DNA from: Longimicrobiales bacterium
Lineage (GTDB): Bacteria; Gemmatimonadota; Gemmatimonadetes; Longimicrobiales; Gaopeijiaceae
Assembly: GCA_965248195.1 (NCBI GenBank)
Contig: CBDFIQ010000002.1
Span: forward strand, 3,200,001 to 3,264,000
DNA length: 64,000 nucleotides
Direction: 5' to 3'
Positions 1 to 64,000 of the stretch are shown here, one piece after another. A program made the translations under genes and the position numbers. The stretch's first letter is position 1; every line of letters starts with the position of its first letter. The notes beneath the pieces were generated by a model, which saw only the letters and a program-made list of their open reading frames with translations, was not told where the DNA came from and searched no databases.

Positions 1-514
1 TCAGCCGAGGCTGCACCCTCTGGGTGGCGAAAATGAACGTGTAGGTTTCGCCGAGGGCGAACTTGGCGTTCACGGGGATCACGTCCATGAGAGCCAAACC
101 GAGGGATCTATCCGACGTCGTGATGGAAATGCCGATCAGCGCCCGCACCGTGGGGTCACCCGGCAGGCCTTGAGGAAGGACCCAATTCTCCCAGTCCAGT
201 TGGTAACGGGCACGGTCGAACGAGAATCCCTCGGGAAGCCGACGCCGGAGTACGGAGGGCACGACCCCGGGACGCGCGTCTGGGGGCCAAGGGATGTTCT
301 CAAGAGACAGGCGATTTGCAGCCCCCTCGACCACGCTGAACGTGGCTCTGACCTGCGTCGCCCGGGCTCGGGTCAGAATTCCCTGCATGGGTGGAATGGC
401 GATGCGGGTAATGATGCTCAGGAGTAGCATCACGGTAATCGCTTCCAATATGGTCGAGCCGCGCAGCTTCTTCGTGCCGGCGCATCGAGTGCCGGTGTGT
501 GGAGAGCCGCTCAA
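1..514 (-). CDS. Type IV pilin/pseudopilin-like protein (partial, runs off window start; absent from ORF track)
   Basis: Manual translation from TTG at 514 (overlapping the upstream TGA): MSGSPHTGTRCAGTKKLRG|STILEAITVMLLLSIITRIAIP... has a basic leader, Gly-1, Glu+5 and a hydrophobic helix, i.e. a class III signal peptide. Frame is open to position 2. Confidence 0.7.
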   Translation of the reverse strand, partial: MSGSPHTGTRCAGTKKLRGSTILEAITVMLLLSIITRIAIPPMQGILTRARATQVRATFSVVEGAANRLSLENIPWPPDARPGVVPSVLRRRLPEGFSFDRARYQLDWENWVLPQGLPGDPTVRALIGISITTSDRSLGLALMDVIPVNAKFALGETYTFIFATQRVQPRL

Positions 515-1047
515 TTCAACACCAACGGGGTCAGTACGCTCGCACCGGCGCCCACGAACGTGTCGAGCGGCTCGACCGAGGAGTACGAGAGTGTCACCCG
601 CGCGGTCCGCCCGAGTATGCGGTAATCACTGTTCGTGAGCCGGATATACGCCATCCCTCGAAAAGCGGGGCCTGCGTCATCGAGTGCGAGGGGCACGCGG
701 CCGGTATCGAGTAGGTACTGCTCGATTTTCTGGGCCTGGAAATACATTACCAGACGAAGGGCCGCCTCCTCCTCCTGCACCGGGGGCGGCCCGGGAGGGC
801 CGACTCGAAGGACATCGGGAGGCCAGCGCCAAATCCACAAAGAGATTGCCGTGGCGATGATGAGGGTCAGATGCCGTAACCCGAATCCTTGACGCCGGAC
901 ACGTACCTTTCGAGCATGCGCCTCGACCTCTTCTTTCACGGTCTGATCGCGCAGCACGGCGGCGAGGGCAGCATCTCGCTCACCGGCCTTACTGACCTCC
1001 ACTTCCGGAGGCTCGGGAGGCGGGTTCGGATCTATGGAATCGCTCAT
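511..1047 (-). CDS. Hypothetical single-pass membrane protein, weakly pseudopilin(GspG)-like C-terminal half
   Basis: ORF 511..1134, likely start ATG 1047 (MSDSIDP). One TM segment, then EAALRLVMYFQAQKIEQYLLDTGRVP. Translationally coupled to the pilin-like gene. Confidence 0.55.
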   Translation of the reverse strand: MSDSIDPNPPPEPPEVEVSKAGERDAALAAVLRDQTVKEEVEAHARKVRVRRQGFGLRHLTLIIATAISLWIWRWPPDVLRVGPPGPPPVQEEEAALRLVMYFQAQKIEQYLLDTGRVPLALDDAGPAFRGMAYIRLTNSDYRILGRTARVTLSYSSVEPLDTFVGAGASVLTPLVLN

Positions 1048-1174
1048 CAAATCACTCAAATCGGCGTCCCTTCCACAGGGACCGATCCCTGAAAGGATTA
1101 TCCTAAAGATATGGGGTGAATTTCCGCAATGCACTCAGTTCATGGGCACGCGGACCCGGTATCTGTGAGCCGGC

Positions 1175-1249
1175 GGTAACGCACCAGTCTCATGTTCGGA
1201 GGCTAACGCGCCAGTCTCTTGTTCGGAGGCTAACGCGCCAGTCTCTTGT
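1175..1249. repeat. 27-bp tandem repeat (about 2.8 copies) containing the ettA stop codon
   Basis: GGTAACGCACCAGTCTCATGTTCGGAG / GCTAACGCGCCAGTCTCTTGTTCGGAG / GCTAACGCGCCAGTCTCTTGT. Confidence 0.9.
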
Positions 1250-2909
1250 GCTTGAGGCGATGGGGCTGTTCAGCTTCCGGTCCAAGCCTCTTCCGCCGAT
1301 CCTCTTCATACTCTTGGTGGTTCCCCTCAAACCACACAGCCCGGCTCTCTCCCTCGAAGGCCAGGATGTGGGTTGCGATCCTATCCAGGAACCACCGGTC
1401 GTGTGAAATGACCATGACCGATCCCGCGAACGAGAGCAGGGCCTCTTCGAGCGCACGAAGCGTGTCGACATCCAGATCGTTCGTAGGCTCATCGAGCAGC
1501 ATGAGATTACCCCCTTCCTTCAGCAATTTGGCCAGGTGGAGCCGATTCCGCTCCCCACCGGAGAGGACGCCTACCTTCTTTTGTTGCTCTGCTCCCCGAA
1601 AGTTGAACCAGGACAGATAGGCCCTCGGATTCACCTCGGCCCGGCCGAACTCGAGGACTTCCCGTCCCTCCGCCACCTCCTCGAAGACGGATTTATCCGG
1701 ATCCAGGTCGGATCTCGACTGGTCGACGTACGCCAGCTTGACGGTCTGTCCCAGCCGGAGGGAGCCCGCCTCCGGCTCTTCCTGGCCGGTGATCATCCGG
1801 AAGAGCGTGGTCTTACCCGCACCATTGGGGCCGATGATTCCGACGATTGCACCCGGCGGAAGCGTGAACGAAAGACCATCCATGAGCAGGTGATCACCAA
1901 AGCCTTTCTTGACCGCGTCACACACAACGACGTCGTTCCCTAGGCGGGGTCCCTTCGGGATGAGGATCTCGGTGGTACGGAGCTGTTCCCGCTCATCCTG
2001 CGCAAGAAGCTCCTCGTAGGCGCCGATCCGAGCTTTACCCTTGGCGTGGCGTGCTCGGGGGGCCATGCGGATCCACTCCAACTCGCGAGTGAGCGAGCTC
2101 TGGCGCGCAGAGGCCTGCTTCTCCTCGACACGGAGCCGCTCGCTCTTCTGCTCCAGCCATGAAGAGTAGTTGCCTTTCCAGGGGACCCCCTCTCCGCGAT
2201 CCAACTCCAGAATCCATTCGGCCACGTTATCGAGGAAGTATCGATCATGGGTGATCGCCACGATGGTCCCGGAAAACTCACTCAAATATCGCTCAAGCCA
2301 AGCGACCGACTCAGCGTCGAGGTGGTTGGTCGGCTCGTCGAGCAGAAGCATGTCAGGTTCTTGAAGGAGAAGCTTGCACAAGGCGACTCTCCGATGCTCT
2401 CCGCCGGACAGCGTATTTACATCCGCATCCGGCGGCGGAACGCGAAGGGCATCCATCGCGATCTCGACCCGGCGGTCCAAGTCCCACGCGTTCGTCGCGT
2501 CGATCCGGTCCTGGATTCGGGCCTGTTTTTCGATGAGTGCCTCCATTTCCTCATCGGTCATCGGTTCGGCGAATTTCATGCTGACCTCCTCGAACTCCGT
2601 CAGGAGGTTCCGTGTCTCGCGAACGGCCTCCTCGACGTTGCCGCGGACGTCGAGCTCGGGGTCGAGCTCGGGCTCCTGCGGCAGATAGCCGATTTTCGTT
2701 CCCTTGGCAGCCCATGCCTCACCGAGGAAGTCTTCGTCCAGCCCAGCCATGATCTTGAGAAGTGTGCTCTTGCCTGATCCGTTCGCACCGACGACCCCGA
2801 TCTTCGCCCCGTGAAAGAAAGACAGCCAAATGCCCTTCAGAATCTCTCGCTTTGGGGGGACGATCTTACGGAGGTCCTTCATCACGTAGATGAACTGCTG
2901 ATCGGCCAT
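1230..2909 (-). CDS. ettA: Energy-dependent translational throttle protein EttA (ABC-F)
   Basis: Two ABC domains ([44 protein letters not shown]), N-terminus [20 protein letters not shown], no TM, 559 aa. Confidence 0.95.
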
Positions 2910-3004
2910 GCGTGCCGGAAGGCTGTGAAGAAATGGGGCGAGCCGCGTTAGGAGCGTCGACCCGCCTACGGCGGGCTGAACAATCTAACGGAAAGACCCG
3001 GCCT

Positions 3005-4252
3005 CTAAACTGCTACGAAGAGCCCCGTGGCGTACATGACGATCAGCCCGGCTACCAACCCGGCCGCGTTCAGCGGGCCCTTCAAGCCCTCTCGCCCACG
3101 GGAACCCATACTCCTGCCGAGCACCACGATGACCTGAACGATGGCTCCGGCGCCGATCGCCAGGAAGAGAACGCTGGCCGTCGGCGAGTAGGAAAATCCT
3201 CCGATCCAAGTGCCGAGGATCGTGGGAGCTCCCGCGATGAGGCCGAGAATCGCCAGCTTCACCAGCGACGGCCGCGAGCGGGCAAGCGGCGCCACGATGC
3301 CGAGCCCCTCCGTCGTGTTGTGGAGCAGAAACCCGAAGACCAGGCTCGTCCCTAGCGCTACTTCGCCGATCGCATAGGAGGAGCCGATCGCGAGGCCTTC
3401 TCCCAGGTTGTGAAGCCCGATCCCGATGGCGATCAGGGCGGAAAGGCCCAGAGGAGTGATCACGGAGTCACGCCGGCCCATGAGGCTGAAAGCGTGAATA
3501 GCCAGCGGCGTACCGACCACCCCCAACACAATAAGGCCGACCCCCTGAAACGCCGAAGCCACCTGGCCTGTCAAGTCCAATGCGCCCTCCAGCGCATCCA
3601 CCCCGAGGAAGAGCAGCAGGCCCACCGTGAAGCTCAGGAAAAAGTCCACCCAGCGTGGACTCACGCCCGCGAGAAAGGGAAGCCACAAAAGGCCCAAAAA
3701 GACAGGGATGACGCCCACGTATACGCCCAGAAGGGCGAAGGTGACAACATAAGACCGGGTGACTTGTGGAGACTGCGTGGCGACGGCCACTTCCTGCGTG
3801 AAGGTGACTCCGGTTGAGCTTACGATGGAGATGGTCAGCGGATCGCCATCGACCCATGGGTATGGGATTTCCACCACAATGTCGTCGAGACGGCCGACCT
3901 GGCGGTCCGGTGTGACCGTGTGCTCCCAGTATGCGTCGTCCACGATCACCTGCGCCACCGTGACCGGCTCGGGGCCGCCGTTGACCAGACGGACGCGGAT
4001 CAGGCCGGCCTCGGGGAAGGCGATCCGCTCGAAGGTGAGTTCCTCGATCGGTGGAAACGCCGCCCGGAATACGCCGATGGGCCCGATGCGCACGAAAACG
4101 GCCAGGAGGGCTGCCAGCAAGAGCAGTGGGAGCACGCCCTTGGCGGCCAGGGCCATACGCCCCTGGGGAGCCGGGCGGGCAGGCACATCGGACTGAACGG
4201 CGCCGGTGGGCTGACCGTCACTCGTATCCGTGATGCTCGTGGGGGGGGTCAA
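3005..4252 (-). CDS. ZIP-family metal transporter with N-terminal extracytoplasmic domain
   Basis: LHNLGEGLAIG and LLHNTTEGLG metal-site motifs, about 8 TMs. Likely start TTG 4252 overlapping the oxidase stop; start uncertain. Confidence 0.85.
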   Translation of the reverse strand: MTPPTSITDTSDGQPTGAVQSDVPARPAPQGRMALAAKGVLPLLLLAALLAVFVRIGPIGVFRAAFPPIEELTFERIAFPEAGLIRVRLVNGGPEPVTVAQVIVDDAYWEHTVTPDRQVGRLDDIVVEIPYPWVDGDPLTISIVSSTGVTFTQEVAVATQSPQVTRSYVVTFALLGVYVGVIPVFLGLLWLPFLAGVSPRWVDFFLSFTVGLLLFLGVDALEGALDLTGQVASAFQGVGLIVLGVVGTPLAIHAFSLMGRRDSVITPLGLSALIAIGIGLHNLGEGLAIGSSYAIGEVALGTSLVFGFLLHNTTEGLGIVAPLARSRPSLVKLAILGLIAGAPTILGTWIGGFSYSPTASVLFLAIGAGAIVQVIVVLGRSMGSRGREGLKGPLNAAGLVAGLIVMYATGLFVAV

Positions 4253-5301
4253 ACTACCGTACGGGGCTTGACGTCGAAGATCCCCATCCACCCGAGCTCG
4301 GCGAACTCGCTCTGGTGCGCATGGAACATGTACTTCCCGGGGTGATCGTAAGTGAACTCGAGGACGGCGCGTTCGCCCTGGCATAACATCACGGTGTCGG
4401 TCCATTCGTATCGTTCGAGATCCGTCCCGGTGCGGTAGAGGCGAAAGAAATTGCCGTGCAGGTGGAAGGAGTTCAGCAGATCGAACTCGGTCATGTTGCC
4501 GAGGTAGACCCGCACCAGCTCCCCCTGCTCTATTTCGATCGGATGTCTCTGGTAATGGTGGGCCACCGTGTTTACGGCGTAGACCTCGTTGTCGCCGTCG
4601 AAGTTGGTATCGAAGCCGTTCATCAGCATCAGCAATTCGTTGGCTTCTGGCCTTCCCTCCGGCGGATCCACGATGAAAGCACCATACAGGCCCTTATGCA
4701 CATGACGCTTCAAGGGAATGGAGTGGCAGTGATAAAGGTGGAACCCCATCGGGGCCGCGTCGAACTCGTATACGAAACTCTCCCCCGGCCCGACCGTTTC
4801 GAAAACGCCGTCCATCTCAGCGGCGTGGACACCGTGGAAGTGGATCGTGTGCGGGTGACTTCCCGCGTTGGTGAAGTTCACCTTCAGCCGATCGCCTTGG
4901 GTGCAACGGATCGTCGGTCCCGGGACCGTCCCGTTGTAGGTCCACGCCGCGAAATATACACCCGGCGCCACCTCGATCTCCCGGTCCACCGCGGTGATTT
5001 CGTATTCCCGCTTAATCTGGCCGTCCGGGAGCGTTGATACGCGGCCGTAGTCGAAAGTCTTGAGAAAGGCGGTGGCATCGAATCCGTGCGGATTCACGTC
5101 ACCGTCAGCTCCCGCGAGCCCTTGGTCGTGGGCTCCGCCGGCTCCGCTGAGCGTCGGCTCTTCGTCCCCCGGCCCAATTCCAGCCAGTGCTCCCCCCCCC
5201 GCCGCCAGGCCCACCGCTCCGGCCACTCCCGATCTCAGAAGGTCACGACGTGAGATTCCCGGCTGGGCTTGGCCACCTGATTCGTCTTGTCTGTCCGCCA
5301 T
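4249..5301 (-). CDS. Tat-exported two-domain multicopper oxidase
   Basis: SRRDLLR twin-Arg signal; HTIHFHG, YHCH...HVHKGL, SFHLHG, FHAH copper motifs. Confidence 0.9.
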   Translation of the reverse strand: MADRQDESGGQAQPGISRRDLLRSGVAGAVGLAAGGGALAGIGPGDEEPTLSGAGGAHDQGLAGADGDVNPHGFDATAFLKTFDYGRVSTLPDGQIKREYEITAVDREIEVAPGVYFAAWTYNGTVPGPTIRCTQGDRLKVNFTNAGSHPHTIHFHGVHAAEMDGVFETVGPGESFVYEFDAAPMGFHLYHCHSIPLKRHVHKGLYGAFIVDPPEGRPEANELLMLMNGFDTNFDGDNEVYAVNTVAHHYQRHPIEIEQGELVRVYLGNMTEFDLLNSFHLHGNFFRLYRTGTDLERYEWTDTVMLCQGERAVLEFTYDHPGKYMFHAHQSEFAELGWMGIFDVKPRTVV

Positions 5302-5333
5302 GCGGCTGCCTTGATTGAGGTTGCCCCAATATA

Positions 5334-5378
5334 AAATTTAGGTTTGCCTAATTTTGAAGGAAAAGAGCCGCATGTCAA
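5334..5378 (-). promoter_or_regulatory. Sigma70-type promoter overlapped by DtxR/MntR/SirR-type operator
   Basis: Minus strand TTGACA(5378-5373)-N16-CAAAAT. AT-rich palindrome AAATTTAGG-TTTG-CCTAATTTT (core TTAGG..CCTAA 5338-5351) overlaps the -10. Confidence 0.7.
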
Positions 5379-5468
5379 GATTGTCTCATTGAAAGTCGGG
5401 CGATTCGATGTAGACTCGACTGGACGCGAGGCGACATAAGGCGGACGTGTAGACAATCAGGAGTCCGG

Positions 5469-6737
5469 ATGATCGGGATCGTTGGGGGCGGAATCTCGGG
5501 CTTGGTTCTCGCCTACGAGCTTCGCCGTTTGGGTGTCGACGTCACTGTCTGGGAGGCGGCGAGCGTTCCGGGCGGGGTAATGCGATCCCAACTTCACGGG
5601 GATCTCGTCCTGGAGTTGGGTCCGCAAAGGGCGCGACTGAGCGATCCGTTCCGGCGGCTCGTCGAGAGCGTGGGGCTGACCGGCGAGTTGGTTACGGCAC
5701 CCACGGATCTCCCGCTCTACGTGTATCATCGGGGCCGACTTCGGCAGGCGCCCTTGTCGCTTTCTCAGGCGGTGACCACGGATCTTCTTCCTTTGTGGAC
5801 CAAGGCGCGGGTGCTTGTCGAGCCCTTCACCGCGGGCCCGAGGGTGGGCGAACATGTGGGCCCCTTCTTGAGAAGGAAGTTCGGCAGTGTCACGTATCGA
5901 GCCCTATTGGGGCCCCTCTATGGTGGCCTCTACGCGTCCGATCCGGATCGCATGCCGGTAAGGCACGCGCTCCAAAGGACACTGGTGGAGCTTGGTGTCG
6001 AGAGGAGTATTCTGTGGCGGATGTTCCGTGGCGCGGCACGGGCGGCCGAGGCCGCGCCCTGCACTTTCCGGAACGGATTGGGGTCGCTTCCGCTTGCGAT
6101 AGCCGAGAAGCTGGAGGGAAGCCTCCAGCTGGAGACTCCAGTGCGGGCGCTGGTGAGGGCGGCTGCCGGGTGGGATGTTACCGTGGATGGCGCCGAAGCG
6201 GTGCGGGCGGATGCGGTCGTCTTGACGTGTCCCTCCGATGTGTCCGCTCGCCTCCTCGGTGGCACCTATCCGAGGGAGGAGGCGTGGCTGTCCGCTCTTC
6301 GGTACAACCGTCTCGCGCTCGTTTATCTCAGGGCCGAGACCAAGCTCCATGGCCTCGGATATCAGGTGGCGTTCGGGGAATCTCTCGAAACGAGGGGTGT
6401 GACGTGGAACGCCAGTCTATTTGGGCGGCCCGGCCTCTATACGGCGTATTTGGGCGGCATGAAGAACCCGGCGCTTTGTGACTGGGACGATGGCCGGATC
6501 GCCGAAATCGCCTGTGAAGAGTTCGAAGTTGCCACCGGATACCGGGCGGAGGCGCTCCATGTTGCCAGGACCCGGATCCCTGCGTGGGACGAGACCTGGG
6601 ATGGTGTCGGGAGCGTCGAGTGGCCGCCGGACCTGCACATTTGTTCGAACTACACGGCTCGGCCGGGGATCCTGGGTAGGATCACCGAGGCCAAACGTCT
6701 GGCGGCGGCACTCGGAAAGAAATACCCGCTGGAATAG
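5469..6737 (+). CDS. hemY: HemY-type protoporphyrinogen/coproporphyrinogen oxidase
   Basis: GGGISG FAD motif, ELGP, GLYASDP; convergent with ferrochelatase. Confidence 0.85.
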   Translation: MIGIVGGGISGLVLAYELRRLGVDVTVWEAASVPGGVMRSQLHGDLVLELGPQRARLSDPFRRLVESVGLTGELVTAPTDLPLYVYHRGRLRQAPLSLSQAVTTDLLPLWTKARVLVEPFTAGPRVGEHVGPFLRRKFGSVTYRALLGPLYGGLYASDPDRMPVRHALQRTLVELGVERSILWRMFRGAARAAEAAPCTFRNGLGSLPLAIAEKLEGSLQLETPVRALVRAAAGWDVTVDGAEAVRADAVVLTCPSDVSARLLGGTYPREEAWLSALRYNRLALVYLRAETKLHGLGYQVAFGESLETRGVTWNASLFGRPGLYTAYLGGMKNPALCDWDDGRIAEIACEEFEVATGYRAEALHVARTRIPAWDETWDGVGSVEWPPDLHICSNYTARPGILGRITEAKRLAAALGKKYPLE

Positions 6738-6767
6738 CTCTAAGCATACCACCCTCTACGACCAGCA

Positions 6768-7802
6768 TCACTCGGAAGCGTTGAGACAGAACGTCGAGGG
6801 CGTTGCTCGGCAGAGGCAGCGGCGCAGGCCCAGTTCGCCCATGATCGGCTCGGGCCGAAGTATATCCTCCACGAGATCCGCGAGAAGCTCCGCGAACGCG
6901 GGATCGTCATGGGGAATCGGTATGCGGTGAAACTCGAGGCCGGCCTCCTCCGCAACTTCCCGGAGTTCGCCGTCCAACTCCGCGAGCGTTTCGGACTGCT
7001 CATGCATGAAACTCACCGCATCGACGATGACTCGAGCTGCATCGACCTCCCGGATTACGGTTTCGATCTCGGGAGCGGTCCATTCGATGTCACGGTTCGT
7101 ATGGTTCTGGTACCCGAGCGCGTAGTTGCTGATGCCGAGTTCCCGGGCCACGTTACGGCAAGCCTCCTCGACGTAATCCACGTACCGTGGACCGTCATCC
7201 AAGTACTTCACCGGCGTACCGTGAGCCGAAAAGACGAGTGTGGTGTCCGACGCGTGGAGGTCGACTCCCTCCCGTTTCACGTAGTCGAGAATGGCGTCCG
7301 CGCGGAGTCTTCGATACGCCGGGTGCCGATGCCAGCCCGTGATCTCACGGAGGGGCACGTCCCACGAGAGCTCGGTGACGGCGGCCTGAACGTCCTCCAG
7401 GGCCCCTATCGTGGTGGACCTCCCGCAGAGGGGGTAGATGGGGAGGGCCACGAGTTGATCGACCCCCTGGGCTTGCGCTTCGGCCACCGCCGCCCCGACA
7501 AAGGGCTCGGTAAACTGCATTCCCGAGTAACACCGGACGTCCAGGTCCCGCCGGCGAAGAATGCGTTCGACCATGCGGGCCTGCCTTCGGGCCTGCCGGA
7601 TCATGGGCGATCCGCCGATCTCCTCATATTCCTCGATGAGCCCAGGTGCCCTTGCTTCGGCGAGCTTTCGGGCGCGATTCTTCCCCTTATTGGATTCCAG
7701 AGATGAGTTTCGAGCGAAAATACGCTCCAAGAAGGGAATGACCTCCTCGAGCGTGGAATTCTCGGGTTCGCCGAAGTTCAGAATTAAAACACCGACCTTC
7801 AT
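6768..7802 (-). CDS. hemH: Ferrochelatase (proto- or coproporphyrin)
   Basis: GVLILNFGEP, IGGSP, FSAHGTP, SFMHEQSETLAELD; Cys-rich C-terminus. Confidence 0.92.
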   Translation of the reverse strand: MKVGVLILNFGEPENSTLEEVIPFLERIFARNSSLESNKGKNRARKLAEARAPGLIEEYEEIGGSPMIRQARRQARMVERILRRRDLDVRCYSGMQFTEPFVGAAVAEAQAQGVDQLVALPIYPLCGRSTTIGALEDVQAAVTELSWDVPLREITGWHRHPAYRRLRADAILDYVKREGVDLHASDTTLVFSAHGTPVKYLDDGPRYVDYVEEACRNVARELGISNYALGYQNHTNRDIEWTAPEIETVIREVDAARVIVDAVSFMHEQSETLAELDGELREVAEEAGLEFHRIPIPHDDPAFAELLADLVEDILRPEPIMGELGLRRCLCRATPSTFCLNASE

Positions 7803-7899
7803 CGCTCAGGCGTCGGCGCTCCACCTAGGAGCTGGAACCCTGGCACCTGGACCCGTGCGTTAGCACGGATGGCGGCCCACTGTACCTCTTCAACACCCT

Positions 7900-10800
7900 T
7901 CAAGGGGTCCTCGACAACGCCCGGTAGTACTCCTCGACCAAGCGCCGGAAGCCTGTGGGGACCTCATCAGAACCGGACACGAAGACCCGATCCTGCCCCT
8001 CTCCCTCCAGCTCTCGCCGCAGGCCGAATTCCAATTGTTTCAATCCCTCGACGATCTGCGACTGGAGCCGATTCAATTCAGCCAGGTCCAAGTAGACGTC
8101 CTCGCGGTCCAACTGCCTCAGAGCCCGGATCACCTCGCCGAGTTGCTGCTGGTTCAGATCCTCCTCCTCGAGAATACGCTGCAGCTCAATCGCCTCCTGG
8201 ATGCGCTGGCGAGCCTCGCCTCGGAACTGCCGGATGTCCCCCCTTGAGAGACGGCCGAGTCTCGAGCCGGAATATCCGCCTCGCGTACCGAAGCCCCCAC
8301 GATCTTGGCCGATCTGCCCGTCCCCGCCGCCCTGACCTCCTTGTTGGCCTCCCTGCTGACCTTGACCTTGTTGGCCCTGACCTTGTTGGCCCTGACCTTG
8401 CTGGCCTTGCTGACCCTGTTGCCCCTGACCCTGCTGGCCCTGACCTTGTTGACCCTGCTGGCCCTGTTGATCCTGACCTTGCTGACCCTGACCTTGTTGG
8501 CTCTGGTCGCCCCGCTCACCCAGCCTCCGTGACAGCGACTCGGCGCCCCGCGAGAGGTCTCTCGCCCGGTCGAGCGCCTCCGCCCGGCGGTCCGCCTGGT
8601 TCTCACCAATCGCGTCGGTCGCCCGATCCAGCTCCTGCTGGAGCTCCTCGACGATTCGTGTGGTCTCGGCCTCGAACTCGTTCACGTACTCTGGATCCCG
8701 GTGGCCGATGAGCCCCCGGGAATAACGGACACGTTCCTTGAGCTTGTCGTCCCGGATCGTAGTCGCGGCCTCGCGCAACCGGTCCGACGCCTCCCTCTGG
8801 TCGGCCCGTGCGTCGCTCGCGAGCCGGTCGATCTCCCGTTCCAAGTCGGCGATTTCTTCGTTCATCGCTTCCTTGCGTTCGAATAGGCGTCTTCCAGCCT
8901 CCGAGCCTGACCCACCGCTCGCCTCGCCGAGGCGGTTCATGTCCGCCTCCATCTCACGCTGTTCGCGGACCAGTTCCGCCGCTCTTTGTTCGGCCTCCTC
9001 GACATCGTTGCGGAGCCGGTCCACACGATCTCGTTGGAGGCGCCGCTGCGCCTCTTCCAACCGATCGAGGGCCGAGTTGGCGTCAGCGGTCGCTGAGCTC
9101 CCCGATGCGGCCGCCGCGCGACGCATGTCCGCAGCCGCCTCCTGAATTCGCCGAGAAGCGTCCATCAGCTGCTGGTCGTTCGTGTCCCGGGCAAGACGTT
9201 CGAGGCGCCGTGCCGCCGCCTCGGTTTCGTCGGCGAGCTCACGCTGAGCGCGGTCACTGGCGCCGCCCGAAGCGCCCCCCTGTTGGGCGGCGGCCCTGCG
9301 CTGCCGCTCCGCCTGCTGCTGCTGCCGCCTGGCGAGTTCCTTCAGCGCCTCCAGCGTCTCGTCGAGCTGGTCACCGGCCTGTCGGCGCTCACCGCGCTCG
9401 ACGGTCTCGTACTGGTTCTTGAGCTTATCGAGCTCGAGCTCAAAGAGATCGGCTAGGTCATCGGCTCTCGCGCCGCCACCCCCGCCCCCGCCCCCCTGTC
9501 CTCCTTGACTGACCTCGACCTCATAGTTCTCCTCGGCCTTCTGGAGATGCAGGAGTGCTCTCAGTTCCGGCGAGATCGCTTCCTGAAGCTCCCCACTCCC
9601 GAGGATTTCTTCCGCGGCCTCCATCTCGGCGATGGCCTCGCCCAGCAACTCGGAAATCTTCTGGAACTCGGAATCGTTTCCCAGGCCGCGAGCCCTCAGC
9701 CGTTGCAACAGTCCGGCCACCTGCTCGCGCGCGCGCCCCTGAGCTAGGCGTACGCTGACCAGGTTCTCCTGGAACTCGCTTTCGTTATAAAGCTCGCGGT
9801 CTCGCACCAGGTTGTACGTGGCTGCGACCACCTGCTCTTGGAGCTCGGAGAGAGCACGCTCTTCCTGTCCTCCACCGCCGCCGCCACCGCCTCCGCCTCC
9901 CTGCTCGGCCTGGCGGAAATCGACCCGGAAGGGACGGATCTGGACGAAATAGATATCGCTCTTGGCGGTGCGGCTATCGGGTCCCCGGTTGGCGTCCTCA
10001 ACCTGGGCGTAATAGGAAATGAGGTCGCCGGGCTCGAGGCCGTAGTCCTCGAGGAAGAGCGTGTGGCCCGCGGTAACCTCCGGTGTCGGGCGGCCGTCGA
10101 ACAACGGAACCGTGTCCTCGGGGCCACCGTTGACCGAGTATATGAGGAGCAGGTCAGAGACACCGTAGTCGTCGTCGGCCTTCGCTTCGAGGTAAAGTTC
10201 CTCGATTGGACTCGCACGCTCATCACGCCCGGGCTTGGAAAACGACACGGACGGTGGCTGATCCGTAAGGACGTCGATCATGTATTGGGGAGAGGCCGGA
10301 ACTAGCTCTCCGCCTGCCCGCGCCAGAGCGACTTCGTAATACCCCTCGCGCTCGACGGTCAGGCTCGCTGTCCACGTGCCGTCTCCTTCGTCGGTGAGTG
10401 CCACCGCCTCGCCGTCGACTAGGAGCTGCCCGCCCGGCGTGAGCATCGTCGGGAAGACTCTCAGCCTCACTACGGTCCCTCGGAGCGCGGCGATGTCGCC
10501 CCCGAATTCGACCGTGCGGGAAGCGAGCCCTGTGTATGCTGGAAAGTGATACTCCAACTCGAGATGCTCCACATACGGGAGATCGGCCACCTCGATTCGG
10601 TGCGTATCCGATCGAAGGCCGCCGGACTCGACGAAATAGTCCGTGTTCTCGTCCAGGCTGAGAAGAAGGAGCTCGAAACCCGCCGATCCGTCCGTCAGCA
10701 TGGAAAGCGCGTCGAACGCGTCCGCGGACTCCCCACGAAAGAAGATCTGCACGTCCTCGGTCTCGAAGCCATGGAGCTCGGCCGTGACGAGTTGATCGGA

Positions 10801-11451
10801 GCCTCGGGCGATCGTGACGTCACCGGGGCTCACGGAAATCGAATACGGGTTCACCGTACCGGCATCCCGGGTCGGGAAGAGGAGGGCCGCGGCCCCACTG
10901 CGGAGTTGGGTCGGTCCGAGGAGCAACAACGCGAGCGAGGCGAGTGCCAACCCGGCGAGTGCTCCCGACGCCCGGTAAAGACTCCTTTGCTCGATCCGGC
11001 GCCCGAAATCGATATCCCTTGCGCGCTGGAGCGCACTCTCGACGACTTGTTGTTCGAGGGCTTCAGATCTTTCGAGGGCTTCGGAGCCTTGGTGCGACCC
11101 GGATGCTGTCTCGAGTGCCGCCAGCACCGAGGCCTCCAGGGAGGGCTCGTTCTCTTCCAGATAAAGGGCGGCCTGCTCGTCGGAGACCCTCCGCGCTAGG
11201 GGCCAGACGAGGAAGCGGGCTGTCAGCGCGGCCATGGCGAGCCACAGGATCACCCGGAACGTTACGACCGATGAGGCGCTGAAACGTGCGACTTCGAGCC
11301 CATAAACCGACAGAAGAAACGCCAGCAAACCGGCTCCGAGCACGATGGCCATCCCCCGGATCGCGATACGTGTACGCCACCGCCTGCGAATCTGGCGGAC
11401 CATGGACAGGACCCGGTGGTGGAGAGCGCCCTTATGTGTTGCTCGGTACAT
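7900..11451 (-). CDS. Large DUF4175-like membrane-anchored coiled-coil protein with Ig-like domains and Gln/Gly-rich low-complexity tract
   Basis: Three N-terminal TMs, beta-rich middle (A-DDYGV motif), long helical C-terminus ending VPTGFRRLVEEYYRAL. ATG 11451 follows GGAGGAG. Confidence 0.75.
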   Translation of the reverse strand: MYRATHKGALHHRVLSMVRQIRRRWRTRIAIRGMAIVLGAGLLAFLLSVYGLEVARFSASSVVTFRVILWLAMAALTARFLVWPLARRVSDEQAALYLEENEPSLEASVLAALETASGSHQGSEALERSEALEQQVVESALQRARDIDFGRRIEQRSLYRASGALAGLALASLALLLLGPTQLRSGAAALLFPTRDAGTVNPYSISVSPGDVTIARGSDQLVTAELHGFETEDVQIFFRGESADAFDALSMLTDGSAGFELLLLSLDENTDYFVESGGLRSDTHRIEVADLPYVEHLELEYHFPAYTGLASRTVEFGGDIAALRGTVVRLRVFPTMLTPGGQLLVDGEAVALTDEGDGTWTASLTVEREGYYEVALARAGGELVPASPQYMIDVLTDQPPSVSFSKPGRDERASPIEELYLEAKADDDYGVSDLLLIYSVNGGPEDTVPLFDGRPTPEVTAGHTLFLEDYGLEPGDLISYYAQVEDANRGPDSRTAKSDIYFVQIRPFRVDFRQAEQGGGGGGGGGGGQEERALSELQEQVVAATYNLVRDRELYNESEFQENLVSVRLAQGRAREQVAGLLQRLRARGLGNDSEFQKISELLGEAIAEMEAAEEILGSGELQEAISPELRALLHLQKAEENYEVEVSQGGQGGGGGGGGARADDLADLFELELDKLKNQYETVERGERRQAGDQLDETLEALKELARRQQQQAERQRRAAAQQGGASGGASDRAQRELADETEAAARRLERLARDTNDQQLMDASRRIQEAAADMRRAAAASGSSATADANSALDRLEEAQRRLQRDRVDRLRNDVEEAEQRAAELVREQREMEADMNRLGEASGGSGSEAGRRLFERKEAMNEEIADLEREIDRLASDARADQREASDRLREAATTIRDDKLKERVRYSRGLIGHRDPEYVNEFEAETTRIVEELQQELDRATDAIGENQADRRAEALDRARDLSRGAESLSRRLGERGDQSQQGQGQQGQDQQGQQGQQGQGQQGQGQQGQQGQQGQGQQGQGQQGQGQQGGQQGGQGGGDGQIGQDRGGFGTRGGYSGSRLGRLSRGDIRQFRGEARQRIQEAIELQRILEEEDLNQQQLGEVIRALRQLDREDVYLDLAELNRLQSQIVEGLKQLEFGLRRELEGEGQDRVFVSGSDEVPTGFRRLVEEYYRALSRTP
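8330..8505 (-). repeat. Coding low-complexity repeat (QQG/QQGQG units, 9- and 15-bp periodicity)
   Basis: Translates to QSQQGQGQQGQDQQGQQGQQGQGQQGQG...QQGGQQGGQG. Confidence 0.9.
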
Positions 11452-13564
11452 AACTCCTCCCATCATCAAATCTCATGGTTGCAGCCCGAGAAATCCAGTT
11501 CGAAATGGCGGTCTCCGTCAACAGAAGCACCAATGCCGCCACCATCAGCAAACGCCACAGGGACTGGCGCCGTTCCTGGTTTCTCGCCTGCATTTCGGGC
11601 GTTAACATCTCTCCACTGGCACCCAACTCGCCGCTGCTCTCCCGAGGAGCGACGGCCGCCGCGAGCTCGGTGGGATCCATGGATTCCAACTCAGACTCCG
11701 TCACGTCCACGTTCACCGCTACCGCGAAGGAGCGTTCCGGATTCGTACCCGGCGGCCGGATTTCATAAAATCCTTGCTCTTCGAGTTCCAAGAAACGAGG
11801 TCCGGCCGTTGCGGGCAAGGCGACACTCCCACCCCCGGGTGTAATCGCGACGTGGTCCACGTCGGGCGCTAGCTCACTCTCTCGGTCCAAGACGAACACC
11901 ATGCCGGCGGGATCGGCGATGTCGAGGACCTGACCGGCTGTGAACCAGGGCACCCGTTCCCGGTACCCGCCGAGGTGACGCATCATCTGGTGGATGAACG
12001 GGAGAAATACCGGCTGGACCGCCAGATCGTTCCAAAAAGTATCCATCGTGCTGGTCCAGACGAGCACATAACCTTCACCCAGGCGCCGCTCGGCAAGCGC
12101 GACCGACCCGTCGTCGAATCGTGCGAGGACTCGTCCCTCCGGACCTATCTCCAAGTCCCGTGACCGGAAGAACCGCGCGCGGGCGAAGTCACCTCCTCGG
12201 GGCCCAGCAAACAACTCGAACACCGGATGGGAATAATCGAGGTAGCCCAGTCGAGCCGCCCCCCTCGTGTGGTCCCTGGCTGGGCCGAATCGTCCCGGAA
12301 GCAACTCTTCGAGCCCGGTCTGCCATGCGCTGCGTTCTCCGAGGACGAGCAACAGTCCACCGCCCTCCTCCACGAAGCTGCGCAGGCGATCTTCAGTAGC
12401 ACCCTGTGGGAATCGAATGTCATTGAGTACGACGACGTCCGTCGCTCCCAGGTCGGCCGCCGAGAGGGAGGTCGAACGCCTCACATCAACCTGAAAGGAC
12501 GCCTCCTCGCTGATCTCGAGCGCCCGCTGCAGGTACAGGCTGGCATCGGACCGTGCAGTGCCGCCTTCCAACACGAGCGTACTCATCGGCCGTCCAGGCG
12601 AGAGCACGAAGTGGAGCTCATCGTCTTGCGGAAGCGCATCGGGGTCGAGCCGGATTGAACCACGCGTGTACAGGTCGGAGAGCGTGAAGGGCTCGAACGT
12701 GGCCGTCGCCGAGCCGGTCGGATCGAGTCGTACGGTCTGGGTCTGAACCTCCTGGCCATCCACTTCGAGCACGATGGCTCGTTCGGCTGGCGCTTCCCCC
12801 TGACGGCGGACCACACGCGCCGTTGCCGTCATGCGTTCCTGACCGGAGAAGAACTCTCGCCGGAGGGCCACCGACGCCACGGCGGCATTCGGAGTCGCTT
12901 CGTCGGAAATCAACACGGGATTCACCACCGTTCCAGGCGGAAACGTCACGCCCTCGTCGCCGTGCCACCCGGTGCGTTGGAAGTCGCTGATGATAACGGC
13001 CTCCCGGTTCGGGTACTCGGACTCTTCCAAGATCGTCTGGGCCAACTTCAAGGCCGGGCCGTAAAGTGTCCCGTCCGCGCTCAAACTGGCCGTGTCCAGA
13101 GCCGTAAGCAGGCGATTCCGATCCGAGGTCGCCCGGAGGAGCGCCTCTGCGCCCCTCCCCATGAACACGAGGCTGGCCCGATCGGAAGCGTCCAGGCCCT
13201 CGAAGATCTCTCGAGCCCGAGTTTTCGCCCGCTCCCACCGATCTCCATAACCCATCGAGTAGGATCGGTCCAAAACGACAACGACTTCACGGGGTCCGAG
13301 GGTCGAGCCGATCGCTACTGCAGTGTTCGCGAAGAAGGGGCGGGTGAATGCCGCTACGAGTAGCGCCAATGCCAGAGCCCGGATCGACAACAGTGCCCAG
13401 TGGTGGATCCTTCTGCGCTGGGTCGACCTAAACGGGATCTTCCGGAGGAACATCAAGGAGGGGAAGTCCACCACGTTGCGGCGCTGTTTCTCGGTCAGGT
13501 GGACGATGATGGGCACCGCCAGACCCACGAGACCCAACAGGAAGAGGGGGGCGAGAAGACCCAT
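11432..13564 (-). CDS. BatA N-terminal + vWA domain membrane protein
   Basis: N-terminal LAPLFLLGLVGLAVPIIVHL...FPSLMFL (BatA-like); MIDAS DRSYS; C-terminal TM preceded by AVNVDVTES. Confidence 0.85.
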   Translation of the reverse strand: MGLLAPLFLLGLVGLAVPIIVHLTEKQRRNVVDFPSLMFLRKIPFRSTQRRRIHHWALLSIRALALALLVAAFTRPFFANTAVAIGSTLGPREVVVVLDRSYSMGYGDRWERAKTRAREIFEGLDASDRASLVFMGRGAEALLRATSDRNRLLTALDTASLSADGTLYGPALKLAQTILEESEYPNREAVIISDFQRTGWHGDEGVTFPPGTVVNPVLISDEATPNAAVASVALRREFFSGQERMTATARVVRRQGEAPAERAIVLEVDGQEVQTQTVRLDPTGSATATFEPFTLSDLYTRGSIRLDPDALPQDDELHFVLSPGRPMSTLVLEGGTARSDASLYLQRALEISEEASFQVDVRRSTSLSAADLGATDVVVLNDIRFPQGATEDRLRSFVEEGGGLLLVLGERSAWQTGLEELLPGRFGPARDHTRGAARLGYLDYSHPVFELFAGPRGGDFARARFFRSRDLEIGPEGRVLARFDDGSVALAERRLGEGYVLVWTSTMDTFWNDLAVQPVFLPFIHQMMRHLGGYRERVPWFTAGQVLDIADPAGMVFVLDRESELAPDVDHVAITPGGGSVALPATAGPRFLELEEQGFYEIRPPGTNPERSFAVAVNVDVTESELESMDPTELAAAVAPRESSGELGASGEMLTPEMQARNQERRQSLWRLLMVAALVLLLTETAISNWISRAATMRFDDGRSYVPSNT

Positions 13565-14487
13565 CAGCGCACCCTGGCCATTTTTTCGCGGCTCGAGAGA
13601 TACCGGAAGAGGGCATAATCCAGCGGCTTCGATGTATCGAGCACGGTGTAGTCGATCCTGCTCCCCGTGAAGAGTCGTTCCAACTCCTCGGTGTGTTGGC
13701 CGATGAGAGTACGATATTCATCGGCGAGCTCATCGGGCACGATCGGGATCATTGTTTCACTCTCCAGATCTCGAAAACTCGCCGCACTCTCGTACGTGAA
13801 CTGGAGTTCAGCGGGGTCGAGCAGATGAAATACGATCACGTCGTGGCCCCGAGCCCTGAGATGCCGAACGGAGTCGATCACCTGCTCCGGCTCTTCGTAA
13901 AAATCTGAAAGAACGAGGAGGATCCCCCGGTGGTGGAGGTTGTCGCCCAGTCGCATGAGCGGGTCACGCAGCACGCCGGGCCGGCCCGGCTCGGCGTGCG
14001 CCAGCGTGTGTAGGATGAGCTGCAGGTGACGGGTGGAGGGAGGCACGTACTCCACGATCTCGTGGTCGAAGGTCGCGAGGCCCACCCGGTCTCTTTGCTT
14101 CTGCGAAAAGTAAGAGAGCGCTGCCCCCAGGTACCGTGCGTAGTCGAGTTTGGTGACCGCGTGGGTGCCGAAGCTCATGGACTTTGAGATGTCGAGCACG
14201 ACCATGAAATCGGCGGCTGTCTCCGCCTCGAACAGCTTCACGTAAAACCGGTCCGTGCGAGCGAAAAGCCTCCAGTCGATGCGCCGGATGTCGTCGCCCG
14301 GCATGTACTCTCGGTGCTCCGCGAAGTCGAGCGACATCCCCAGGTGCGGTGACCTGTGAAGACCTTGGAGGAAGCCGTCCACGACGGTGCGGGCCAACAA
14401 CTCCAGATTGCCGATCCGGCTCAATACGGCCGGATCGAGGAACTGCGTATCGGCGCCATGAACGCTCGACCGCTCTCTGACAGCCAC
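13564..14487 (-). CDS. DUF58 vWA-like protein
   Basis: GLHRSPHLGMSLDFAEHREYMPGDDIRRIDW; LDISKSM. Confidence 0.92.
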   Translation of the reverse strand: MAVRERSSVHGADTQFLDPAVLSRIGNLELLARTVVDGFLQGLHRSPHLGMSLDFAEHREYMPGDDIRRIDWRLFARTDRFYVKLFEAETAADFMVVLDISKSMSFGTHAVTKLDYARYLGAALSYFSQKQRDRVGLATFDHEIVEYVPPSTRHLQLILHTLAHAEPGRPGVLRDPLMRLGDNLHHRGILLVLSDFYEEPEQVIDSVRHLRARGHDVIVFHLLDPAELQFTYESAASFRDLESETMIPIVPDELADEYRTLIGQHTEELERLFTGSRIDYTVLDTSKPLDYALFRYLSSREKMARVR

Positions 14488-14496
14488 TTTGGGCGC

Positions 14497-15594
14497 CTAC
14501 AGACCCGAGGAGGGTACAGGCACGGCCTCGAGTAGCTGATCGACCAGTTCCCCGGTGGTCACGCCCTCGGATTCGGCGTGGAAGTTGGTGAGAATCCTAT
14601 GCCTCAGAACCGGGTGGGCGAGCGCCCGGATGTCTTCGAAGCTCACGTTGTAACGCCCCTTCGTGAGCGCCCGAGCCTTCCCTCCTAGAATAAGATACTG
14701 GGCGGCCCGGACGCTCGCTCCGAAGGCGACCCACTTGTTGATGAAGTCCGGACCATCTCCGTTGGGACTCGGGCGCGTGGTCCGAACGAGGTCGACGGCA
14801 TAGCGCATTGCCGCTTCCGGGACGGGCACCTTTCGTACGAGCCTCTGGAACGCGACGAGATCCGGGCCCGTGACCGTGTGCTTGAATTCAGGCTCCTGGA
14901 TTCCGGTCGTCGTGCGCACCACCTCTAATTCTTCGTCCTCGGCGAGATGGTCCATGATGATCTTGAACATGAAGCGGTCGAGCTGCGCCTCAGGCAGAGG
15001 GTAGGTGCCCTCGAGCTCGATGGGATTCTGGGTGGCGAACACGTAGAAGGGCTCTTCGAGTACGTACGTGGTTCCCTGAACCGTAACGCGGTGCTCCTGC
15101 ATCGCCTCCAGGAGCGCCGACTGGGTCTTGGGGGGTGTGCGGTTGATCTCATCCGCTAGCACGATGTTCGCAAAAATCGGTCCCGGGGCGAACACCATGC
15201 TGCGCCGACCCGTGTCTGCGTCTTCCTGGATAATGTCGGTGCCCGTGATGTCAGACGGCATCACGTCCGGAGTGAATTGGATTCGCGAGAACTTGAGATC
15301 GAGCACTTCGGCGACGGTGTGAATCAACATCGTCTTGGCCAGCCCGGGGACACCGAGAAGCAGGCTATTGCCGCCGACGAAGAGAGAAAGAAGCATCTGC
15401 TCGATGGTCTCATCCTGTCCGATGATGAGCTTCCGCACCTCGGATATAATCTGCTCGCGCCCCGCCTTCATGCGATCGGCGAGGTCTATGTCGTCGGGGC
15501 TGTCGAGGGCAGCCGCTTCGGGTGCGTCGACTGCCTCGGCTTCAGCGACTTCCTGTTCGGCTTCAGCGACTTCCTGCTCTTCCTTGAATGACAT
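14497..15594 (-). CDS. moxR: MoxR-family AAA+ ATPase
   Basis: GVPGLAKT, RIQFTPD, LADEINRTPPKTQSALLEAMQE, ATQNPIELEGTYPLPEAQLDRF. Confidence 0.95.
   Translation of the reverse strand: MSFKEEQEVAEAEQEVAEAEAVDAPEAAALDSPDDIDLADRMKAGREQIISEVRKLIIGQDETIEQMLLSLFVGGNSLLLGVPGLAKTMLIHTVAEVLDLKFSRIQFTPDVMPSDITGTDIIQEDADTGRRSMVFAPGPIFANIVLADEINRTPPKTQSALLEAMQEHRVTVQGTTYVLEEPFYVFATQNPIELEGTYPLPEAQLDRFMFKIIMDHLAEDEELEVVRTTTGIQEPEFKHTVTGPDLVAFQRLVRKVPVPEAAMRYAVDLVRTTRPSPNGDGPDFINKWVAFGASVRAAQYLILGGKARALTKGRYNVSFEDIRALAHPVLRHRILTNFHAESEGVTTGELVDQLLEAVPVPSSGL
15536..15577. repeat. 21-bp in-frame tandem duplication in the moxR 5' end
   Basis: TCGGCTTCAGCGACTTCCTG(T/C) x2, encoding EQEVAEA-EQEVAEA. Confidence 0.9.
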
Positions 15595-15696
15595 TTCGTG
15601 CTCCGTCGAGGCCGCCGCACGGCCGTTGGCTCATGGTTGTGGTTTCTTTCTGTCCCGGGTCGGTTGCGGCGCCACCCGGATCGATTACGGTGCCAC

Positions 15697-16521
15697 TCAG
15701 TGTGTCATCGCGTAGATGACATAATTGACACCCAGTTTGTATGCTTCGTTAGACAGGTCGATCGGATACCAACCTACATCCGAGTACTCCCAGTATTCTC
15801 CGATATCATTGTTATAGTTGGCAATGGCCACCAGTCGCCGGTCCGGATCGTTCTCTTCATGGAGCCCCAGGTAAACGGGCTCTACCTGGAAAGTAGGAGA
15901 AGCCAGGGTTTTCAGCGACTCGATCTGGAAAAAGGAGTCGAAGATCGTGTGGGTTTCGTCGAGTTCAACGAATTCGGCGCCCGGGATCACTCGTTTCATC
16001 TGGGCGTCGAAGTTGAACCAATCGCCACCACGAAAGTCGTCGGCGATCAGAAATCCGCCCTTGAGCAGGTAGTTCCTGAGTCCTTCGGCTTCGGCGTCGG
16101 TTGGATTCCAATACCCCGGTTCGGATATGTAAGCCATCGGGAAGCGGGTCAGTTCCGGGTCGTCCGTCTGAAAAATATTTCCCCCGGCCATATAGGGCTG
16201 GAGGAGGGTCGTCTCCCGCAGGATGTTCATGAAGTTGCGCTCCGCCCGGGGGTAGTCATGGGCCCAGGGCGGCAGCCCTCCCCTCCGTCGCCCTCCACCA
16301 AAGCTCCCGGTGTTGAGACCTTCGCCGAAGCGGATACGTGCGAATGTGAACCGGCCATCGTACGGCACATTGTCCTCTTGGACATATCCGCCATCGAGCG
16401 AAACCGCGCGTTCGACCAGCGGATCTCGATCTTCCGGTCCGGAATGGGTGAGTGCGACCGACCCGGTCAGAACCGAAGCCGTGACGAAACCCAACAACGG
16501 CAGGGGAGGCCATGCGCTCAT
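15697..16521 (-). CDS. DUF4159 domain secreted protein (copy 1)
   Basis: Start ATG 16521 overlaps the upstream stop; signal peptide; WAHDYP, LRNYLLKGGFLIADDF, KLGVNYVIYAMTH. Confidence 0.85.
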   Translation of the reverse strand: MSAWPPLPLLGFVTASVLTGSVALTHSGPEDRDPLVERAVSLDGGYVQEDNVPYDGRFTFARIRFGEGLNTGSFGGGRRRGGLPPWAHDYPRAERNFMNILRETTLLQPYMAGGNIFQTDDPELTRFPMAYISEPGYWNPTDAEAEGLRNYLLKGGFLIADDFRGGDWFNFDAQMKRVIPGAEFVELDETHTIFDSFFQIESLKTLASPTFQVEPVYLGLHEENDPDRRLVAIANYNNDIGEYWEYSDVGWYPIDLSNEAYKLGVNYVIYAMTH

Positions 16522-19172
16522 CTCGCACCGCTTCTGAGATCGAGAAGTAGCTCCAGGCCCGCCTCGAAGTTCGGTGCGATCTCGAGGGCCCTGAGAACGG
16601 ATCGGCGGGCTTGCGCCGGCTCGCCGGCGGTCAGGTAGGCGAGGGCGAGCTCGTAGTACGCTCCGGCCAGATCGGCTGGCGCCAGCGCTACGATGGCCCT
16701 CCGCTCCCGAACGGCACCAGCTGCATCCCCACGCGCCTCGTGAGCCTGCGCCAGACGGTCGTGGAGTTCGATCTCGTAGGGGTAGATGAGCACGGCGGCG
16801 TCCATGGATTGGGCGGCACCTGTGGTATCTCCCAACTCGGTCTGGAGCTCGGCGAGTTGGAGGAGCGCCTCGTAATGGCTCTCGTTCAGGGTCGTGAGGC
16901 GCGCGAGCGCCGCTGCGGCCCGTTCCGTCTCTGCTCGTTGCCGATGAATCTGGGCGAGAAACCAGTAGGGACTGTCCATCCCTCCGTACCCGGGGAAGAG
17001 ACGGAGCGCCGCGCGGAGATGCTCCTCGGCCTCCTCCAATCGTTCTTCCCCATACAGCATGATCCCGAGAGCCAGGCGTGCCGGAAAGTTGTCCGGGTTC
17101 TCGCGCACTACCCTGGTCCAATCTTCGATCGTCCGTGGATTCCGCGGGATGCCTGGGCTGCTGACGGGCGGCTGCAAGGCTTTCAGCGGAGCGTCGAACC
17201 GTTGCCTGAAGTACGCGTCGAAATCCCGGTCGAGGTCGTCCATGCTGATTCGCAGGAGGCTCTCCATCAGTTCGGGCGTCGCCCGTCCCTCCCGATAACC
17301 GTGGAGCATGTCCCGAATGACCTGAAGTCCCCATCGCGATTCGATGAAGTCGAACACCAGCGACGCCTGTAGATAGGAGTCGAGGACCTGCTCGGCGTAG
17401 GTGGGTTGGACGAACCCCGCGTTGAGCTTGCTCACGGGCAGCAGCAGGCCCTCACGGTATCGGTTGAGAAATCCGGGGGCGGCCTGGTGGCCCCAACCCT
17501 CACGGGCCTGACGCTGTTCGTGTACCGCCAAGCCCTCGGAGAACCAGCGCGGGACCGCGTGCTCGGTGATACCGAGGTGGAAGACGTGGGCGAGTTCGTG
17601 CCAGAGGACGGACGCCCAGTTGAACTCTCCGAGGGGACGAGCGGCGGGCGAGTCCATGGCGAGAAGACTTCCGAAGGTGACGCCGAGAGCGCCCATGCCC
17701 GCTAGTCCTACGGTTCGGACCGAAAAGTCGGCGTGGCTCGGATAGACCTCGATTCGGATGGGCAGCGGTGGCTCGTATCCGCCGTAACGCTCCACCAGGG
17801 CCTCGTACGCCTCCTCCGCGATCGCTTCGATATACGGTTGCAGTAGCGCCGATTCCCGTCCGTGCAAAACGAAGAGGAAGCGGGGGTCTTCTTCATTGGT
17901 GTCGTAGTTCTCAAACGTGTCCAGCAGGTCCAGGGTATTGTAGAACCACACGCTGTAAGGATCTCCCTCGAAGGCCGTCTCCAGGCTGGCCCGGCCTTCT
18001 TCGATCAGGCCGAGCCGCAGCTGGTTCATGCCGAGGATCCCGTAGGCTCTCCAGGACAAGGAGTCCAACGTGATGGCCTCCTCCGCCAGGCGGGCAGCCT
18101 CGACGTATTTGCGGCTCTGGACGCTCAGATCCGCAACGTCGTTGTATAGTTCCGAGTAGGTGGGGCTGAGCGCGGTGACCTGGTCACGGATCCTGCGGTA
18201 TTCATCGTTCTCACCACGGAGGTAGTGACTGGCAGCGAGAACGCTCAGCGCTTCCAGCGAGACGGGGTTCACCTCCAGCGCTCTCTCGAGCTCCGCGCGA
18301 GCATCATCGTGGTTCTCCACTTCGAGGTGGAGCCGTGCCTTGAAGACTCGCGCCGCGGTGAGGTTTTCGTTCTGCTCCAAGGCCGCCTCCACCTGATCCA
18401 TCACCCCGACCGTACCGTTGAACTTCATGGCACGGGCCAGACCCAAGAGTGCCCGTGGGTGGTTTGGATTCCTCTCGAGAACGCCCCTCAACGCCGCGTC
18501 GGCTTCCGGTCCGTTGTACTTGTCGAGAAACAACTCCCCGATCAGAACCCGCGGCTCCAGGTTACCCGGATCGGCAGCTACCGCCTCATCGTAGGCTCTG
18601 AGCGCGTCCTGGAAGAGCTCGTGTTCACGAATGCCCAAGTACTGAACCGCTGTTGCCACTGCGGTGAGGTCGGCCGAGGAGAGGGGCGTGGACCCGTTGT
18701 AGAGATCGATGAAGGAGTCGAACGCCGCGAATGCGGCGTCCCGATCGCCGTACCTCCATTCGATGACGGCGAGGTTCAGGCGCGCGGAATTCCGATCCAC
18801 CGCCCCGCCCTGGACGGATCGAACGAATTGCTCGCGGGCTCGGTCGATCTGCCCCAACTCGTAGAGGATTTCGCCGGCCGTGTTGGCGAGTTCGGTACCC
18901 ATGGCCGGGGGGGCCTCACGCACGGCTTCGAGCGCATCCTCGTATCGGCCGACCTCGGCCAGGGCGGAGAGATACGCCACATAGGCTCTCCGTCGATCGC
19001 CCCGGCTTAGATTCGGCCCTGGGTCTGATCGGGAGATCGCTCCGAGCGCCTCGATGGCCGACTCATAGGCCCCCGCACGAAGTTCGGAGATGGCCTGGTC
19101 CAGCGTCTGAGCTGCTCCACCGGTGGACAGGCTGAGAGCGGCGAACGCGAATAGGAGAAACCCCCGCTTCAT
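16518..19172 (-). CDS. Secreted TPR protein with clan MA (gluzincin-like) metallopeptidase domain
   Basis: Signal peptide, many TPRs, WHELAH (HEXXH) and downstream PRWFSEGLA. Confidence 0.85.
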   Translation of the reverse strand: MKRGFLLFAFAALSLSTGGAAQTLDQAISELRAGAYESAIEALGAISRSDPGPNLSRGDRRRAYVAYLSALAEVGRYEDALEAVREAPPAMGTELANTAGEILYELGQIDRAREQFVRSVQGGAVDRNSARLNLAVIEWRYGDRDAAFAAFDSFIDLYNGSTPLSSADLTAVATAVQYLGIREHELFQDALRAYDEAVAADPGNLEPRVLIGELFLDKYNGPEADAALRGVLERNPNHPRALLGLARAMKFNGTVGVMDQVEAALEQNENLTAARVFKARLHLEVENHDDARAELERALEVNPVSLEALSVLAASHYLRGENDEYRRIRDQVTALSPTYSELYNDVADLSVQSRKYVEAARLAEEAITLDSLSWRAYGILGMNQLRLGLIEEGRASLETAFEGDPYSVWFYNTLDLLDTFENYDTNEEDPRFLFVLHGRESALLQPYIEAIAEEAYEALVERYGGYEPPLPIRIEVYPSHADFSVRTVGLAGMGALGVTFGSLLAMDSPAARPLGEFNWASVLWHELAHVFHLGITEHAVPRWFSEGLAVHEQRQAREGWGHQAAPGFLNRYREGLLLPVSKLNAGFVQPTYAEQVLDSYLQASLVFDFIESRWGLQVIRDMLHGYREGRATPELMESLLRISMDDLDRDFDAYFRQRFDAPLKALQPPVSSPGIPRNPRTIEDWTRVVRENPDNFPARLALGIMLYGEERLEEAEEHLRAALRLFPGYGGMDSPYWFLAQIHRQRAETERAAAALARLTTLNESHYEALLQLAELQTELGDTTGAAQSMDAAVLIYPYEIELHDRLAQAHEARGDAAGAVRERRAIVALAPADLAGAYYELALAYLTAGEPAQARRSVLRALEIAPNFEAGLELLLDLRSGAR

Positions 19173-20170
19173 TCTCTCCCGCTCGACCGAGCCTGAATCT
19201 CCCTGTTGAGGAGAGCCAGCTCGACGAGCACCTCTTCCAAGTCGTTATCGTAGCGGTCCTGATCGATCTGGCCACTCAGGGCGCGGAGTTCCTCGAGGCG
19301 CTGCTCCAGCTCCGCTCTCTGCTCGAGGAGTGCTTTCAGCTCCGGATCGTCGGTGGCGCGCGCCGCGGCCAGGGTCGGGTCGGCTGCCAGGAACATCGTT
19401 CGTGCGAGTGAGCCATCCGCGGCGTCCACCAACTCGGTGCTGCCCTCTCCGTCGCCGTTGTCGTCGAGCACCGGGTGTTCGGTGGCGATCCGGTTCGACA
19501 TCGCATACTCCCGTGTGACCTCGATGCGCGCGAACTCGAAGGCCTCCCAAAGCGACACGCGCCCATTCCTGTCGAGATCGGCGGTCTCTCCACTGAACGC
19601 TTCGATGAAGTAGCCTCCGAAGACAGTTTCGTTTCTCTCCCTCCCGGTTCTTGTGGCCGTGACGATGGCGCGCCCCGCTCCCGAGAGTGCCTTCACGAAT
19701 TCTCCACTCGAACTGGCGAGGTTTGCGAACGCCACTCGGCGCTCCGAGAGCTGATCGAGGAGCAGTCCGAAATCTTCTGCGGTCAAGTCGGGCCCCGGGA
19801 GGTTGAAGCGGGACTCTTCGTTGGTGTAGCTGCCGTGCCCAATGAGCACGACGAAGATGTAATCGCCGGGCTGGGAGTTGGAGGCGAGCGTCGTGAAAGC
19901 CCGGTCTATGTTCTCGCGGGTCGAGCGGCCCTGGATTCGCGGATCAGAGGCCGGGTCCTCACTCAAGTAGATGATGTTCTCGGCCGGGATGGTGAACTTC
20001 CCCCCAGCCGCGGTGACGAGAGTGCCGCCCCACTCGGCGAATCTTTCACGGAACTCCGGGTCGCCCCCTAATCCCGTGATGACGAGGACGTGCGTGTCCT
20101 GACCAAGTACCGGTTGGACCACAGCCGTCACGATGAGCATGACGACGACGACGGTGGCGCGGGAGATCAT
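19169..20170 (-). CDS. Secreted caspase/legumain-fold (clan CD-like) protein lacking the catalytic Cys
   Basis: Signal peptide; TRENI...DYIFVVLIGHG; NLASSSG where D-x-C-x-S-G is expected; EF-hand-like DLDRNGRVSLWEA. Confidence 0.65.
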   Translation of the reverse strand: MISRATVVVVMLIVTAVVQPVLGQDTHVLVITGLGGDPEFRERFAEWGGTLVTAAGGKFTIPAENIIYLSEDPASDPRIQGRSTRENIDRAFTTLASNSQPGDYIFVVLIGHGSYTNEESRFNLPGPDLTAEDFGLLLDQLSERRVAFANLASSSGEFVKALSGAGRAIVTATRTGRERNETVFGGYFIEAFSGETADLDRNGRVSLWEAFEFARIEVTREYAMSNRIATEHPVLDDNGDGEGSTELVDAADGSLARTMFLAADPTLAAARATDDPELKALLEQRAELEQRLEELRALSGQIDQDRYDNDLEEVLVELALLNREIQARSSGRE

Positions 20171-22457
20171 ACGAGTCCCCTCTTCCGCCGGTACCCCCAC
20201 TCGCCCGCCATCAGGCCCAGCACCAGAAGCAGCAGGATGGGCATGTCCCAGAGGTCCCGCTCCTCGGTGAGTGTGACGCCGGCGCCGGTCAGACTGATGT
20301 CCTCCGGAAGGCTCGCCACGTTCTCCGGCGTGTAAAACAGCCCGCCCGTCTGGTCCGCGACGCGGCGCAACGTAGTCCCCCGCATACTCGCGTCGAAGTA
20401 TTCGTCATCCGAGGGCGCCACGTTCACGTAGGTGGTGGCGGTTCCGATCGTGTCTCCGGCACGCGTGGCTTGAACCGAGACCTCGTAAAGCCCCGGTCCA
20501 GAGGTGGGAAACCCACCATCGTAGTGCCCGTCTTGTTCAACATCCCAGTCGAGGGGGACCGTGATGGAATCGCCTGACGGATCCCGTACCACGGCAACGA
20601 CGTTTGCGTTGTTTACCTCCACGTACGCTGAATCTCCGACCTCGACCGCGAGCCTAACGGGTTGCCCCGGCTCGACGACCTCTTGCTCGCCTTGGGCCCC
20701 GACCTGGGCGGGCACACCGTCTGCGAGCCAGCGGAGAAGCTGCCGCCAGAAGGTCTCGTGGGTCTGGTCTTCGAGCGAGATGTCGGCGTGCATCTGCCAG
20801 ATCCACGAGTCCTGGATGGGCAGCACGATCACCTTGCCACGGCCATAACGATGGTAGGCGAGGACGACCTGACGATCACGGTCCCCCTCCGGACCCCCGG
20901 TCAGGAGTCCAGTCGCACCCGGCTTGAGACGTGTGACGGGATTCAGGGTCGTGACGGGCGGGAGGGACTCCCAACGTTCACGGACGGAGTCGCTGTTATC
21001 CTCTCCGAGTTGTGTGATGGGGTGGGTGAGACCCGTTCTCGTGGGCGTGATGAAGAGTTCGCCGAAGTAGGGCCCGGCTCCGGTGCTCAGATCGTCGTCC
21101 ATAAAGACGGGCAGTGCCTCCGCCAAGCGTGTGCCCTGGTAGCTTCCCTCCGCAAACGCGTTCCGGCCGCCGAGGACCAGGAGACCACCACCTCGCTGGG
21201 ACACGAAGTCCGCGATCATGTCGAGTTGATCGTGCGTGAAGAAGCTCGCCTCCACACTCCCGAGGATGAGCGCCCGGTAGCGAAACAGCTCTTCCCGTGT
21301 CTTCGGGAACCCGGCCGCGAGTTCCTCGGCGTCGTCCACGTCGAGGCGGAGGAATTTGCTCTCGGCCGTGCGTTGAAGAACCACGACCTGGAGGTTGTCG
21401 TCTTCGGACACCGCGCGGCGCAGGAACTTCACCTCCCAGCGAGGCTCTCCCTCGAAATAGAGGATCTTTTCGGCCTGGTTCACGACGTCCACGAGAACGT
21501 CCGAACGTTGTTCTCCGTTACCCGCTCCCCCTCCTGAGCCGAAACTCTGAATCGAAGCAGACGGGGCCCCGCGTCCTCGGCCTCGATCCGGACCCTGGTG
21601 ACCACGGGTTCGCCATCGCGCTCGAAGGTCACGTCCTCCGAAGCCAGAAGCTGACCCGTGTCCTCCACCATGAGCTGGACCGTCCGCCCCGAGAAGCCGC
21701 GGTGGGACACGATGACGTCGACCACCAACGACGTCCCCACAAGGACCGTCCTCGGCATTTCTACACGGCTGATTTGAACGTCCGGCGACAGTTCCTCCTC
21801 ACCGAGGCCCACCGTATAGACGGGAACATTCGAGGCCTGGAGCGGCAGGAGCGACTCGGCCAGGGCCCCGCCGGAATTGTCGGCCCCGTCCGAAATGACC
21901 ACCAAACCTGAGATCGGCACGCCGGCCAGTTCCTCTTGAGCCCGGACCAGAGCGTTGCCAAGGTCCGTCGCCGTGCCCGCGTAGGATAGATCGCCCATGT
22001 CGTTGAGACGGCTCGCGTCGCGGCTGAAGCGGAAGAAGCGGAGCGTGAACTTTTCGGACAGGGCGGACAAAAGCTCGCTGCCCTCACTGCCGAAGGTCGA
22101 GCGGACGAAGTCACTCCTGGCCACGCCGTCTTCGTCGGTGATGCGCATACTCTGCGAATCGTCGATCAGAATCCCGACGAAATTTCGCTGTGGAACGACC
22201 GAAGTGAGCACGAGCGTGGGCTGGAAGAGTATGAAGACGAGGATCGCGACCAAGCCGAGCCGTAACACCGCCATCACCCACCGGTCTATTCGGCGGCTGT
22301 CTCCCCTGGCGGCTCTATACGTGAGGAGTGCCGGAATGGAAACCGCCGCCACTCCGCCCAGAATGAACAAGGCCGGCCAAGGTGACGCGAAAGTGAAATC
22401 GCCCTCCTGGAAAAGGAGCGGCCTGTACTTAAAAAGGAACTCGAAGATCGTCTCCAT
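20167..22457 (-). pseudogene. vWA + GATase1-like membrane protein, split by one frameshift near 21494 (real or assembly indel)
   Basis: ORFs 21480..22457 and 20167..21492 join as ENNVRTF-[L]-VDVVNQAEKILYFEGEPRWE if one base is added. MIDAS DDSQS, VISDG; C-terminal TM LWDMP...EWGYRRK. Confidence 0.8.
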
Positions 22458-22476
22458 CAGCGTGCGTCTCCGGCCA

Positions 22477-23370
22477 TCAGTGACTCATCGCGTAGACGAT
22501 AAAGTTAACGCCCATCTCGTAGGCGTACGTCGAATACTTGAGCGGGTATCGGGGGTTGTCCGCCCATTCCCAAGCATCTCCAAGGTCGGTGTTCCAGTTG
22601 ATGATGACCATGAGGCGGCCGTTTTCGTCGTGGATCCCCCTGACCATGGGAACGTATCCGTCGCGCTCATGAGTCGGACCCCCGTAGACCCCTTGGTTGA
22701 CATTCGGCACCTGGATGATCTCTTCGATCTCGTAAAAGGTCGTGAAAATCGGATGGTCGATCGACAGGTCGACGATTTCGTATTCGGGCAGAACCTGTCG
22801 GATCTCGTACTCGAAGTTTTCCCACTCCCGGGTGCCCCAGAAGTCGTCGATGACCAGGAACCCGCCTGCGAGCAAGTAGCTGCGAAGGCCCTCGACCTCC
22901 TCGGGGTTGAGCGACATCCTTCCGACCTCGAGCGCATACAAAAAAGGATAACGGCGTAGTTCGGGCTCCTGGAGCAGGACCACGAATTCCTTTTCGAAGG
23001 CGTCGAGGTTGGGGAGGAGTCGATCAATGAACGAGAGGAAGATCTGGTCGGCCTTCGGGTAGTCCGTCGCCCAGGAACCGCCTCGGCCATAGAACCCACG
23101 GTACCCACGATAGGCGACACGGGAGAAGTAAAACTCACGCGGGATGCTGTCGGTTTGAAATTGAAGGGCGCTGGCTCGGCTCCCTCCCCGGACCGTTGGG
23201 TCGTCCGAGATACCCCCCGAGCTCAAGAAGCGGGGCTGCTCACCGGAGAGCGGGGTGGAGCCTTCGGCGTTCGTGACGTCGGACGTGGTGGTGGCGTCCG
23301 GCACCGCCGGTGGAGAGCCGAGTAGAACGATCAGTGTCACGGCACTCACACCTGACCACAATGCCCGCAC
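22477..23370 (-). CDS. DUF4159 domain secreted protein (copy 2)
   Basis: Signal peptide; WATDYP, LRSYLLAGGFLVIDDF, MGVNFIVYAMSH; clear paralog of 15697..16521. Confidence 0.85.
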   Translation of the reverse strand: MRALWSGVSAVTLIVLLGSPPAVPDATTTSDVTNAEGSTPLSGEQPRFLSSGGISDDPTVRGGSRASALQFQTDSIPREFYFSRVAYRGYRGFYGRGGSWATDYPKADQIFLSFIDRLLPNLDAFEKEFVVLLQEPELRRYPFLYALEVGRMSLNPEEVEGLRSYLLAGGFLVIDDFWGTREWENFEYEIRQVLPEYEIVDLSIDHPIFTTFYEIEEIIQVPNVNQGVYGGPTHERDGYVPMVRGIHDENGRLMVIINWNTDLGDAWEWADNPRYPLKYSTYAYEMGVNFIVYAMSH

Positions 23371-23562
23371 GATACGCTCCAGTCTCTCGTCGGTGATACT
23401 TCCTTCCAGCGTACCGGGCCGAACGGGTAGCCGCGATCCCTGACCAGGCCGGCCATATCGGTACGTTTCTGTGACGGCAAAGGTTCCTCACGCCCGGCGC
23501 GGGAATCGCGGCCACAGTCCCCGTGAAGCAAAAGACCTAATAGCTTCGTAGGGTATACCGCA

Positions 23563-23988
23563 ATGACGGAGCGATATGCGCTCATGCAACGAGGTAAGGT
23601 TATGGATCCCATGACAAAAGTTTCGGTGCGCGATTTCGCCATCTTCCAGCTCAAGTTGCTGATCGATGGGTTTAAGGACGGTGCCGTCTTCGCCATGTCG
23701 TTCGTGGCGTTCGGGGTGGACCTCATCTTCAGACGGCACGGACGGCGGCGCTGGTTCTACAGGATGATGAGGGTCAGTGAGAAGTTCGACCTTTGGCTCA
23801 ATCTCCACGGTGCGACGCAGGAGGCCGAAAGCGATGCGGACGGCCTCTTCGGCCAGAGTGAGGCGGGAAGCGACACAATGCTGGGTCAGATCGAGCAGAT
23901 CGTTCGAGGGGGTGATGAACCGCCTCTCCGGACGGGTAAGACGCCTCCGCAGGCCCAAAGTGGATCGTCGCCGATCCGTTTGATGTGA
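23563..23988 (+). CDS. Hypothetical protein
   Basis: 141-aa ORF with natural composition, divergent from the MoxR operon; start uncertain. Confidence 0.6.
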   Translation: MTERYALMQRGKVMDPMTKVSVRDFAIFQLKLLIDGFKDGAVFAMSFVAFGVDLIFRRHGRRRWFYRMMRVSEKFDLWLNLHGATQEAESDADGLFGQSEAGSDTMLGQIEQIVRGGDEPPLRTGKTPPQAQSGSSPIRLM

Positions 23989-24065
23989 TCGCCTTGCACT
24001 TCTGTACGGGTCCTGGGTAGAGCATGATGCGCCCTGGCTGGGCTGGCTCGAGCACACTATTCCCG

Positions 24066-24100
24066 GAAGGGTGATCGACCTCCCTTTCCGATCACCCTTC
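24066..24100. terminator. Perfect 12-bp hairpin (possible terminator or operator)
   Basis: GAAGGGTGATCG-N11-CGATCACCCTTC; no clear U-tract. Confidence 0.45.
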
Positions 24101-24134
24101 GAGTGTCCGGTGAAGTTCTGACACAGGACACAAG

Positions 24135-25510
24135 GGTCAAGTCCCGATTTGTGTGTAAAAGCGGAGGAAGCTCCTCGCCTTCGGCTAGGCTGCTTGGGCG
24201 ACCTCCTGTTTCTGGAGGAGTGAGAGGTCGAGGTAACGCCGGTCGCCCCAGACGTGTGTGGTCCTGAGTGCGACGGCCGTGATGAGCCTGAGGGCGCTGG
24301 CCCGGTCCGGGAAGGCGCCGGCGGCCTTGATCCTGCGTTTGATCTCGCCGTGCAGCCGCTCGAGGCTGTTGGTGGTACGCAGCCGGGGCCAGTGCGCCTC
24401 GGGGAACGCGTAGAACTGCGTCGCTGCCCCGAAGCCCCGCTCCAGGACCTCCACGGCCTCGGGCAGCTCCTTCTTCCAGCGTGCGCCGAACTCGCCCAGG
24501 AGCTTCTTCGCCTCGGCGAGTCCGGATGTCTGGAAGATCACCGAGACCTCACGCGCCACGCGCTTGCGTAGGCGGTGGGGGACCCTCGCCCCCACATTAC
24601 GCTGCAGATGGACCGTACACCTCTGACGGCGTGCCTCGGGCAGGAAGCGGCGGACCGCAGCTGCCAGGCCTGCGTGCTCATCGGCGATCACGAGCTCGAC
24701 ACCGCCGAGGCCGCGGTCCTGGAGTTGCTCGAGGAGCTCCGACCAGCTCTGCTGCGACTCCTCAGCGCCCAGCGTGACGGCCAGGAGCCGTCGGTGACCC
24801 TCAGGGCCCACTGCATACGCCACGAGCGCACTCACGTTCTCGACTTTGCGGGCCCAGCGGGCGTCCAAGAACGTGGCGTCCAGGTACAGATAGGGGTGAG
24901 GCCCCTCGATCGGCGCACGGCGCAGCCCTTCCACGGCCTCGTCGAGCCGTTTTGCCACACGACTCACCGTCGAGCGCCCAACACGCTCGCCCATCAGCGC
25001 CTCGGTGACGTCGCCCATCTTGCGCTGTGACACGCCGCTCACATACGCCTCGACCATCATCTCGTCGAGCTCGGGGCTCCTGCGCTGGTAGCGGCCGATC
25101 ACGTCGGCCGGCGAACCGTTGTCCCGGCTCCGGGGCATGGCGACCTCGATCTGCCCCAGGCTCGTCAGCAGCCGCCTCAGGTATGTGCCGTTCCTATGGT
25201 CCTTCCGGCTTCCCACCCGCTCGAAGCGGCGTGCACCTACCATGGCCTTCAGCTCCTCTTCCAGCACCATCTCGAGCGTCAGCCGGATCGCGCCTTGAAA
25301 CAGCTCGCGCAAATCATCGCGTAGCTCGTCTTGCGTGGCCCGACCGATCTCCACAATCTCTTGCATCGGAAGCTCCTCTCCGGTTCCGAGCCTGCTCTGC
25401 AGACCCGGACTCCCGGGTTCATGTGACAGTGAACAACAACAGAGGAGCTTCCGTTTTTCTTTCCCTCCTGTCCAGCTTATCCGCTTTTACACAAATCTAG
25501 GGACACTACC
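24135..25510 (-). mobile_element. IS256-family insertion sequence, intact
   Basis: Terminal IRs GGTCAAGTCCCGATTTGTGTGTAAAAGCGGA and (reverse complement) GGTAGTGTCCCTAGATTTGTGTAAAAGCGGA; 8-bp direct repeat GACACAAG at 24127-24134 and 25511-25518. Confidence 0.93.
24185..25366 (-). CDS. IS256 (mutator-type) DDE transposase
   Basis: RNGTYLRRLLTSLG, YLYLDA, VIADEHAGL, QRCTVH, RTTNSLERLHGEIKRR. Confidence 0.95.
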   Translation of the reverse strand: MQEIVEIGRATQDELRDDLRELFQGAIRLTLEMVLEEELKAMVGARRFERVGSRKDHRNGTYLRRLLTSLGQIEVAMPRSRDNGSPADVIGRYQRRSPELDEMMVEAYVSGVSQRKMGDVTEALMGERVGRSTVSRVAKRLDEAVEGLRRAPIEGPHPYLYLDATFLDARWARKVENVSALVAYAVGPEGHRRLLAVTLGAEESQQSWSELLEQLQDRGLGGVELVIADEHAGLAAAVRRFLPEARRQRCTVHLQRNVGARVPHRLRKRVAREVSVIFQTSGLAEAKKLLGEFGARWKKELPEAVEVLERGFGAATQFYAFPEAHWPRLRTTNSLERLHGEIKRRIKAAGAFPDRASALRLITAVALRTTHVWGDRRYLDLSLLQKQEVAQAA

Positions 25511-25532
25511 GACACAAGTGTGAGGTCACAGC

Positions 25533-26036
25533 ATGAACGCTGCGGTACAGGGTGCCTTCAATGAACAGATCAAGCACGAGCTGTTTTCTGGCTATCTATA
25601 CCTCTCCATGTCTGCCCACTTCGATCACGAAAATTTTCCGGGGTTCGCCCACTGGATGCGGGTTCAAGCTCAGGAGGAGCTCGCCCACGCCTTGCGCTTG
25701 TTCGACTACGTGCTCCGCAGGGGAGGGCGGGTCGAACTCCACGGCATCGAGGCCCCCACGACCGATTTCGGACCACCACTCTCCCTCTTCGAGAGCGTGC
25801 TGAAACATGAGCGGGCAGTGACCGGCATGATCCACGCGCTGTTCGAGCTCGCTGGAAAGGAGGGCGATTGGGCGGCGCAGCAAGAGCTCCAGTGGTTCAT
25901 CGCCGAACAGGTCGAAGAGGAGAACAGTGCTGCGACTGCTCGGGACCAAGTGCGCATGGCCGGTGACGACCAGGCCGCTCTGCTCATGCTGGATCAGCAG
26001 CTCGGGAGTCGTGACGCGGAGTCTGGAGAAGCCTGA
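25533..26036 (+). CDS. ftnA: Non-heme ferritin
   Basis: NEQIKHELFSGYLYLSMS, QAQEELAHA, WFIAEQVEEE ferroxidase motifs. Confidence 0.93.
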   Translation: MNAAVQGAFNEQIKHELFSGYLYLSMSAHFDHENFPGFAHWMRVQAQEELAHALRLFDYVLRRGGRVELHGIEAPTTDFGPPLSLFESVLKHERAVTGMIHALFELAGKEGDWAAQQELQWFIAEQVEEENSAATARDQVRMAGDDQAALLMLDQQLGSRDAESGEA

Positions 26037-26081
26037 TCCAGCGGTACCCAGGAGCGGCGGTGTGAGCGGAGGAGCCTTCCA

Positions 26082-27923
26082 GTGCCGCCTAGTGTAGTGT
26101 CGCCAAGAGCCCGACCGGTAGATCTCCCACCCTTCAAGGAGCGAATGATCGCGCTCCGCCTCCTACCACGGTTTCTGGGTATGGCGTGGAGGGCTCAGCC
26201 GGTCTATGCCGCCGTCATCGTCTCGTTCCGGGTCCTGCTGGCGTTCTCGCCCGTGGTCCAGCTTTGGATCGGAAAGCTCATCATCGACGCGGTCCTGGCG
26301 AACATTGGGGCGCCTACTCCCGAATGGACCGGAATTTTTCGCCTGGTCGCATTGGAACTGGTGGTGGCGCTTGCGTCGGACGTACTCCAGCGCACGTCGA
26401 ACCTCCTCGAGAGCCTCCTCGGTGATCTCTTCGGCAATCGGTTGTCGGTGCGGCTCATGGAGCACGCCGCCACGCTGGACTTGGAGAACTTCGAGAATCC
26501 CGAATTCTACGACTCGCTGGAGCGAGCTCGCCGCCAGACCGTGGGGCGGATCGGGCTGTTGACGGTCCTGCTCGGCATCGGGCAGAACGCCCTGACGTTG
26601 ATCTCTCTCCTTGCCGCGCTCATCGCCTTCAACGGCTGGCTCCTGTTGATGCTGGTGTTTACCGTACTGCCGTCCTTCATCGGCGAGACGCACTTCGCGG
26701 GTCTCTCGTACTCGCTGCTCTACAAGTGGACCCCCGAGCGCAGGGAGCTCGACTACCTTCGCTATGTGGCGACCAGTGACGTGACCGCCAAGGAAGTGAA
26801 GCTCTTCGGCCTTGCCGACTACTTCACGCGCAAGTACGAGCGTCTCGCAGACGAATTCTACGAAGCCAACCGGGCGCTCTCCATTAAGCGTGCCACCACC
26901 TCCGGAGGGCTCACCGCCGTGTCCACCATCGGGTATTACGCGGCCAACGTCTTCATCATCGTCGACACAGTGCGTGGAATTCTCACGCTGGGCGATCTCA
27001 CATTCCTGGTCGGATCGTTCCAGCGGAGCCGCAGCCTGATCAGTGGGATTTTGCTGCGGTCCGCCGACGTGTACCAGCAGAGCCTTTTCTTGAGAGATCT
27101 GTTCACCTTCCTCGAGATGAAGCCCCGGACGGCGAGCCCCGAACATCCCGTGCCGGTGTCCCGGCCGATTCGAGAAGGCGTGGTTTTCGAGAACGTGGGA
27201 TTCCGGTACCCGGACACCGAGGCCTGGGCCCTTCGCGACGTCTCGTTGAGGATCGGGGCGGGAGAGCGCGTTGCGCTCGTGGGGGAAAATGGTGCCGGCA
27301 AGACCACGATGGTCAAGCTGCTGACCCGCCTCTACGACCCGACCGAAGGGCGGATCCTGTTGGATGGCGTCGACCTTCGCGAATACGATGTCGATCAGAT
27401 CCGAAGGGCGATCGGCGTCATCTTTCAGGACTTCGTGCGATACGACTTACTGGTACGTGAAAACATCGCGGTAGGGCAGATCGATGCCATCGGCGATCAA
27501 CCCCGTATCGAACAGGCCGCGGAGATGAGCCTTGCCGACAGCGTCGTTGCCGGCTTGGAGAGTGGCCTGGATCACATGCTCGGGCGCCGCTTCAAAGGCG
27601 GGGCCAACCTCTCCGGGGGCGAGTGGCAGAAAATCGGCCTCGCTCGTGCATACGTGCGTGACGCGCAGATCCTCATTCTCGATGAGCCGACGGCCGCCCT
27701 CGACGCCAGGGCTGAATATCAGGTGTTCGAGAGGTTTTCGGAGCTCACGGAAGGGAAGATGGCTGTGCTCATTAGCCACCGGTTCTCGACTGTACGGATG
27801 GCGGACCGCATCGTGGTATTGGAGAACGGGACGGTGATCGAAGATGGAACGCATGACGACTTGCTGGTGCTTTCCGGCCGTTACGCGGAATTGTTCACGC
27901 TCCAGGCTGTGGGGTACCGGTAA
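26082..27923 (+). CDS. ABC exporter, fused permease/ATPase
   Basis: N-terminal TMs, [43 protein letters not shown]. Confidence 0.92.
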   Translation: MPPSVVSPRARPVDLPPFKERMIALRLLPRFLGMAWRAQPVYAAVIVSFRVLLAFSPVVQLWIGKLIIDAVLANIGAPTPEWTGIFRLVALELVVALASDVLQRTSNLLESLLGDLFGNRLSVRLMEHAATLDLENFENPEFYDSLERARRQTVGRIGLLTVLLGIGQNALTLISLLAALIAFNGWLLLMLVFTVLPSFIGETHFAGLSYSLLYKWTPERRELDYLRYVATSDVTAKEVKLFGLADYFTRKYERLADEFYEANRALSIKRATTSGGLTAVSTIGYYAANVFIIVDTVRGILTLGDLTFLVGSFQRSRSLISGILLRSADVYQQSLFLRDLFTFLEMKPRTASPEHPVPVSRPIREGVVFENVGFRYPDTEAWALRDVSLRIGAGERVALVGENGAGKTTMVKLLTRLYDPTEGRILLDGVDLREYDVDQIRRAIGVIFQDFVRYDLLVRENIAVGQIDAIGDQPRIEQAAEMSLADSVVAGLESGLDHMLGRRFKGGANLSGGEWQKIGLARAYVRDAQILILDEPTAALDARAEYQVFERFSELTEGKMAVLISHRFSTVRMADRIVVLENGTVIEDGTHDDLLVLSGRYAELFTLQAVGYR

Positions 27924-29566
27924 TCCACGTTGGGCGGATGGCTCCACCGGACCATCCTTGAGCGTTTCTTCCAGGCGCGCGGGGCCGGAGCGTAGAGGCC
28001 TTCGAAGAGCTCGAACAACGCCGGATCGAAGATTCTTCCGCAATCCTCGCGCATGACCGAGAGCGCGTGACCGGGCGTCAATCCGGCCCGGTAGCTCCGG
28101 GTGGAGGTGAGCGCGTCGAATACGTCGGCAAGGCAGAGGATCCGGGCCGAAAGAGGAATATCGTCCCCGACCAGGCCGTCCGGGTACCCGCTGCCGTCCC
28201 AGTGCTCGTGATGATGGCGCACCATCGGTCGGATATCCCAGGGGAACTCGATCTCCCGGAGCAGGTGCACACCCGCTTGGGGATGGGCCTTCATGGTGGC
28301 CCATTCCTTGGTGGTAAGGCGGCCGGGTTTGTTCAGGATGGACGAGGGCACGACGATTTTGCCCACGTCGTGGAGTAGCGCGCCCATCCGGAACCACCTC
28401 AGGCGCTCCGAATCCATCCCCGAGGCAGAAGCCAGGGCGCAGGCGTAGTTAGCGACGCGCTCACAGTGTCCTTGGGTGTAGTGGTCCTTTGACTCGATCG
28501 ACTCCCCCCACGTACGGACCACGTCCAGGAAACGGTGCTCGAGTCGAGTGACGCACTCCCGGACTTCCGCGAGGTTATGCTTCGCGTTGAAGTCGGAGAA
28601 GAGTCGGAAGCTCTCGTTCAGGGCCTTGAGCGTATCCTGATTTCGGCCTTGTTTTCTATAGACTTCGGCCAGCTCCTGCGCCGTCTCTGCGGCCAGAAGC
28701 GTGTCCTTTTCATTGTCGGCCACCCGACGGGCCTGGGCGAGCGAGTCCAAGGCCAACTCCAGCCGACCTGTGGAGTGGTAGATGGCTCCGTAGTGCTTGA
28801 GAATCTCTCCCGTCCATCGCCCGCCCGAGACGTCACGGGAGAGGCTGCAGGCTCGATCGCACGACTCGCGGGCGCGCTCGAAATCCTTCCTCATGATCCA
28901 CATCCGTGCCAGATTGACGTGACTGAGCACCTGGTGGTCGATGTCTCCGGACTGCTTGCATCTTCGCCCGGCTTCCAAGAGGGCAATTTCCGCATCGGCC
29001 CACTCGCCCAGATCGGCGTGCAAGTGGCCAATGTTGTTGAGAATGGGGCCGACCCAGTCGTCTTCCCCAAGCGCGTCGTACGCCTCCTTACTCAACCGGT
29101 ACTGGTGGAGCGCCTCGGCGAAGTCCCCCTGGATGTTGCTGATTACGCCGAGGTTCTGGTGGATCATCGCGGCCAGGCTTTCGTCCCCGCAAGCCAGCGC
29201 TCGCTGGAGGCTCCAGGTGTAGTGATTGGCGGCAGCCTGGAGGTTTCCACGCATCTGCTCCACGATGCCCTTCCCATTCACCGCATGCGCCTGTCCCGAA
29301 ACGTCGCCGTTCGCCTCTGCGACCCCGAGTGCGGCCTCGAAGCAGTCCATTGATGCCATGAGGCGCCGGCCGTCGTAGTGCGTCCGGGCGATCCACCGCA
29401 GAATCGCGGCGGCGAGAATCGCGTGCTCGGAGTGGTCGAGGGTCCGGAGCGCGGCCTCATATAAGGAGCGAGCCCGGCTCCGGCGAGTTTCCCGTTCCGC
29501 CGCCCGTGCGTGGGCGATCAGCTCTCGCGCGGCCTCCGGAATGTCCTCGTCGGTGGTCGATTCCAC
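27881..29566 (-). CDS. TPR + HD-GYP domain protein (putative c-di-GMP/cyclic dinucleotide phosphodiesterase)
   Basis: N-terminal TPRs; YTQGHCERV, LLHDVGK, HHEHWDGSGYPDG, ADVFDAL..RSYR. Likely GTG start at 29566. Confidence 0.88.
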   Translation of the reverse strand: MESTTDEDIPEAARELIAHARAAERETRRSRARSLYEAALRTLDHSEHAILAAAILRWIARTHYDGRRLMASMDCFEAALGVAEANGDVSGQAHAVNGKGIVEQMRGNLQAAANHYTWSLQRALACGDESLAAMIHQNLGVISNIQGDFAEALHQYRLSKEAYDALGEDDWVGPILNNIGHLHADLGEWADAEIALLEAGRRCKQSGDIDHQVLSHVNLARMWIMRKDFERARESCDRACSLSRDVSGGRWTGEILKHYGAIYHSTGRLELALDSLAQARRVADNEKDTLLAAETAQELAEVYRKQGRNQDTLKALNESFRLFSDFNAKHNLAEVRECVTRLEHRFLDVVRTWGESIESKDHYTQGHCERVANYACALASASGMDSERLRWFRMGALLHDVGKIVVPSSILNKPGRLTTKEWATMKAHPQAGVHLLREIEFPWDIRPMVRHHHEHWDGSGYPDGLVGDDIPLSARILCLADVFDALTSTRSYRAGLTPGHALSVMREDCGRIFDPALFELFEGLYAPAPRAWKKRSRMVRWSHPPNVDYRYPTAWSVNNSA

Positions 29567-29570
29567 GGTC

Positions 29571-30611
29571 TCAAACGCCCTCTTCGAGGCCGTAGTCGCG
29601 GATCTTGCGGTGGATCGTCGGCCGTGAAATCGCGAGGATGCGTGCGGCAGCGCTTCGATTACCACCAGTCAGCCTCAGTGTAATGCGCAGCGCCTCGGCT
29701 TCGATCTCCGCGAAGGTCATGCCGGTGTCGGGAATATGGATCGCCTGTTCCGGATCGTCGTCTCTTCCCTCACCGCTCCCGTGTCGCTCGAAGATGCTCA
29801 GGTGAGTGGCGTTTATTTCCGGCCCGTCGCTGAGGACGATGGCCCGCTGAATGACGTTCTTCAACTCTCGGACATTTCCGGGCCAGTTATGGAGCTTGAG
29901 TATGTCGATCGCGTCGGCTCTGAAGGATTTGGGAGTGATGCCCATCTCATGGGAGATCTGCTCCACGAAGTGGCGCGCCAAGATCACGGGGTCGTCTCCC
30001 CGCTCACTCAGTGCCGGGATGTTGATCCGAAGGACGTTGAGCCGGTAGAACAAGTCCTCCCTGAAGCGCCCCTCGCTCAGGGCGTCCTCGAAGGATCCGT
30101 TCGAGGACGCGATTAGCCGGCACCGTGCCTCAATTTCGTCCGTGCCTCCGACCCGGCGGAAGCGCCGTTCCTCCAGGGCTCGCAACAGCTTCGGCTGTAG
30201 GTTGGGCGGCAGCTCGCTGATTTCGTCGAGGAAAAGAGTCCCTGCGCCTGCTAGCTCGAGCAGACCAAGCTTGCGGGCTCGGGCGTCGGTGAAGGCGCCC
30301 CGCTCATGGCCGAAGAGCTCGGACTCCAGGAGGTTTGCTGGGATCGCCGCGCAGTTTACCTCGACGAAGGGCTCTTGAGCCTCCGGGCTCGCGTAATGGA
30401 TGCCCCGCGCGAAGAGACCCTTGCCCGTCCCCGTATCCCCCACGATGAGCACGGTCGTGCCCCGGCGAGTTGCGACGCGCATGGAGAACTGGATTGCTTT
30501 GAGTAGAGAGGGGCTCCGGCCGACTATGGCCTGGAAGCCGATGTCGGTGGCATGTCTGCCCGACGGCGCGAAGTCTGCGTGGACTTCTCTACTGGCGAGT
30601 TGGTAGCTCAC
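29571..30611 (-). CDS. Sigma54 enhancer-binding protein (AAA+ and Fis-type HTH) without N-terminal sensor domain
   Basis: GDTGTGK, ESELFGHERGAFTDA, LFLDEI, FREDLFYRL, WPGNVRELKN, C-terminal HTH; AAA+ begins about 25 aa from the start. Confidence 0.92.
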   Translation of the reverse strand: MSYQLASREVHADFAPSGRHATDIGFQAIVGRSPSLLKAIQFSMRVATRRGTTVLIVGDTGTGKGLFARGIHYASPEAQEPFVEVNCAAIPANLLESELFGHERGAFTDARARKLGLLELAGAGTLFLDEISELPPNLQPKLLRALEERRFRRVGGTDEIEARCRLIASSNGSFEDALSEGRFREDLFYRLNVLRINIPALSERGDDPVILARHFVEQISHEMGITPKSFRADAIDILKLHNWPGNVRELKNVIQRAIVLSDGPEINATHLSIFERHGSGEGRDDDPEQAIHIPDTGMTFAEIEAEALRITLRLTGGNRSAAARILAISRPTIHRKIRDYGLEEGV

Positions 30612-30636
30612 GGCTCAATTCGACTCGTGGAACGGG

Positions 30637-31695
30637 TCATCGCGCTTCGGAGAGCACCTGGTCTAAGCGCTCCTGAACGGCTGTGGCGTCGAGGCTGGCG
30701 TTCATCTTGGTGAAGAGCTTGTTTGCCCGCTCAAAAAACTCTCGCGCGCTCTCGAACTCTCGGGCCTGTGCGTGGGTTTCCCCCAGCTCTCTCGCCGCCT
30801 CCGCGGTCAGGAGTATGTCCTCGCTTTCCTCAGCCAACTTGTGGGATTCGGTCAATGTTTCGGTCGCGATAGAGAATTCGCCCTGAGCTCTCTGGATCAT
30901 TCCGAGGAATTTGAGCCCATCCGCCCTCCGGAGGGGGTCGCCTCTCTCTTCGGCGATCGCCAGCGTACCAGATACGTGAAGCTCGGCGTCGGTCCACTGC
31001 TCCAGTTTGATGTAGACCTCAGCGAGGTTCGACTCCAAGAGTGCCTGTGTGTGGAGATCCTTCTGGTTTCTCGCGATCTCGAGGGCGCGCAGGAAATACT
31101 GCTCCGCCTCCCGGTACTTCTCGAAGTCTGTATGGAGCATCCCCAGGTTGTTGAGGACCCAGGACATCCCTTCCTGGAAGGCGCCTTCTTCGAACTGGCG
31201 TAAGCTGGCCCTGTAACGTACCAGCGCCCCATCCAGGTCGCCCTGGATGTTTGCGAGCACCCCGAGGTTCTGCTCCACCATTCCGGCCAACCGGTGCTCC
31301 CCTGCACGGTTGGCTTGGCGGGCTGCCTGCCGGTAGAGGCCTCGTGCTCCCTCCACGTCCCCCCGGCGTTGTGCGATGATGGCAAGGCAGTTGAGGGCGT
31401 GTGCCTCTCCCGCCTCGTAACCGACCTCGTGAGCCGAGGCACGACTCTCTTGGTAATGGAATTCGGCGGCCGCGGTTTGCCCCAGTTCTCTACGTGTCGT
31501 TCCGAGCCAACGGAGGACGTCCACTCGGAGAGGCGACGGCTCGGAGTCGGGCAGCAGCGAGATGGCCTCCTCGAGCTTGGATAGTGAATCCCGGAGAGCT
31601 CCCTGGGTTTCCGCCTCGCGTCCCTCCCGGGCGAGCTCCCTGGCTTGAGCCTGTCTCCCGTCGCGAGATTCGTTCTTGGGGTCATTCGTGCGCAC
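30637..31695 (-). CDS. Stand-alone cytoplasmic TPR protein
   Basis: About 8 TPR-like repeats (AHALNCLA, QNLGVLANIQGD, VLNNLG, SNLAEVY); no signal peptide. Confidence 0.88.
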   Translation of the reverse strand: MRTNDPKNESRDGRQAQARELAREGREAETQGALRDSLSKLEEAISLLPDSEPSPLRVDVLRWLGTTRRELGQTAAAEFHYQESRASAHEVGYEAGEAHALNCLAIIAQRRGDVEGARGLYRQAARQANRAGEHRLAGMVEQNLGVLANIQGDLDGALVRYRASLRQFEEGAFQEGMSWVLNNLGMLHTDFEKYREAEQYFLRALEIARNQKDLHTQALLESNLAEVYIKLEQWTDAELHVSGTLAIAEERGDPLRRADGLKFLGMIQRAQGEFSIATETLTESHKLAEESEDILLTAEAARELGETHAQAREFESAREFFERANKLFTKMNASLDATAVQERLDQVLSEAR

Positions 31696-31755
31696 TGTCT
31701 TTGATCTCCGGCAAGTGGGGGGGTAGGATGAACGACATGGAGACCACTTTCCCGC

Positions 31756-32406
31756 TCATCCTGAGGCTACTGCATACCCCAAATAGCGCGCAATTCCAAA
31801 GAAGTGTTCGGTCTCAGGGACGACAGCTTCGCCGTCCGTAATCTCAAGGACGACGGTTCCGTCGTCCATATAAATGGGAAGGGTCTTTAAGGGCGTTACT
31901 CCGGACGTGGAATCTCCCTCGAAGTAGACCACGCCGAGGAGCCCCACCAAATAACGTCGCATTTCGTCGCCGTCGAAGATTTCCTCTTCGCCCCACTCCA
32001 ACCATGATCCGGCTAACCTTTCGCGAGCGATGCGGATCTGCACCGGAACGCCGAAGGTCAAACCATGCGCTCCGAATCCGAAGGCCACGACCGAACCCTG
32101 GAGCGCTCGGGCTTCGATCAACACGCTCTCCGAAACTGCCCCCTCCGGAAAGCGGATCTCGACGTCGGTGCCCCAAAGCTGGATTACGCCGCCCGCCGGA
32201 CCGATCACTCGGCGGGCTACGACGTCCTCGGCAACCGGTTCACGCCACTCCAGGGCCCCGAAGCCGGGTGCCGGAGCCCGATCGAAGAAGTCCGCCGCCG
32301 ACCTCCCGGGGGAGGGGTCGACCGCCGTAGGCAGATCGGTACACGCGAACAGCGCTAGTACGAGTGTCACGGAGGCCAGGGACCAAACGTTCCTCAACAA
32401 TTGCAT
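31756..32406 (-). CDS. Lipoprotein with ZU5-like domain
   Basis: ATG 32406 after AGGAG; lipobox LALFA-C; IGPAGGVI...IRFPEGAV...HGLTFGVPVQIRI pattern; C-terminus EHFFGIARYLGYAVASG. Confidence 0.7.
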   Translation of the reverse strand: MQLLRNVWSLASVTLVLALFACTDLPTAVDPSPGRSAADFFDRAPAPGFGALEWREPVAEDVVARRVIGPAGGVIQLWGTDVEIRFPEGAVSESVLIEARALQGSVVAFGFGAHGLTFGVPVQIRIARERLAGSWLEWGEEEIFDGDEMRRYLVGLLGVVYFEGDSTSGVTPLKTLPIYMDDGTVVLEITDGEAVVPETEHFFGIARYLGYAVASG

Positions 32407-32462
32407 CTTTCCACTCCTGGATTGATCGACGGTTCCGAACTGTACCGGGGGAATACCGCAGA

Positions 32463-32478
32463 TGCAATGTCGATGCCA
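32463..32478 (-). promoter_or_regulatory. Sigma54 (-24/-12) promoter
   Basis: Minus strand TGGCATCGACATTGCA = TGGCA-N6-TTGCA with exact GG-N10-GC spacing, about 57 nt upstream of the lipoprotein ATG. Confidence 0.8.
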
Positions 32479-32494
32479 AAGCGTGGAAACCATG

Positions 32495-32520
32495 TAACAC
32501 GTTGTTGGTCAATCATTTAC
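32495..32520. promoter_or_regulatory. IHF-like binding site(s)
   Basis: GGTCAATCATTTA (+) and CAACAACGTGTTA (-) resemble WATCAANNNNTTR with 2 mismatches each; they lie between the promoter and the enhancer. Confidence 0.4.
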
Positions 32521-32555
32521 GGTCCGATAGAGTCAATGGGGCTCCAGGTCCACTA

Positions 32556-32631
32556 TGTGTCATATTATTACGTTTTGTGACGTAATGCAACAATTATTTA
32601 CGTTATTGCAAAATATGTAATATTATGACAC
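32556..32631. promoter_or_regulatory. AT-rich upstream activator sequence: large imperfect palindrome
   Basis: GTGTCATATTATTAC (32557-32571) versus GTAATATTATGACAC (32617-32631): 14/15 inverted identity; inner TGACGTAA/TTACGTTA pair; TGT-N9-AC(A/G) half-site geometry. Confidence 0.7.
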
Positions 32632-32641
32632 GCACCTTGCA

Positions 32642-33115
32642 CTATTCGGTGCTTGTGAGGCGGACGCCCTCTATGACCACGGGCTCAAGTGGGCGGTCCT
32701 CGGGGCCGGTGGCCGTGCGGCCGATCGTGCGGACGGTCTCTATGCCCTCGATCACCTTGCCGAACACCGCGTGCTTTCCGTCCAGCCACGCCGTGGGGAC
32801 GAGGGTAATGAAGAACTGGGATCCGCCGGAGTTCGGCCCGGAGTTCGCCATCGAAAGCACACCCTCCGAGTCGTGCGTCAGCTCGGCGTGGAACTCATCG
32901 GGAATGGTGTAGCCCGGCCCGCCAGTTCCGTCTCCCTTGGGACAGCCCCCCTGGAGCATGAAGCCCTCGATGACGCGGTGAAAGGCGATTCCGTCGTAGT
33001 AGCCCTTCTCGATCAGGTCGATGAAGTTCTTGGTCGTGACCGGGGCACGGCCCTCGAAGAGCTCGGCCTGGAAGCTGCCGAGGCTGGTTGTGAAGTGGGC
33101 GACTCGGTTTGCCAT
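32642..33115 (-). CDS. Cyclophilin-type peptidyl-prolyl isomerase
   Basis: [40 protein letters not shown]. Confidence 0.95.
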
Positions 33116-33232
33116 GGTAATCCCGTGGGTTGAGGTGTCGGCCGCGGCCGAACGCTCTTCAGCCGTGAATCGGATTATCCCCCAAGAGCCCGATCAAGTC
33201 CAGACCAGTACGGCGCAGGAGCATCCGATGCT

Positions 33233-33448
33233 TCAGCCAGGTGGCGTTTTGGGCCGATTCATCACGAGGCCCGCACCGCAAATAACACAGATCAGCCAGA
33301 TTCGATCTCTCACATAGGGAACATCCTTCCGTGGGGGGACGTCGGTACGATCGAAGCGGCCCCCGCACCGAGGGCAGGACGGATCGCACCCGCCGGTAAG
33401 AGCGGTGCGGATGCGTTCTATTTCATTGGGCCCGAACTGTTCGGCCAT
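33233..33448 (-). CDS. Small Zn-ribbon protein (71 aa)
   Basis: MAEQFGP... CPRCG ... CVICG. Confidence 0.65.
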   Translation of the reverse strand: MAEQFGPNEIERIRTALTGGCDPSCPRCGGRFDRTDVPPRKDVPYVRDRIWLICVICGAGLVMNRPKTPPG

Positions 33449-33647
33449 AGGAACGGAAATTCTCAAGGTTGCTTCGAGCTGACCAAATGACTTTAACTCC
33501 CTGCCCGCCCTCAACACTATGGCTGAGAGGCGGGTCTTCCCAAACAGGCGAGGAGGGTTGGGGAGGGGGCGAAGACGCATCGTTGCTCCTTGGTTGGGCG
33601 CATGCTATCGTGCGACGGGGTCACAACGATCTTGACGCGAGAGGCGA

Positions 33648-33863
33648 GTGGCAAAAGAAGCGATTGAAATCGAGGGATTGGTCAGCGAGGTTCTTCCCAA
33701 CGCCCGATTCCGCGTGGAGTTGGAGAACGGCCACGAGGTCCTGGCGTATCTCTCCGGAAAGATGCGGCAACACTACATTCGCGTGCTCGAGGGAGATCGT
33801 GTGAAGGTGGAGTTGTCGCCCTACGATCTCACTAAAGGCCGCGTAACCTACCGCTACAAGTAG
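33648..33863 (+). CDS. infA: Translation initiation factor IF-1
   Basis: [10 protein letters not shown]...[25 protein letters not shown]...[13 protein letters not shown]. Confidence 0.98.
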
Positions 33864-33877
33864 GCCCCGGGGGGGAT

Positions 33878-34892
33878 TCAGGCTTGGGCGAACTCCCGTA
33901 GCTTAGCCACCTGATGGGGGTGCCCCACCACGATCATCTCATCACCAATGTCGAGCCGGGTATCGGCCGCCGGGTTGAACACGAATTCACGCGTCTCGTC
34001 GAGCTGTTTTCGCACCGCGATGACGATAAGCCCCGTTTCCTGGGGAATGCGAGCGTCGATGAGCGTTCGTCCCGCCAGCCGGGAGTCAGACTCAACAACA
34101 GGATGCTCGAAGCGCAAAGCTAGATCCTCCGACCTGGTCACGATGTCGAGGAAGGAAACCACCTCGGGGCGGAGCAGCAGCGAGGCCATCCTGATCGCGC
34201 CGCTGACATTCGGGCTCACCACGTGGTCGGCCCCAGCTCGGTAGAGCTTCTCCATGCTTCCCTCTTCGAGCGCCCTGGCAACGATCGTGAGATCAGTGTT
34301 GAGGTCCCGTGCCGAGAGACAAACGAAGACGTTGTCGGTATCTGCGCTCAGACACGACAGCAGTCCCCGAGCTTTCAGGATACCGGACTCCCTCAGGTTT
34401 GCGTCCAGCGTGGCGTCTCCAATCACGGTCAAGACCTCGGGATACCGCTCATGGGTCCACTCGAGGCGTTGCGGATCCCGTTCAATCACTACGAAATCCT
34501 GCCCCAGGGCCAACAGCTTTCATCACCTGCTGCCCCATTCGCCCACCCCCACACACGACGATGTGGCCGCCCAGGCGCTCTAACATACGTTCCCTCCAGC
34601 GTCTTTTTCTAACGTCACCAAGGTCGAATTCCACGATGAATGATGTGATCAGCGCGAACCAGACGCCGATTCCCGTGATCCCTGCTGCCACCAGGACCAT
34701 CGTAAAGTCCCGGCCAAGCTCGGACAGTGGGCGGACTTCCTGGAAGCCCACCGCGCTGAGGGTTATCACCGTCATGTATAGGGCTTCCCGCCACGGCCAC
34801 CCCTCGATGGCCACATAACCAACGGCCCCAACGACGGTCAGAGCAACAAGATAGGCGATCGCACCCAAGAATCGGGGGATAAAAACGCGCAT
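33878..34892 (-). pseudogene. Two-TM potassium channel with RCK (TrkA-N/C) domains, frameshifted near 34517
   Basis: ORF 34482..34892 (pore, HIVVCGGGRMG) and ORF 33878..34513 (VVIERD, GDAT, TrkA-C) join across GTGATGAAAGCTGTTG. Confidence 0.8.
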
Positions 34893-34988
34893 CGCTCGAC
34901 GACTTCTCCGGGTGAAGCTGACCTGACCTCAGGGAATCCCTCGTACGGGAAGCTAGGCAGGACGCGGGTTTTCGGCCAATAAAGTTAC

Positions 34989-35017
34989 TTGACGCTTCGC
35001 TGAGCTAGCCTTACCGT
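34989..35017 (+). promoter_or_regulatory. Sigma70-type promoter of the HU gene
   Basis: TTGACG-N17-TACCGT. Confidence 0.6.
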
Positions 35018-35164
35018 TGTCTTGACGGATGCTAGCCGGAACCGCTGCCGTCCGAATACAGTGCGTGAAAGGGCCCGACACGCATGAATCCGGAATGGAG
35101 CTGGAGGAAGGCCGGCAGAGGCCGCGAAGTCAAGAGGCATCACCCCCCTTTTGAGGAGTAACAA

Positions 35165-35446
35165 ATGAACAAATCCGATCTAGTAGACGCCCTTGCCGAC
35201 AGCGCTGGCATGACCAAGGCCGACTCATCTCGGGCCCTGGATGCCCTGTTCGGTTCCCGAGGTGTTATCGCTCGCGCTTTGAGGGCCGAGCAGCGGGTGC
35301 AAATTACTGGCTTTGGCACGTTTGAAGCGAAGCATCGCAAGGCTCGCATGGGCCGGAACCCTCGCACTGGCGCCACGATTCACATAGCGGCGTCGAAGAC
35401 TCCCGGATTCCGGGCAGGTAAGGGCTTCAAGGACGCCATCCAGTAG
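35165..35446 (+). CDS. hup: DNA-binding protein HU
   Basis: MNKSDLV..., VQITGFGTFE, RKARMGRNPRTG, PGFRAGKGFKDA; strong GAGGAG RBS. Confidence 0.96.
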   Translation: MNKSDLVDALADSAGMTKADSSRALDALFGSRGVIARALRAEQRVQITGFGTFEAKHRKARMGRNPRTGATIHIAASKTPGFRAGKGFKDAIQ

Positions 35447-35490
35447 CAACACTGGGTGGGTAGTCCCCATCGGAAAATCGAAGGATCGGA

Positions 35491-35527
35491 TAGAGGCCAC
35501 CCCTTCGGGCGTGGCCTCTTCTTATTT
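35491..35527 (+). terminator. Intrinsic terminator between convergent genes
   Basis: AGAGGCCAC-CCCTTCGGGC-GTGGCCTCT followed by TCTTATTT. Confidence 0.75.
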
Positions 35528-35532
35528 ACTCC

Positions 35533-37113
35533 CTATTTACTCCCTTCTCGGCTGCGCGGGCCGCGATGCGTCCTACTCTCTCCCGACTTGGTTCCGCCCC
35601 CGCGGTCGTAGTCCACTCGTGCGCTTCGGCCACGGATGCTCGAGCCGTTTACGGCCTTGATGATTCTCTCCGCTTCAGACGGACGGACTTCAACCAGGGA
35701 GTATGTGTCGCGTATTTCGATCTTTCCGAACGACGAACCGTCCACCCCCGACTCTCCAGCGAGGGCGCCAAGCAGGTCGCGAGGCTTTACACCCTCCATT
35801 TCGCCGATGCTCACGAAAAGGCGAGTCCATCCGTCGGTTCCCGTCGCTCTTTCGGCGCGGGCCTTGCTGCTCGGGGGCACGGCGGCATCGGCTGGTCGAG
35901 GAATGAGCAGGGCGAGGGCGGCCGCCGCGAGTTCCTGGGGGCTGAACCGTTCCAGCAGAGGCTCCAGGACCAGGTAGAGAGGGGCGAGATCCCCCCGGCT
36001 GGCGGCGTCTTCGAGGCGACCGCGAATTTCACCGATACGGTCCTCGACCACAGACTCGGGTGGGGGTAGGGGGCGGACGCGGTAACCGCTGCGGCGGGCG
36101 GTATCCCTGAAGTGGGGAACTTCGCGGGGAAGGAGCAGCACCGTGGCCTGTCCTCCGGCACTATGGCGTCGGTCCATCGTGTCCACGTCCGCGGGGCAGT
36201 CCAAGCTCACGGTCGCCACGGCGGCGGGAGAGGTGCTCTGGTTGAGAGCTTCTCGGGCCGGCAGGGCGTCCACGGCCAACCAGACCGGCGCCGTTTCATC
36301 GCCCGGGGCGCCCGCCACGAATCCGTGAAGGGTCAGGTAGTCTCCGACGTCGGCCGCTCGGTCTGCCGAGCGGCAGAACAAGAGCACATGGCGAGCGTCG
36401 TCGTCGAGAAGCTCGCACACCAGCGGAGCCAAGGCGTCGACTTTGTCCTCTCCCGTGATGCGAAAGCGTATCTCACCTCGCTCCGGTGGCTTCGCGTCGG
36501 CGCCCTCGACGGCCGGGGCGGGTGGAACGCGGACCGCTTTCGTCACGTTTCTAGCCACGAAAGCCCCCGTTGATTTGGTCACCGGCTGGCTCAGGACAAC
36601 CCGCTGCGCTCCAGCCTTCACATACTCGAACAAGGCGCCCACGGTATCGAGGCCTGAAATCGTCTCGATCGCGCTGGCGCCGTCGACAACCAAGAACTGG
36701 ACCCCCTCTAGAGTGAGACTCGATCCGTCGACCGCCGATTTCACGTCGCTTGGCGTCGCGAAGAGCACATCGCATCGTTCGGGCAACAGCCACGCTCCCC
36801 CCAACGCTCCGACCGAATGGCCCGTGGCGGCCGCAAGGCGTCCCAATGATTCGGCGAGGCCCGTGGCGGCGGCCGCCGTCGGCACGAGAACGAGCGCCCC
36901 GGCCCGTCCGGCTTGGGACTCGGTTCTTTCCAGGATGGCCGTTCCATACGCCAGCAACGTTCCGGCTCCAGGGCCGACGGCCCCGAGGAGATTGTTCCCT
37001 CGCCGGAGTATGGGAATCGCCGTCCGCTGAAACTCGGTGGGTTCCTCGAAGCCCTCCGCCGAAAGGGCCTCGGTCATTTCCTCGGGTAACTGGAGATCGT
37101 CGAATGACTGCAT
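35533..37113 (-). CDS. Degenerate DEAD-box helicase-like protein with C-terminal DbpA RNA-binding domain
   Basis: Start ATG 37113 (MQSFDDLQL...EEPTEFQRTAIP Q-motif), LVPT, C-terminal RLFVSIG...PRDLLGAL...GKIEIRDTYSLVEV; catalytic motifs altered. Confidence 0.8.
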   Translation of the reverse strand: MQSFDDLQLPEEMTEALSAEGFEEPTEFQRTAIPILRRGNNLLGAVGPGAGTLLAYGTAILERTESQAGRAGALVLVPTAAAATGLAESLGRLAAATGHSVGALGGAWLLPERCDVLFATPSDVKSAVDGSSLTLEGVQFLVVDGASAIETISGLDTVGALFEYVKAGAQRVVLSQPVTKSTGAFVARNVTKAVRVPPAPAVEGADAKPPERGEIRFRITGEDKVDALAPLVCELLDDDARHVLLFCRSADRAADVGDYLTLHGFVAGAPGDETAPVWLAVDALPAREALNQSTSPAAVATVSLDCPADVDTMDRRHSAGGQATVLLLPREVPHFRDTARRSGYRVRPLPPPESVVEDRIGEIRGRLEDAASRGDLAPLYLVLEPLLERFSPQELAAAALALLIPRPADAAVPPSSKARAERATGTDGWTRLFVSIGEMEGVKPRDLLGALAGESGVDGSSFGKIEIRDTYSLVEVRPSEAERIIKAVNGSSIRGRSARVDYDRGGGTKSGESRTHRGPRSREGSK

Positions 37114-37415
37114 CACGAGGGGTCCCCGGAACCTCGTCCGCCGGTATCCCCCGGCTCGTAGGGAAGCTCCGCGAGGAACTTCTGAATTTCGTAGTCGAGA
37201 CGCGAGGTCCGGAGCCGGTCGCTGGAGGCCAGGACGTTGGTGTACGGGCCGTGCCGGTGCGCGGCGAGGGTCACCGTGCCTTCCTCCCCCGAAAAGGTCG
37301 CCCCGTGCGACGAACTCTTCGTCCGGGTCAGGCCGATCCACTCGGGAAGCAACTCTTCCGCCTTTGCTAGAATGTCGGCCGGGGAGAGGACAGTTTTTCG
37401 CTGATAGCCTGCCAT
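37113..37415 (-). CDS. Hypothetical protein (100 aa)
   Basis: Coupled ORF between the DsbA-like gene and the helicase-like gene. Confidence 0.65.
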   Translation of the reverse strand: MAGYQRKTVLSPADILAKAEELLPEWIGLTRTKSSSHGATFSGEEGTVTLAAHRHGPYTNVLASSDRLRTSRLDYEIQKFLAELPYEPGDTGGRGSGDPS

Positions 37416-37441
37416 TTGGGTGATCTCCCAACAACTCGCCT

Positions 37442-38029
37442 CTATATGAGTCGTGCTTGCTCCAGGAAGTGTCGAACCTCGCCCATCGAACCGGGACCTT
37501 CAAGGCTCATGTCACCAGACTGGAGGGTCGGCACTCGCTCTACGCCCGCCTCCTCCGCCTCCCGCCGAAGATCAACTACGCGGTCCCGATGTTTATCGAC
37601 GTCGAGTACGGCTTTCGATTCGCTCGCATCGAGCCCGACCTTTTCCGCGACCGCGACCAGGACGTCGATGCGTCCGATGTCCGCACCTTCCCGAAAACGG
37701 GTCGCGAAGATCTCATCGTGCATGGGTGACCCCAGTCCCTTCTCGGCGGCGTGCAGGCGCAGCTCGTGCGCCTTCCGGCTCCAGGGTATGAACGCAGGAC
37801 GAGCCATCCGGATCTCTGCCTTCCGCGCCAAACCTTCCACGGTCTCTCCGTAGGCAGTCCAATCGGGGTCCATTCCGTCGATGAGATCCTGAGGCACCGC
37901 GCGCACTTCGAACGGGTGGACAGTGGCTTCGACTCCATCGGGAAGGAGTTGTCCCAGTTGCCGGTGCATCAGGTACGATCCCGGATCGACATAATCGAAG
38001 TAGAACACAAGCCTGGGCGCATCTTCCAT
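37442..38029 (-). CDS. DsbA/FrnE-like thioredoxin-fold protein lacking cysteines
   Basis: FYFDYVDPGSY, RKAHEL, FREGADIG, GVERVPT. Confidence 0.75.
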   Translation of the reverse strand: MEDAPRLVFYFDYVDPGSYLMHRQLGQLLPDGVEATVHPFEVRAVPQDLIDGMDPDWTAYGETVEGLARKAEIRMARPAFIPWSRKAHELRLHAAEKGLGSPMHDEIFATRFREGADIGRIDVLVAVAEKVGLDASESKAVLDVDKHRDRVVDLRREAEEAGVERVPTLQSGDMSLEGPGSMGEVRHFLEQARLI

Positions 38030-38139
38030 TCGGAGAAGCTGCTCTCCGCCGTCGTCCCGATCAACCTCGCCGGGTCTTCATTAGCGGGGAGCACCCGGCC
38101 TTACTTGATCCGAGTTCGCAGTGATTCGATATTCCCGGC

Positions 38140-39348
38140 ATGAAATTCAGCCCAAACGTCGCCCGCCTGCAGCCATCAGCCACGATGGCGGTCAGCACCC
38201 TCGCCAAGCGTCTCCGGGCAGAGGGCCGCGACATCATAGATTTGAGTGCCGGGGAGCCGGACTTCGGCACGCCGGAGTGGATCTCCGAAGGAGCGATCGA
38301 GGGGATTCGATCCGGTTCCACCCGGTATACGCCGGTGTCGGGTATACCGGAACTGAGACGCGCGATCGCCGGATATCTCGAATCGGTCGGGGGCAAGCCC
38401 GTAGACTGGGAGGGCGTCGTCGTGGGGGCGGGCGCGAAGCAGGCGTTGTTCAACGCCGCGTTCACGCTCTTTGGTCCGGGTGACGAGGTGCTCGTAGGCG
38501 CACCCTACTGGACGAGCTATCCGCAAATGGTCGCACTGGCTCGAGCCGAGCCGGTCCCGGTATCCGGAGATCCCGACCGAAACTTTCTCGTAACCCGAGC
38601 GGATCTCGACGCCGCGTACACGGAGCGGACGCGGGGGCTGATTCTGTGCTCTCCATCCAATCCGACCGGAGCGGTGTATGCCCTCGAGGAGCTACGGGAG
38701 ATCGCCGAGTGGGCAAAGGAAAAGGACGTCGTCCTCATCGCCGACGAGATCTACCGTGAGATCTATTTTGGGGACGACCGCTCTATTGCGCCCAGCATCC
38801 TCGAATTACCGGCGGAGTCCGTGGGCCGTTATGTCCTGATCGACGGGGCCTCCAAGTGTTTTGCCATGACTGGATGGCGCGTCGGGTTCTCGTACACCGA
38901 TGTAGAGCTCGGGAAGAAGCTCGGGGCCTTTCAGAGCCACACGACGTCGAACGTCGCGACACCCTCGCAGATGGCCGCGCTAAGCGCATTCTCCGATCTG
39001 AAGCGCGCGCGGGAGGCCAAGCAGGCGATGGCCGCCACGTTTCGTGGGCGGAGGGACCGGGTCGTCGCGCTACTGGACGCACTCCTGCCGCAGCTTTCCT
39101 TCGTGGAGCCGATGGGTGCGTTCTATTTCTTCATCCGGGTGGATACACTGTTCCGGGAGGGCGTCTCCGACTCCACGGCGCTGTGTTCGTGGCTGCTCGA
39201 GGAGAGCGGCGTGGCCTTGGTGCCTGGTGTCGCCTTTGGCGACGATCGCTTCGTGCGAGTCAGCTTCGCCACGTCGGACGAGTTGATGGAGAGAGCGCTC
39301 AGGCGATTGGCCGAGGTGGTGGGCAGTGCCGCCTCCACGGTAGAGTAA
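38140..39348 (+). CDS. Class I/II PLP aminotransferase (aspartate aminotransferase-like)
   Basis: GEPDF, SPSNPTG, ADEIY, GASKCFAMTGWRVG. Confidence 0.92.
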   Translation: MKFSPNVARLQPSATMAVSTLAKRLRAEGRDIIDLSAGEPDFGTPEWISEGAIEGIRSGSTRYTPVSGIPELRRAIAGYLESVGGKPVDWEGVVVGAGAKQALFNAAFTLFGPGDEVLVGAPYWTSYPQMVALARAEPVPVSGDPDRNFLVTRADLDAAYTERTRGLILCSPSNPTGAVYALEELREIAEWAKEKDVVLIADEIYREIYFGDDRSIAPSILELPAESVGRYVLIDGASKCFAMTGWRVGFSYTDVELGKKLGAFQSHTTSNVATPSQMAALSAFSDLKRAREAKQAMAATFRGRRDRVVALLDALLPQLSFVEPMGAFYFFIRVDTLFREGVSDSTALCSWLLEESGVALVPGVAFGDDRFVRVSFATSDELMERALRRLAEVVGSAASTVE

Positions 39349-39371
39349 CGCGCTACGACTTCGGATCTACC

Positions 39372-40295
39372 TCACCCGGAGCCTAGGGCTCTTCGCAGGG
39401 CCCTTTCCACGCCGTGGACGTAGGCACCCCCAAAGAGGTTCACGTGCACTAGCAGGGGGTAGAGCTGGTACACGTGTCGGCGACCGTCCTCGTACCCGTC
39501 CGAGAGCGGTCGGCAGTCTTCATACGCTGTGTAGAAGGCCCTCGGAAACCCCCCGAAGAGTTCCGTCATGGCCAGGTCGACCTCCCTGTGCCCCCGATAC
39601 ACCGCCGGGTCCACCAGGACCGGCCCCCCGTCAGGACCAGGGTACACGTTTCCACTCCACAGATCACCATGGAGGATAGAGCGCCCGTCGTTCGTCGCGC
39701 CCGCGAGCAGTGCCGGGAGCTTCGACCCGAGCGTGACCCACTCCTGGTCCAGACCGGGCAGCCGCCCATTGTCGAAGGCCAGGGCTAACTGAGGCTCGAG
39801 CCGTTCGGCCCACCAGAACGCGGGCCAGTCCTCCATGCTCGTGTTCGTTTGAGGGAGCGAGCCGATGTAGTTGGAGCGGTGCCAGCCGTATGGGCTTTCC
39901 TGTGCCTCGTGAAGCGCGGCAAGGGACCCGCCGAGGCGCTCCCCGTAATCTGAGGCCGGGCGTCCGTGGGGTACGTACTCAAGAAGTAACCAGGCCGGAT
40001 TCTCCCCGGCACCGGAGTGGCCGATCACCTCCGGAACCGTCAGGTCGGTTGCTTCACGTAGGGCACTCAGGCCATCGGCTTCTGCCGCAAAGACATCCAA
40101 TACGGGCCCCGTTGCCCATTTGAGGAAAAATTTCTCCTGCAGGTTGGTCGACAGACGCGCGGTCTGGTGAATGCACCCTCCGGTCACGGGCTCGGCTCCA
40201 AGGATTTCCACGCTCCGAGCCCCACGCCTCGACAGAGCTGCCTCCACACCCTGCCGGAGGGCGCCAGGGAGCGTGCCTGGAAACCCGCCCCTCAA
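39372..40295 (-). CDS. Fructosamine kinase family protein
   Basis: GGCIH, FFLK, AEADGL, LHGDLWSGN, DPAVYRGHREVDLAM. Probable TTG start overlapping the upstream stop. Confidence 0.9.
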   Translation of the reverse strand: MRGGFPGTLPGALRQGVEAALSRRGARSVEILGAEPVTGGCIHQTARLSTNLQEKFFLKWATGPVLDVFAAEADGLSALREATDLTVPEVIGHSGAGENPAWLLLEYVPHGRPASDYGERLGGSLAALHEAQESPYGWHRSNYIGSLPQTNTSMEDWPAFWWAERLEPQLALAFDNGRLPGLDQEWVTLGSKLPALLAGATNDGRSILHGDLWSGNVYPGPDGGPVLVDPAVYRGHREVDLAMTELFGGFPRAFYTAYEDCRPLSDGYEDGRRHVYQLYPLLVHVNLFGGAYVHGVERALRRALGSG

Positions 40296-40786
40296 CTCGA
40301 GAGCTCTGAGAGCAGGTGCTCGATGAAGGCGGCGCAGGTCCGATCGACCATGTCGAACATCAGATCGAAACCCTCGGGACCCCCATAGTAGGGATCCGGC
40401 ACATCGAGGTCCCCGTCCTGATGGGGGTCGAACTCTCTGAAGAGGGTGAGCAGGGCGCCACCCTCCCCTTGGGACTCCAGGTGGCGAAGGTCCCGAAGAT
40501 TGGTGCGATCCATCGCGAAGATGTAGTCGAACTCGTGGAAATCCTCGGCGCTCACGAGGCGCGCCCGCCCCCGGAGTGCGATCCCGTGGCGCATGGCGAC
40601 CTCGCTGGAGCGCGGGTCGGGGGGGTCTCCCTGGTGCCACGCCCCCGTGCCTGCCGAGTCCACGCGGACCCGGTTGGAGAGATCCTCTTCTTCCAAACGG
40701 TGTGCCAAGATGCCTTCTCCGAGAGGAGAACGGCAAATGTTGCCCAGGCATACGAAAAGAACGGAGACGTCGTATTTGGCGGTCAT
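40292..40786 (-). CDS. Low-molecular-weight protein-tyrosine phosphatase
   Basis: FVCLGNICRS, DSAGT, VPDPYYGG. Confidence 0.95.
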   Translation of the reverse strand: MTAKYDVSVLFVCLGNICRSPLGEGILAHRLEEEDLSNRVRVDSAGTGAWHQGDPPDPRSSEVAMRHGIALRGRARLVSAEDFHEFDYIFAMDRTNLRDLRHLESQGEGGALLTLFREFDPHQDGDLDVPDPYYGGPEGFDLMFDMVDRTCAAFIEHLLSELSS

Positions 40787-40933
40787 GTTCTCCGATTCTC
40801 GAGGCGGGGGCGACCCTTGGAGGTTTGGAATCCCGTGGCGGACCCCTAAACTTATAGGCCAATCCAAAGCCGGCCGCACGCGACGTCACTTCGATGCGTG
40901 GTTAATCCGGCTCATCCGTGCAGGAACAACTGA

Positions 40934-42214
40934 GTGGCAGACGAGAAAACGAGCCAGTCCCCACAACTTCGAACCTTCGAGGATCTGGGCGTATCCGACG
41001 CGTTACGTGCCTCCATCGAGGCCCTCGGTTGGGAGCAACCGACTCCGATCCAGGTAAAGAGCATCCCGACCGGCCTAGCCGGGAACGATCTGGTGGGGAT
41101 CGCCCAGACCGGAACCGGGAAAACCGGTGCGTTCATGCTCCCCGCCTTGGAGAGAATCGAAACCGGGGGAGGGCTGCAGGTTCTGGTCCTCTGCCCCACG
41201 AGGGAATTAGCGCAGCAGGTGTGCGATGACACCGAAGCGCTCGCCAAAGGAACTCGGATTCGGGCGGCGGCGATCTACGGGGGAGTGGCGTACGACCCTC
41301 AATTGACCGCGCTCAAGAATGGCTTCGAGGTCATCACCGCGACCCCGGGCCGGTTCCTCGACCACCTCGGGCGTGGCAGGGTCGACCTGAAGAACGTGCG
41401 CACGTTTGTGCTCGATGAGGCGGACCGGATGCTCGACATGGGCTTCCGTCCGCAGATCGAGGGGGTGCTGCGCGAGGTTCCCAGGAAGCGGCAGACGATG
41501 CTGTTCTCGGCCACCATGCCCAATGGAGTCCATGATCTCGCTTCTCGTATTACCAGGGATGCGGTGTGGGTCGAGGCCGCTCCGTCGGGAACCAAGGCTG
41601 AGGGGATCACCGAGCTCGTGTACTCGGTCAAGCCCGAAATGAAGCCGGATCTGCTTCTTCGCCTTCTCGAGGACCCCGCATGGGAGCAAGTGCTCATCTT
41701 CACCCGCACAAAGGCTGGGGCGGATGCGCTGAAAACCCGGCTGGACCGGGAGGGCATCCGCACCGAGGCCCTGCACTCGAACCTTCGCATGGCCCACAGG
41801 ACGAGAGCGTTGGAACGATTCGCGCAGAAGAAAGTTCGCGTGCTGGTAGCCACGGACATCGCCCAGCGGGGTCTGGACGTCGAGGGGATCTCGCACGTCG
41901 TCAACTACGACGTACCAAGGGACCCCGAGGATTACACGCACCGCATCGGCCGGACCGCAAGGGCGGGCGCCGTCGGGACCGCCGTCACGTTCCTGGCCGC
42001 GGCCGACCTTGGCGCGTTCAAGTCGCTGACGTACCATATCGGGAGGGATCTGGAGCGCATCCATCTTCCTGATTTCGACTACACTGGCACGCCACAGGCC
42101 GTGTCGAGCGTATCGTCAACTCGTGGGCGGCACTCTCGTTCCCCGACGGGCATGGGGTCTCGTGACGCCGACGATCTGACCGATGAAGAGTTGGCGGATC
42201 TTTTGAAGTTTTGA
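40934..42214 (+). CDS. DEAD-box RNA helicase (RhlE-like)
   Basis: AQTGTGKT, PTRELA, LDEADRMLDMGF, SAT, HRIGRTAR. Confidence 0.95.
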   Translation: MADEKTSQSPQLRTFEDLGVSDALRASIEALGWEQPTPIQVKSIPTGLAGNDLVGIAQTGTGKTGAFMLPALERIETGGGLQVLVLCPTRELAQQVCDDTEALAKGTRIRAAAIYGGVAYDPQLTALKNGFEVITATPGRFLDHLGRGRVDLKNVRTFVLDEADRMLDMGFRPQIEGVLREVPRKRQTMLFSATMPNGVHDLASRITRDAVWVEAAPSGTKAEGITELVYSVKPEMKPDLLLRLLEDPAWEQVLIFTRTKAGADALKTRLDREGIRTEALHSNLRMAHRTRALERFAQKKVRVLVATDIAQRGLDVEGISHVVNYDVPRDPEDYTHRIGRTARAGAVGTAVTFLAAADLGAFKSLTYHIGRDLERIHLPDFDYTGTPQAVSSVSSTRGRHSRSPTGMGSRDADDLTDEELADLLKF

Positions 42215-42247
42215 TCCCCAAGGTCGACTCGAACCCCATGACTTGAG

Positions 42248-42655
42248 ATGATCCTACGTCGATACGGCACGACCATAAGAAGCGTCGAAACGAACTTCGA
42301 CTCCAAGGCCCTCACTGAGATCGGGTTCCGGCGAGATCACGCCTTTTCTGCGCCGGCCGACGACTTCTTGGCTGGGCACGAACGGGTTTCAGGCCACCTT
42401 CTCGTGGCCGAGTCCGAAGGGGATGTGCAGGACGAAGTCGAATCGGCGATGCTCCAGCAGCTGCTCGATCAGCTTCTGAAAATCGAAGACGATTTGGCCG
42501 AGGGCGAGCTTGTCGTCGTGGAGAGTGAGCAGGGCCAGGACTACCCGAAGACGCGTACCCGGCAGAAAAATGTGGTCGTGGACGGAGAGAATCGCCTCTA
42601 CTTTTTCTCCAGCGTATCCCCGCCGCTGAAGGTGGCCGTGTTCAGAGCCCGTTAG
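42248..42655 (+). CDS. Hypothetical protein
   Basis: 135-aa ORF with natural acidic composition following the helicase. Confidence 0.7.
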   Translation: MILRRYGTTIRSVETNFDSKALTEIGFRRDHAFSAPADDFLAGHERVSGHLLVAESEGDVQDEVESAMLQQLLDQLLKIEDDLAEGELVVVESEQGQDYPKTRTRQKNVVVDGENRLYFFSSVSPPLKVAVFRAR

Positions 42656-42661
42656 GCTCCT

Positions 42662-42851
42662 GCAACCCTTTGAAACCGTTCGGCGTCCAATTCCGTAGAG
42701 GTGGATGGGTGGTAGGGGATGTGGGTGGTTTCGAAAGCGGCGGAGTCGGTTCGGGACGCTGTGCGGACGTGGGGTGATGATGTGGGAAGGCGTAAATGGC
42801 TTCGGCGCCTAGGCCCGGTCGGCTCATCGAGTCGGCCGGGTTCTTTTTTTT
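42662..42851 (+). ncRNA. Candidate sRNA or micro-ORF transcript between an ECF-type promoter and an intrinsic terminator
   Basis: GCAACC-N16-CGTC at 42662-42687; terminator at 42814-42851; about 160 nt purine-rich body. Confidence 0.4.
42814..42851 (+). terminator. Rho-independent terminator
   Basis: CCCGGTCGGCTC-ATC-GAGTCGGCCGGG followed by TTCTTTTTTTT. Confidence 0.88.
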
Positions 42852-42890
42852 GGGTGCGGTAAGTGGCTCGCGAACTTCTGGGACACCACA

Positions 42891-43883
42891 CTAGAGTGCC
42901 AAGGCCGCCGGGTAGCCTCCGGTGTGCCAGAGGACCATCCGATCCTCTGGTGGTATGCGGCCATTCTGGGCCCAGTCCAGCATGGCCGCGGCAGTCTTGG
43001 CCGTATACGCGGGGTCGAGCAAGACACCTTCGGTACGGGCGAGTACAGCGGTCGCCTCCTCCGATGCGTCGGAATGGATTCCGTACCCTGGGCCGACGTA
43101 GTCGTCCGTGGGGTGGAGCAAACCCGGGAGGAGTGGGGTTTGTGTTCCGAGCAGCGCGCCGGCACGGCTCACGAGTCCCTCGGTCAACTCCAGCATTTCG
43201 ACTCGGCTGATGTCGGGGCTCACGCCCACCAACCTCACATCCGTTCGCTCCAGGAGCGTGAACCCCAACGCCAATCCAGCGTACGTGCCGCACGAAGAAG
43301 CCGAAACGAAGATCCAGGTGTCCCCGGCGTGGGGACGGTCACGGAGTTGGACATCGATCTCGGTGGCAGCGCGTACGTATCCCAGTGAGCCGAGAGGGGT
43401 CGAAGCACCGAGAGGGATCACAACGGCGTGGCCCCCGCCCGCTTCGACCTCGGCGGCCACCTCGGCCATGGTCGGTGCCCGCTCTTTCTGCGAGGGGACC
43501 GGCCGGATCTCCGCCCCAAAGAGTCGATGGAGATACGCGTTCCCCTTGTAGGGAGGTGACGTGTCACCGTTGACCACGAGCACGCACTTCAACCCGAGGC
43601 GTGCCGCCGCTGCGGCCGTCAGTCGGGCGTGATTCGACTGGGCCCCCCCGCAGGTGATCACATGGGTGGCACCCTTCAGGCGGTCGGGAGCCAACTCGAA
43701 CTCGAGCTTCCTTGCCTTGTTCCCGCCCAGCCCAAATCCCGACTCGGCGTCCATCTTCAACAGCACGTCCGCCGGAGCCCGGCCGAGCCGTTGGGCCAGG
43801 TTCGGTGCCTCGATCAAAGGGGTCGGTTCCCGGACGAAGGGAGTACGGGGCCACTCCTGGAGCCTGGTGAGCATGCCGTTCAA
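42891..43883 (-). CDS. D-cysteine desulfhydrase / ACC deaminase family PLP enzyme
   Basis: GGNKARKLEF, GGAQSNHARLTA, LLDPAYTAK, WHTGG. Confidence 0.9.
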   Translation of the reverse strand: MNGMLTRLQEWPRTPFVREPTPLIEAPNLAQRLGRAPADVLLKMDAESGFGLGGNKARKLEFELAPDRLKGATHVITCGGAQSNHARLTAAAAARLGLKCVLVVNGDTSPPYKGNAYLHRLFGAEIRPVPSQKERAPTMAEVAAEVEAGGGHAVVIPLGASTPLGSLGYVRAATEIDVQLRDRPHAGDTWIFVSASSCGTYAGLALGFTLLERTDVRLVGVSPDISRVEMLELTEGLVSRAGALLGTQTPLLPGLLHPTDDYVGPGYGIHSDASEEATAVLARTEGVLLDPAYTAKTAAAMLDWAQNGRIPPEDRMVLWHTGGYPAALAL

Positions 43884-43975
43884 CGCTCTCCCCCTTCGGT
43901 GGTGGTGCAGCTTGCCCCGTCCACGGAGGCGGTGCCACCCGGGCTCACACGCCCGGGCTCGCCTTCACTGGACGG

Positions 43976-44665
43976 TCAGCGGGCGGGTGCCGGAATCACG
44001 AAGATCCCGTCAGCGAGTTCGGAACCGATGACCTCCTCGTCCCCTCGAATCCCAACGGATACGGTCGTGGGTCCGTCGAAGGGCGCTCTCTCCCGGACGG
44101 TGATCCGCACTCCCGGCACCAGGCCTAAAGTCTCCAGATAACGAAGGCGGTCAGGATCTTCATCCTGCACGGCCCGGATCTGCACGGCCACACCAGGAGC
44201 GACTTCGTTGAGCGTCACGAATCCAGCGACCTCGATTTCGCCGGATGGGGTAGGGATTGGAGCACCGTGAGGATCGTGGCTCGGGTGCTCAAGAATGGCG
44301 GCCATGCGATCGATCAACGCGTCGGATGCGGCGTGCTCCAATCGTTCGGCCTCCTGATGGACGTCCTCCCACGAGTAGCCAAGATGCATGTGCAGATAGG
44401 TTTCGAGGATCCGGTGTCTCCGGATGATCCGTAGGGCTTCGCGCGATCCCGACTCGGTGAGCCGAACGCCGTGGTACCGGGCGTGCTCCACGTACCCGCA
44501 CTCGGCGAGACGTTTGACCATTCCGGTGACGGAAGCCGGCTGTACGGAGAGGCTCTCGGCCAGCGCGCTCGTCGAGGCAGATTCCTCTCTCTCCGTGAGC
44601 GCGTAGACGGCCTTCAGGTAGTCTTCTACCGAGCGGGTAAGGCGGGGTTCGGGAGCCTGGTCCAT
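43976..44665 (-). CDS. DtxR/MntR-family metal-dependent repressor with FeoA-like C-terminus
   Basis: SVEDYLKAVY, PASVTGMVKRL, RRHRILETYL, VHQEAERLEH, DPHGAPIP. Confidence 0.94.
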   Translation of the reverse strand: MDQAPEPRLTRSVEDYLKAVYALTEREESASTSALAESLSVQPASVTGMVKRLAECGYVEHARYHGVRLTESGSREALRIIRRHRILETYLHMHLGYSWEDVHQEAERLEHAASDALIDRMAAILEHPSHDPHGAPIPTPSGEIEVAGFVTLNEVAPGVAVQIRAVQDEDPDRLRYLETLGLVPGVRITVRERAPFDGPTTVSVGIRGDEEVIGSELADGIFVIPAPAR

Positions 44666-44772
44666 GTGTAAACATGGGACCGGTCACGCAGCGTGGGAAG
44701 GCCGATGCGTGGCCTCGGCCATTCGAGGTTCGACGATTCGCGTGGCCTTTCGGGACCCGGTAAGATAGCTCC

Positions 44773-45186
44773 ATGGACTACGAGAAAATTACCGAGGGGA
44801 TTCGCGTGTCGGTTCGTCCGAGTTTCTCCTTTCCGTACTCGGACCCGGAGGAAGGAAGGTTTGTCTTTACGTATCTGGTGGAGATGGAGAACCAGGGCGA
44901 GGAGGTGGCTCAGCTTCTTTTTCGTCACTGGTACATTCACGACAGCCGGGGTGAGGATTCGGAGGTCGATGGTGAGGGGGTCGTAGGGGAGCAGCCCACA
45001 CTGGCCCCAGGGAGGTCGCATGTCTACCAGAGCTTTTGCGTCTTGCGGTCCCCGGAAGGTTTCATGGAAGGATACTTTACCTTCGTCCGCCCCACGGGTG
45101 AGGAATTTCGGGTCCCCGTCCCAAGGTTCGAACTGAGAGCTCCGCGGACGGTCGGGAAGGCTCCCGAATCGGACCTGATGAATTGA
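44773..45186 (+). CDS. apaG: ApaG
   Basis: QLLFRHWYIHD...VDGEGVVGEQP...Y.SFC...GFMEGYF. Confidence 0.92.
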   Translation: MDYEKITEGIRVSVRPSFSFPYSDPEEGRFVFTYLVEMENQGEEVAQLLFRHWYIHDSRGEDSEVDGEGVVGEQPTLAPGRSHVYQSFCVLRSPEGFMEGYFTFVRPTGEEFRVPVPRFELRAPRTVGKAPESDLMN

Positions 45187-45269
45187 AGTCCGGGTGCCAT
45201 GAGTGCCTCGTTTGGACCCGGAGGTGAAAACAGCTAGTTTCAACAGATTTCGCGCTTGAGGCGTAACCG

Positions 45270-45470
45270 TTGTCCGGGGAGGTGCAGTTGTCGGATTCAG
45301 TCGCTGTTGACGCCAAGCGCATACTTTTGCGCTATGGCGCCCCGATCAATGTCCTTGACGAGGTCTCGGACGAGGATCGGATCACCTTGGCCCGTGCGAT
45401 CGCCAAGACCAATCTTGCGGACCGGGAAACCCGGCTCAAGGAGCTTCTCGCGGAGCAAGGGCACGGGTAG
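45270..45470 (+). CDS. Small hypothetical protein
   Basis: 66-aa helical ORF filling the gap; start uncertain (may be the GTG after GGAG). Confidence 0.55.
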   Translation: MSGEVQLSDSVAVDAKRILLRYGAPINVLDEVSDEDRITLARAIAKTNLADRETRLKELLAEQGHG

Positions 45471-45518
45471 TAGGACTCCCTCAAGTACCGAAACGCCCCT
45501 GTCATCCAACGGTGCCAC

Positions 45519-48281
45519 TCAAAGCGACGGGGTCTCGGCGCCTGCGAAATCCCCGGCTTTGACGAACGTCATCTTATTCAAATCGAGATGGCGGCGTACC
45601 GCAGCGTTGACATCCTCGACCGCCAGGTCCCCGATCCGATCCTCGAATTCGGAGTCCCACACGAGGGTTCGATCGAAGTACAGCCCCTGACTCAGCATAC
45701 TCACTAAGCTTCGGTCCTGGGCCCGTGCGAGCTCCCGCGACTGCAAGTAACCCCGCTTCGCCACCTCCAACTCTCCGTCGGCGAACCCGGCGTCCAAGAC
45801 CCTCTGGATCTCCTCGCGGAGGGCCGCCTCGACTCTATCTGCGTTTTCCGGTGCCTGAATGGCTACAGCGGAGAACGAGCCGTTTTCGTCGATGGGATGT
45901 CCGCCGATCCCTCCGCCGACGCTATAGCTGAGACCATCCTGCTGCCGAATCCGCACTGCGAGGCGGGAGTTCATGACTCCGCCACCGATCATATACCCTG
46001 CCAGAATCAGTGCCGGGTAGTCAGGATCGTCATCCCGGAGGGCTAAATTCTGCTGGGCGAACAGAAACGCGTTGGCCTTGTCCGGCGTCTCGATCTGAAG
46101 AACCTCCGCGGGTGCGTCAAAGAACTCGGTGAGGATTCGGGTGGCGGGAAACGGGCTCTCCCAGTCTCCGAAGACCTCCTCGATGACCCCACGGATCTCG
46201 TCGGGATCGAAGTCACCGACGACCGCGAACGTGCCGAGCTGCGGTCCGTAAAAGTCGCGGTGGAAGGCCCTCGTCTCGTCGAGCGTAACAGCCTCCAGTG
46301 CGGCCACGCTCTCATCTACCGTAGGGGTGTAGTTCGGATGCCCTGGAGGTGCGGGGTTCATGTGCCGCCCCATGGCGGTTTGCGCCAGGGCCGCTGGATC
46401 CGAGCGCCGCTGCTCCAGAGCGGCGAGTCGCTGCTCCTTTAGCGTCTCGAACTCAACCTCGGGGAAGGTGGGCTCTCGAACGATCTCGGCCATCAGGCGC
46501 AGGGCGTCACCCAGGTTCTCACGGATGGTCTGGACGCCTCCGAATGCCTGGCTCAGGGATCCGCCCACGGAGCCGGTGGCCTGCATCCGGTCGAACTCGT
46601 CCTGGATCTGTTGACGCGTATGGCCGGACGAGCCGCGCATGAGCATCTGCCCGGCGAGGGATCCTGCCGTTCCCCGGCCCGTGAGGGCCTCCTCGTCCCC
46701 TAGGATCACACGAAAGCGTGCGTTCACCGTCTGACCCCTGGTAGCCTTCGGGAGGAGTGCGACCTTCATGCCGTTGGCGAGAGTATACCGGGTGGTGCGT
46801 CGCTCGATATTCGATGGTGAGGGGTCGAACGCCTCTCCGGCTGCTACGGCCTCTCGACCCGTATATCCGTCCAGTGCGGAGGCGATGTCGGGAAGATCAG
46901 GGACTTCGGCCCGGTCCGGTGCGTCGGTAGGGTAGAAGAAGCCGACCGTGCGGTTGTCGGGCTTGAGGTACTCAGCGGCGACACGGTGTACATCCGCCGG
47001 CTCCACCGCGTCGATCCGGTCTCGGTGTAAAAAGAAGAGACGCCAATCGCCCAGGGAAGCCCACTCGCTGAGTTGCAGGGCGATCCTCTCGGGGTTGTTG
47101 AATGTTTGCTCCACGCTGTTGAGTAGGGACGTCTTGGCCCGGTCGACCTCTTCTTCAGTAACCGGAATGCGGAGAGCGTCGACGAGGACCTCATTCATTG
47201 CTGTGACCGCCGCCGACAGGTCGTCTTCGGTTCTCACTTGCGCGAATGTGAGGAGAGGACCGGCCTCCCGGAGCTGGTATGCGAAGGAGCCGGTGGACGC
47301 CGCCAGCCCGGGTTCGACCAGACTTCGATACAGGCGTCCGGAGGGCTGGTCCCCGAGAGCCTGGGCCAGGATGTCGATCGCTGCGTAGTCCGGGTGGGAG
47401 CCAGGGGGCACATGGTGCGACATCATCACGATTTGCACGTCGCCCACTCGGCGGAGCGTGACCGTGCGCTCCCCATCTTGAACGGGCTCGCGGGTGTAGG
47501 TTTCCCACAAGGTGTTCTCACCGCTTCGATCTGGGCGCGGAAGACGGCCGAAGCTTTTGGCGATCAGCTCCAGGGCCCGTTCCGTTTCGAACTTGCCCGT
47601 CACGATGAGCAGCGCGTTGTCCGGCTGGTAATACTTCCGATAGAAGGCCTGGAGGCGGTCGATGGGCACGCTCTCCACATCAGAGCGGGCGCCGATGACA
47701 CCTTTCCCGTAGTTGTGCCACAAGTAGGCCGTAGCGAGGGTACGCCCGAGGAGCACACCGAACGGGCTGTTTTCCCCGGATTCCATCTCGTTCCGGACCA
47801 CGGTCATCTCCGAGTCCAAATCATCCTGGGCGATGAAGGAGTTGACCATACGATCCGCTTCGAGGTCCAGGGCCCACTCCAGATTCTCGTCGGTGCTCGG
47901 AAAGGTCTCGAAGTAGTTGGTACGATCGAAGGAGGTAGTCCCATTGGGGCGTGCCCCGTGCTCCGTCAGCTCCTCATCGATATTCGGGTGATCGGGGGTT
48001 CCCTGAAACACCAGATGCTCCAGGAGATGGGCCATGCCGGTCTCGCCGTAGGCCTCGTGCCGTGAGCCGACGAAGTAAGTGACGTTGACGGTCGCGGTGG
48101 GCTTACTGGCATCCGGGAAGAGGAGGAATCGTAATCCGTTGTCGAGGCTGTACTCGGTGATCCCCTCCACCTGCGTGATCTGCGTGACTTCTTGCCCCGC
48201 GGCCGGAGTGACGACCATGAAGGTCAAGAAGGTCAGCGCCGTCAGGCGGCGGTACCCGGATCGGACGTGACGAAGGGACAT
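45519..48281 (-). CDS. Secreted M16 zinc peptidase (PqqL-like, fused halves)
   Basis: Signal peptide, GMAHLLEHL (HXXEH), NGTTSFDRTNY, IRQQDGLSY. Confidence 0.93.
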   Translation of the reverse strand: MSLRHVRSGYRRLTALTFLTFMVVTPAAGQEVTQITQVEGITEYSLDNGLRFLLFPDASKPTATVNVTYFVGSRHEAYGETGMAHLLEHLVFQGTPDHPNIDEELTEHGARPNGTTSFDRTNYFETFPSTDENLEWALDLEADRMVNSFIAQDDLDSEMTVVRNEMESGENSPFGVLLGRTLATAYLWHNYGKGVIGARSDVESVPIDRLQAFYRKYYQPDNALLIVTGKFETERALELIAKSFGRLPRPDRSGENTLWETYTREPVQDGERTVTLRRVGDVQIVMMSHHVPPGSHPDYAAIDILAQALGDQPSGRLYRSLVEPGLAASTGSFAYQLREAGPLLTFAQVRTEDDLSAAVTAMNEVLVDALRIPVTEEEVDRAKTSLLNSVEQTFNNPERIALQLSEWASLGDWRLFFLHRDRIDAVEPADVHRVAAEYLKPDNRTVGFFYPTDAPDRAEVPDLPDIASALDGYTGREAVAAGEAFDPSPSNIERRTTRYTLANGMKVALLPKATRGQTVNARFRVILGDEEALTGRGTAGSLAGQMLMRGSSGHTRQQIQDEFDRMQATGSVGGSLSQAFGGVQTIRENLGDALRLMAEIVREPTFPEVEFETLKEQRLAALEQRRSDPAALAQTAMGRHMNPAPPGHPNYTPTVDESVAALEAVTLDETRAFHRDFYGPQLGTFAVVGDFDPDEIRGVIEEVFGDWESPFPATRILTEFFDAPAEVLQIETPDKANAFLFAQQNLALRDDDPDYPALILAGYMIGGGVMNSRLAVRIRQQDGLSYSVGGGIGGHPIDENGSFSAVAIQAPENADRVEAALREEIQRVLDAGFADGELEVAKRGYLQSRELARAQDRSLVSMLSQGLYFDRTLVWDSEFEDRIGDLAVEDVNAAVRRHLDLNKMTFVKAGDFAGAETPSL

Positions 48282-48352
48282 GGCTCCCTCCTCCTCGATT
48301 AGGCGCCCCTCGGGCGCCGTCGGAAAATGTTGTTCGGCTCAGGCGCGACCTC

Positions 48353-50089
48353 TCAGAGCCCGCCCCCCGCCGCCTCCGTGGAACACACCTCTAGAGTACG
48401 TAGACGATTGAGAGCGGCAGCGAGTTCCATCGGGCGGAATTGAGCCAGATCGCCGACTCTCCGATCGTCCAGTTCGTCTAGTCCTCCCTCCTCGATCACC
48501 TGCGTGACGAGGGTCAGAATCTCGCTCACGGAACGCCGCCCGTCCATGAACCGGTCACGGGCCATGAGCAACCCGCGGCCCACGGCGAGCGTCTGCGCGC
48601 GAGACACGAGTTGGGTGACGGCGGAAAGGGCGATCGTCTCGTTTCCGAAAACCAGGGAAGGTCCGCTGAAAACTTTGACCTCCGCTTCCCGCTTTGCGGT
48701 GCTGGGATCGACCGAGGTGGGCTTCGGACGCCGCGTCTGGAAGGCTTCGATCGGTCCCGGCGCCTCCCTCTCCCGACCGGTTGGAAGCTCCGACGCGCCG
48801 CGCCGGGCGTCCGCGGTCACGTCGAAGGGGCGGAAGTCCCTCATGGCGACGACCGTGTCGGCGACATCCAGATAATCGCCGCTCCCGCCGAGAACGATCA
48901 TGCAACTGACGCCGCGTGACTCCCACAGGGATCTGACCCGGTCCACCAAAGGCGTAATGGGCTCTCCCTCCTTGGGGACCAGCGCCTGCATTCGCCGATC
49001 GCGGATCATGAAGTTGGTGGCCGCGGTGTCTTCGTCGATCAGCAGGGTGGTCGCTCCGGCCTCGAGCGCCTCCACAATGCCAGCCGCCTGACTCGTGGAA
49101 CCGGATGCATTGAGCGTGGAGAATGAGCGGGTGTCCTGTCCTTGAGGCAGCGTGCCGATGAAGGTGGAAATGTCGACCCCGGCCACGGAACGGCCGTCTT
49201 CGGCCCTGACTTTTACCGCCGAGTCATCCGTCACCACGGACTCCCGGCCGTCTCCGTGGCAATGATTATACACACCACGTTCGATAGCCCGAAGCAAGGT
49301 ACTCTTTCCGTGGTAGCCGCCTCCCACGATCAGCGTGACACCGCGGGGAATTGCCATTCCGCGAATCGTGCCGGCGTTCGGGAGCTCGACCTCCTCCGTC
49401 AGTCCGGCCGGCGCGGAAAACGGGACCGCGGTGTCCCCGAGCAGGGGCCGGTCATCCACACCACTCTTTCGCGCCAATTTCGCGCCATCTGCGACGAAGG
49501 CGACCCAGTGGCGTGTGCCCAACTCCGCGCGCAACGCGTCTGCGTCCTCGTTGGTGAGCGCGTGCTGCAGGATGTCCTGATGTCCCACGGATCCGGCGCG
49601 AAGGCTCTGACCCACGACCGCGGGAACGTCCGTGGTAAGCAGCGCGATCGCCTCACGCCCGCGTGCTCGCCGCCCCTGTGCCGGTAGCCCGATCCGGAAG
49701 CGGGCCTCCACCGTGCCGTCGTCTTCGACGATGACGGCGGTCTGCGCCAATACCTCCTGGCCCGGAGTCTCGATCTCAATGAGGCCGCTCTTGCCGCTTC
49801 CCCGCCGGACCATGGTTCCCTGTGCCGCTTCATGGAAACGCCGGGCGAGCAGACTAGCGACGCCCAGCCTCCTCGAACGGGAGGAGAGCACGTCGTCCTC
49901 GAGCGCGGCCGCCTCCCTGGGAAGAATCACTCGCACCCGACTCGGCAAGGCGAACGGGTCACCCTGGACGTGGTCCACATGCAGGGCGAAGTCTTCAAAG
50001 GCCCACGTGCCTCGCAACCCCTTGTAGGCCTTGTATCCTTGTCCGTCGATTCCCTTGAGGAAACCGATCAGAGCGTCCACGGTGTTCAT
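48353..50089 (-). CDS. ABC-class ATPase domain protein (PF09818-like)
   Basis: HVQGDPFA, GGGYHGKSTLL, RAEDGR, NASGSTSQAA, LIDEDTAATNFMIRD. Confidence 0.88.
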   Translation of the reverse strand: MNTVDALIGFLKGIDGQGYKAYKGLRGTWAFEDFALHVDHVQGDPFALPSRVRVILPREAAALEDDVLSSRSRRLGVASLLARRFHEAAQGTMVRRGSGKSGLIEIETPGQEVLAQTAVIVEDDGTVEARFRIGLPAQGRRARGREAIALLTTDVPAVVGQSLRAGSVGHQDILQHALTNEDADALRAELGTRHWVAFVADGAKLARKSGVDDRPLLGDTAVPFSAPAGLTEEVELPNAGTIRGMAIPRGVTLIVGGGYHGKSTLLRAIERGVYNHCHGDGRESVVTDDSAVKVRAEDGRSVAGVDISTFIGTLPQGQDTRSFSTLNASGSTSQAAGIVEALEAGATTLLIDEDTAATNFMIRDRRMQALVPKEGEPITPLVDRVRSLWESRGVSCMIVLGGSGDYLDVADTVVAMRDFRPFDVTADARRGASELPTGREREAPGPIEAFQTRRPKPTSVDPSTAKREAEVKVFSGPSLVFGNETIALSAVTQLVSRAQTLAVGRGLLMARDRFMDGRRSVSEILTLVTQVIEEGGLDELDDRRVGDLAQFRPMELAAALNRLRTLEVCSTEAAGGGL

Positions 50090-50153
50090 CGGAGCCCATC
50101 CGACCCCTGGGGCTCGCGCCGGTTCCAGGATGGCCTACTGGTGCGGAGCTGCT

Positions 50154-50819
50154 CTAGTCCTCCCGCTCCTTCCACTGAAAGCCTGGTGGATTCTTGGACA
50201 CGAGCCACGAGAGGTACCATGGGCGTGGCGTCTGATAAGGCTTCTTAGCCCCGGGCCCTGGCTTGAGACTCATCCCCTCTCCCAACGGGAGCGGGGGCGG
50301 CTTGAGTTCCCTCGAGCGACTAAGTGGAACCTCGGGTGGGGCGGGGTCTGTGGGCTCGATTGGCTTTTCGTCGGCCCGCCTGTCGGACCAGGGCCACTGG
50401 TTGGGTCGGGATGCGCTCCCACCGCGACGGTCCGACCGCCAGTAGAATATCGGGACCTCCTCGACCTCCGGGTCTCCCCAGCTGAATCCGGATTCATGAT
50501 CGGCCGGCGGATCCAGAGGACCCAGGTCGAGCCCGCGGCGTCCTGGACCCTCCCAGCCGCAACGGGGGCACCACCGCCATTGAACCCAACGCGAAAGGAC
50601 TCTCAAAAGTCTCCGGAGGACCACGGGGTTAGTGGCGCCTCCGCAGTGTGGGCACAGTCGTCCACCCGGGAGCGCCAGATAAGCCACAGAGGCGGTGACC
50701 ACGAGCAGCATCGAGAGGATTCCTACAAGTGAAACCAGAACAATCACGAGTTCGCCCGTTGAAAAGCCGCTATCGACATCCAATAAAAATACTATGGCCT
50801 CCGCGAGAGAGTCCAGCAA
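50154..50819 (-). CDS. Hypothetical membrane-anchored Zn-ribbon protein
   Basis: TM segment, CPHCG...CPRCGWEG, Pro/Trp-rich tail. Confidence 0.6.
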   Translation of the reverse strand: MLDSLAEAIVFLLDVDSGFSTGELVIVLVSLVGILSMLLVVTASVAYLALPGGRLCPHCGGATNPVVLRRLLRVLSRWVQWRWCPRCGWEGPGRRGLDLGPLDPPADHESGFSWGDPEVEEVPIFYWRSDRRGGSASRPNQWPWSDRRADEKPIEPTDPAPPEVPLSRSRELKPPPLPLGEGMSLKPGPGAKKPYQTPRPWYLSWLVSKNPPGFQWKERED

Positions 50820-50890
50820 ATCTTCCGTGCCCGTGCGCGAGCGCTTGCGTTACCTTCTTGGTACCTGGGGTGCTCATCTCCGGGATGACC

Positions 50891-50919
50891 CCACCGGGGA
50901 TCCGGTGGCCCTTTCTTTT
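50891..50919 (+). terminator. Terminator-like hairpin in the typA leader
   Basis: CCACCGG-GGAT-CCGGTGG followed by CCCTTTCTTTT, about 35 nt before the typA ATG. Confidence 0.5.
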
Positions 50920-50954
50920 GGGTTCGACCACCTGAGCCGTCTCCCGACCAGAGC

Positions 50955-52784
50955 ATGAAGATCAGGAACATCGCCATCATCGCACATGTGGATCATGGCA
51001 AGACCACGCTCGTGGACGAGATGCTCCGCCAGACGGGCGTCTTTCGTGTCAACGAGAAGGTGCAGGAGCGCGTACTCGACTCCAACCCGCTCGAACGGGA
51101 ACGAGGGATCACGATTCTTGCAAAGAACACCTCGATCCGGTGGGGCGATGTGAAAATCAACATCGTCGATACGCCCGGCCACGCCGATTTCGGCGGGGAG
51201 GTCGAGCGCACTTTACGTATGGTCGACGGGGTGCTGCTGCTCGTGGACGCTGCGGAGGGCCCGATGCCGCAGACGCGGTTCGTGACCCGAAAAGCGTTGG
51301 AGCTCCGGCTCCAGCCGATCGTGCTCGTCAACAAAGTCGATCGGTCGGATGCCCGCGCGATCGAGGTTCACGACGAGGTGCTCGAGCTCTTCATGAACCT
51401 CGAAGCCTCCGACGCGCAATTGGATGCTCCTTTTCTTTATGCCGTCGGACGAGACGGCTGGGCCAGCCCCGATCCGGGTGCGTCGAATGGCGATCTGGAG
51501 CCGCTCCTCGAGACCATCGTCGAGGCCATTGCCGCACCGCTCGTGGATCTCGACGGGGCGTTCCAAATGCTGATCTCGACGCTCGACCACTCGAACTACG
51601 TGGGGCGCATCGGAATCGGACGGATTGAGCGGGGGGGCGTGACCGTCGGCGACGACATCGCTCTGCTGCCTCTAGGGGATCCGGGCTTGGTCGGCGCCGA
51701 CGAGGCGACGCCCGCACGTGTGGTACAGCTCTATGGTTTCGAGGGCTTGGAGCGTGTGGAGATCGAAGCCGCCGACGCCGGGGACATTGTGGCGGTCGCG
51801 GGAATCCCGGGAGTCGAGATCGGGACGACCCTCACCGATGTCGATGAACGCGAGCGGCTGCGCGGGATTGCGGTCGAGGAGCCCACGCTCTCTGTGGACT
51901 TCACCGTGAACGACTCACCCTTCGCGGGCCGCTCGGGCAAATTCGTGACCACCCGGCAGCTTCGCGACCGGCTGATGAAGGAACTCGAGCGTAATGTTGC
52001 CCTTAGGGTCGAGCAGACCGGGGAACCCGATACGTTCACAGTTTCGGGCCGGGGCGAGTTGCATCTCTCGATTCTCATGGAGACGATGCGCCGGGAGGGA
52101 TATGAGTTTCAGGTTTCGAGGCCGCGTGTCATCGAGAAGAGGGGACCCGAAGGTCTTCTCGAGCCCTTTGAAGAGGCGGTCATCGAGGTCCCGGAACAGT
52201 ACATCGGCGTAGTGATGGAAAGGATGGGGTCGCGAAAGGCCGAATTGATCGAGATGAAGCCGACGGACAGGGGTCCTGTCCGGCTCCGGTTCCGGGTGCC
52301 TGCTCGGGGACTCTTCGGATACCGATCCGATTTCATGACGGACACCAGGGGCGAGGGGCTCCTGCACCACCGCTTCCTGGAATACGGTCCGCACGCCGGG
52401 ACGATGGTCGGCCGCAAGAGGGGAGTGCTCGTGGCCGACCGAGAAGGATTTGCCGTAGGCTTCGCCCTCTTCAACCTCCAGGAGCGCGCGACGATGTTCG
52501 TGCGCCCGGGGGACGAGGTATACACCGGAATGATCGTGGGGGAGCACGTGCGTCCGGGCGATCTGGACGTCAACGCCTGCAAGGCCAAGAAGCTCACCAA
52601 CATGCGGACTACGGCAACGGATGAGAACATCAAACTGGAACCGCCACGGGACCTGACCCTCGAACTCGCCTTGGAGTTCATCGAAGACGATGAGCTGATC
52701 GAGGTCACGCCGAGGGGGATCGGGTTGAGAAAGAGGCACCTCGACCCCATTGCCCGCAAGAAGGCTTTACGCAAGAAGGCCTGA
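50955..52784 (+). CDS. typA: Translational GTPase TypA/BipA
   Basis: [46 protein letters not shown]. Confidence 0.97.
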
Positions 52785-52799
52785 GCCGCCGGACGAAAG

Positions 52800-53309
52800 A
52801 TGGCGATTTTTCAAAAAGATCTCGTCTCCGAGAACAACCACCCGTTGAACCTTGTCGATGGCAAGGGGATCGATGAAGCGTCAGTCACCCGCCCCCCGAT
52901 CTTCGAAGTGTTTATGCGTATGGCCGAGGAGTTGGCCAAGCGAAGCACCTGTGCCAGGCTCAGGGTGGGGACAGTCATTACGGACCCGCATCTCGAGAAC
53001 GTGGTCGCCATCGGCTACAACGGAAACGCGCGACGCTTTCCGAACGAATGTGACGGACCGGATCCCGGGGCGTGCGGCTGCATCCATTCGGAGCAAAATG
53101 CCCTCGTAAAAGCCCCCGGAAGCATGCTGGACAAGGTGGCTTTCGTGACCGCGACCCCATGCGTGACCTGTGCCAAATTGCTCATCCAGGGCAACATCTC
53201 ACATGTGTTCTACCGTGAGATCTATCGGGATCCGTCCGGCCTGGAGGTCCTGAAACGCGCGGGTGTAACCCCGGTCCACTATGTACGATGGATGGATGAT
53301 TGGCGCTGA
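52800..53309 (+). CDS. dCMP deaminase (ComEB-like)
   Basis: RSTCARLRVG, GYNG, HSEQNA, PCVTC. Confidence 0.88.
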   Translation: MAIFQKDLVSENNHPLNLVDGKGIDEASVTRPPIFEVFMRMAEELAKRSTCARLRVGTVITDPHLENVVAIGYNGNARRFPNECDGPDPGACGCIHSEQNALVKAPGSMLDKVAFVTATPCVTCAKLLIQGNISHVFYREIYRDPSGLEVLKRAGVTPVHYVRWMDDWR

Positions 53310-53445
53310 GATTTCCGGGCTTTCGGGACTTGTCCGTCACGTTATCTTCCGGCCTTCGTCACCGCCTCCGGGTGGGTGCTGCCGTCCGCGGGCGGGCCAC
53401 CGTGCGTCGGCATCGTCTGGACCGAAAACAACCTAAAGTAAACGC

Positions 53446-54573
53446 GTGGGAGTTCATTTCGTGAAGTCGTCCACCATAGAGAATACCACCTCGTTTGGCC
53501 GCTTCTTTCTTCCGGGTCCGACAGAGGTCCATCCGGAGGTGCTGAGCGCCCAGAACCGGGCCCTAATCGGGCACCGAGGCCCAGCCATAAAGGAGCTCAT
53601 GAGTAAGCTGCAGACCGGGCTCCGAGATCTGTTTCGCACGGAGAGTCCGGTCCTGATATCGACATCGTCAGCGACCGGATTGATGGAGGCTGCCGTTCGG
53701 AACGGCGCTCGATCTCGCGTTCTGAGTCTAGTCAACGGCGCCTTCAGCCAGCGGTTCGGCCAGATCGCTGAGGCCTGTGGATTCGTGGTCGAGACGCTCG
53801 AGGTGGAGTGGGGCCAGACCTTTACCGCCGACCAGGTGCGTGAGAAGCTGGCTTCGGGTGGGCTCGATGCCGTCACGGTGGTTCACTCCGAGACGTCCAC
53901 CGGGGCGTTGAACCCCATAAGCCAGATCTCGGAGGCCGTCCGGGAGCAGGACGATGTAGTGCTTCTGGTGGACTCGGTGACGGGCGTGGGCGGGGCGGAG
54001 GTTCGGACCGACGAGTGGGCTTTGGACTTCGTGCTCACGGGATCTCAAAAGGCTCTCGCGTTGCCTCCCGGCCTCGCTTTTGGCGTGGCCTCTGAACGCC
54101 TTATGGCGCGTGCTGCCGAAGCGACGCGGAAGGGCGTCTACTTCGATTTAGTATCGTTCCGGAAGCAGCTCGATAATCTCCAGACTCCGACCACGCCTGC
54201 GGTTTCACTCTTCTACGCGTTGGCCAAGCAGTTGGACCGGATCCGGCTGGAGGGGTTGGTGGCCCGATGGGACCGGCACCAGGCGATGGCCGACCGGTGC
54301 GTCCAGTGGGTGGACATGATGCGGGAGCAAAGGGGGGTCGCGCTGTCGGTGCTGGCGCCCGAGGGATCCCGTTCTCCGACCGTGACCTGTGTGGAGCTTC
54401 CTGAGGGGACCACCGGGCCGTCGGTGGTATCGGCAATGAAGGAGAGAGGGTTCACCATCGGCGGAGGTTACGGAAAGCTGAAGGAGGGGACGTTCCGGGT
54501 CGGACACATGGGCGATCATACCGTTGCCGAACTCGATGCAGTGCTGGACGCCCTAGGGGAGGTGCTCTCGTGA
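53446..54573 (+). CDS. Class V aminotransferase (serine-pyruvate/phosphoserine aminotransferase-like)
   Basis: PGPT, VHSETSTG, VDSVT, GSQKALALPPG, FRVGHMG; coupled to serA. Confidence 0.9.
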   Translation: MGVHFVKSSTIENTTSFGRFFLPGPTEVHPEVLSAQNRALIGHRGPAIKELMSKLQTGLRDLFRTESPVLISTSSATGLMEAAVRNGARSRVLSLVNGAFSQRFGQIAEACGFVVETLEVEWGQTFTADQVREKLASGGLDAVTVVHSETSTGALNPISQISEAVREQDDVVLLVDSVTGVGGAEVRTDEWALDFVLTGSQKALALPPGLAFGVASERLMARAAEATRKGVYFDLVSFRKQLDNLQTPTTPAVSLFYALAKQLDRIRLEGLVARWDRHQAMADRCVQWVDMMREQRGVALSVLAPEGSRSPTVTCVELPEGTTGPSVVSAMKERGFTIGGGYGKLKEGTFRVGHMGDHTVAELDAVLDALGEVLS

Positions 54574-56174
54574 GCGAGAAGTTCGTGGTCATCGCGGCCG
54601 ACAAGATCTCCCTTTCGGGCCTTTCACCCCTGACCGAGGATGATCGCTTCGAAGTCCTGGTGCCCGACGGCTGGACCACTGAGGAGATGCAGGAGGCATT
54701 GGGCCGGGCTCACGGTCTCATCGTACGCAGCGCGACCAGGGTGACCCCGGAACTTCTGGAGCAGGCTCCACACCTGAAGGTTATCGGCCGCGCGGGGGTG
54801 GGAGTCGACAACATCGATCTCGAGGCCGCCACTGAGCTCGGGATCCCGGTGATCAACGCTCCCGAAGGCAACACCGTATCCGCCGCCGAACTCGCGATGG
54901 CTCTCATCTTGACCGTCGCGCGTAACGTTTCCTGGGCGGATGCTTCCGTTCGGGGCGGCGCATGGGCTCGATCGCAGTTCTCTGGCATCGAGCTTCGTGG
55001 TAGGATACTCGGACTCATCGGTGCGGGGCGGATCGGGAGCGAGGTCGCATTGCGTGCGCAGGCGTTCGGTATGGAGACGATCGCCTACGATCCGTACCTG
55101 ACGGAGGAACGCGCCAAGGAACTGAGGATCGAACGGGTGGAGCTCGATGACGTGATCGCTCGCGGGGACGTGATCTCGTTACACGTGCCGCTCACACCGC
55201 AAACCGAGGGCATGATCGGTGAGGCGGAACTCAAGGCCATGAAACCCACGGCCATCCTGGTCAATGCCGCACGGGGTGGGGTGGTCGAGGAGGCTGCGCT
55301 GGTTACCGCGCTCGAGTCGGGGGAGATCGCGGCCGCTGCGCTCGACGTTTTCACAACCGAGCCGCTTCCAGACGATAGCCCGCTGAGGGGCACTAAAAAC
55401 CTGCTCCTCACGCCGCATCTCGGGGCCTCCACCATCGAGGCTCAGGAGTTGGTCGCGAACGAGATCGCGGGGGGCGTGAGCGCGGCGCTGCTCGAGGGGG
55501 ACCTTTCCAAGGCGCTGAACGCGCCCGCGATCGGAGGGGAGGACCTCGAGTATCTCAGGCCTCTCATGGATCTCGCGGGCAGGGTCGGACGCGTGGTCGG
55601 CGTCCTGGGCCGGGGCGGAATGCAGCGGGCCGACATCTCGGTCGCGGGGCTGGACGAGGACATTCTTGGACCGCTGACTGCGGCGGCCATGACCGGAGTG
55701 CTCACACCTGTCGTGGGCGCACGCAACGTCAATTACGTAAACGCCCTCCACCTCGCCGAAGGGCGGGGCATCGAGATCGCGACGACGCTGCAGTCCCCAC
55801 GAGTCGACTACGCCAAGTTCCTCGAGATCGTTCTCGAGACAGAGGACCAGAAGGTACGCGTGGCCGGTGCGCTACTGGGCGAGCATCATCATCCTCGGAT
55901 CGTGCAGATCGACGGGTACGCTTTGAGCGTCCAACCTGAAGGGTGCCTGATCGTGCTCCGGAACAATGACGTCCCTGGCGTCATCGGGAGGGTGGGGACC
56001 CTCCTGGCGGCGCACGGCTTGAACATCGCCGAGTACATCCAGTCGAGGGAGGCCAAGGGTGGCCTGGCGTTGGCCGCCGTGTCCGTCGATGGAAAGGTCA
56101 GCCCCGAGTTTCTCGCGACTCTGAGCGAGGACGAGGATATTTTGGACGCGCGGGCGGTCTACTTCGACGGCTGA
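54570..56174 (+). CDS. serA: D-3-phosphoglycerate dehydrogenase with ASB and ACT domains
   Basis: RAGVGVDNID, GAGRIG, NAARGG, TPHLGAST, NNDVPGVIG. Confidence 0.95.
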   Translation: MSEKFVVIAADKISLSGLSPLTEDDRFEVLVPDGWTTEEMQEALGRAHGLIVRSATRVTPELLEQAPHLKVIGRAGVGVDNIDLEAATELGIPVINAPEGNTVSAAELAMALILTVARNVSWADASVRGGAWARSQFSGIELRGRILGLIGAGRIGSEVALRAQAFGMETIAYDPYLTEERAKELRIERVELDDVIARGDVISLHVPLTPQTEGMIGEAELKAMKPTAILVNAARGGVVEEAALVTALESGEIAAAALDVFTTEPLPDDSPLRGTKNLLLTPHLGASTIEAQELVANEIAGGVSAALLEGDLSKALNAPAIGGEDLEYLRPLMDLAGRVGRVVGVLGRGGMQRADISVAGLDEDILGPLTAAAMTGVLTPVVGARNVNYVNALHLAEGRGIEIATTLQSPRVDYAKFLEIVLETEDQKVRVAGALLGEHHHPRIVQIDGYALSVQPEGCLIVLRNNDVPGVIGRVGTLLAAHGLNIAEYIQSREAKGGLALAAVSVDGKVSPEFLATLSEDEDILDARAVYFDG

Positions 56175-56184
56175 ACGGGGACGC

Positions 56185-57360
56185 TCACTGCGGAGCCGGC
56201 CGTCGGACGACGTTGTACTTTTCCAGGACGCGGGTCACGGCCTCAACGTCGATCGCCTCCACCGTCCTTCCCATTCCTGATACGGTCGTCGCCTTGAGGA
56301 GCGAATTGTAGATCGCTTCTTCCGTGGCCTCCACCGTGCCCTCGAAAAGCGCCGACAGACCACTGTTCGGGACCTCCACGGACTCGGTCCACTCCTCGCC
56401 CAGCGTGCGTCGTACTCCAGCCGCCGTGGAGAAAGCGATGACGTAGTCACCACTTCCGTTCCCGGCGAAGGAGCCGGTGCGGGCGAGTCCCATGACGGCC
56501 CGCTTGGCCAGGCGCTCCAGCTTGAGAGGGGACAGAGGGGCGTCGGTGGCCACGACCATCATGATCGAGCCTTGGCCGTGATCGGCGTCATCCTGCCCTC
56601 CCGCTTCAACCGACTGCCGAAAGGAGTACCGCTCCAACTCGCGCCCGACCGGGGCACCGGCCATGGTCAGGATCCCTCCGAAGTTCGATTGGACCAGGAC
56701 GCCGACCGTAAAACCACCCAGGCTCTCGGGAAGCACGCGGCTGCTCGTCCCGATTCCGCCTTTCCAGCCGAACGCTGTGGTGCCTCGGCCGGCCCCCACC
56801 GATCCCTCGGCCACCGGCCCCGAAGAGGCGATCCCCAAAGCCTCACGCACATGTGCGGCGGTGATCGGGCGGCTTCGGATGTCGTTTAGGCCTCCGTCAT
56901 TGGTCTCCCCCACGACCGCGTTGAGGGATCCGACGCGTTCCATGCCCTCCTGCTCGAGCGCCCACTCCACCAGGGCGTCGGCGGCCTTCCAGACACACAG
57001 CGTGCAGGTCAGGAGGATCGGCGTCTCCAACTCCCCCAACTCACGTACCTGGGTCACACCGAGGAGTTTTCCGAAGCCGTTGCCCACGTAGATGGCGGCG
57101 GGCACTCGCTCGTGGTAGATGCTTCCCGGGTGAGGCCGGATGGCCGTTACACCCGTGTTGACCCGGGCACCTTCGATCACGGTCACCTGTCCGACCCACA
57201 CGCCCTCGACATCGGTGATGGCGTTCCACGGGCCCGGGGGGAAGATTCCCACCTCGATCCCGAGGTCCCGGGCCCTGGGCCGGTCGACCTCCTGACTCGT
57301 GGCATTTGGGGCGAGAAGGAACAGTGGGAGTGTCGCCATCAAGGCGCGCTGTCTGTTCAT
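56185..57360 (-). CDS. DmpA-like aminopeptidase (P1/S58 family), secreted
   Basis: RARDLG, NAITDVEGV, GNGFGK, KGGIGTSSR, G|SIMMVVATDAP autocleavage site. Confidence 0.9.
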   Translation of the reverse strand: MNRQRALMATLPLFLLAPNATSQEVDRPRARDLGIEVGIFPPGPWNAITDVEGVWVGQVTVIEGARVNTGVTAIRPHPGSIYHERVPAAIYVGNGFGKLLGVTQVRELGELETPILLTCTLCVWKAADALVEWALEQEGMERVGSLNAVVGETNDGGLNDIRSRPITAAHVREALGIASSGPVAEGSVGAGRGTTAFGWKGGIGTSSRVLPESLGGFTVGVLVQSNFGGILTMAGAPVGRELERYSFRQSVEAGGQDDADHGQGSIMMVVATDAPLSPLKLERLAKRAVMGLARTGSFAGNGSGDYVIAFSTAAGVRRTLGEEWTESVEVPNSGLSALFEGTVEATEEAIYNSLLKATTVSGMGRTVEAIDVEAVTRVLEKYNVVRRPAPQ

Positions 57361-57416
57361 GAGGCAAGCTCTTTGGATGGCCGGCTATGTGGCTTCCCGG
57401 GCGGCGCGCCCGATCG

Positions 57417-58292
57417 TCAGCGAACGGTGTCGACCAAGAGTAGGGCCAGAAGGAGGGGCTGGTAAAGTAGAGACCAGAGAAAGACCCGTCGCGCCCGCGC
57501 CCGCGACATCTCGGACGCTGCGGCTACGGCGACCCCAAGAGTGATCAGCCCCAACACCAGGGCGCCCGCGAGGTAGATTCGGCCAGTGATCCCCAGGAAC
57601 GTGGGGAATCCGCTTATCATCAACAGTGATACGGAATGATAAACCATGTGCCTGCCGATTCGCACGCCCTCGGGGTCGGTCGGAGGGCTCAGGAAAAAGC
57701 CGACGCGGGCGTAGTCCTCCCGGAGTAACCAGGCGAGTGCCAGGACGTGGGGCAGCTGCCAAAGGAACGCGATACAGAACAATATTACGGCGCCGAACTC
57801 TACGGTGCCCGTCGCGGCGCTCCATCCGATCAGAGCCGGAAAGGCTCCGGGTACCGCGCCCACGAGCGTGGCCAGGTACGAACGGGTCTTGAGGGGCGTG
57901 TAGGCGAGGATGTATGCAGCGGCCGAGGCCGCGGTGAGCACGGATGGCAGCCATCCGACCATGAGCCCGAGATAGGCCAGGCCCGCCACGAGGAGTGCCC
58001 ACCCGAACGCCAGCGCCTCCCCAGGGCGCAACCGGCCGGAGGGCAGGGGCCGGGTCCGCGTGCGGGTCATGAGTGCGTCGAGGTCTCGCTCGACGTACTG
58101 GTTGAGGGCGAGTGCGCCGGCCGTTCCGAGAGCGACACCCACGAGGGTATGTATGATCGGGAGGATTTCGGGTCGGCCGCCGGACGCCACGTAATAACTC
58201 ACGCCGGCCGTCATCATGACGTAGCCGGCGATCCCCGGCTTGGTGAGCTCGTACAGTGCGCCGGCCTTGTTTTGGGCCGGCGTCTCCGTCAT
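57417..58292 (-). CDS. cyoE: Protoheme IX farnesyltransferase (heme O synthase)
   Basis: ELTKPGI, NQYVERDLDALMTRTRTRPLPSG, YTPLK, WQLPH. Confidence 0.93.
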   Translation of the reverse strand: MTETPAQNKAGALYELTKPGIAGYVMMTAGVSYYVASGGRPEILPIIHTLVGVALGTAGALALNQYVERDLDALMTRTRTRPLPSGRLRPGEALAFGWALLVAGLAYLGLMVGWLPSVLTAASAAAYILAYTPLKTRSYLATLVGAVPGAFPALIGWSAATGTVEFGAVILFCIAFLWQLPHVLALAWLLREDYARVGFFLSPPTDPEGVRIGRHMVYHSVSLLMISGFPTFLGITGRIYLAGALVLGLITLGVAVAAASEMSRARARRVFLWSLLYQPLLLALLLVDTVR

Positions 58293-59110
58293 CCGACCGA
58301 GTCCAGCGTGTCCCTCATGGATCGGGCCAGACCCGTAAAAGCCGGAACGTCGAACAGGGTGTAGGCCGACGCGTCAGTGAGTCGGAGTGCCATGAGTAAA
58401 TCGAGAAAGCGCCCTGGATGGTCCGACTCGAAGGCGACCACGAATTCCTGGTCGTCCAAGCCGTACGAGTAGGTGGTGTTGAGCTTCACGTCAGGCCACT
58501 GGTGCCCGACCCGGATGTGTTCGTCCATCATGCGCTGGCGGTCTTCATGGGGAAGCTTGTACCAGTCCCGGATTTTCGCCATCGGGTAGACGAAAAGATA
58601 CTCCGATCCTTGCGGATTGATGGCGACGCGGGCCGAATCCAGAACCTCCTCACCGCCGTAGGTTTTGACGTACTCCTCCTCGTAGCGGTTGAGGTAGATG
58701 GACCGCTTGGTCATGGCGAAATACGAATGCGCCAAGGAGAGGTATCCTCCGAGGCCCGTCTGGTTCAACGAGGCAGCTAGGTCATGGAGTTGGCCCAGGT
58801 CGCGAGCGGCCTGCCAGAGCAGAAAATCCGCATCACCGCGTGTGCCGACCAGTGCGTAGCTGTAGATCATCATCTCGCGGATGCGGGCCGCCACCACCGA
58901 CTCGAACTCATCCTTATGCTTGGTCCGTTCCTTTACGGAAAGCCGACGCCAAGCGGGGTCGACTTTGAATACCGAGAAGCGGACGAACTCCCGCTCCTTC
59001 ATCTTTTCCTGCTCAGCCTGGATCTTCTCCCAGGCGTCTCCTTCCATCGCGGGTCGCTTGGGGATGTTCGGGCGCACGCCCCGGGGGACGTTCTGCTTCG
59101 TTTCTGTCAT
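58289..59110 (-). CDS. Chlorite dismutase-fold heme protein, likely coproheme decarboxylase (ChdC/HemQ)
   Basis: Start ATG 59110; YPMAK..WY.L...RQRMMDEH, TYSYGLDDQEFVV; no distal Arg. Confidence 0.75.
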   Translation of the reverse strand: MTETKQNVPRGVRPNIPKRPAMEGDAWEKIQAEQEKMKEREFVRFSVFKVDPAWRRLSVKERTKHKDEFESVVAARIREMMIYSYALVGTRGDADFLLWQAARDLGQLHDLAASLNQTGLGGYLSLAHSYFAMTKRSIYLNRYEEEYVKTYGGEEVLDSARVAINPQGSEYLFVYPMAKIRDWYKLPHEDRQRMMDEHIRVGHQWPDVKLNTTYSYGLDDQEFVVAFESDHPGRFLDLLMALRLTDASAYTLFDVPAFTGLARSMRDTLDSVG

Positions 59111-59244
59111 GACTCGGCTCGTGGGATGGTGGCCTCCCGGAGGGTCCCGGGGGAGCCTCGAAAGTGCCGAAACCGGAGAACCGGAGCAAGGCGGTTCGGA
59201 TTCGGAGGGTGGAAACGAAACATGCGCGGGCGTGATACAGTAGT

Positions 59245-59964
59245 ATGACGGACCCTTTCCATCCTTGCGGGAGACGAACGATCTCAACGCCGATCACCGA
59301 ACCCTTCCACGGCCGCACCAACGCCGAGCGGCGCGTCACCGAGCGAGCGCTTTGGCGGAATGGATTTCTCGGAGCCACGATCATCCATCTCCTGGTCTTC
59401 TTTCTGTGGTGGGGCGAGCCGCTGCCAGAGTCTCCATTCGCGGCGGCCGGACCGCGGGCGGGGGATAATCTGGCGGCGTCCGGCGGCATGCAGGCCCTGA
59501 ATATCCGGGTACCTCCGCCGCGGCCCATCATTCGGCCTCAAGTGCCGCTACTTACCTTCGACCCGGTCACTCCGGTCGAGTTGGAAGAGCAGCAGCAGCA
59601 GGTCGAGACTTCATCCATTCTAGGCGACCGTCCAGGTGTTGATGGTCCGGGCTTGCTCCAAGGGGACGGACGCGGTGACGGTGGGAACGCCGAGGAGGGT
59701 CGTTTCCGCGTCGTACCCCCCTCTCCGCGCGGAATTATCTTGCCGCCGTCCAACCGGAATGTCCGAGGACAGCGGATCGAGGTCTGGGTCTTCGTGGACG
59801 AGCGAGGACGGGTCGTAGCGGACTCGACTCAACTTCGTCCGCCCACGTCCGACAGGGATTTCAACGCGCGCATCGTACGGGAGGCGGCGGAGTGGGTGTT
59901 CGAGCCGGCCAAGAGGGGCGGGGAAGCCGTGGGTTCCTGGTTCCCATATACGATCAGTATGTAG
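59245..59964 (+). CDS. TonB-like energy transducer (single TM, Pro-rich linker, TonB_C)
   Basis: TM IIHLLVF; VWVFVDERGRV; WVFEPAKRGG. Confidence 0.7.
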   Translation: MTDPFHPCGRRTISTPITEPFHGRTNAERRVTERALWRNGFLGATIIHLLVFFLWWGEPLPESPFAAAGPRAGDNLAASGGMQALNIRVPPPRPIIRPQVPLLTFDPVTPVELEEQQQQVETSSILGDRPGVDGPGLLQGDGRGDGGNAEEGRFRVVPPSPRGIILPPSNRNVRGQRIEVWVFVDERGRVVADSTQLRPPTSDRDFNARIVREAAEWVFEPAKRGGEAVGSWFPYTISM

Positions 59965-59967
59965 CTT

Positions 59968-61554
59968 TTGGCCATGAAGCCGTCGGGCAAACGAATCCTT
60001 TGGGTCGACGACGAGATCGACCTCCTCAAGCCGCACCTTCTTTTTCTTCAGGCGCGTGGCTATCACGTGGACGCGATCACGAATGGGGACGACTCCCTCG
60101 TCATGATGCGTCAAAACGCCTACGACCTCGTTCTCTTGGACGAACAGATGCCGGGGCGGAGTGGCCTGGAGGTTCTGGAGATCATGCGGCGTGAGGACCC
60201 GCACGTCCGCGTCGTAATGGTGACCAAGTCGGCCGAAGATCAGACCATGACGGATGCGATCGGACGGCGGGTCGCCGACTATCTGGTGAAGCCGACGAGT
60301 CCCCGCCAGGTTCTTTCAGTCGTCACCCGCATTCTGGAGGGGTCGTCGATCCGCCAGCAACGTGCGGCGCAGGATTTCGCGGCTCGCTTCGGGCGGCTCT
60401 CGCATAAGCGCGAAGAGGCTCGCACCTCCGAGGATTTCGCCGAACTCTACATTGAGCTGACGGGATGGCACGTAAGCCTCGAAGAGGCCGGCGAGCGGGG
60501 CCTCCTCGATACAGTACAATCCCTCATGACCGACCTCCGCTTGGACTTTGGCCGGTGGATTGGACTAGAATATCCGCGCTGGTTGAAGGGTGAAGGGGAC
60601 CCGCCGTGCCTCTCTGTTGACGTCGTGCAGGAGCACCTCCTCCCGCTCCTTGGGCCCTCCCCCGTTTTCTTGGTCGTGTTGGACTGCATGCGCTTGGACC
60701 AGTGGCGTGTGATCGCCCCACTCCTGGCTCCTTTCTTCGAGATCGAGGAGTCGCATCACTACTCGATCCTCCCCACGGCAACACCGTATGCGAGGAACGC
60801 GATCTTCAGCGGCCAGTTTCCGGATGAGATCTCGCGGGACCATCCCGGCTGGTGGAATAAATCGGACGACGAGGGCAGCCTCAACGCGTTCGAGGATGAG
60901 CTCCTCGAAAAGCAACTGAAGCGCCTCACCGGAGAGGACGTTCCTGTTCACTACGAGAAGATCTTCACCGACCGGGAGGAAGATCAGGTACGTGGCCGCG
61001 TCCGTTCGGCGCTCAAGACACCCCACTCCGTTGTCGCGATGGTCTTCAACTTCGTCGACCTCATGACGCACGGGCGAAGCGAATCGCCCATTCTGATGGA
61101 GGTGGCCAAGGACGAGGCTGCCCTCCGCGGGCTGACTCGAGCGTGGTTCAAGCGATCGACCGCGTTCTCTGTTCTCAAGGACGCGGCGGCCGCCGGACAT
61201 CAAGTGATCATGACCACAGATCACGGCTCGATCCTTTGCCAGCGCCCAGCGACCGTCTTCGCACGACGGGACGCCACCAGCAACCTCCGGTACAAGTTTG
61301 GCCAGGATCTCAGAGCCGAGAAGGCCGAAACGGCTTTTTCCACCTCTCGCAGCGAGGATCTTCGTTTTCCCGCCGGAAAGCTGGGTGTGACGTACGCGGT
61401 GGCTGTCGACGACTACTTCTTCGTCTATCCCACCAAGTTGAGGGAGTACCAGCGCCGATACCGCAATTCGTTCCTGCACGGGGGCATCTCCCCTGAGGAG
61501 ATGATCGTGCCGATTGCGCGCCTCACGCCACGTTCCCGCGGCTCCGCAGGCTGA
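59968..61554 (+). CDS. PorX-like response regulator (REC + PglZ alkaline-phosphatase-fold domain)
   Basis: ILWVDDEIDLLKPH, LLDEQMPG, YLVKP; VLDCMRLDQW, SILPTATPYARNAIFSG, TTDHG, HGGISPEEM. Confidence 0.88.
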   Translation: MAMKPSGKRILWVDDEIDLLKPHLLFLQARGYHVDAITNGDDSLVMMRQNAYDLVLLDEQMPGRSGLEVLEIMRREDPHVRVVMVTKSAEDQTMTDAIGRRVADYLVKPTSPRQVLSVVTRILEGSSIRQQRAAQDFAARFGRLSHKREEARTSEDFAELYIELTGWHVSLEEAGERGLLDTVQSLMTDLRLDFGRWIGLEYPRWLKGEGDPPCLSVDVVQEHLLPLLGPSPVFLVVLDCMRLDQWRVIAPLLAPFFEIEESHHYSILPTATPYARNAIFSGQFPDEISRDHPGWWNKSDDEGSLNAFEDELLEKQLKRLTGEDVPVHYEKIFTDREEDQVRGRVRSALKTPHSVVAMVFNFVDLMTHGRSESPILMEVAKDEAALRGLTRAWFKRSTAFSVLKDAAAAGHQVIMTTDHGSILCQRPATVFARRDATSNLRYKFGQDLRAEKAETAFSTSRSEDLRFPAGKLGVTYAVAVDDYFFVYPTKLREYQRRYRNSFLHGGISPEEMIVPIARLTPRSRGSAG

Positions 61555-61563
61555 CCGGCCGGC

Positions 61564-63447
61564 GTGAGGCTCTACACTCGGGTCCTCTCGTACCTCCGTC
61601 CCCACCTCACCGCGCTCGCGGCGGCAGGTGGGGCGACGTTCGCCTTCGCCGCCCTCGACGCGTCGGCTTACGTGCTGCTCATCCCCTTTGTGGATGCTCT
61701 CTTCGGTGCCGCACCGACCGGAGGAAGTGGTACGGGTGAGGTAGATCCGATGTCCAGGCTCCTGAATGCTACGGTGTACCGAGTCGTGGATGTCCAGGGC
61801 GACGCCCTCCAGGCGGTCCAGGGAATCATCTTTCTCATCCTGGTCGTGTTTCTCCTCAAGAACGTTTTCGATTTCGCTCGGACCTATCTGGTGGCGTGGG
61901 TGGAGCAGTCCGTCACGAGGGACTTGCGGAACGAGGTCTACGACCACGTGCTAAAGCTCGACCTTTCCTTCTTCGGCCGGACACGGGTGGGACAGATTAC
62001 CTCCCGGCTCACCCACGACGTGGAGCAGATGCGTCGTCTGCTCACGACCGAGTTGGCGAGGCTTCTCTCGTCCGGTTTCGAGTTCGCCGTGGCGGTGGCC
62101 TTCATGCTGCTGCTGTCATGGAAGCTCACGCTCGCGGCCTTCGTGGTGATTCCCGGCACGATGGCGGTCTGGGGGCCATTGGTGAAGCGCCTCCGGCGGG
62201 GCGACCGGCGCGTCTTGGATCTGGCGGGCGACCTGAGCGCTCACATCCAGGAGACTCTGTCCGGAATTCGTGTGGTCAAATCCTCCTCCGCGGAGAACCT
62301 GGAGCGCGGGCGCTTCCGCTCGATCACTGGTGACTATCACAGGACATTCTTGAAGGCGGAGCGGCTACGGGCACTCGCGGGCCCCCTCACCGAGACGCTC
62401 GCGACGGTCGGCACCGTCGTCATCCTGTGGTACGGGGCGCGCCTGGTCGTGTCGGAGGGAGCGTTGAGCGGAGCCCAGTTCGTCGGGTTCGTCGCCCTCA
62501 GTCTCAAGCTCTACGCGCCGGTGAAGTACGGAGCGAAGTTTCCGGCGCTGGTTCAGCCAGGGCTCGCCGGCGCCGAGCGCGTCTTTGAATTCCTGGACAT
62601 TCCGGTGAGGATCAGGGATTGGCCCGGGGCCGCGGTCCTGAGAAATCCTACGGGCGCCATCGGATTCGAAGACGTCGCGTTCGAGTACAGAGCCGGAGAG
62701 CCCGTACTCCAAGACATCACGGTGGAGATTCCCGCCGGAAGCGTCGTCGCCCTGGTCGGACCGAGCGGCGCGGGCAAGACTACGCTCGCCGACCTCGTCG
62801 GGCGGTTCTACGACGTGACGTCCGGTCGGGTGACGGTGGATGAGGTGGATGTACGGGACTGGACGGTTTCGAGTTTGCGCGGAGCGATGGGCATCGTGCC
62901 CCAGGAAACCGTGCTCTTCCACGATACGATCGCCGCCAACATCGCGTATGGGGCCGAGTGCGCGACCGAGGAGGAAGTCCGCCGGGCGGCGCGCACAGCC
63001 AACGCGCACACTTTCATATCTACCTTGCCGGAGGGGTACGATATGGTGGTGGGGGAACGGGGTGCCCGCCTTTCGGGCGGCGAACGCCAGCGCATCGCCA
63101 TTGCGAGAGCGATCCTCTCAGACCGTCCCATCCTCATTCTCGACGAGGCCACTAGCGCCCTCGATACGGAGTCGGAGCGCCTCGTACAGGAGGCCGTCGG
63201 ACGCCTCATGGGCGGGCGCACGGTGCTGGTGATCGCTCACCGCCTGTCGACCGTGCGACGCGCCGATCTCATCCTCGTGCTGAGCGAGGGACGGATCGTA
63301 GAGCGGGGAGACCACGCGTCCCTGTTTGCGGCCGGTGGGCTGTATCGGCGTCTCTACGAGCTTCAGCATTCGAACTCGACCGAGGTCGAGCGCGCGACCG
63401 GCCCTGCGGGCCGCAGACCCGCCCTACGCGAGGCGGCCTCTTCGTGA
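61564..63447 (+). CDS. MsbA-like ABC exporter
   Basis: ABC TM domain; GPSGAGKTT, VPQETVLF, LSGGERQR, LDEATSALD; followed by a lipid A acyltransferase-like gene. Confidence 0.88.
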   Translation: MRLYTRVLSYLRPHLTALAAAGGATFAFAALDASAYVLLIPFVDALFGAAPTGGSGTGEVDPMSRLLNATVYRVVDVQGDALQAVQGIIFLILVVFLLKNVFDFARTYLVAWVEQSVTRDLRNEVYDHVLKLDLSFFGRTRVGQITSRLTHDVEQMRRLLTTELARLLSSGFEFAVAVAFMLLLSWKLTLAAFVVIPGTMAVWGPLVKRLRRGDRRVLDLAGDLSAHIQETLSGIRVVKSSSAENLERGRFRSITGDYHRTFLKAERLRALAGPLTETLATVGTVVILWYGARLVVSEGALSGAQFVGFVALSLKLYAPVKYGAKFPALVQPGLAGAERVFEFLDIPVRIRDWPGAAVLRNPTGAIGFEDVAFEYRAGEPVLQDITVEIPAGSVVALVGPSGAGKTTLADLVGRFYDVTSGRVTVDEVDVRDWTVSSLRGAMGIVPQETVLFHDTIAANIAYGAECATEEEVRRAARTANAHTFISTLPEGYDMVVGERGARLSGGERQRIAIARAILSDRPILILDEATSALDTESERLVQEAVGRLMGGRTVLVIAHRLSTVRRADLILVLSEGRIVERGDHASLFAAGGLYRRLYELQHSNSTEVERATGPAGRRPALREAASS

Positions 63448-64000
63448 GCACGGTCCGGTATCGGATCGAGTTTTGGATCTTTCGAGCGCTTTCCTGGATT
63501 GTGATCGCGCTTCCTGAGCGAGCTGCGCTTGGCTTGTTCAGCCTACTCGGGTGGTTTGTCGGTGTGGTGGTAGGGGTCCGCCGCGTGGACACCCATCAGC
63601 ATCTCCAGATCGCATTTCCTGAACGGGATCCGGCCTGGCGGCGGCGGGTGGCGCGAGGCAGTTACATGCACCTCGCCCGGGAGGGGGCCATGACCATCCG
63701 TCTGTACCGAATGGCGCCGGAGGAGATCGTTCGGCGCACGGAGATCGTGGGTTTCGAAGCTCTGCGAGATGCCGCCACTGGGGGTAACGGCGCCGTCGTG
63801 ATTTCCGGGCATTTGGGCAATTGGGAGGTCGCTGCGGCCGCCGTAGCGGTAAGAGGTGTGCCGATGGACGTGGCGGCCCATCTTCAGAAGAATCCGTTGT
63901 TCTACCACCATATGGTTGAGCTTCGGGATCGTCTCGGCCTCACCGTCATCGTGAAGAACGAGGCGTTTCGTCTGGTTCCGCAGGCGCTCGCTGCGGGCCG
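63444..64000 (+). CDS. LpxL/HtrB-like lipid A acyltransferase (partial, runs off window end)
   Basis: Manual translation from GTG 63444: MSTVRYRIEFWIFR...HLQIAFPE...GAVVISGHLGNWE...QKNP. Confidence 0.85.
   Translation, partial: MSTVRYRIEFWIFRALSWIVIALPERAALGLFSLLGWFVGVVVGVRRVDTHQHLQIAFPERDPAWRRRVARGSYMHLAREGAMTIRLYRMAPEEIVRRTEIVGFEALRDAATGGNGAVVISGHLGNWEVAAAAVAVRGVPMDVAAHLQKNPLFYHHMVELRDRLGLTVIVKNEAFRLVPQALAAG

Follow-up and report, generated by a model that had tools for sequence, protein, structure and literature searches.

Gene organization of the module

The window analyzed here is a stretch of 64,000 nt from a Longimicrobiales bacterium (Gemmatimonadota; Gaopeijiaceae; GCA_965248195.1, contig CBDFIQ010000002.1, positions 3,200,001 to 3,264,000 of the forward strand), with coordinates counted from its first letter. 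It contains a module of four tightly packed genes, all on the minus strand, in the order lipoprotein, TPR protein, sigma54 bEBP and TPR-HD-GYP protein (Table 1), an arrangement already recognized in the first-pass annotation. The lipoprotein and TPR genes are separated by 60 nt, and the likely start of the TPR-HD-GYP gene, at 29566, lies 4 nt past the bEBP stop. No terminator-like site was found. The earlier remark that no kinase is nearby holds for the 20 flanking ORFs that were scanned (16.5-42.2 kb), in none of which a histidine kinase was recognized.

Table 1. Features of the module and its upstream region in window coordinates
Feature	Position	Strand	Basis or remark
Whole module, single block	27924..32640	.	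ABC-exporter gene on one flank, cyclophilin gene on the other
TPR-HD-GYP protein, ~561 aa, predicted cyclic-dinucleotide phosphodiesterase	27881..29566	-	PF13487, E 4e-39
Sensor-less sigma54 bEBP, 346 aa, AAA+, GAFTDA, Fis-type HTH	29571..30611	-	Pfam domains
bEBP N-terminal motif M-SYQLASR, resembling lipoprotein tail	30588..30611	-	Sequence
Stand-alone TPR protein, 352 aa, about eight repeats, putative peptide receptor/bEBP regulator	30637..31695	-	TPR families
Lipoprotein, 216 aa, ZU5/GAIN-fold domain, predicted signal precursor	31756..32406	-	Profile and model
C-terminal heptapeptide GYAVASG, candidate ligand	31759..31779	-	Conservation and covariation
HFF, nucleophile-less remnant of HF-S, in loop inserted before tail	31798..31806	-	Residues 201-203
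Predicted lipoprotein signal peptide, lipobox LFA-C22 at its end	32341..32406	-	Sequence only
Sigma54 -24/-12 promoter, TGGCAT-N5-TTGCA	32463..32478	-	Motif and conservation; rpoN in genome
Possible IHF-type bending site, weak in window copy	32508..32519	-	Conserved position
Palindrome 2, CGTAA-N5-TGACA	32558..32572	-	94 nt before sigma54 site
Palindrome-like site GTAA-N7-TTGC, lying between palindromes 1 and 2	32586..32602	-	Alignment of 13 upstream regions
Palindrome 1, TGTCA-N5-TTACA, likely bEBP binding site	32616..32630	-	152 nt before sigma54 site

The module behaves as a unit in related DNA: runs X16 and X22 yield contigs in which 27923 is followed directly by 32641, and in same-genus genomes the block is absent or kept only as remnants. 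A mobile-element origin was considered and rejected, the deletion remnants in same-genus genomes ending differently. Contigs from runs labelled RNA span parts of the module and are uninformative on transcription. No lipoprotein paralogue was found elsewhere in the genome, which encodes two Opp-type binding proteins away from the module as well as nine or more strong GGDEF domains.

The gene order recurs across Gemmatimonadota, in at least two orders, and is exact in 32 of 115 loci picked by similarity, so that the conservation check attached to the annotation came out in its favor. Many modules are without a bEBP, and many have one TPR gene, which always adjoins the lipoprotein gene (ZH 23, ZT 11). 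Neighbor clustering across the loci revealed no importer or protease gene accompanying the module and no additional conserved gene except local synteny. Calling the module self-contained was an overstatement, since it brings along neither an importer nor a protease gene and the lipoprotein of this copy cannot cleave itself.

Promoter and upstream region

The -24/-12 promoter placed ahead of the operon by the first-pass annotation is borne out by its conservation and by the presence of rpoN, the gene for sigma54, in the same genome. The motif is weak by itself, with 6 matches in the window against 2.46 expected; close to the start of the lipoprotein gene, a sigma54 site scoring at least 12.5 is present in 29 of 44 clusters, compared with 3.75% of 2000 random 550-nt windows. 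The upstream stretch is AT-rich as described for the proposed enhancer (64% AT against 37% in the window) and contains a 34-nt imperfect inverted repeat. In close relatives the spacing of palindrome 1 to the promoter is unchanged. In L052 and L053 the IHF-type site agrees with the IHF consensus, which gave no match to the window copy at one mismatch or fewer. A strict scan of the genome found this palindrome ahead of a strong sigma54 site at this operon only; self-activation of the operon is thereby supported, in line with the positive feedback that had been proposed.

The bEBP and the HD-GYP protein

The bEBP comprises Sigma54_activat (PF00158) at residues 29-196 and HTH_8 (PF02954) at residues 300-340. 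Because Sigma54_activat begins already at residue 29, the protein is without a sensor domain, and the absence of REC, GAF and PAS noted earlier stands. Against the PspF family it scores 240, with a cut-off of 444. Its putative sigma54-contact loop reads GAFTDA, a variant described as tolerated in PMC4641369 and left open in PMC10714721, and the GAFTxA loop is missing in 7 of 45 bEBPs. An N-terminus of the M-SYQLASR type is present in 26 of 45 AAA ORFs, with codons differing synonymously, and is not clear in 14 bEBPs of another order. The motif resembles the lipoprotein tail, which suggests that the bEBP N-terminus may mimic the tail and compete with it for the TPR groove. No simple TPR-bEBP fusion occurs among the best 120 of 147 longer TPR relatives, which is weak evidence; the nearest to a fusion among these are large TPR/GGDEF/HD-GYP proteins.

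In the TPR-HD-GYP protein all five motif groups of the HD-GYP set are intact, namely HD, HxxxG, HHExxDGxGYP, ADxFDA and the N-terminal ExKDxxTxxH. The predicted substrate is c-di-GMP, or else cGAMP; GGDEF proteins are present in the genome.

The lipoprotein and its C-terminal tail

The lipobox Cys is invariant among 43 lipoprotein homologues, and 52 homologues are 119-216 aa long. Pfam ZU5 matches the window copy at E 0.013, below the cut-off. The best structural match of the lipoprotein model (mean pLDDT 68.6) is ankyrin ZU5 (Z 8.1, rmsd 3.1, 116 aligned), the top nine matches are all ZU5 or GAIN proteins, UNC5b included, and ZU5 is annotated in 30-50% of the members of the corresponding Atlas clusters. 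By its model, the lipoprotein is of the ZU5/GAIN beta-sandwich fold class. This fold and the conserved tail were both absent from the first-pass annotation.

In 52 of 64 modules the lipoprotein ends in the self-cleavage motif HF-S/C and, after it, a tail of 6-7 residues, and Ser-to-Cys swaps occur within the family, the nucleophile thereby being retained. A close relative (P0010, L092) retains HFS where the window copy has HFF, and loops of many kinds occur at the cut site. The lipoprotein tree shows five HFS changes, at least two of them forced, a rough count because rows P0039 and P0049 were wrongly cut. HFS-less copies keep the tail, whose codons differ only synonymously. Among these copies dN/dS is 0.09-0.16 for the TPR, bEBP and HD-GYP genes, equal to that of HFS-intact pairs, and 0.22-0.49 for the lipoprotein core.

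The model places the tail as the final strand of the fold, and this role partly accounts for the conservation of the tail. About 15 modules have a second tail copy past the structural strand, often preceded by basic residues, and these copies outside the fold retain the clade signature; by identity to the nearest simple tail, the distal copy comes out ahead of its proximal counterpart in no more than 9 of 16. The tail is identical throughout a wide clade, in contrast to pheromones, which change fast. Several modules with different tails can occur in one genome (L067, L076).

The TPR protein and tail-groove covariation

The inner helices of the TPR protein present conserved R62, N102, Q142/N143, N182/N183 and N223, with the ladder of Asn residues invariant. 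Its collinearity with the TPR region of the HD-GYP protein, as previously claimed, is gapless over 325 residues (29% identity, E 6e-38). Fold matches include peptide-bound Rap, NprR and AimR (RapJ-CSF: Z 26.9, rmsd 4.3, 316 aligned), with MalT domain III and APPBP2 outscoring Rap. By sequence the protein is nearer to LGN/PINS among the matches listed, the best 60 of 123 solved-structure matches, which include no Rap, NprR or PlcR sequence.

A tree-aware test of co-change was run on 153 receptor domains, with a receptor tree from a quick search mode. Tail position 1 changes with TPR column 256 (z 6.4), position 5 with 142 (z 4.7), position 6 with 106 (z 4.5) and position 7 with 99 (z 5.0) and 139 (z 3.9). 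Thus four of the seven tail positions reach z>=4.5 with the groove, versus 0 of 104 control columns of the lipoprotein core. Among about 317 columns, 256 and 99 come out on top both in the stand-alone and in the HD-fused TPRs when the two sets are analyzed separately; column 256 drops to rank 15 when one family is left out, and column 106 ranks 269 in HD-fused TPRs alone. The paired swaps are plausible in size or charge: G7-H99, D/N7-S99, six-residue tail-R139/E99, Y6-G106 and R1-D256. Where two tail copies exist, the distal one matches the groove better in 5 of 5 pairs. The orientation deduced for the peptide is that of RapF-PhrF, with conserved acidic E299, E303 and D/E259 near the position-1 pocket. 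The overall trend in peptide register is not significant (Spearman -0.77, p 0.07), nor is the centre-of-mass test. Parallel changes in both TPR paralogues are modestly enriched in the groove (26/306 vs 172/3429 elsewhere, p 0.016); the column test in the first set gave p 0.72.

The rules were examined again in 60 further loci with 72 TPR genes, 61 of which have a ZU5 (lipoprotein) gene upstream; four non-adjacent TPR genes were removed (61 to 57) and tails were re-registered post hoc. After re-registering, G7 goes with H99 in 11/11 and other residues with not-H in 15/15, six-residue tails go with R/K139 in 30/31 and longer tails with not-R/K in 26/26, and R1 goes with D256 in 15/15 vs 3/10. 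With automatic tail assignment, the tree-aware test on the fresh loci alone confirmed only column 139 (rank 1), while column 256 ranked 58, then 8 after re-registering, and column 99 ranked 201, then 65. Columns 106 and 142 failed (S6-I106 in 2/13; non-A5-not-Q142 in 1/8). Overall, the rules for the C-terminal end and for position 1 hold in the fresh loci and two others fail, the agreement being partly inheritance because these loci are kin of the first set. A complex prediction of the TPR protein with the last 30 lipoprotein residues scored 0.02 (mark 0.32), which counts neither way.

Based on the covariation present separately in both TPR families, the proposal of a single ligand for both TPRs is supported. 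The idea of a lipoprotein-derived peptide survives for the C-terminal 6-7 residues, to which the covariation points, and finds no support for the signal peptide.

Proposed mechanism and alternatives

In the preferred reading, which we regard as evenly poised between right and wrong, the operon is a lipoprotein-tail peptide loop with both TPR domains as receptors and c-di-GMP as the likely output. The lipoprotein would be exported and its last seven residues cut off, in most relatives by its own ZU5/GAIN-type HF-S site and in the window copy by another protease, needed there because the serine is lost and a loop stands in its place. The released tail would then enter the cytoplasm and there likely occupy the groove in each of the two TPR domains. 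The stand-alone TPR protein would hold the sensor-less bEBP, possibly via its tail-like N-terminus; the peptide would displace the bEBP, which would make the operon self-amplifying. The TPR-gated HD-GYP domain would be switched by this peptide too, and the resulting change in c-di-GMP is likely the real output of the module. The genes, their motifs, the fold class, the synteny and the covariation are observed; how each switch is set, the cleavage, import and binding of the peptide, and the substrate are inferred from them. Extended to the whole phylum, the scheme becomes an intracellular peptide signalling of diderms in which a GAIN-like lipoprotein would release its terminal strand by self-cleavage as a diffusible signal, a free counterpart of the adhesion-GPCR tethered agonist, read by a TPR groove code, with a bEBP mimic displaced and c-di-GMP breakdown gated; this wider form is put forward tentatively, as a possibility.

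By analogy, the lipoprotein could instead be an envelope self-monitor and not a cell-cell signal, its cleaved strand staying in the fold until force or unfolding frees it within the cell that made it, with the same ligand and receptors. Cleavage products of MAIN domains remain bound until denatured, according to the available text of a preprint (bioRxiv 10.64898/2026.05.12.724683). Release by force has been proposed for GAIN and MAIN, whose fold the lipoprotein model shares, the constancy of the tail over a wide clade is also in favor, and every covariation result fits equally. This is nevertheless somewhat unlikely: the lipoprotein contains no adhesion domain on which force could act, selection still operates on HFS-less copies, and positive feedback together with differing tails within one genome resembles a communication code.

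Rather unlikely is an export gauge, in which the TPRs would read the tail on unexported cytoplasmic precursor, so that release and import become unnecessary. It would account for the absent importer, for repeated HFS loss with the tail retained and for the tail usually being the chain end, but not for the prevalence of HF-S/C with nucleophile-preserving swaps; the acidic residues by the position-1 pocket would fit a free amino end, and basic residues often precede displaced tail copies.

It is likewise rather unlikely that the lipoprotein is merely an output of the operon, its tail a structural strand, with the TPRs controlling each other or sensing something else, as in RcbA/RcbB of Vibrio. 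The abstract of PMC12282931 documents a c-di-GMP enzyme under TPR-TPR control, the tail does form the last strand in the model, and the covariation partly failed to replicate. Single-TPR modules are numerous, however, their TPR gene always next to the lipoprotein gene, tail copies beyond the fold hold the clade signature, and groove columns co-change only with tail columns, not with the core. Decay in this lineage, with HFS loss marking a dead system, would suit the deletions in same-genus genomes (two with remnants), the dN/dS of the lipoprotein core and the diverse loops at the cut site, yet is highly improbable given the low dN/dS of the other three genes, the synonymous-only variation of tail codons and the retained promoter and palindromes.

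Should the peptide loop be true, it would extend the TPR peptide-signalling logic of Bacillota across the outer membrane in an abundant, little-cultured Gram-negative phylum and tie peptide sensing to sigma54 and c-di-GMP. Since the covariation names ligand and receptor residues, the idea is testable with synthetic peptides and three purified proteins, and the many natural peptide-receptor pairs are possible orthogonal switches.

Comparison with known systems

PspF/PspA and HrpRS/HrpV are examples of sensor-less or trans-regulated bEBPs. Like sensor-less bEBPs, the one described here has AAA+ and HTH but no sensor domain and is proposed to be controlled by a partner protein; unlike in known trans-regulated cases, that partner would be a peptide-binding TPR protein. 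For RedR2/BtdS, the available text of PMC10084136 describes participation of the N-terminal tail of RedR2 in sequestration. No description of this four-gene system was found in the literature searched, mostly without subscription papers. A comparable operon, in the abstract of PMC12282931, is RcbA/RcbB of Vibrio vulnificus, which likewise joins a TPR protein to a TPR-gated c-di-GMP enzyme; unlike here, the enzyme RcbB is a cyclase, RcbA carries an additional domain, and neither a lipoprotein nor a peptide nor a bEBP is mentioned in the abstract.

Bacterial MAIN domains, for which HF/S cleavage has been shown in the available text of the preprint (bioRxiv 10.64898/2026.05.12.724683), and GAIN/ZU5 domains (PMC3482391, as far as available) share with the lipoprotein the fold class, the terminal HF-S motif in most relatives, and predicted secretion. 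The HX(S/T) motif expected before the last strand reads HFF in the window copy, with HX(S/T/C) in the 52 of 64 modules mentioned above. MAIN proteins, as the preprint depicts them, have a large ectodomain ahead of the domain and a surface anchor on its C-terminal side, with the N-terminal part released, whereas the lipoprotein is a single domain with an N-terminal lipid anchor, only 7-8 residues after the cut and a chain that stops at the tail or close to it. The main text of the preprint mentions no TPR, lipoprotein, HD-GYP or Gemmatimonad and proposes surface-protein release only, so that a signalling role for bacterial ZU5/GAIN self-cleavage would be added if the peptide loop is true.

The RRNPP systems (Rap/Phr, NprR/NprX, PlcR/PapR, AimR/AimP) mediate peptide signalling in Bacillota via cytoplasmic TPR receptors, according to the available text of PMC10075063 and PMC3601957. 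By that text, shared features are the gene of a precursor, predicted here to be exported, adjoining a cytoplasmic TPR receptor gene, a receptor within 250-500 aa (352 aa for the stand-alone TPR, the HD-fused paralogue being longer), a short C-terminal peptide as the presumed ligand, an Asn-lined TPR groove with anchor and specificity residues that probably binds peptide here as well, and an identical deduced peptide orientation. Unlike RRNPP propeptides of 10-100 aa, the precursor is a lipoprotein of 170-250 aa (216 aa in the window copy) with a folded domain that is predicted to cleave itself in most relatives; processing would be of the signal peptidase II type, because the lipobox Cys is invariant, and not Sec/signal peptidase I. 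The host is a diderm, there are two receptor paralogues, and output would run through an HD-GYP domain and, in trans, a sigma54 activator. In conclusion, by analogy the module likely functions like RRNPP signalling, yet with a precursor outside the RRNPP propeptide definition.

Gene organization and conservation

The four-gene set described in the first-pass annotation is present as claimed, with an activator (bEBP) that carries no sensor domain, its AAA+ domain starting at residue 29, and with TPR regions in the stand-alone and the HD-fused protein that are indeed collinear in a gap-free alignment of 325 residues (29% identity). The reported absence of a nearby kinase held as well, with no histidine kinase in the 20 flanking ORFs scanned, and so did the expected conservation of gene order: among 115 loci selected on similarity of the TPR or the lipoprotein, lipoprotein-TPR-bEBP-TPR/HD-GYP in exactly this order was found 32 times, with 4 more cases within longer clusters; lipoprotein-TPR/HD-GYP was found 23 times and lipoprotein-TPR 11 times. 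In 60 further loci, the lipoprotein gene lies upstream of 61 of 72 TPR genes. These counts indicate that the lipoprotein and the TPR form a fixed core and that the outputs vary. An overlap of 4 nt between TPR and bEBP genes is frequent.

Features of the module, with window coordinates
Feature	Position	Strand
-24/-12 site	32478-32463	minus
Lipoprotein gene	32406-31756	minus
TPR gene	31695-30637	minus
bEBP gene	30611-29571	minus
TPR-HD-GYP gene	about 29566-27881	minus

The module is real and phylum-wide. Of 401 genomes searched in the order, 138 contain a TPR match at E<=1e-15; the tally includes one match in a genome marked unpublished (G117), on which nothing else here relies. At the level of the phylum, with only five candidates scored per genome, 159 of 401 genomes gave a profile match at E<=1e-40. 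The four-gene form is present in a second order too (loci L106-L108 and L111-L115), and among named relatives the closest, a Gemmatimonadetes genome bin, has the same neighbouring genes. A quick tree of the first set places stand-alone TPRs in one clade and HD-fused TPRs in another, and the two are largely congruent. Because contigs of two runs connect 27923 straight to 32641, and remnants of the HD-GYP gene occur in 2 of 5 same-genus genomes without the module, the module is a discrete block that was repeatedly lost, and a recent insertion was rejected as its origin.

Related and neighbouring genes

A second module type (L121:1453-4486, L152, L159, L169 and L077:11737) has a REC-type bEBP, lipoprotein tails like [GF]F[TS]-RYAIAY and a divergent TPR without R62, and is often convergent with the main one. 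In one family (L116-L119), TPR-bEBP pairs have an unrelated secreted protein upstream instead of a ZU5 lipoprotein. Proteins of ~1600 aa combining related TPRs with AAA_16, GGDEF and HD-GYP are common in Gemmatimonadota (P0055-P0093), and the gene of one lies immediately upstream of a module (L110:7960-12777). Frameshifted bEBP or HD-GYP genes in the modules of L051 and L113 may reflect assembly error or decay.

In the window, the HD-GYP gene end overlaps the end of a convergent ABC-exporter gene by 43 nt (27881-27923). The C-termini of TPR-HD-GYP proteins are mostly small and non-polar, with Ala in 29/43 (13% of long ORFs) and an [AVS]-Ala ending in 22/43 (6% of long ORFs; window 27881-27900 and related loci), an ending that we take to resemble a ClpX-type degron and that would make the enzyme short-lived. 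A potassium-channel gene (Ion_trans_2, TrkA_N, TrkA_C; 33878-34892, minus) is split into two overlapping frames, and short versions occur in relatives too. An intact-looking Mutator/IS256-family transposase (24185-25366, minus) is flanked by ferritin on one side and a small unknown gene on the other, with none at the corresponding place in the related locus L001. Two minus-strand ORFs (21480-22457 and 20167-21492), neither with a Pfam match at 1e-5, resemble one broken large membrane/vWA-type gene.

Promoter and predicted sigma54 control

Taken alone, the -24/-12 site of the window is unremarkable; across the module, a site scoring at least 12.5 was found near the lipoprotein start in 29 of 44 clusters, compared with 3.75% of 2000 random 550-nt stretches. 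Upstream of the sigma54 site, palindromes stand at 152 and 94 nt, with a third in between, at distances unchanged in close relatives. In a strict scan of the organism's own genome, this operon alone combined a strong sigma54 site with a palindrome of this kind, so that the one predicted target of the bEBP is its own operon, and rpoN is present in the genome. The bEBP loop motif is GAFTDA, counted among tolerated variants in the excerpted text of PMC4641369 and left open in that of PMC10714721. In L007, L036, L038, L064, L067 and L076, the bEBP linked to the module lacks a GAFTxA loop or canonical Walker patterns, and some of these bEBPs are still preceded by sigma54-like sites.

The lipoprotein and its tail

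The modeled lipoprotein best matches ZU5 and GAIN domains (Z 8.1, rmsd 3.1, 116 aligned). HF-S or HF-C stands close to its C-terminus in 52 of 64 modules, usually with only 6-7 residues, the tail, after the HF-S serine. HF-S is described, in the excerpted preprint, as the self-cut site of bacterial MAIN domains, whose products remain bound (10.64898/2026.05.12.724683). The window copy has HFF in its place, with an inserted loop, and its close clade shows varied loops at the cut site, each followed by G[YFH]AVASx; the loop is hypervariable in this clade, with at least 10 unrelated inserts (window 31780-31840; P0001-P0053) in lipoproteins next to TPRs that are 82-92% identical. HFS is also lost in L054/L056/L058, L047 and L050. 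A second tail copy past the structural strand, often preceded by basic residues, was found in ~15 modules; the distal copy is nearer to the nearest simple tail in 9/16, and in 6/6 where a close comparison exists, counts inflated by the search pattern. Since the tail is kept where HFS is lost and second copies lie outside the fold, a function beyond fold completion seems likely.

That the window module is a dead copy is very improbable: comparison of HFS-less copies with one another gave a dN/dS of 0.09-0.16 for the TPR, bEBP and HD-GYP genes, and most changes in tail codons are synonymous. For the lipoprotein core, dN/dS was 0.22-0.49. All 5 HD-GYP motif groups checked are intact in the predicted enzyme.

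Covariation of tail and TPR groove

In a tree-aware analysis of 153 receptor domains, in which a tail change counts once per paralogue clade, changes at four tail positions coincide by branch with changes at TPR columns. The approximate z values were 6.4 for tail position 1 with TPR column 256, 4.7 for 5 with 142, 4.5 for 6 with 106, and 5.0/3.9 for 7 with 99/139, and all five columns are placed on inner helices by the TPR model. As a control, 104 columns of the lipoprotein core were scored: none attained z 4.5, and the best partner was a groove column for only 15. G7 pairs with H99 in 70/80, D/N7 with S99 in 17/25, Y6 with G106 in 12/15, and six-residue tails with R139 in 23/29 and E99 in 22/29; R1 pairs with D256 in 15/32 and with R256 never. 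Judged from the residues, these swaps would fit chemically. When the stand-alone and the HD-fused set are taken separately, columns 256 and 99 come first in each, and ranks are stable on a tree without groove columns (2, 1, 1, 1) and after 80% dereplication. Column 256 falls to rank 15 once one family is removed, column 106 gives no signal among HD-fused TPRs alone, and the register trend has p 0.07.

Pairing rules set before the fresh loci were fetched were applied to 61 receptors with automatic tail assignment; the loci are related to those of the first set, so that agreement with the rules partly reflects inheritance. D/N7-S/A99 was found in 10/10, six-residue tail-R/K139 in 30/31 and R/K1-not-R256 in 26/26, S6-I106 in only 2/7, and column 139 alone ranked first in the tree-aware test. 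After removal of four non-adjacent genes and post hoc re-registration of tails (57 receptors), G7-H99 was found in 11/11, other residue-not-H99 in 15/15, long tail-not-R/K139 in 26/26 and R1-D256 in 15/15 vs 3/10; two rules failed, S6-I106 (2/13) and non-A5-not-Q142 (1/8). Tree-aware ranks were then 139 first, 256 eighth, 99 65th, 142 193rd and 106 230th. Replication is partial and strongest for the C-terminal end of the tail. As to orientation, the tail would lie with its C-terminus next to Arg/Gln of the early repeats and its N-terminus next to acidic residues of the late ones.

Proposed mechanism

By our estimate, the TPR probably binds the lipoprotein tail. Whether the tail is in addition released and imported as a signal between cells is an even call. 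Opp-type binding proteins and GGDEF proteins are encoded elsewhere in the genome, and no importer or protease gene was found co-travelling with the module. Monitoring of the cell's own envelope through the tail is an unlikely use, sensing of unexported lipoprotein precursor by the TPRs is less likely again, and a tail that is no ligand at all, against which the covariation weighs, is marginally the most doubtful of the three.

The N-terminal motif M-[STN]-[YF]-[QH]-L-A of the bEBP is present in 26 of 45 AAA ORFs; it is conserved as protein while its codons differ synonymously, and a variable linker comes after it. In register, M-SYQLASR of the bEBP resembles the cleaved tail S-GYAVASG; it is the most tail-like segment of the bEBP, and an equal score at that place occurs in 0.07% of 5488 long ORFs (post hoc). 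The TPR would bind this N-terminus and hold the activator, and the tail peptide would compete for the TPR, a step rated somewhat less likely than not because the motif is not clear in the 14 bEBPs of the other order. Sequestration of a bEBP involving its N-terminal tail has a precedent in RedR2, according to the excerpt of PMC10084136.

Comparison with known systems

The module is apparently undescribed so far. No paper on it was found in the literature search; the lipoproteins could be listed in Additional File 1 of PMC3482391 or in the supplementary tables of the MAIN preprint, which cover 15,000 proteins. In the excerpted text of PMC3482391, bacterial ZU5 domains are mentioned in toxins and large surface proteins. 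Sequence evidence names a candidate ligand for the module, the tail. As far as the cited excerpts go, MAIN domains have fold and motif in common with the lipoprotein but the anchor on the opposite side of the cut, and the overlap with RcbA/RcbB is limited to control of a c-di-GMP enzyme by a TPR (PMC12282931). The RapF-PhrF complex has the same orientation as that proposed for the tail in the TPR groove (excerpt of PMC3601957). Three of five RRNPP features listed in the consulted part of PMC10075063 are found in the module; both propeptide features are lacking, and for this reason the module is not an RRNPP member, but by analogy it would work like one.
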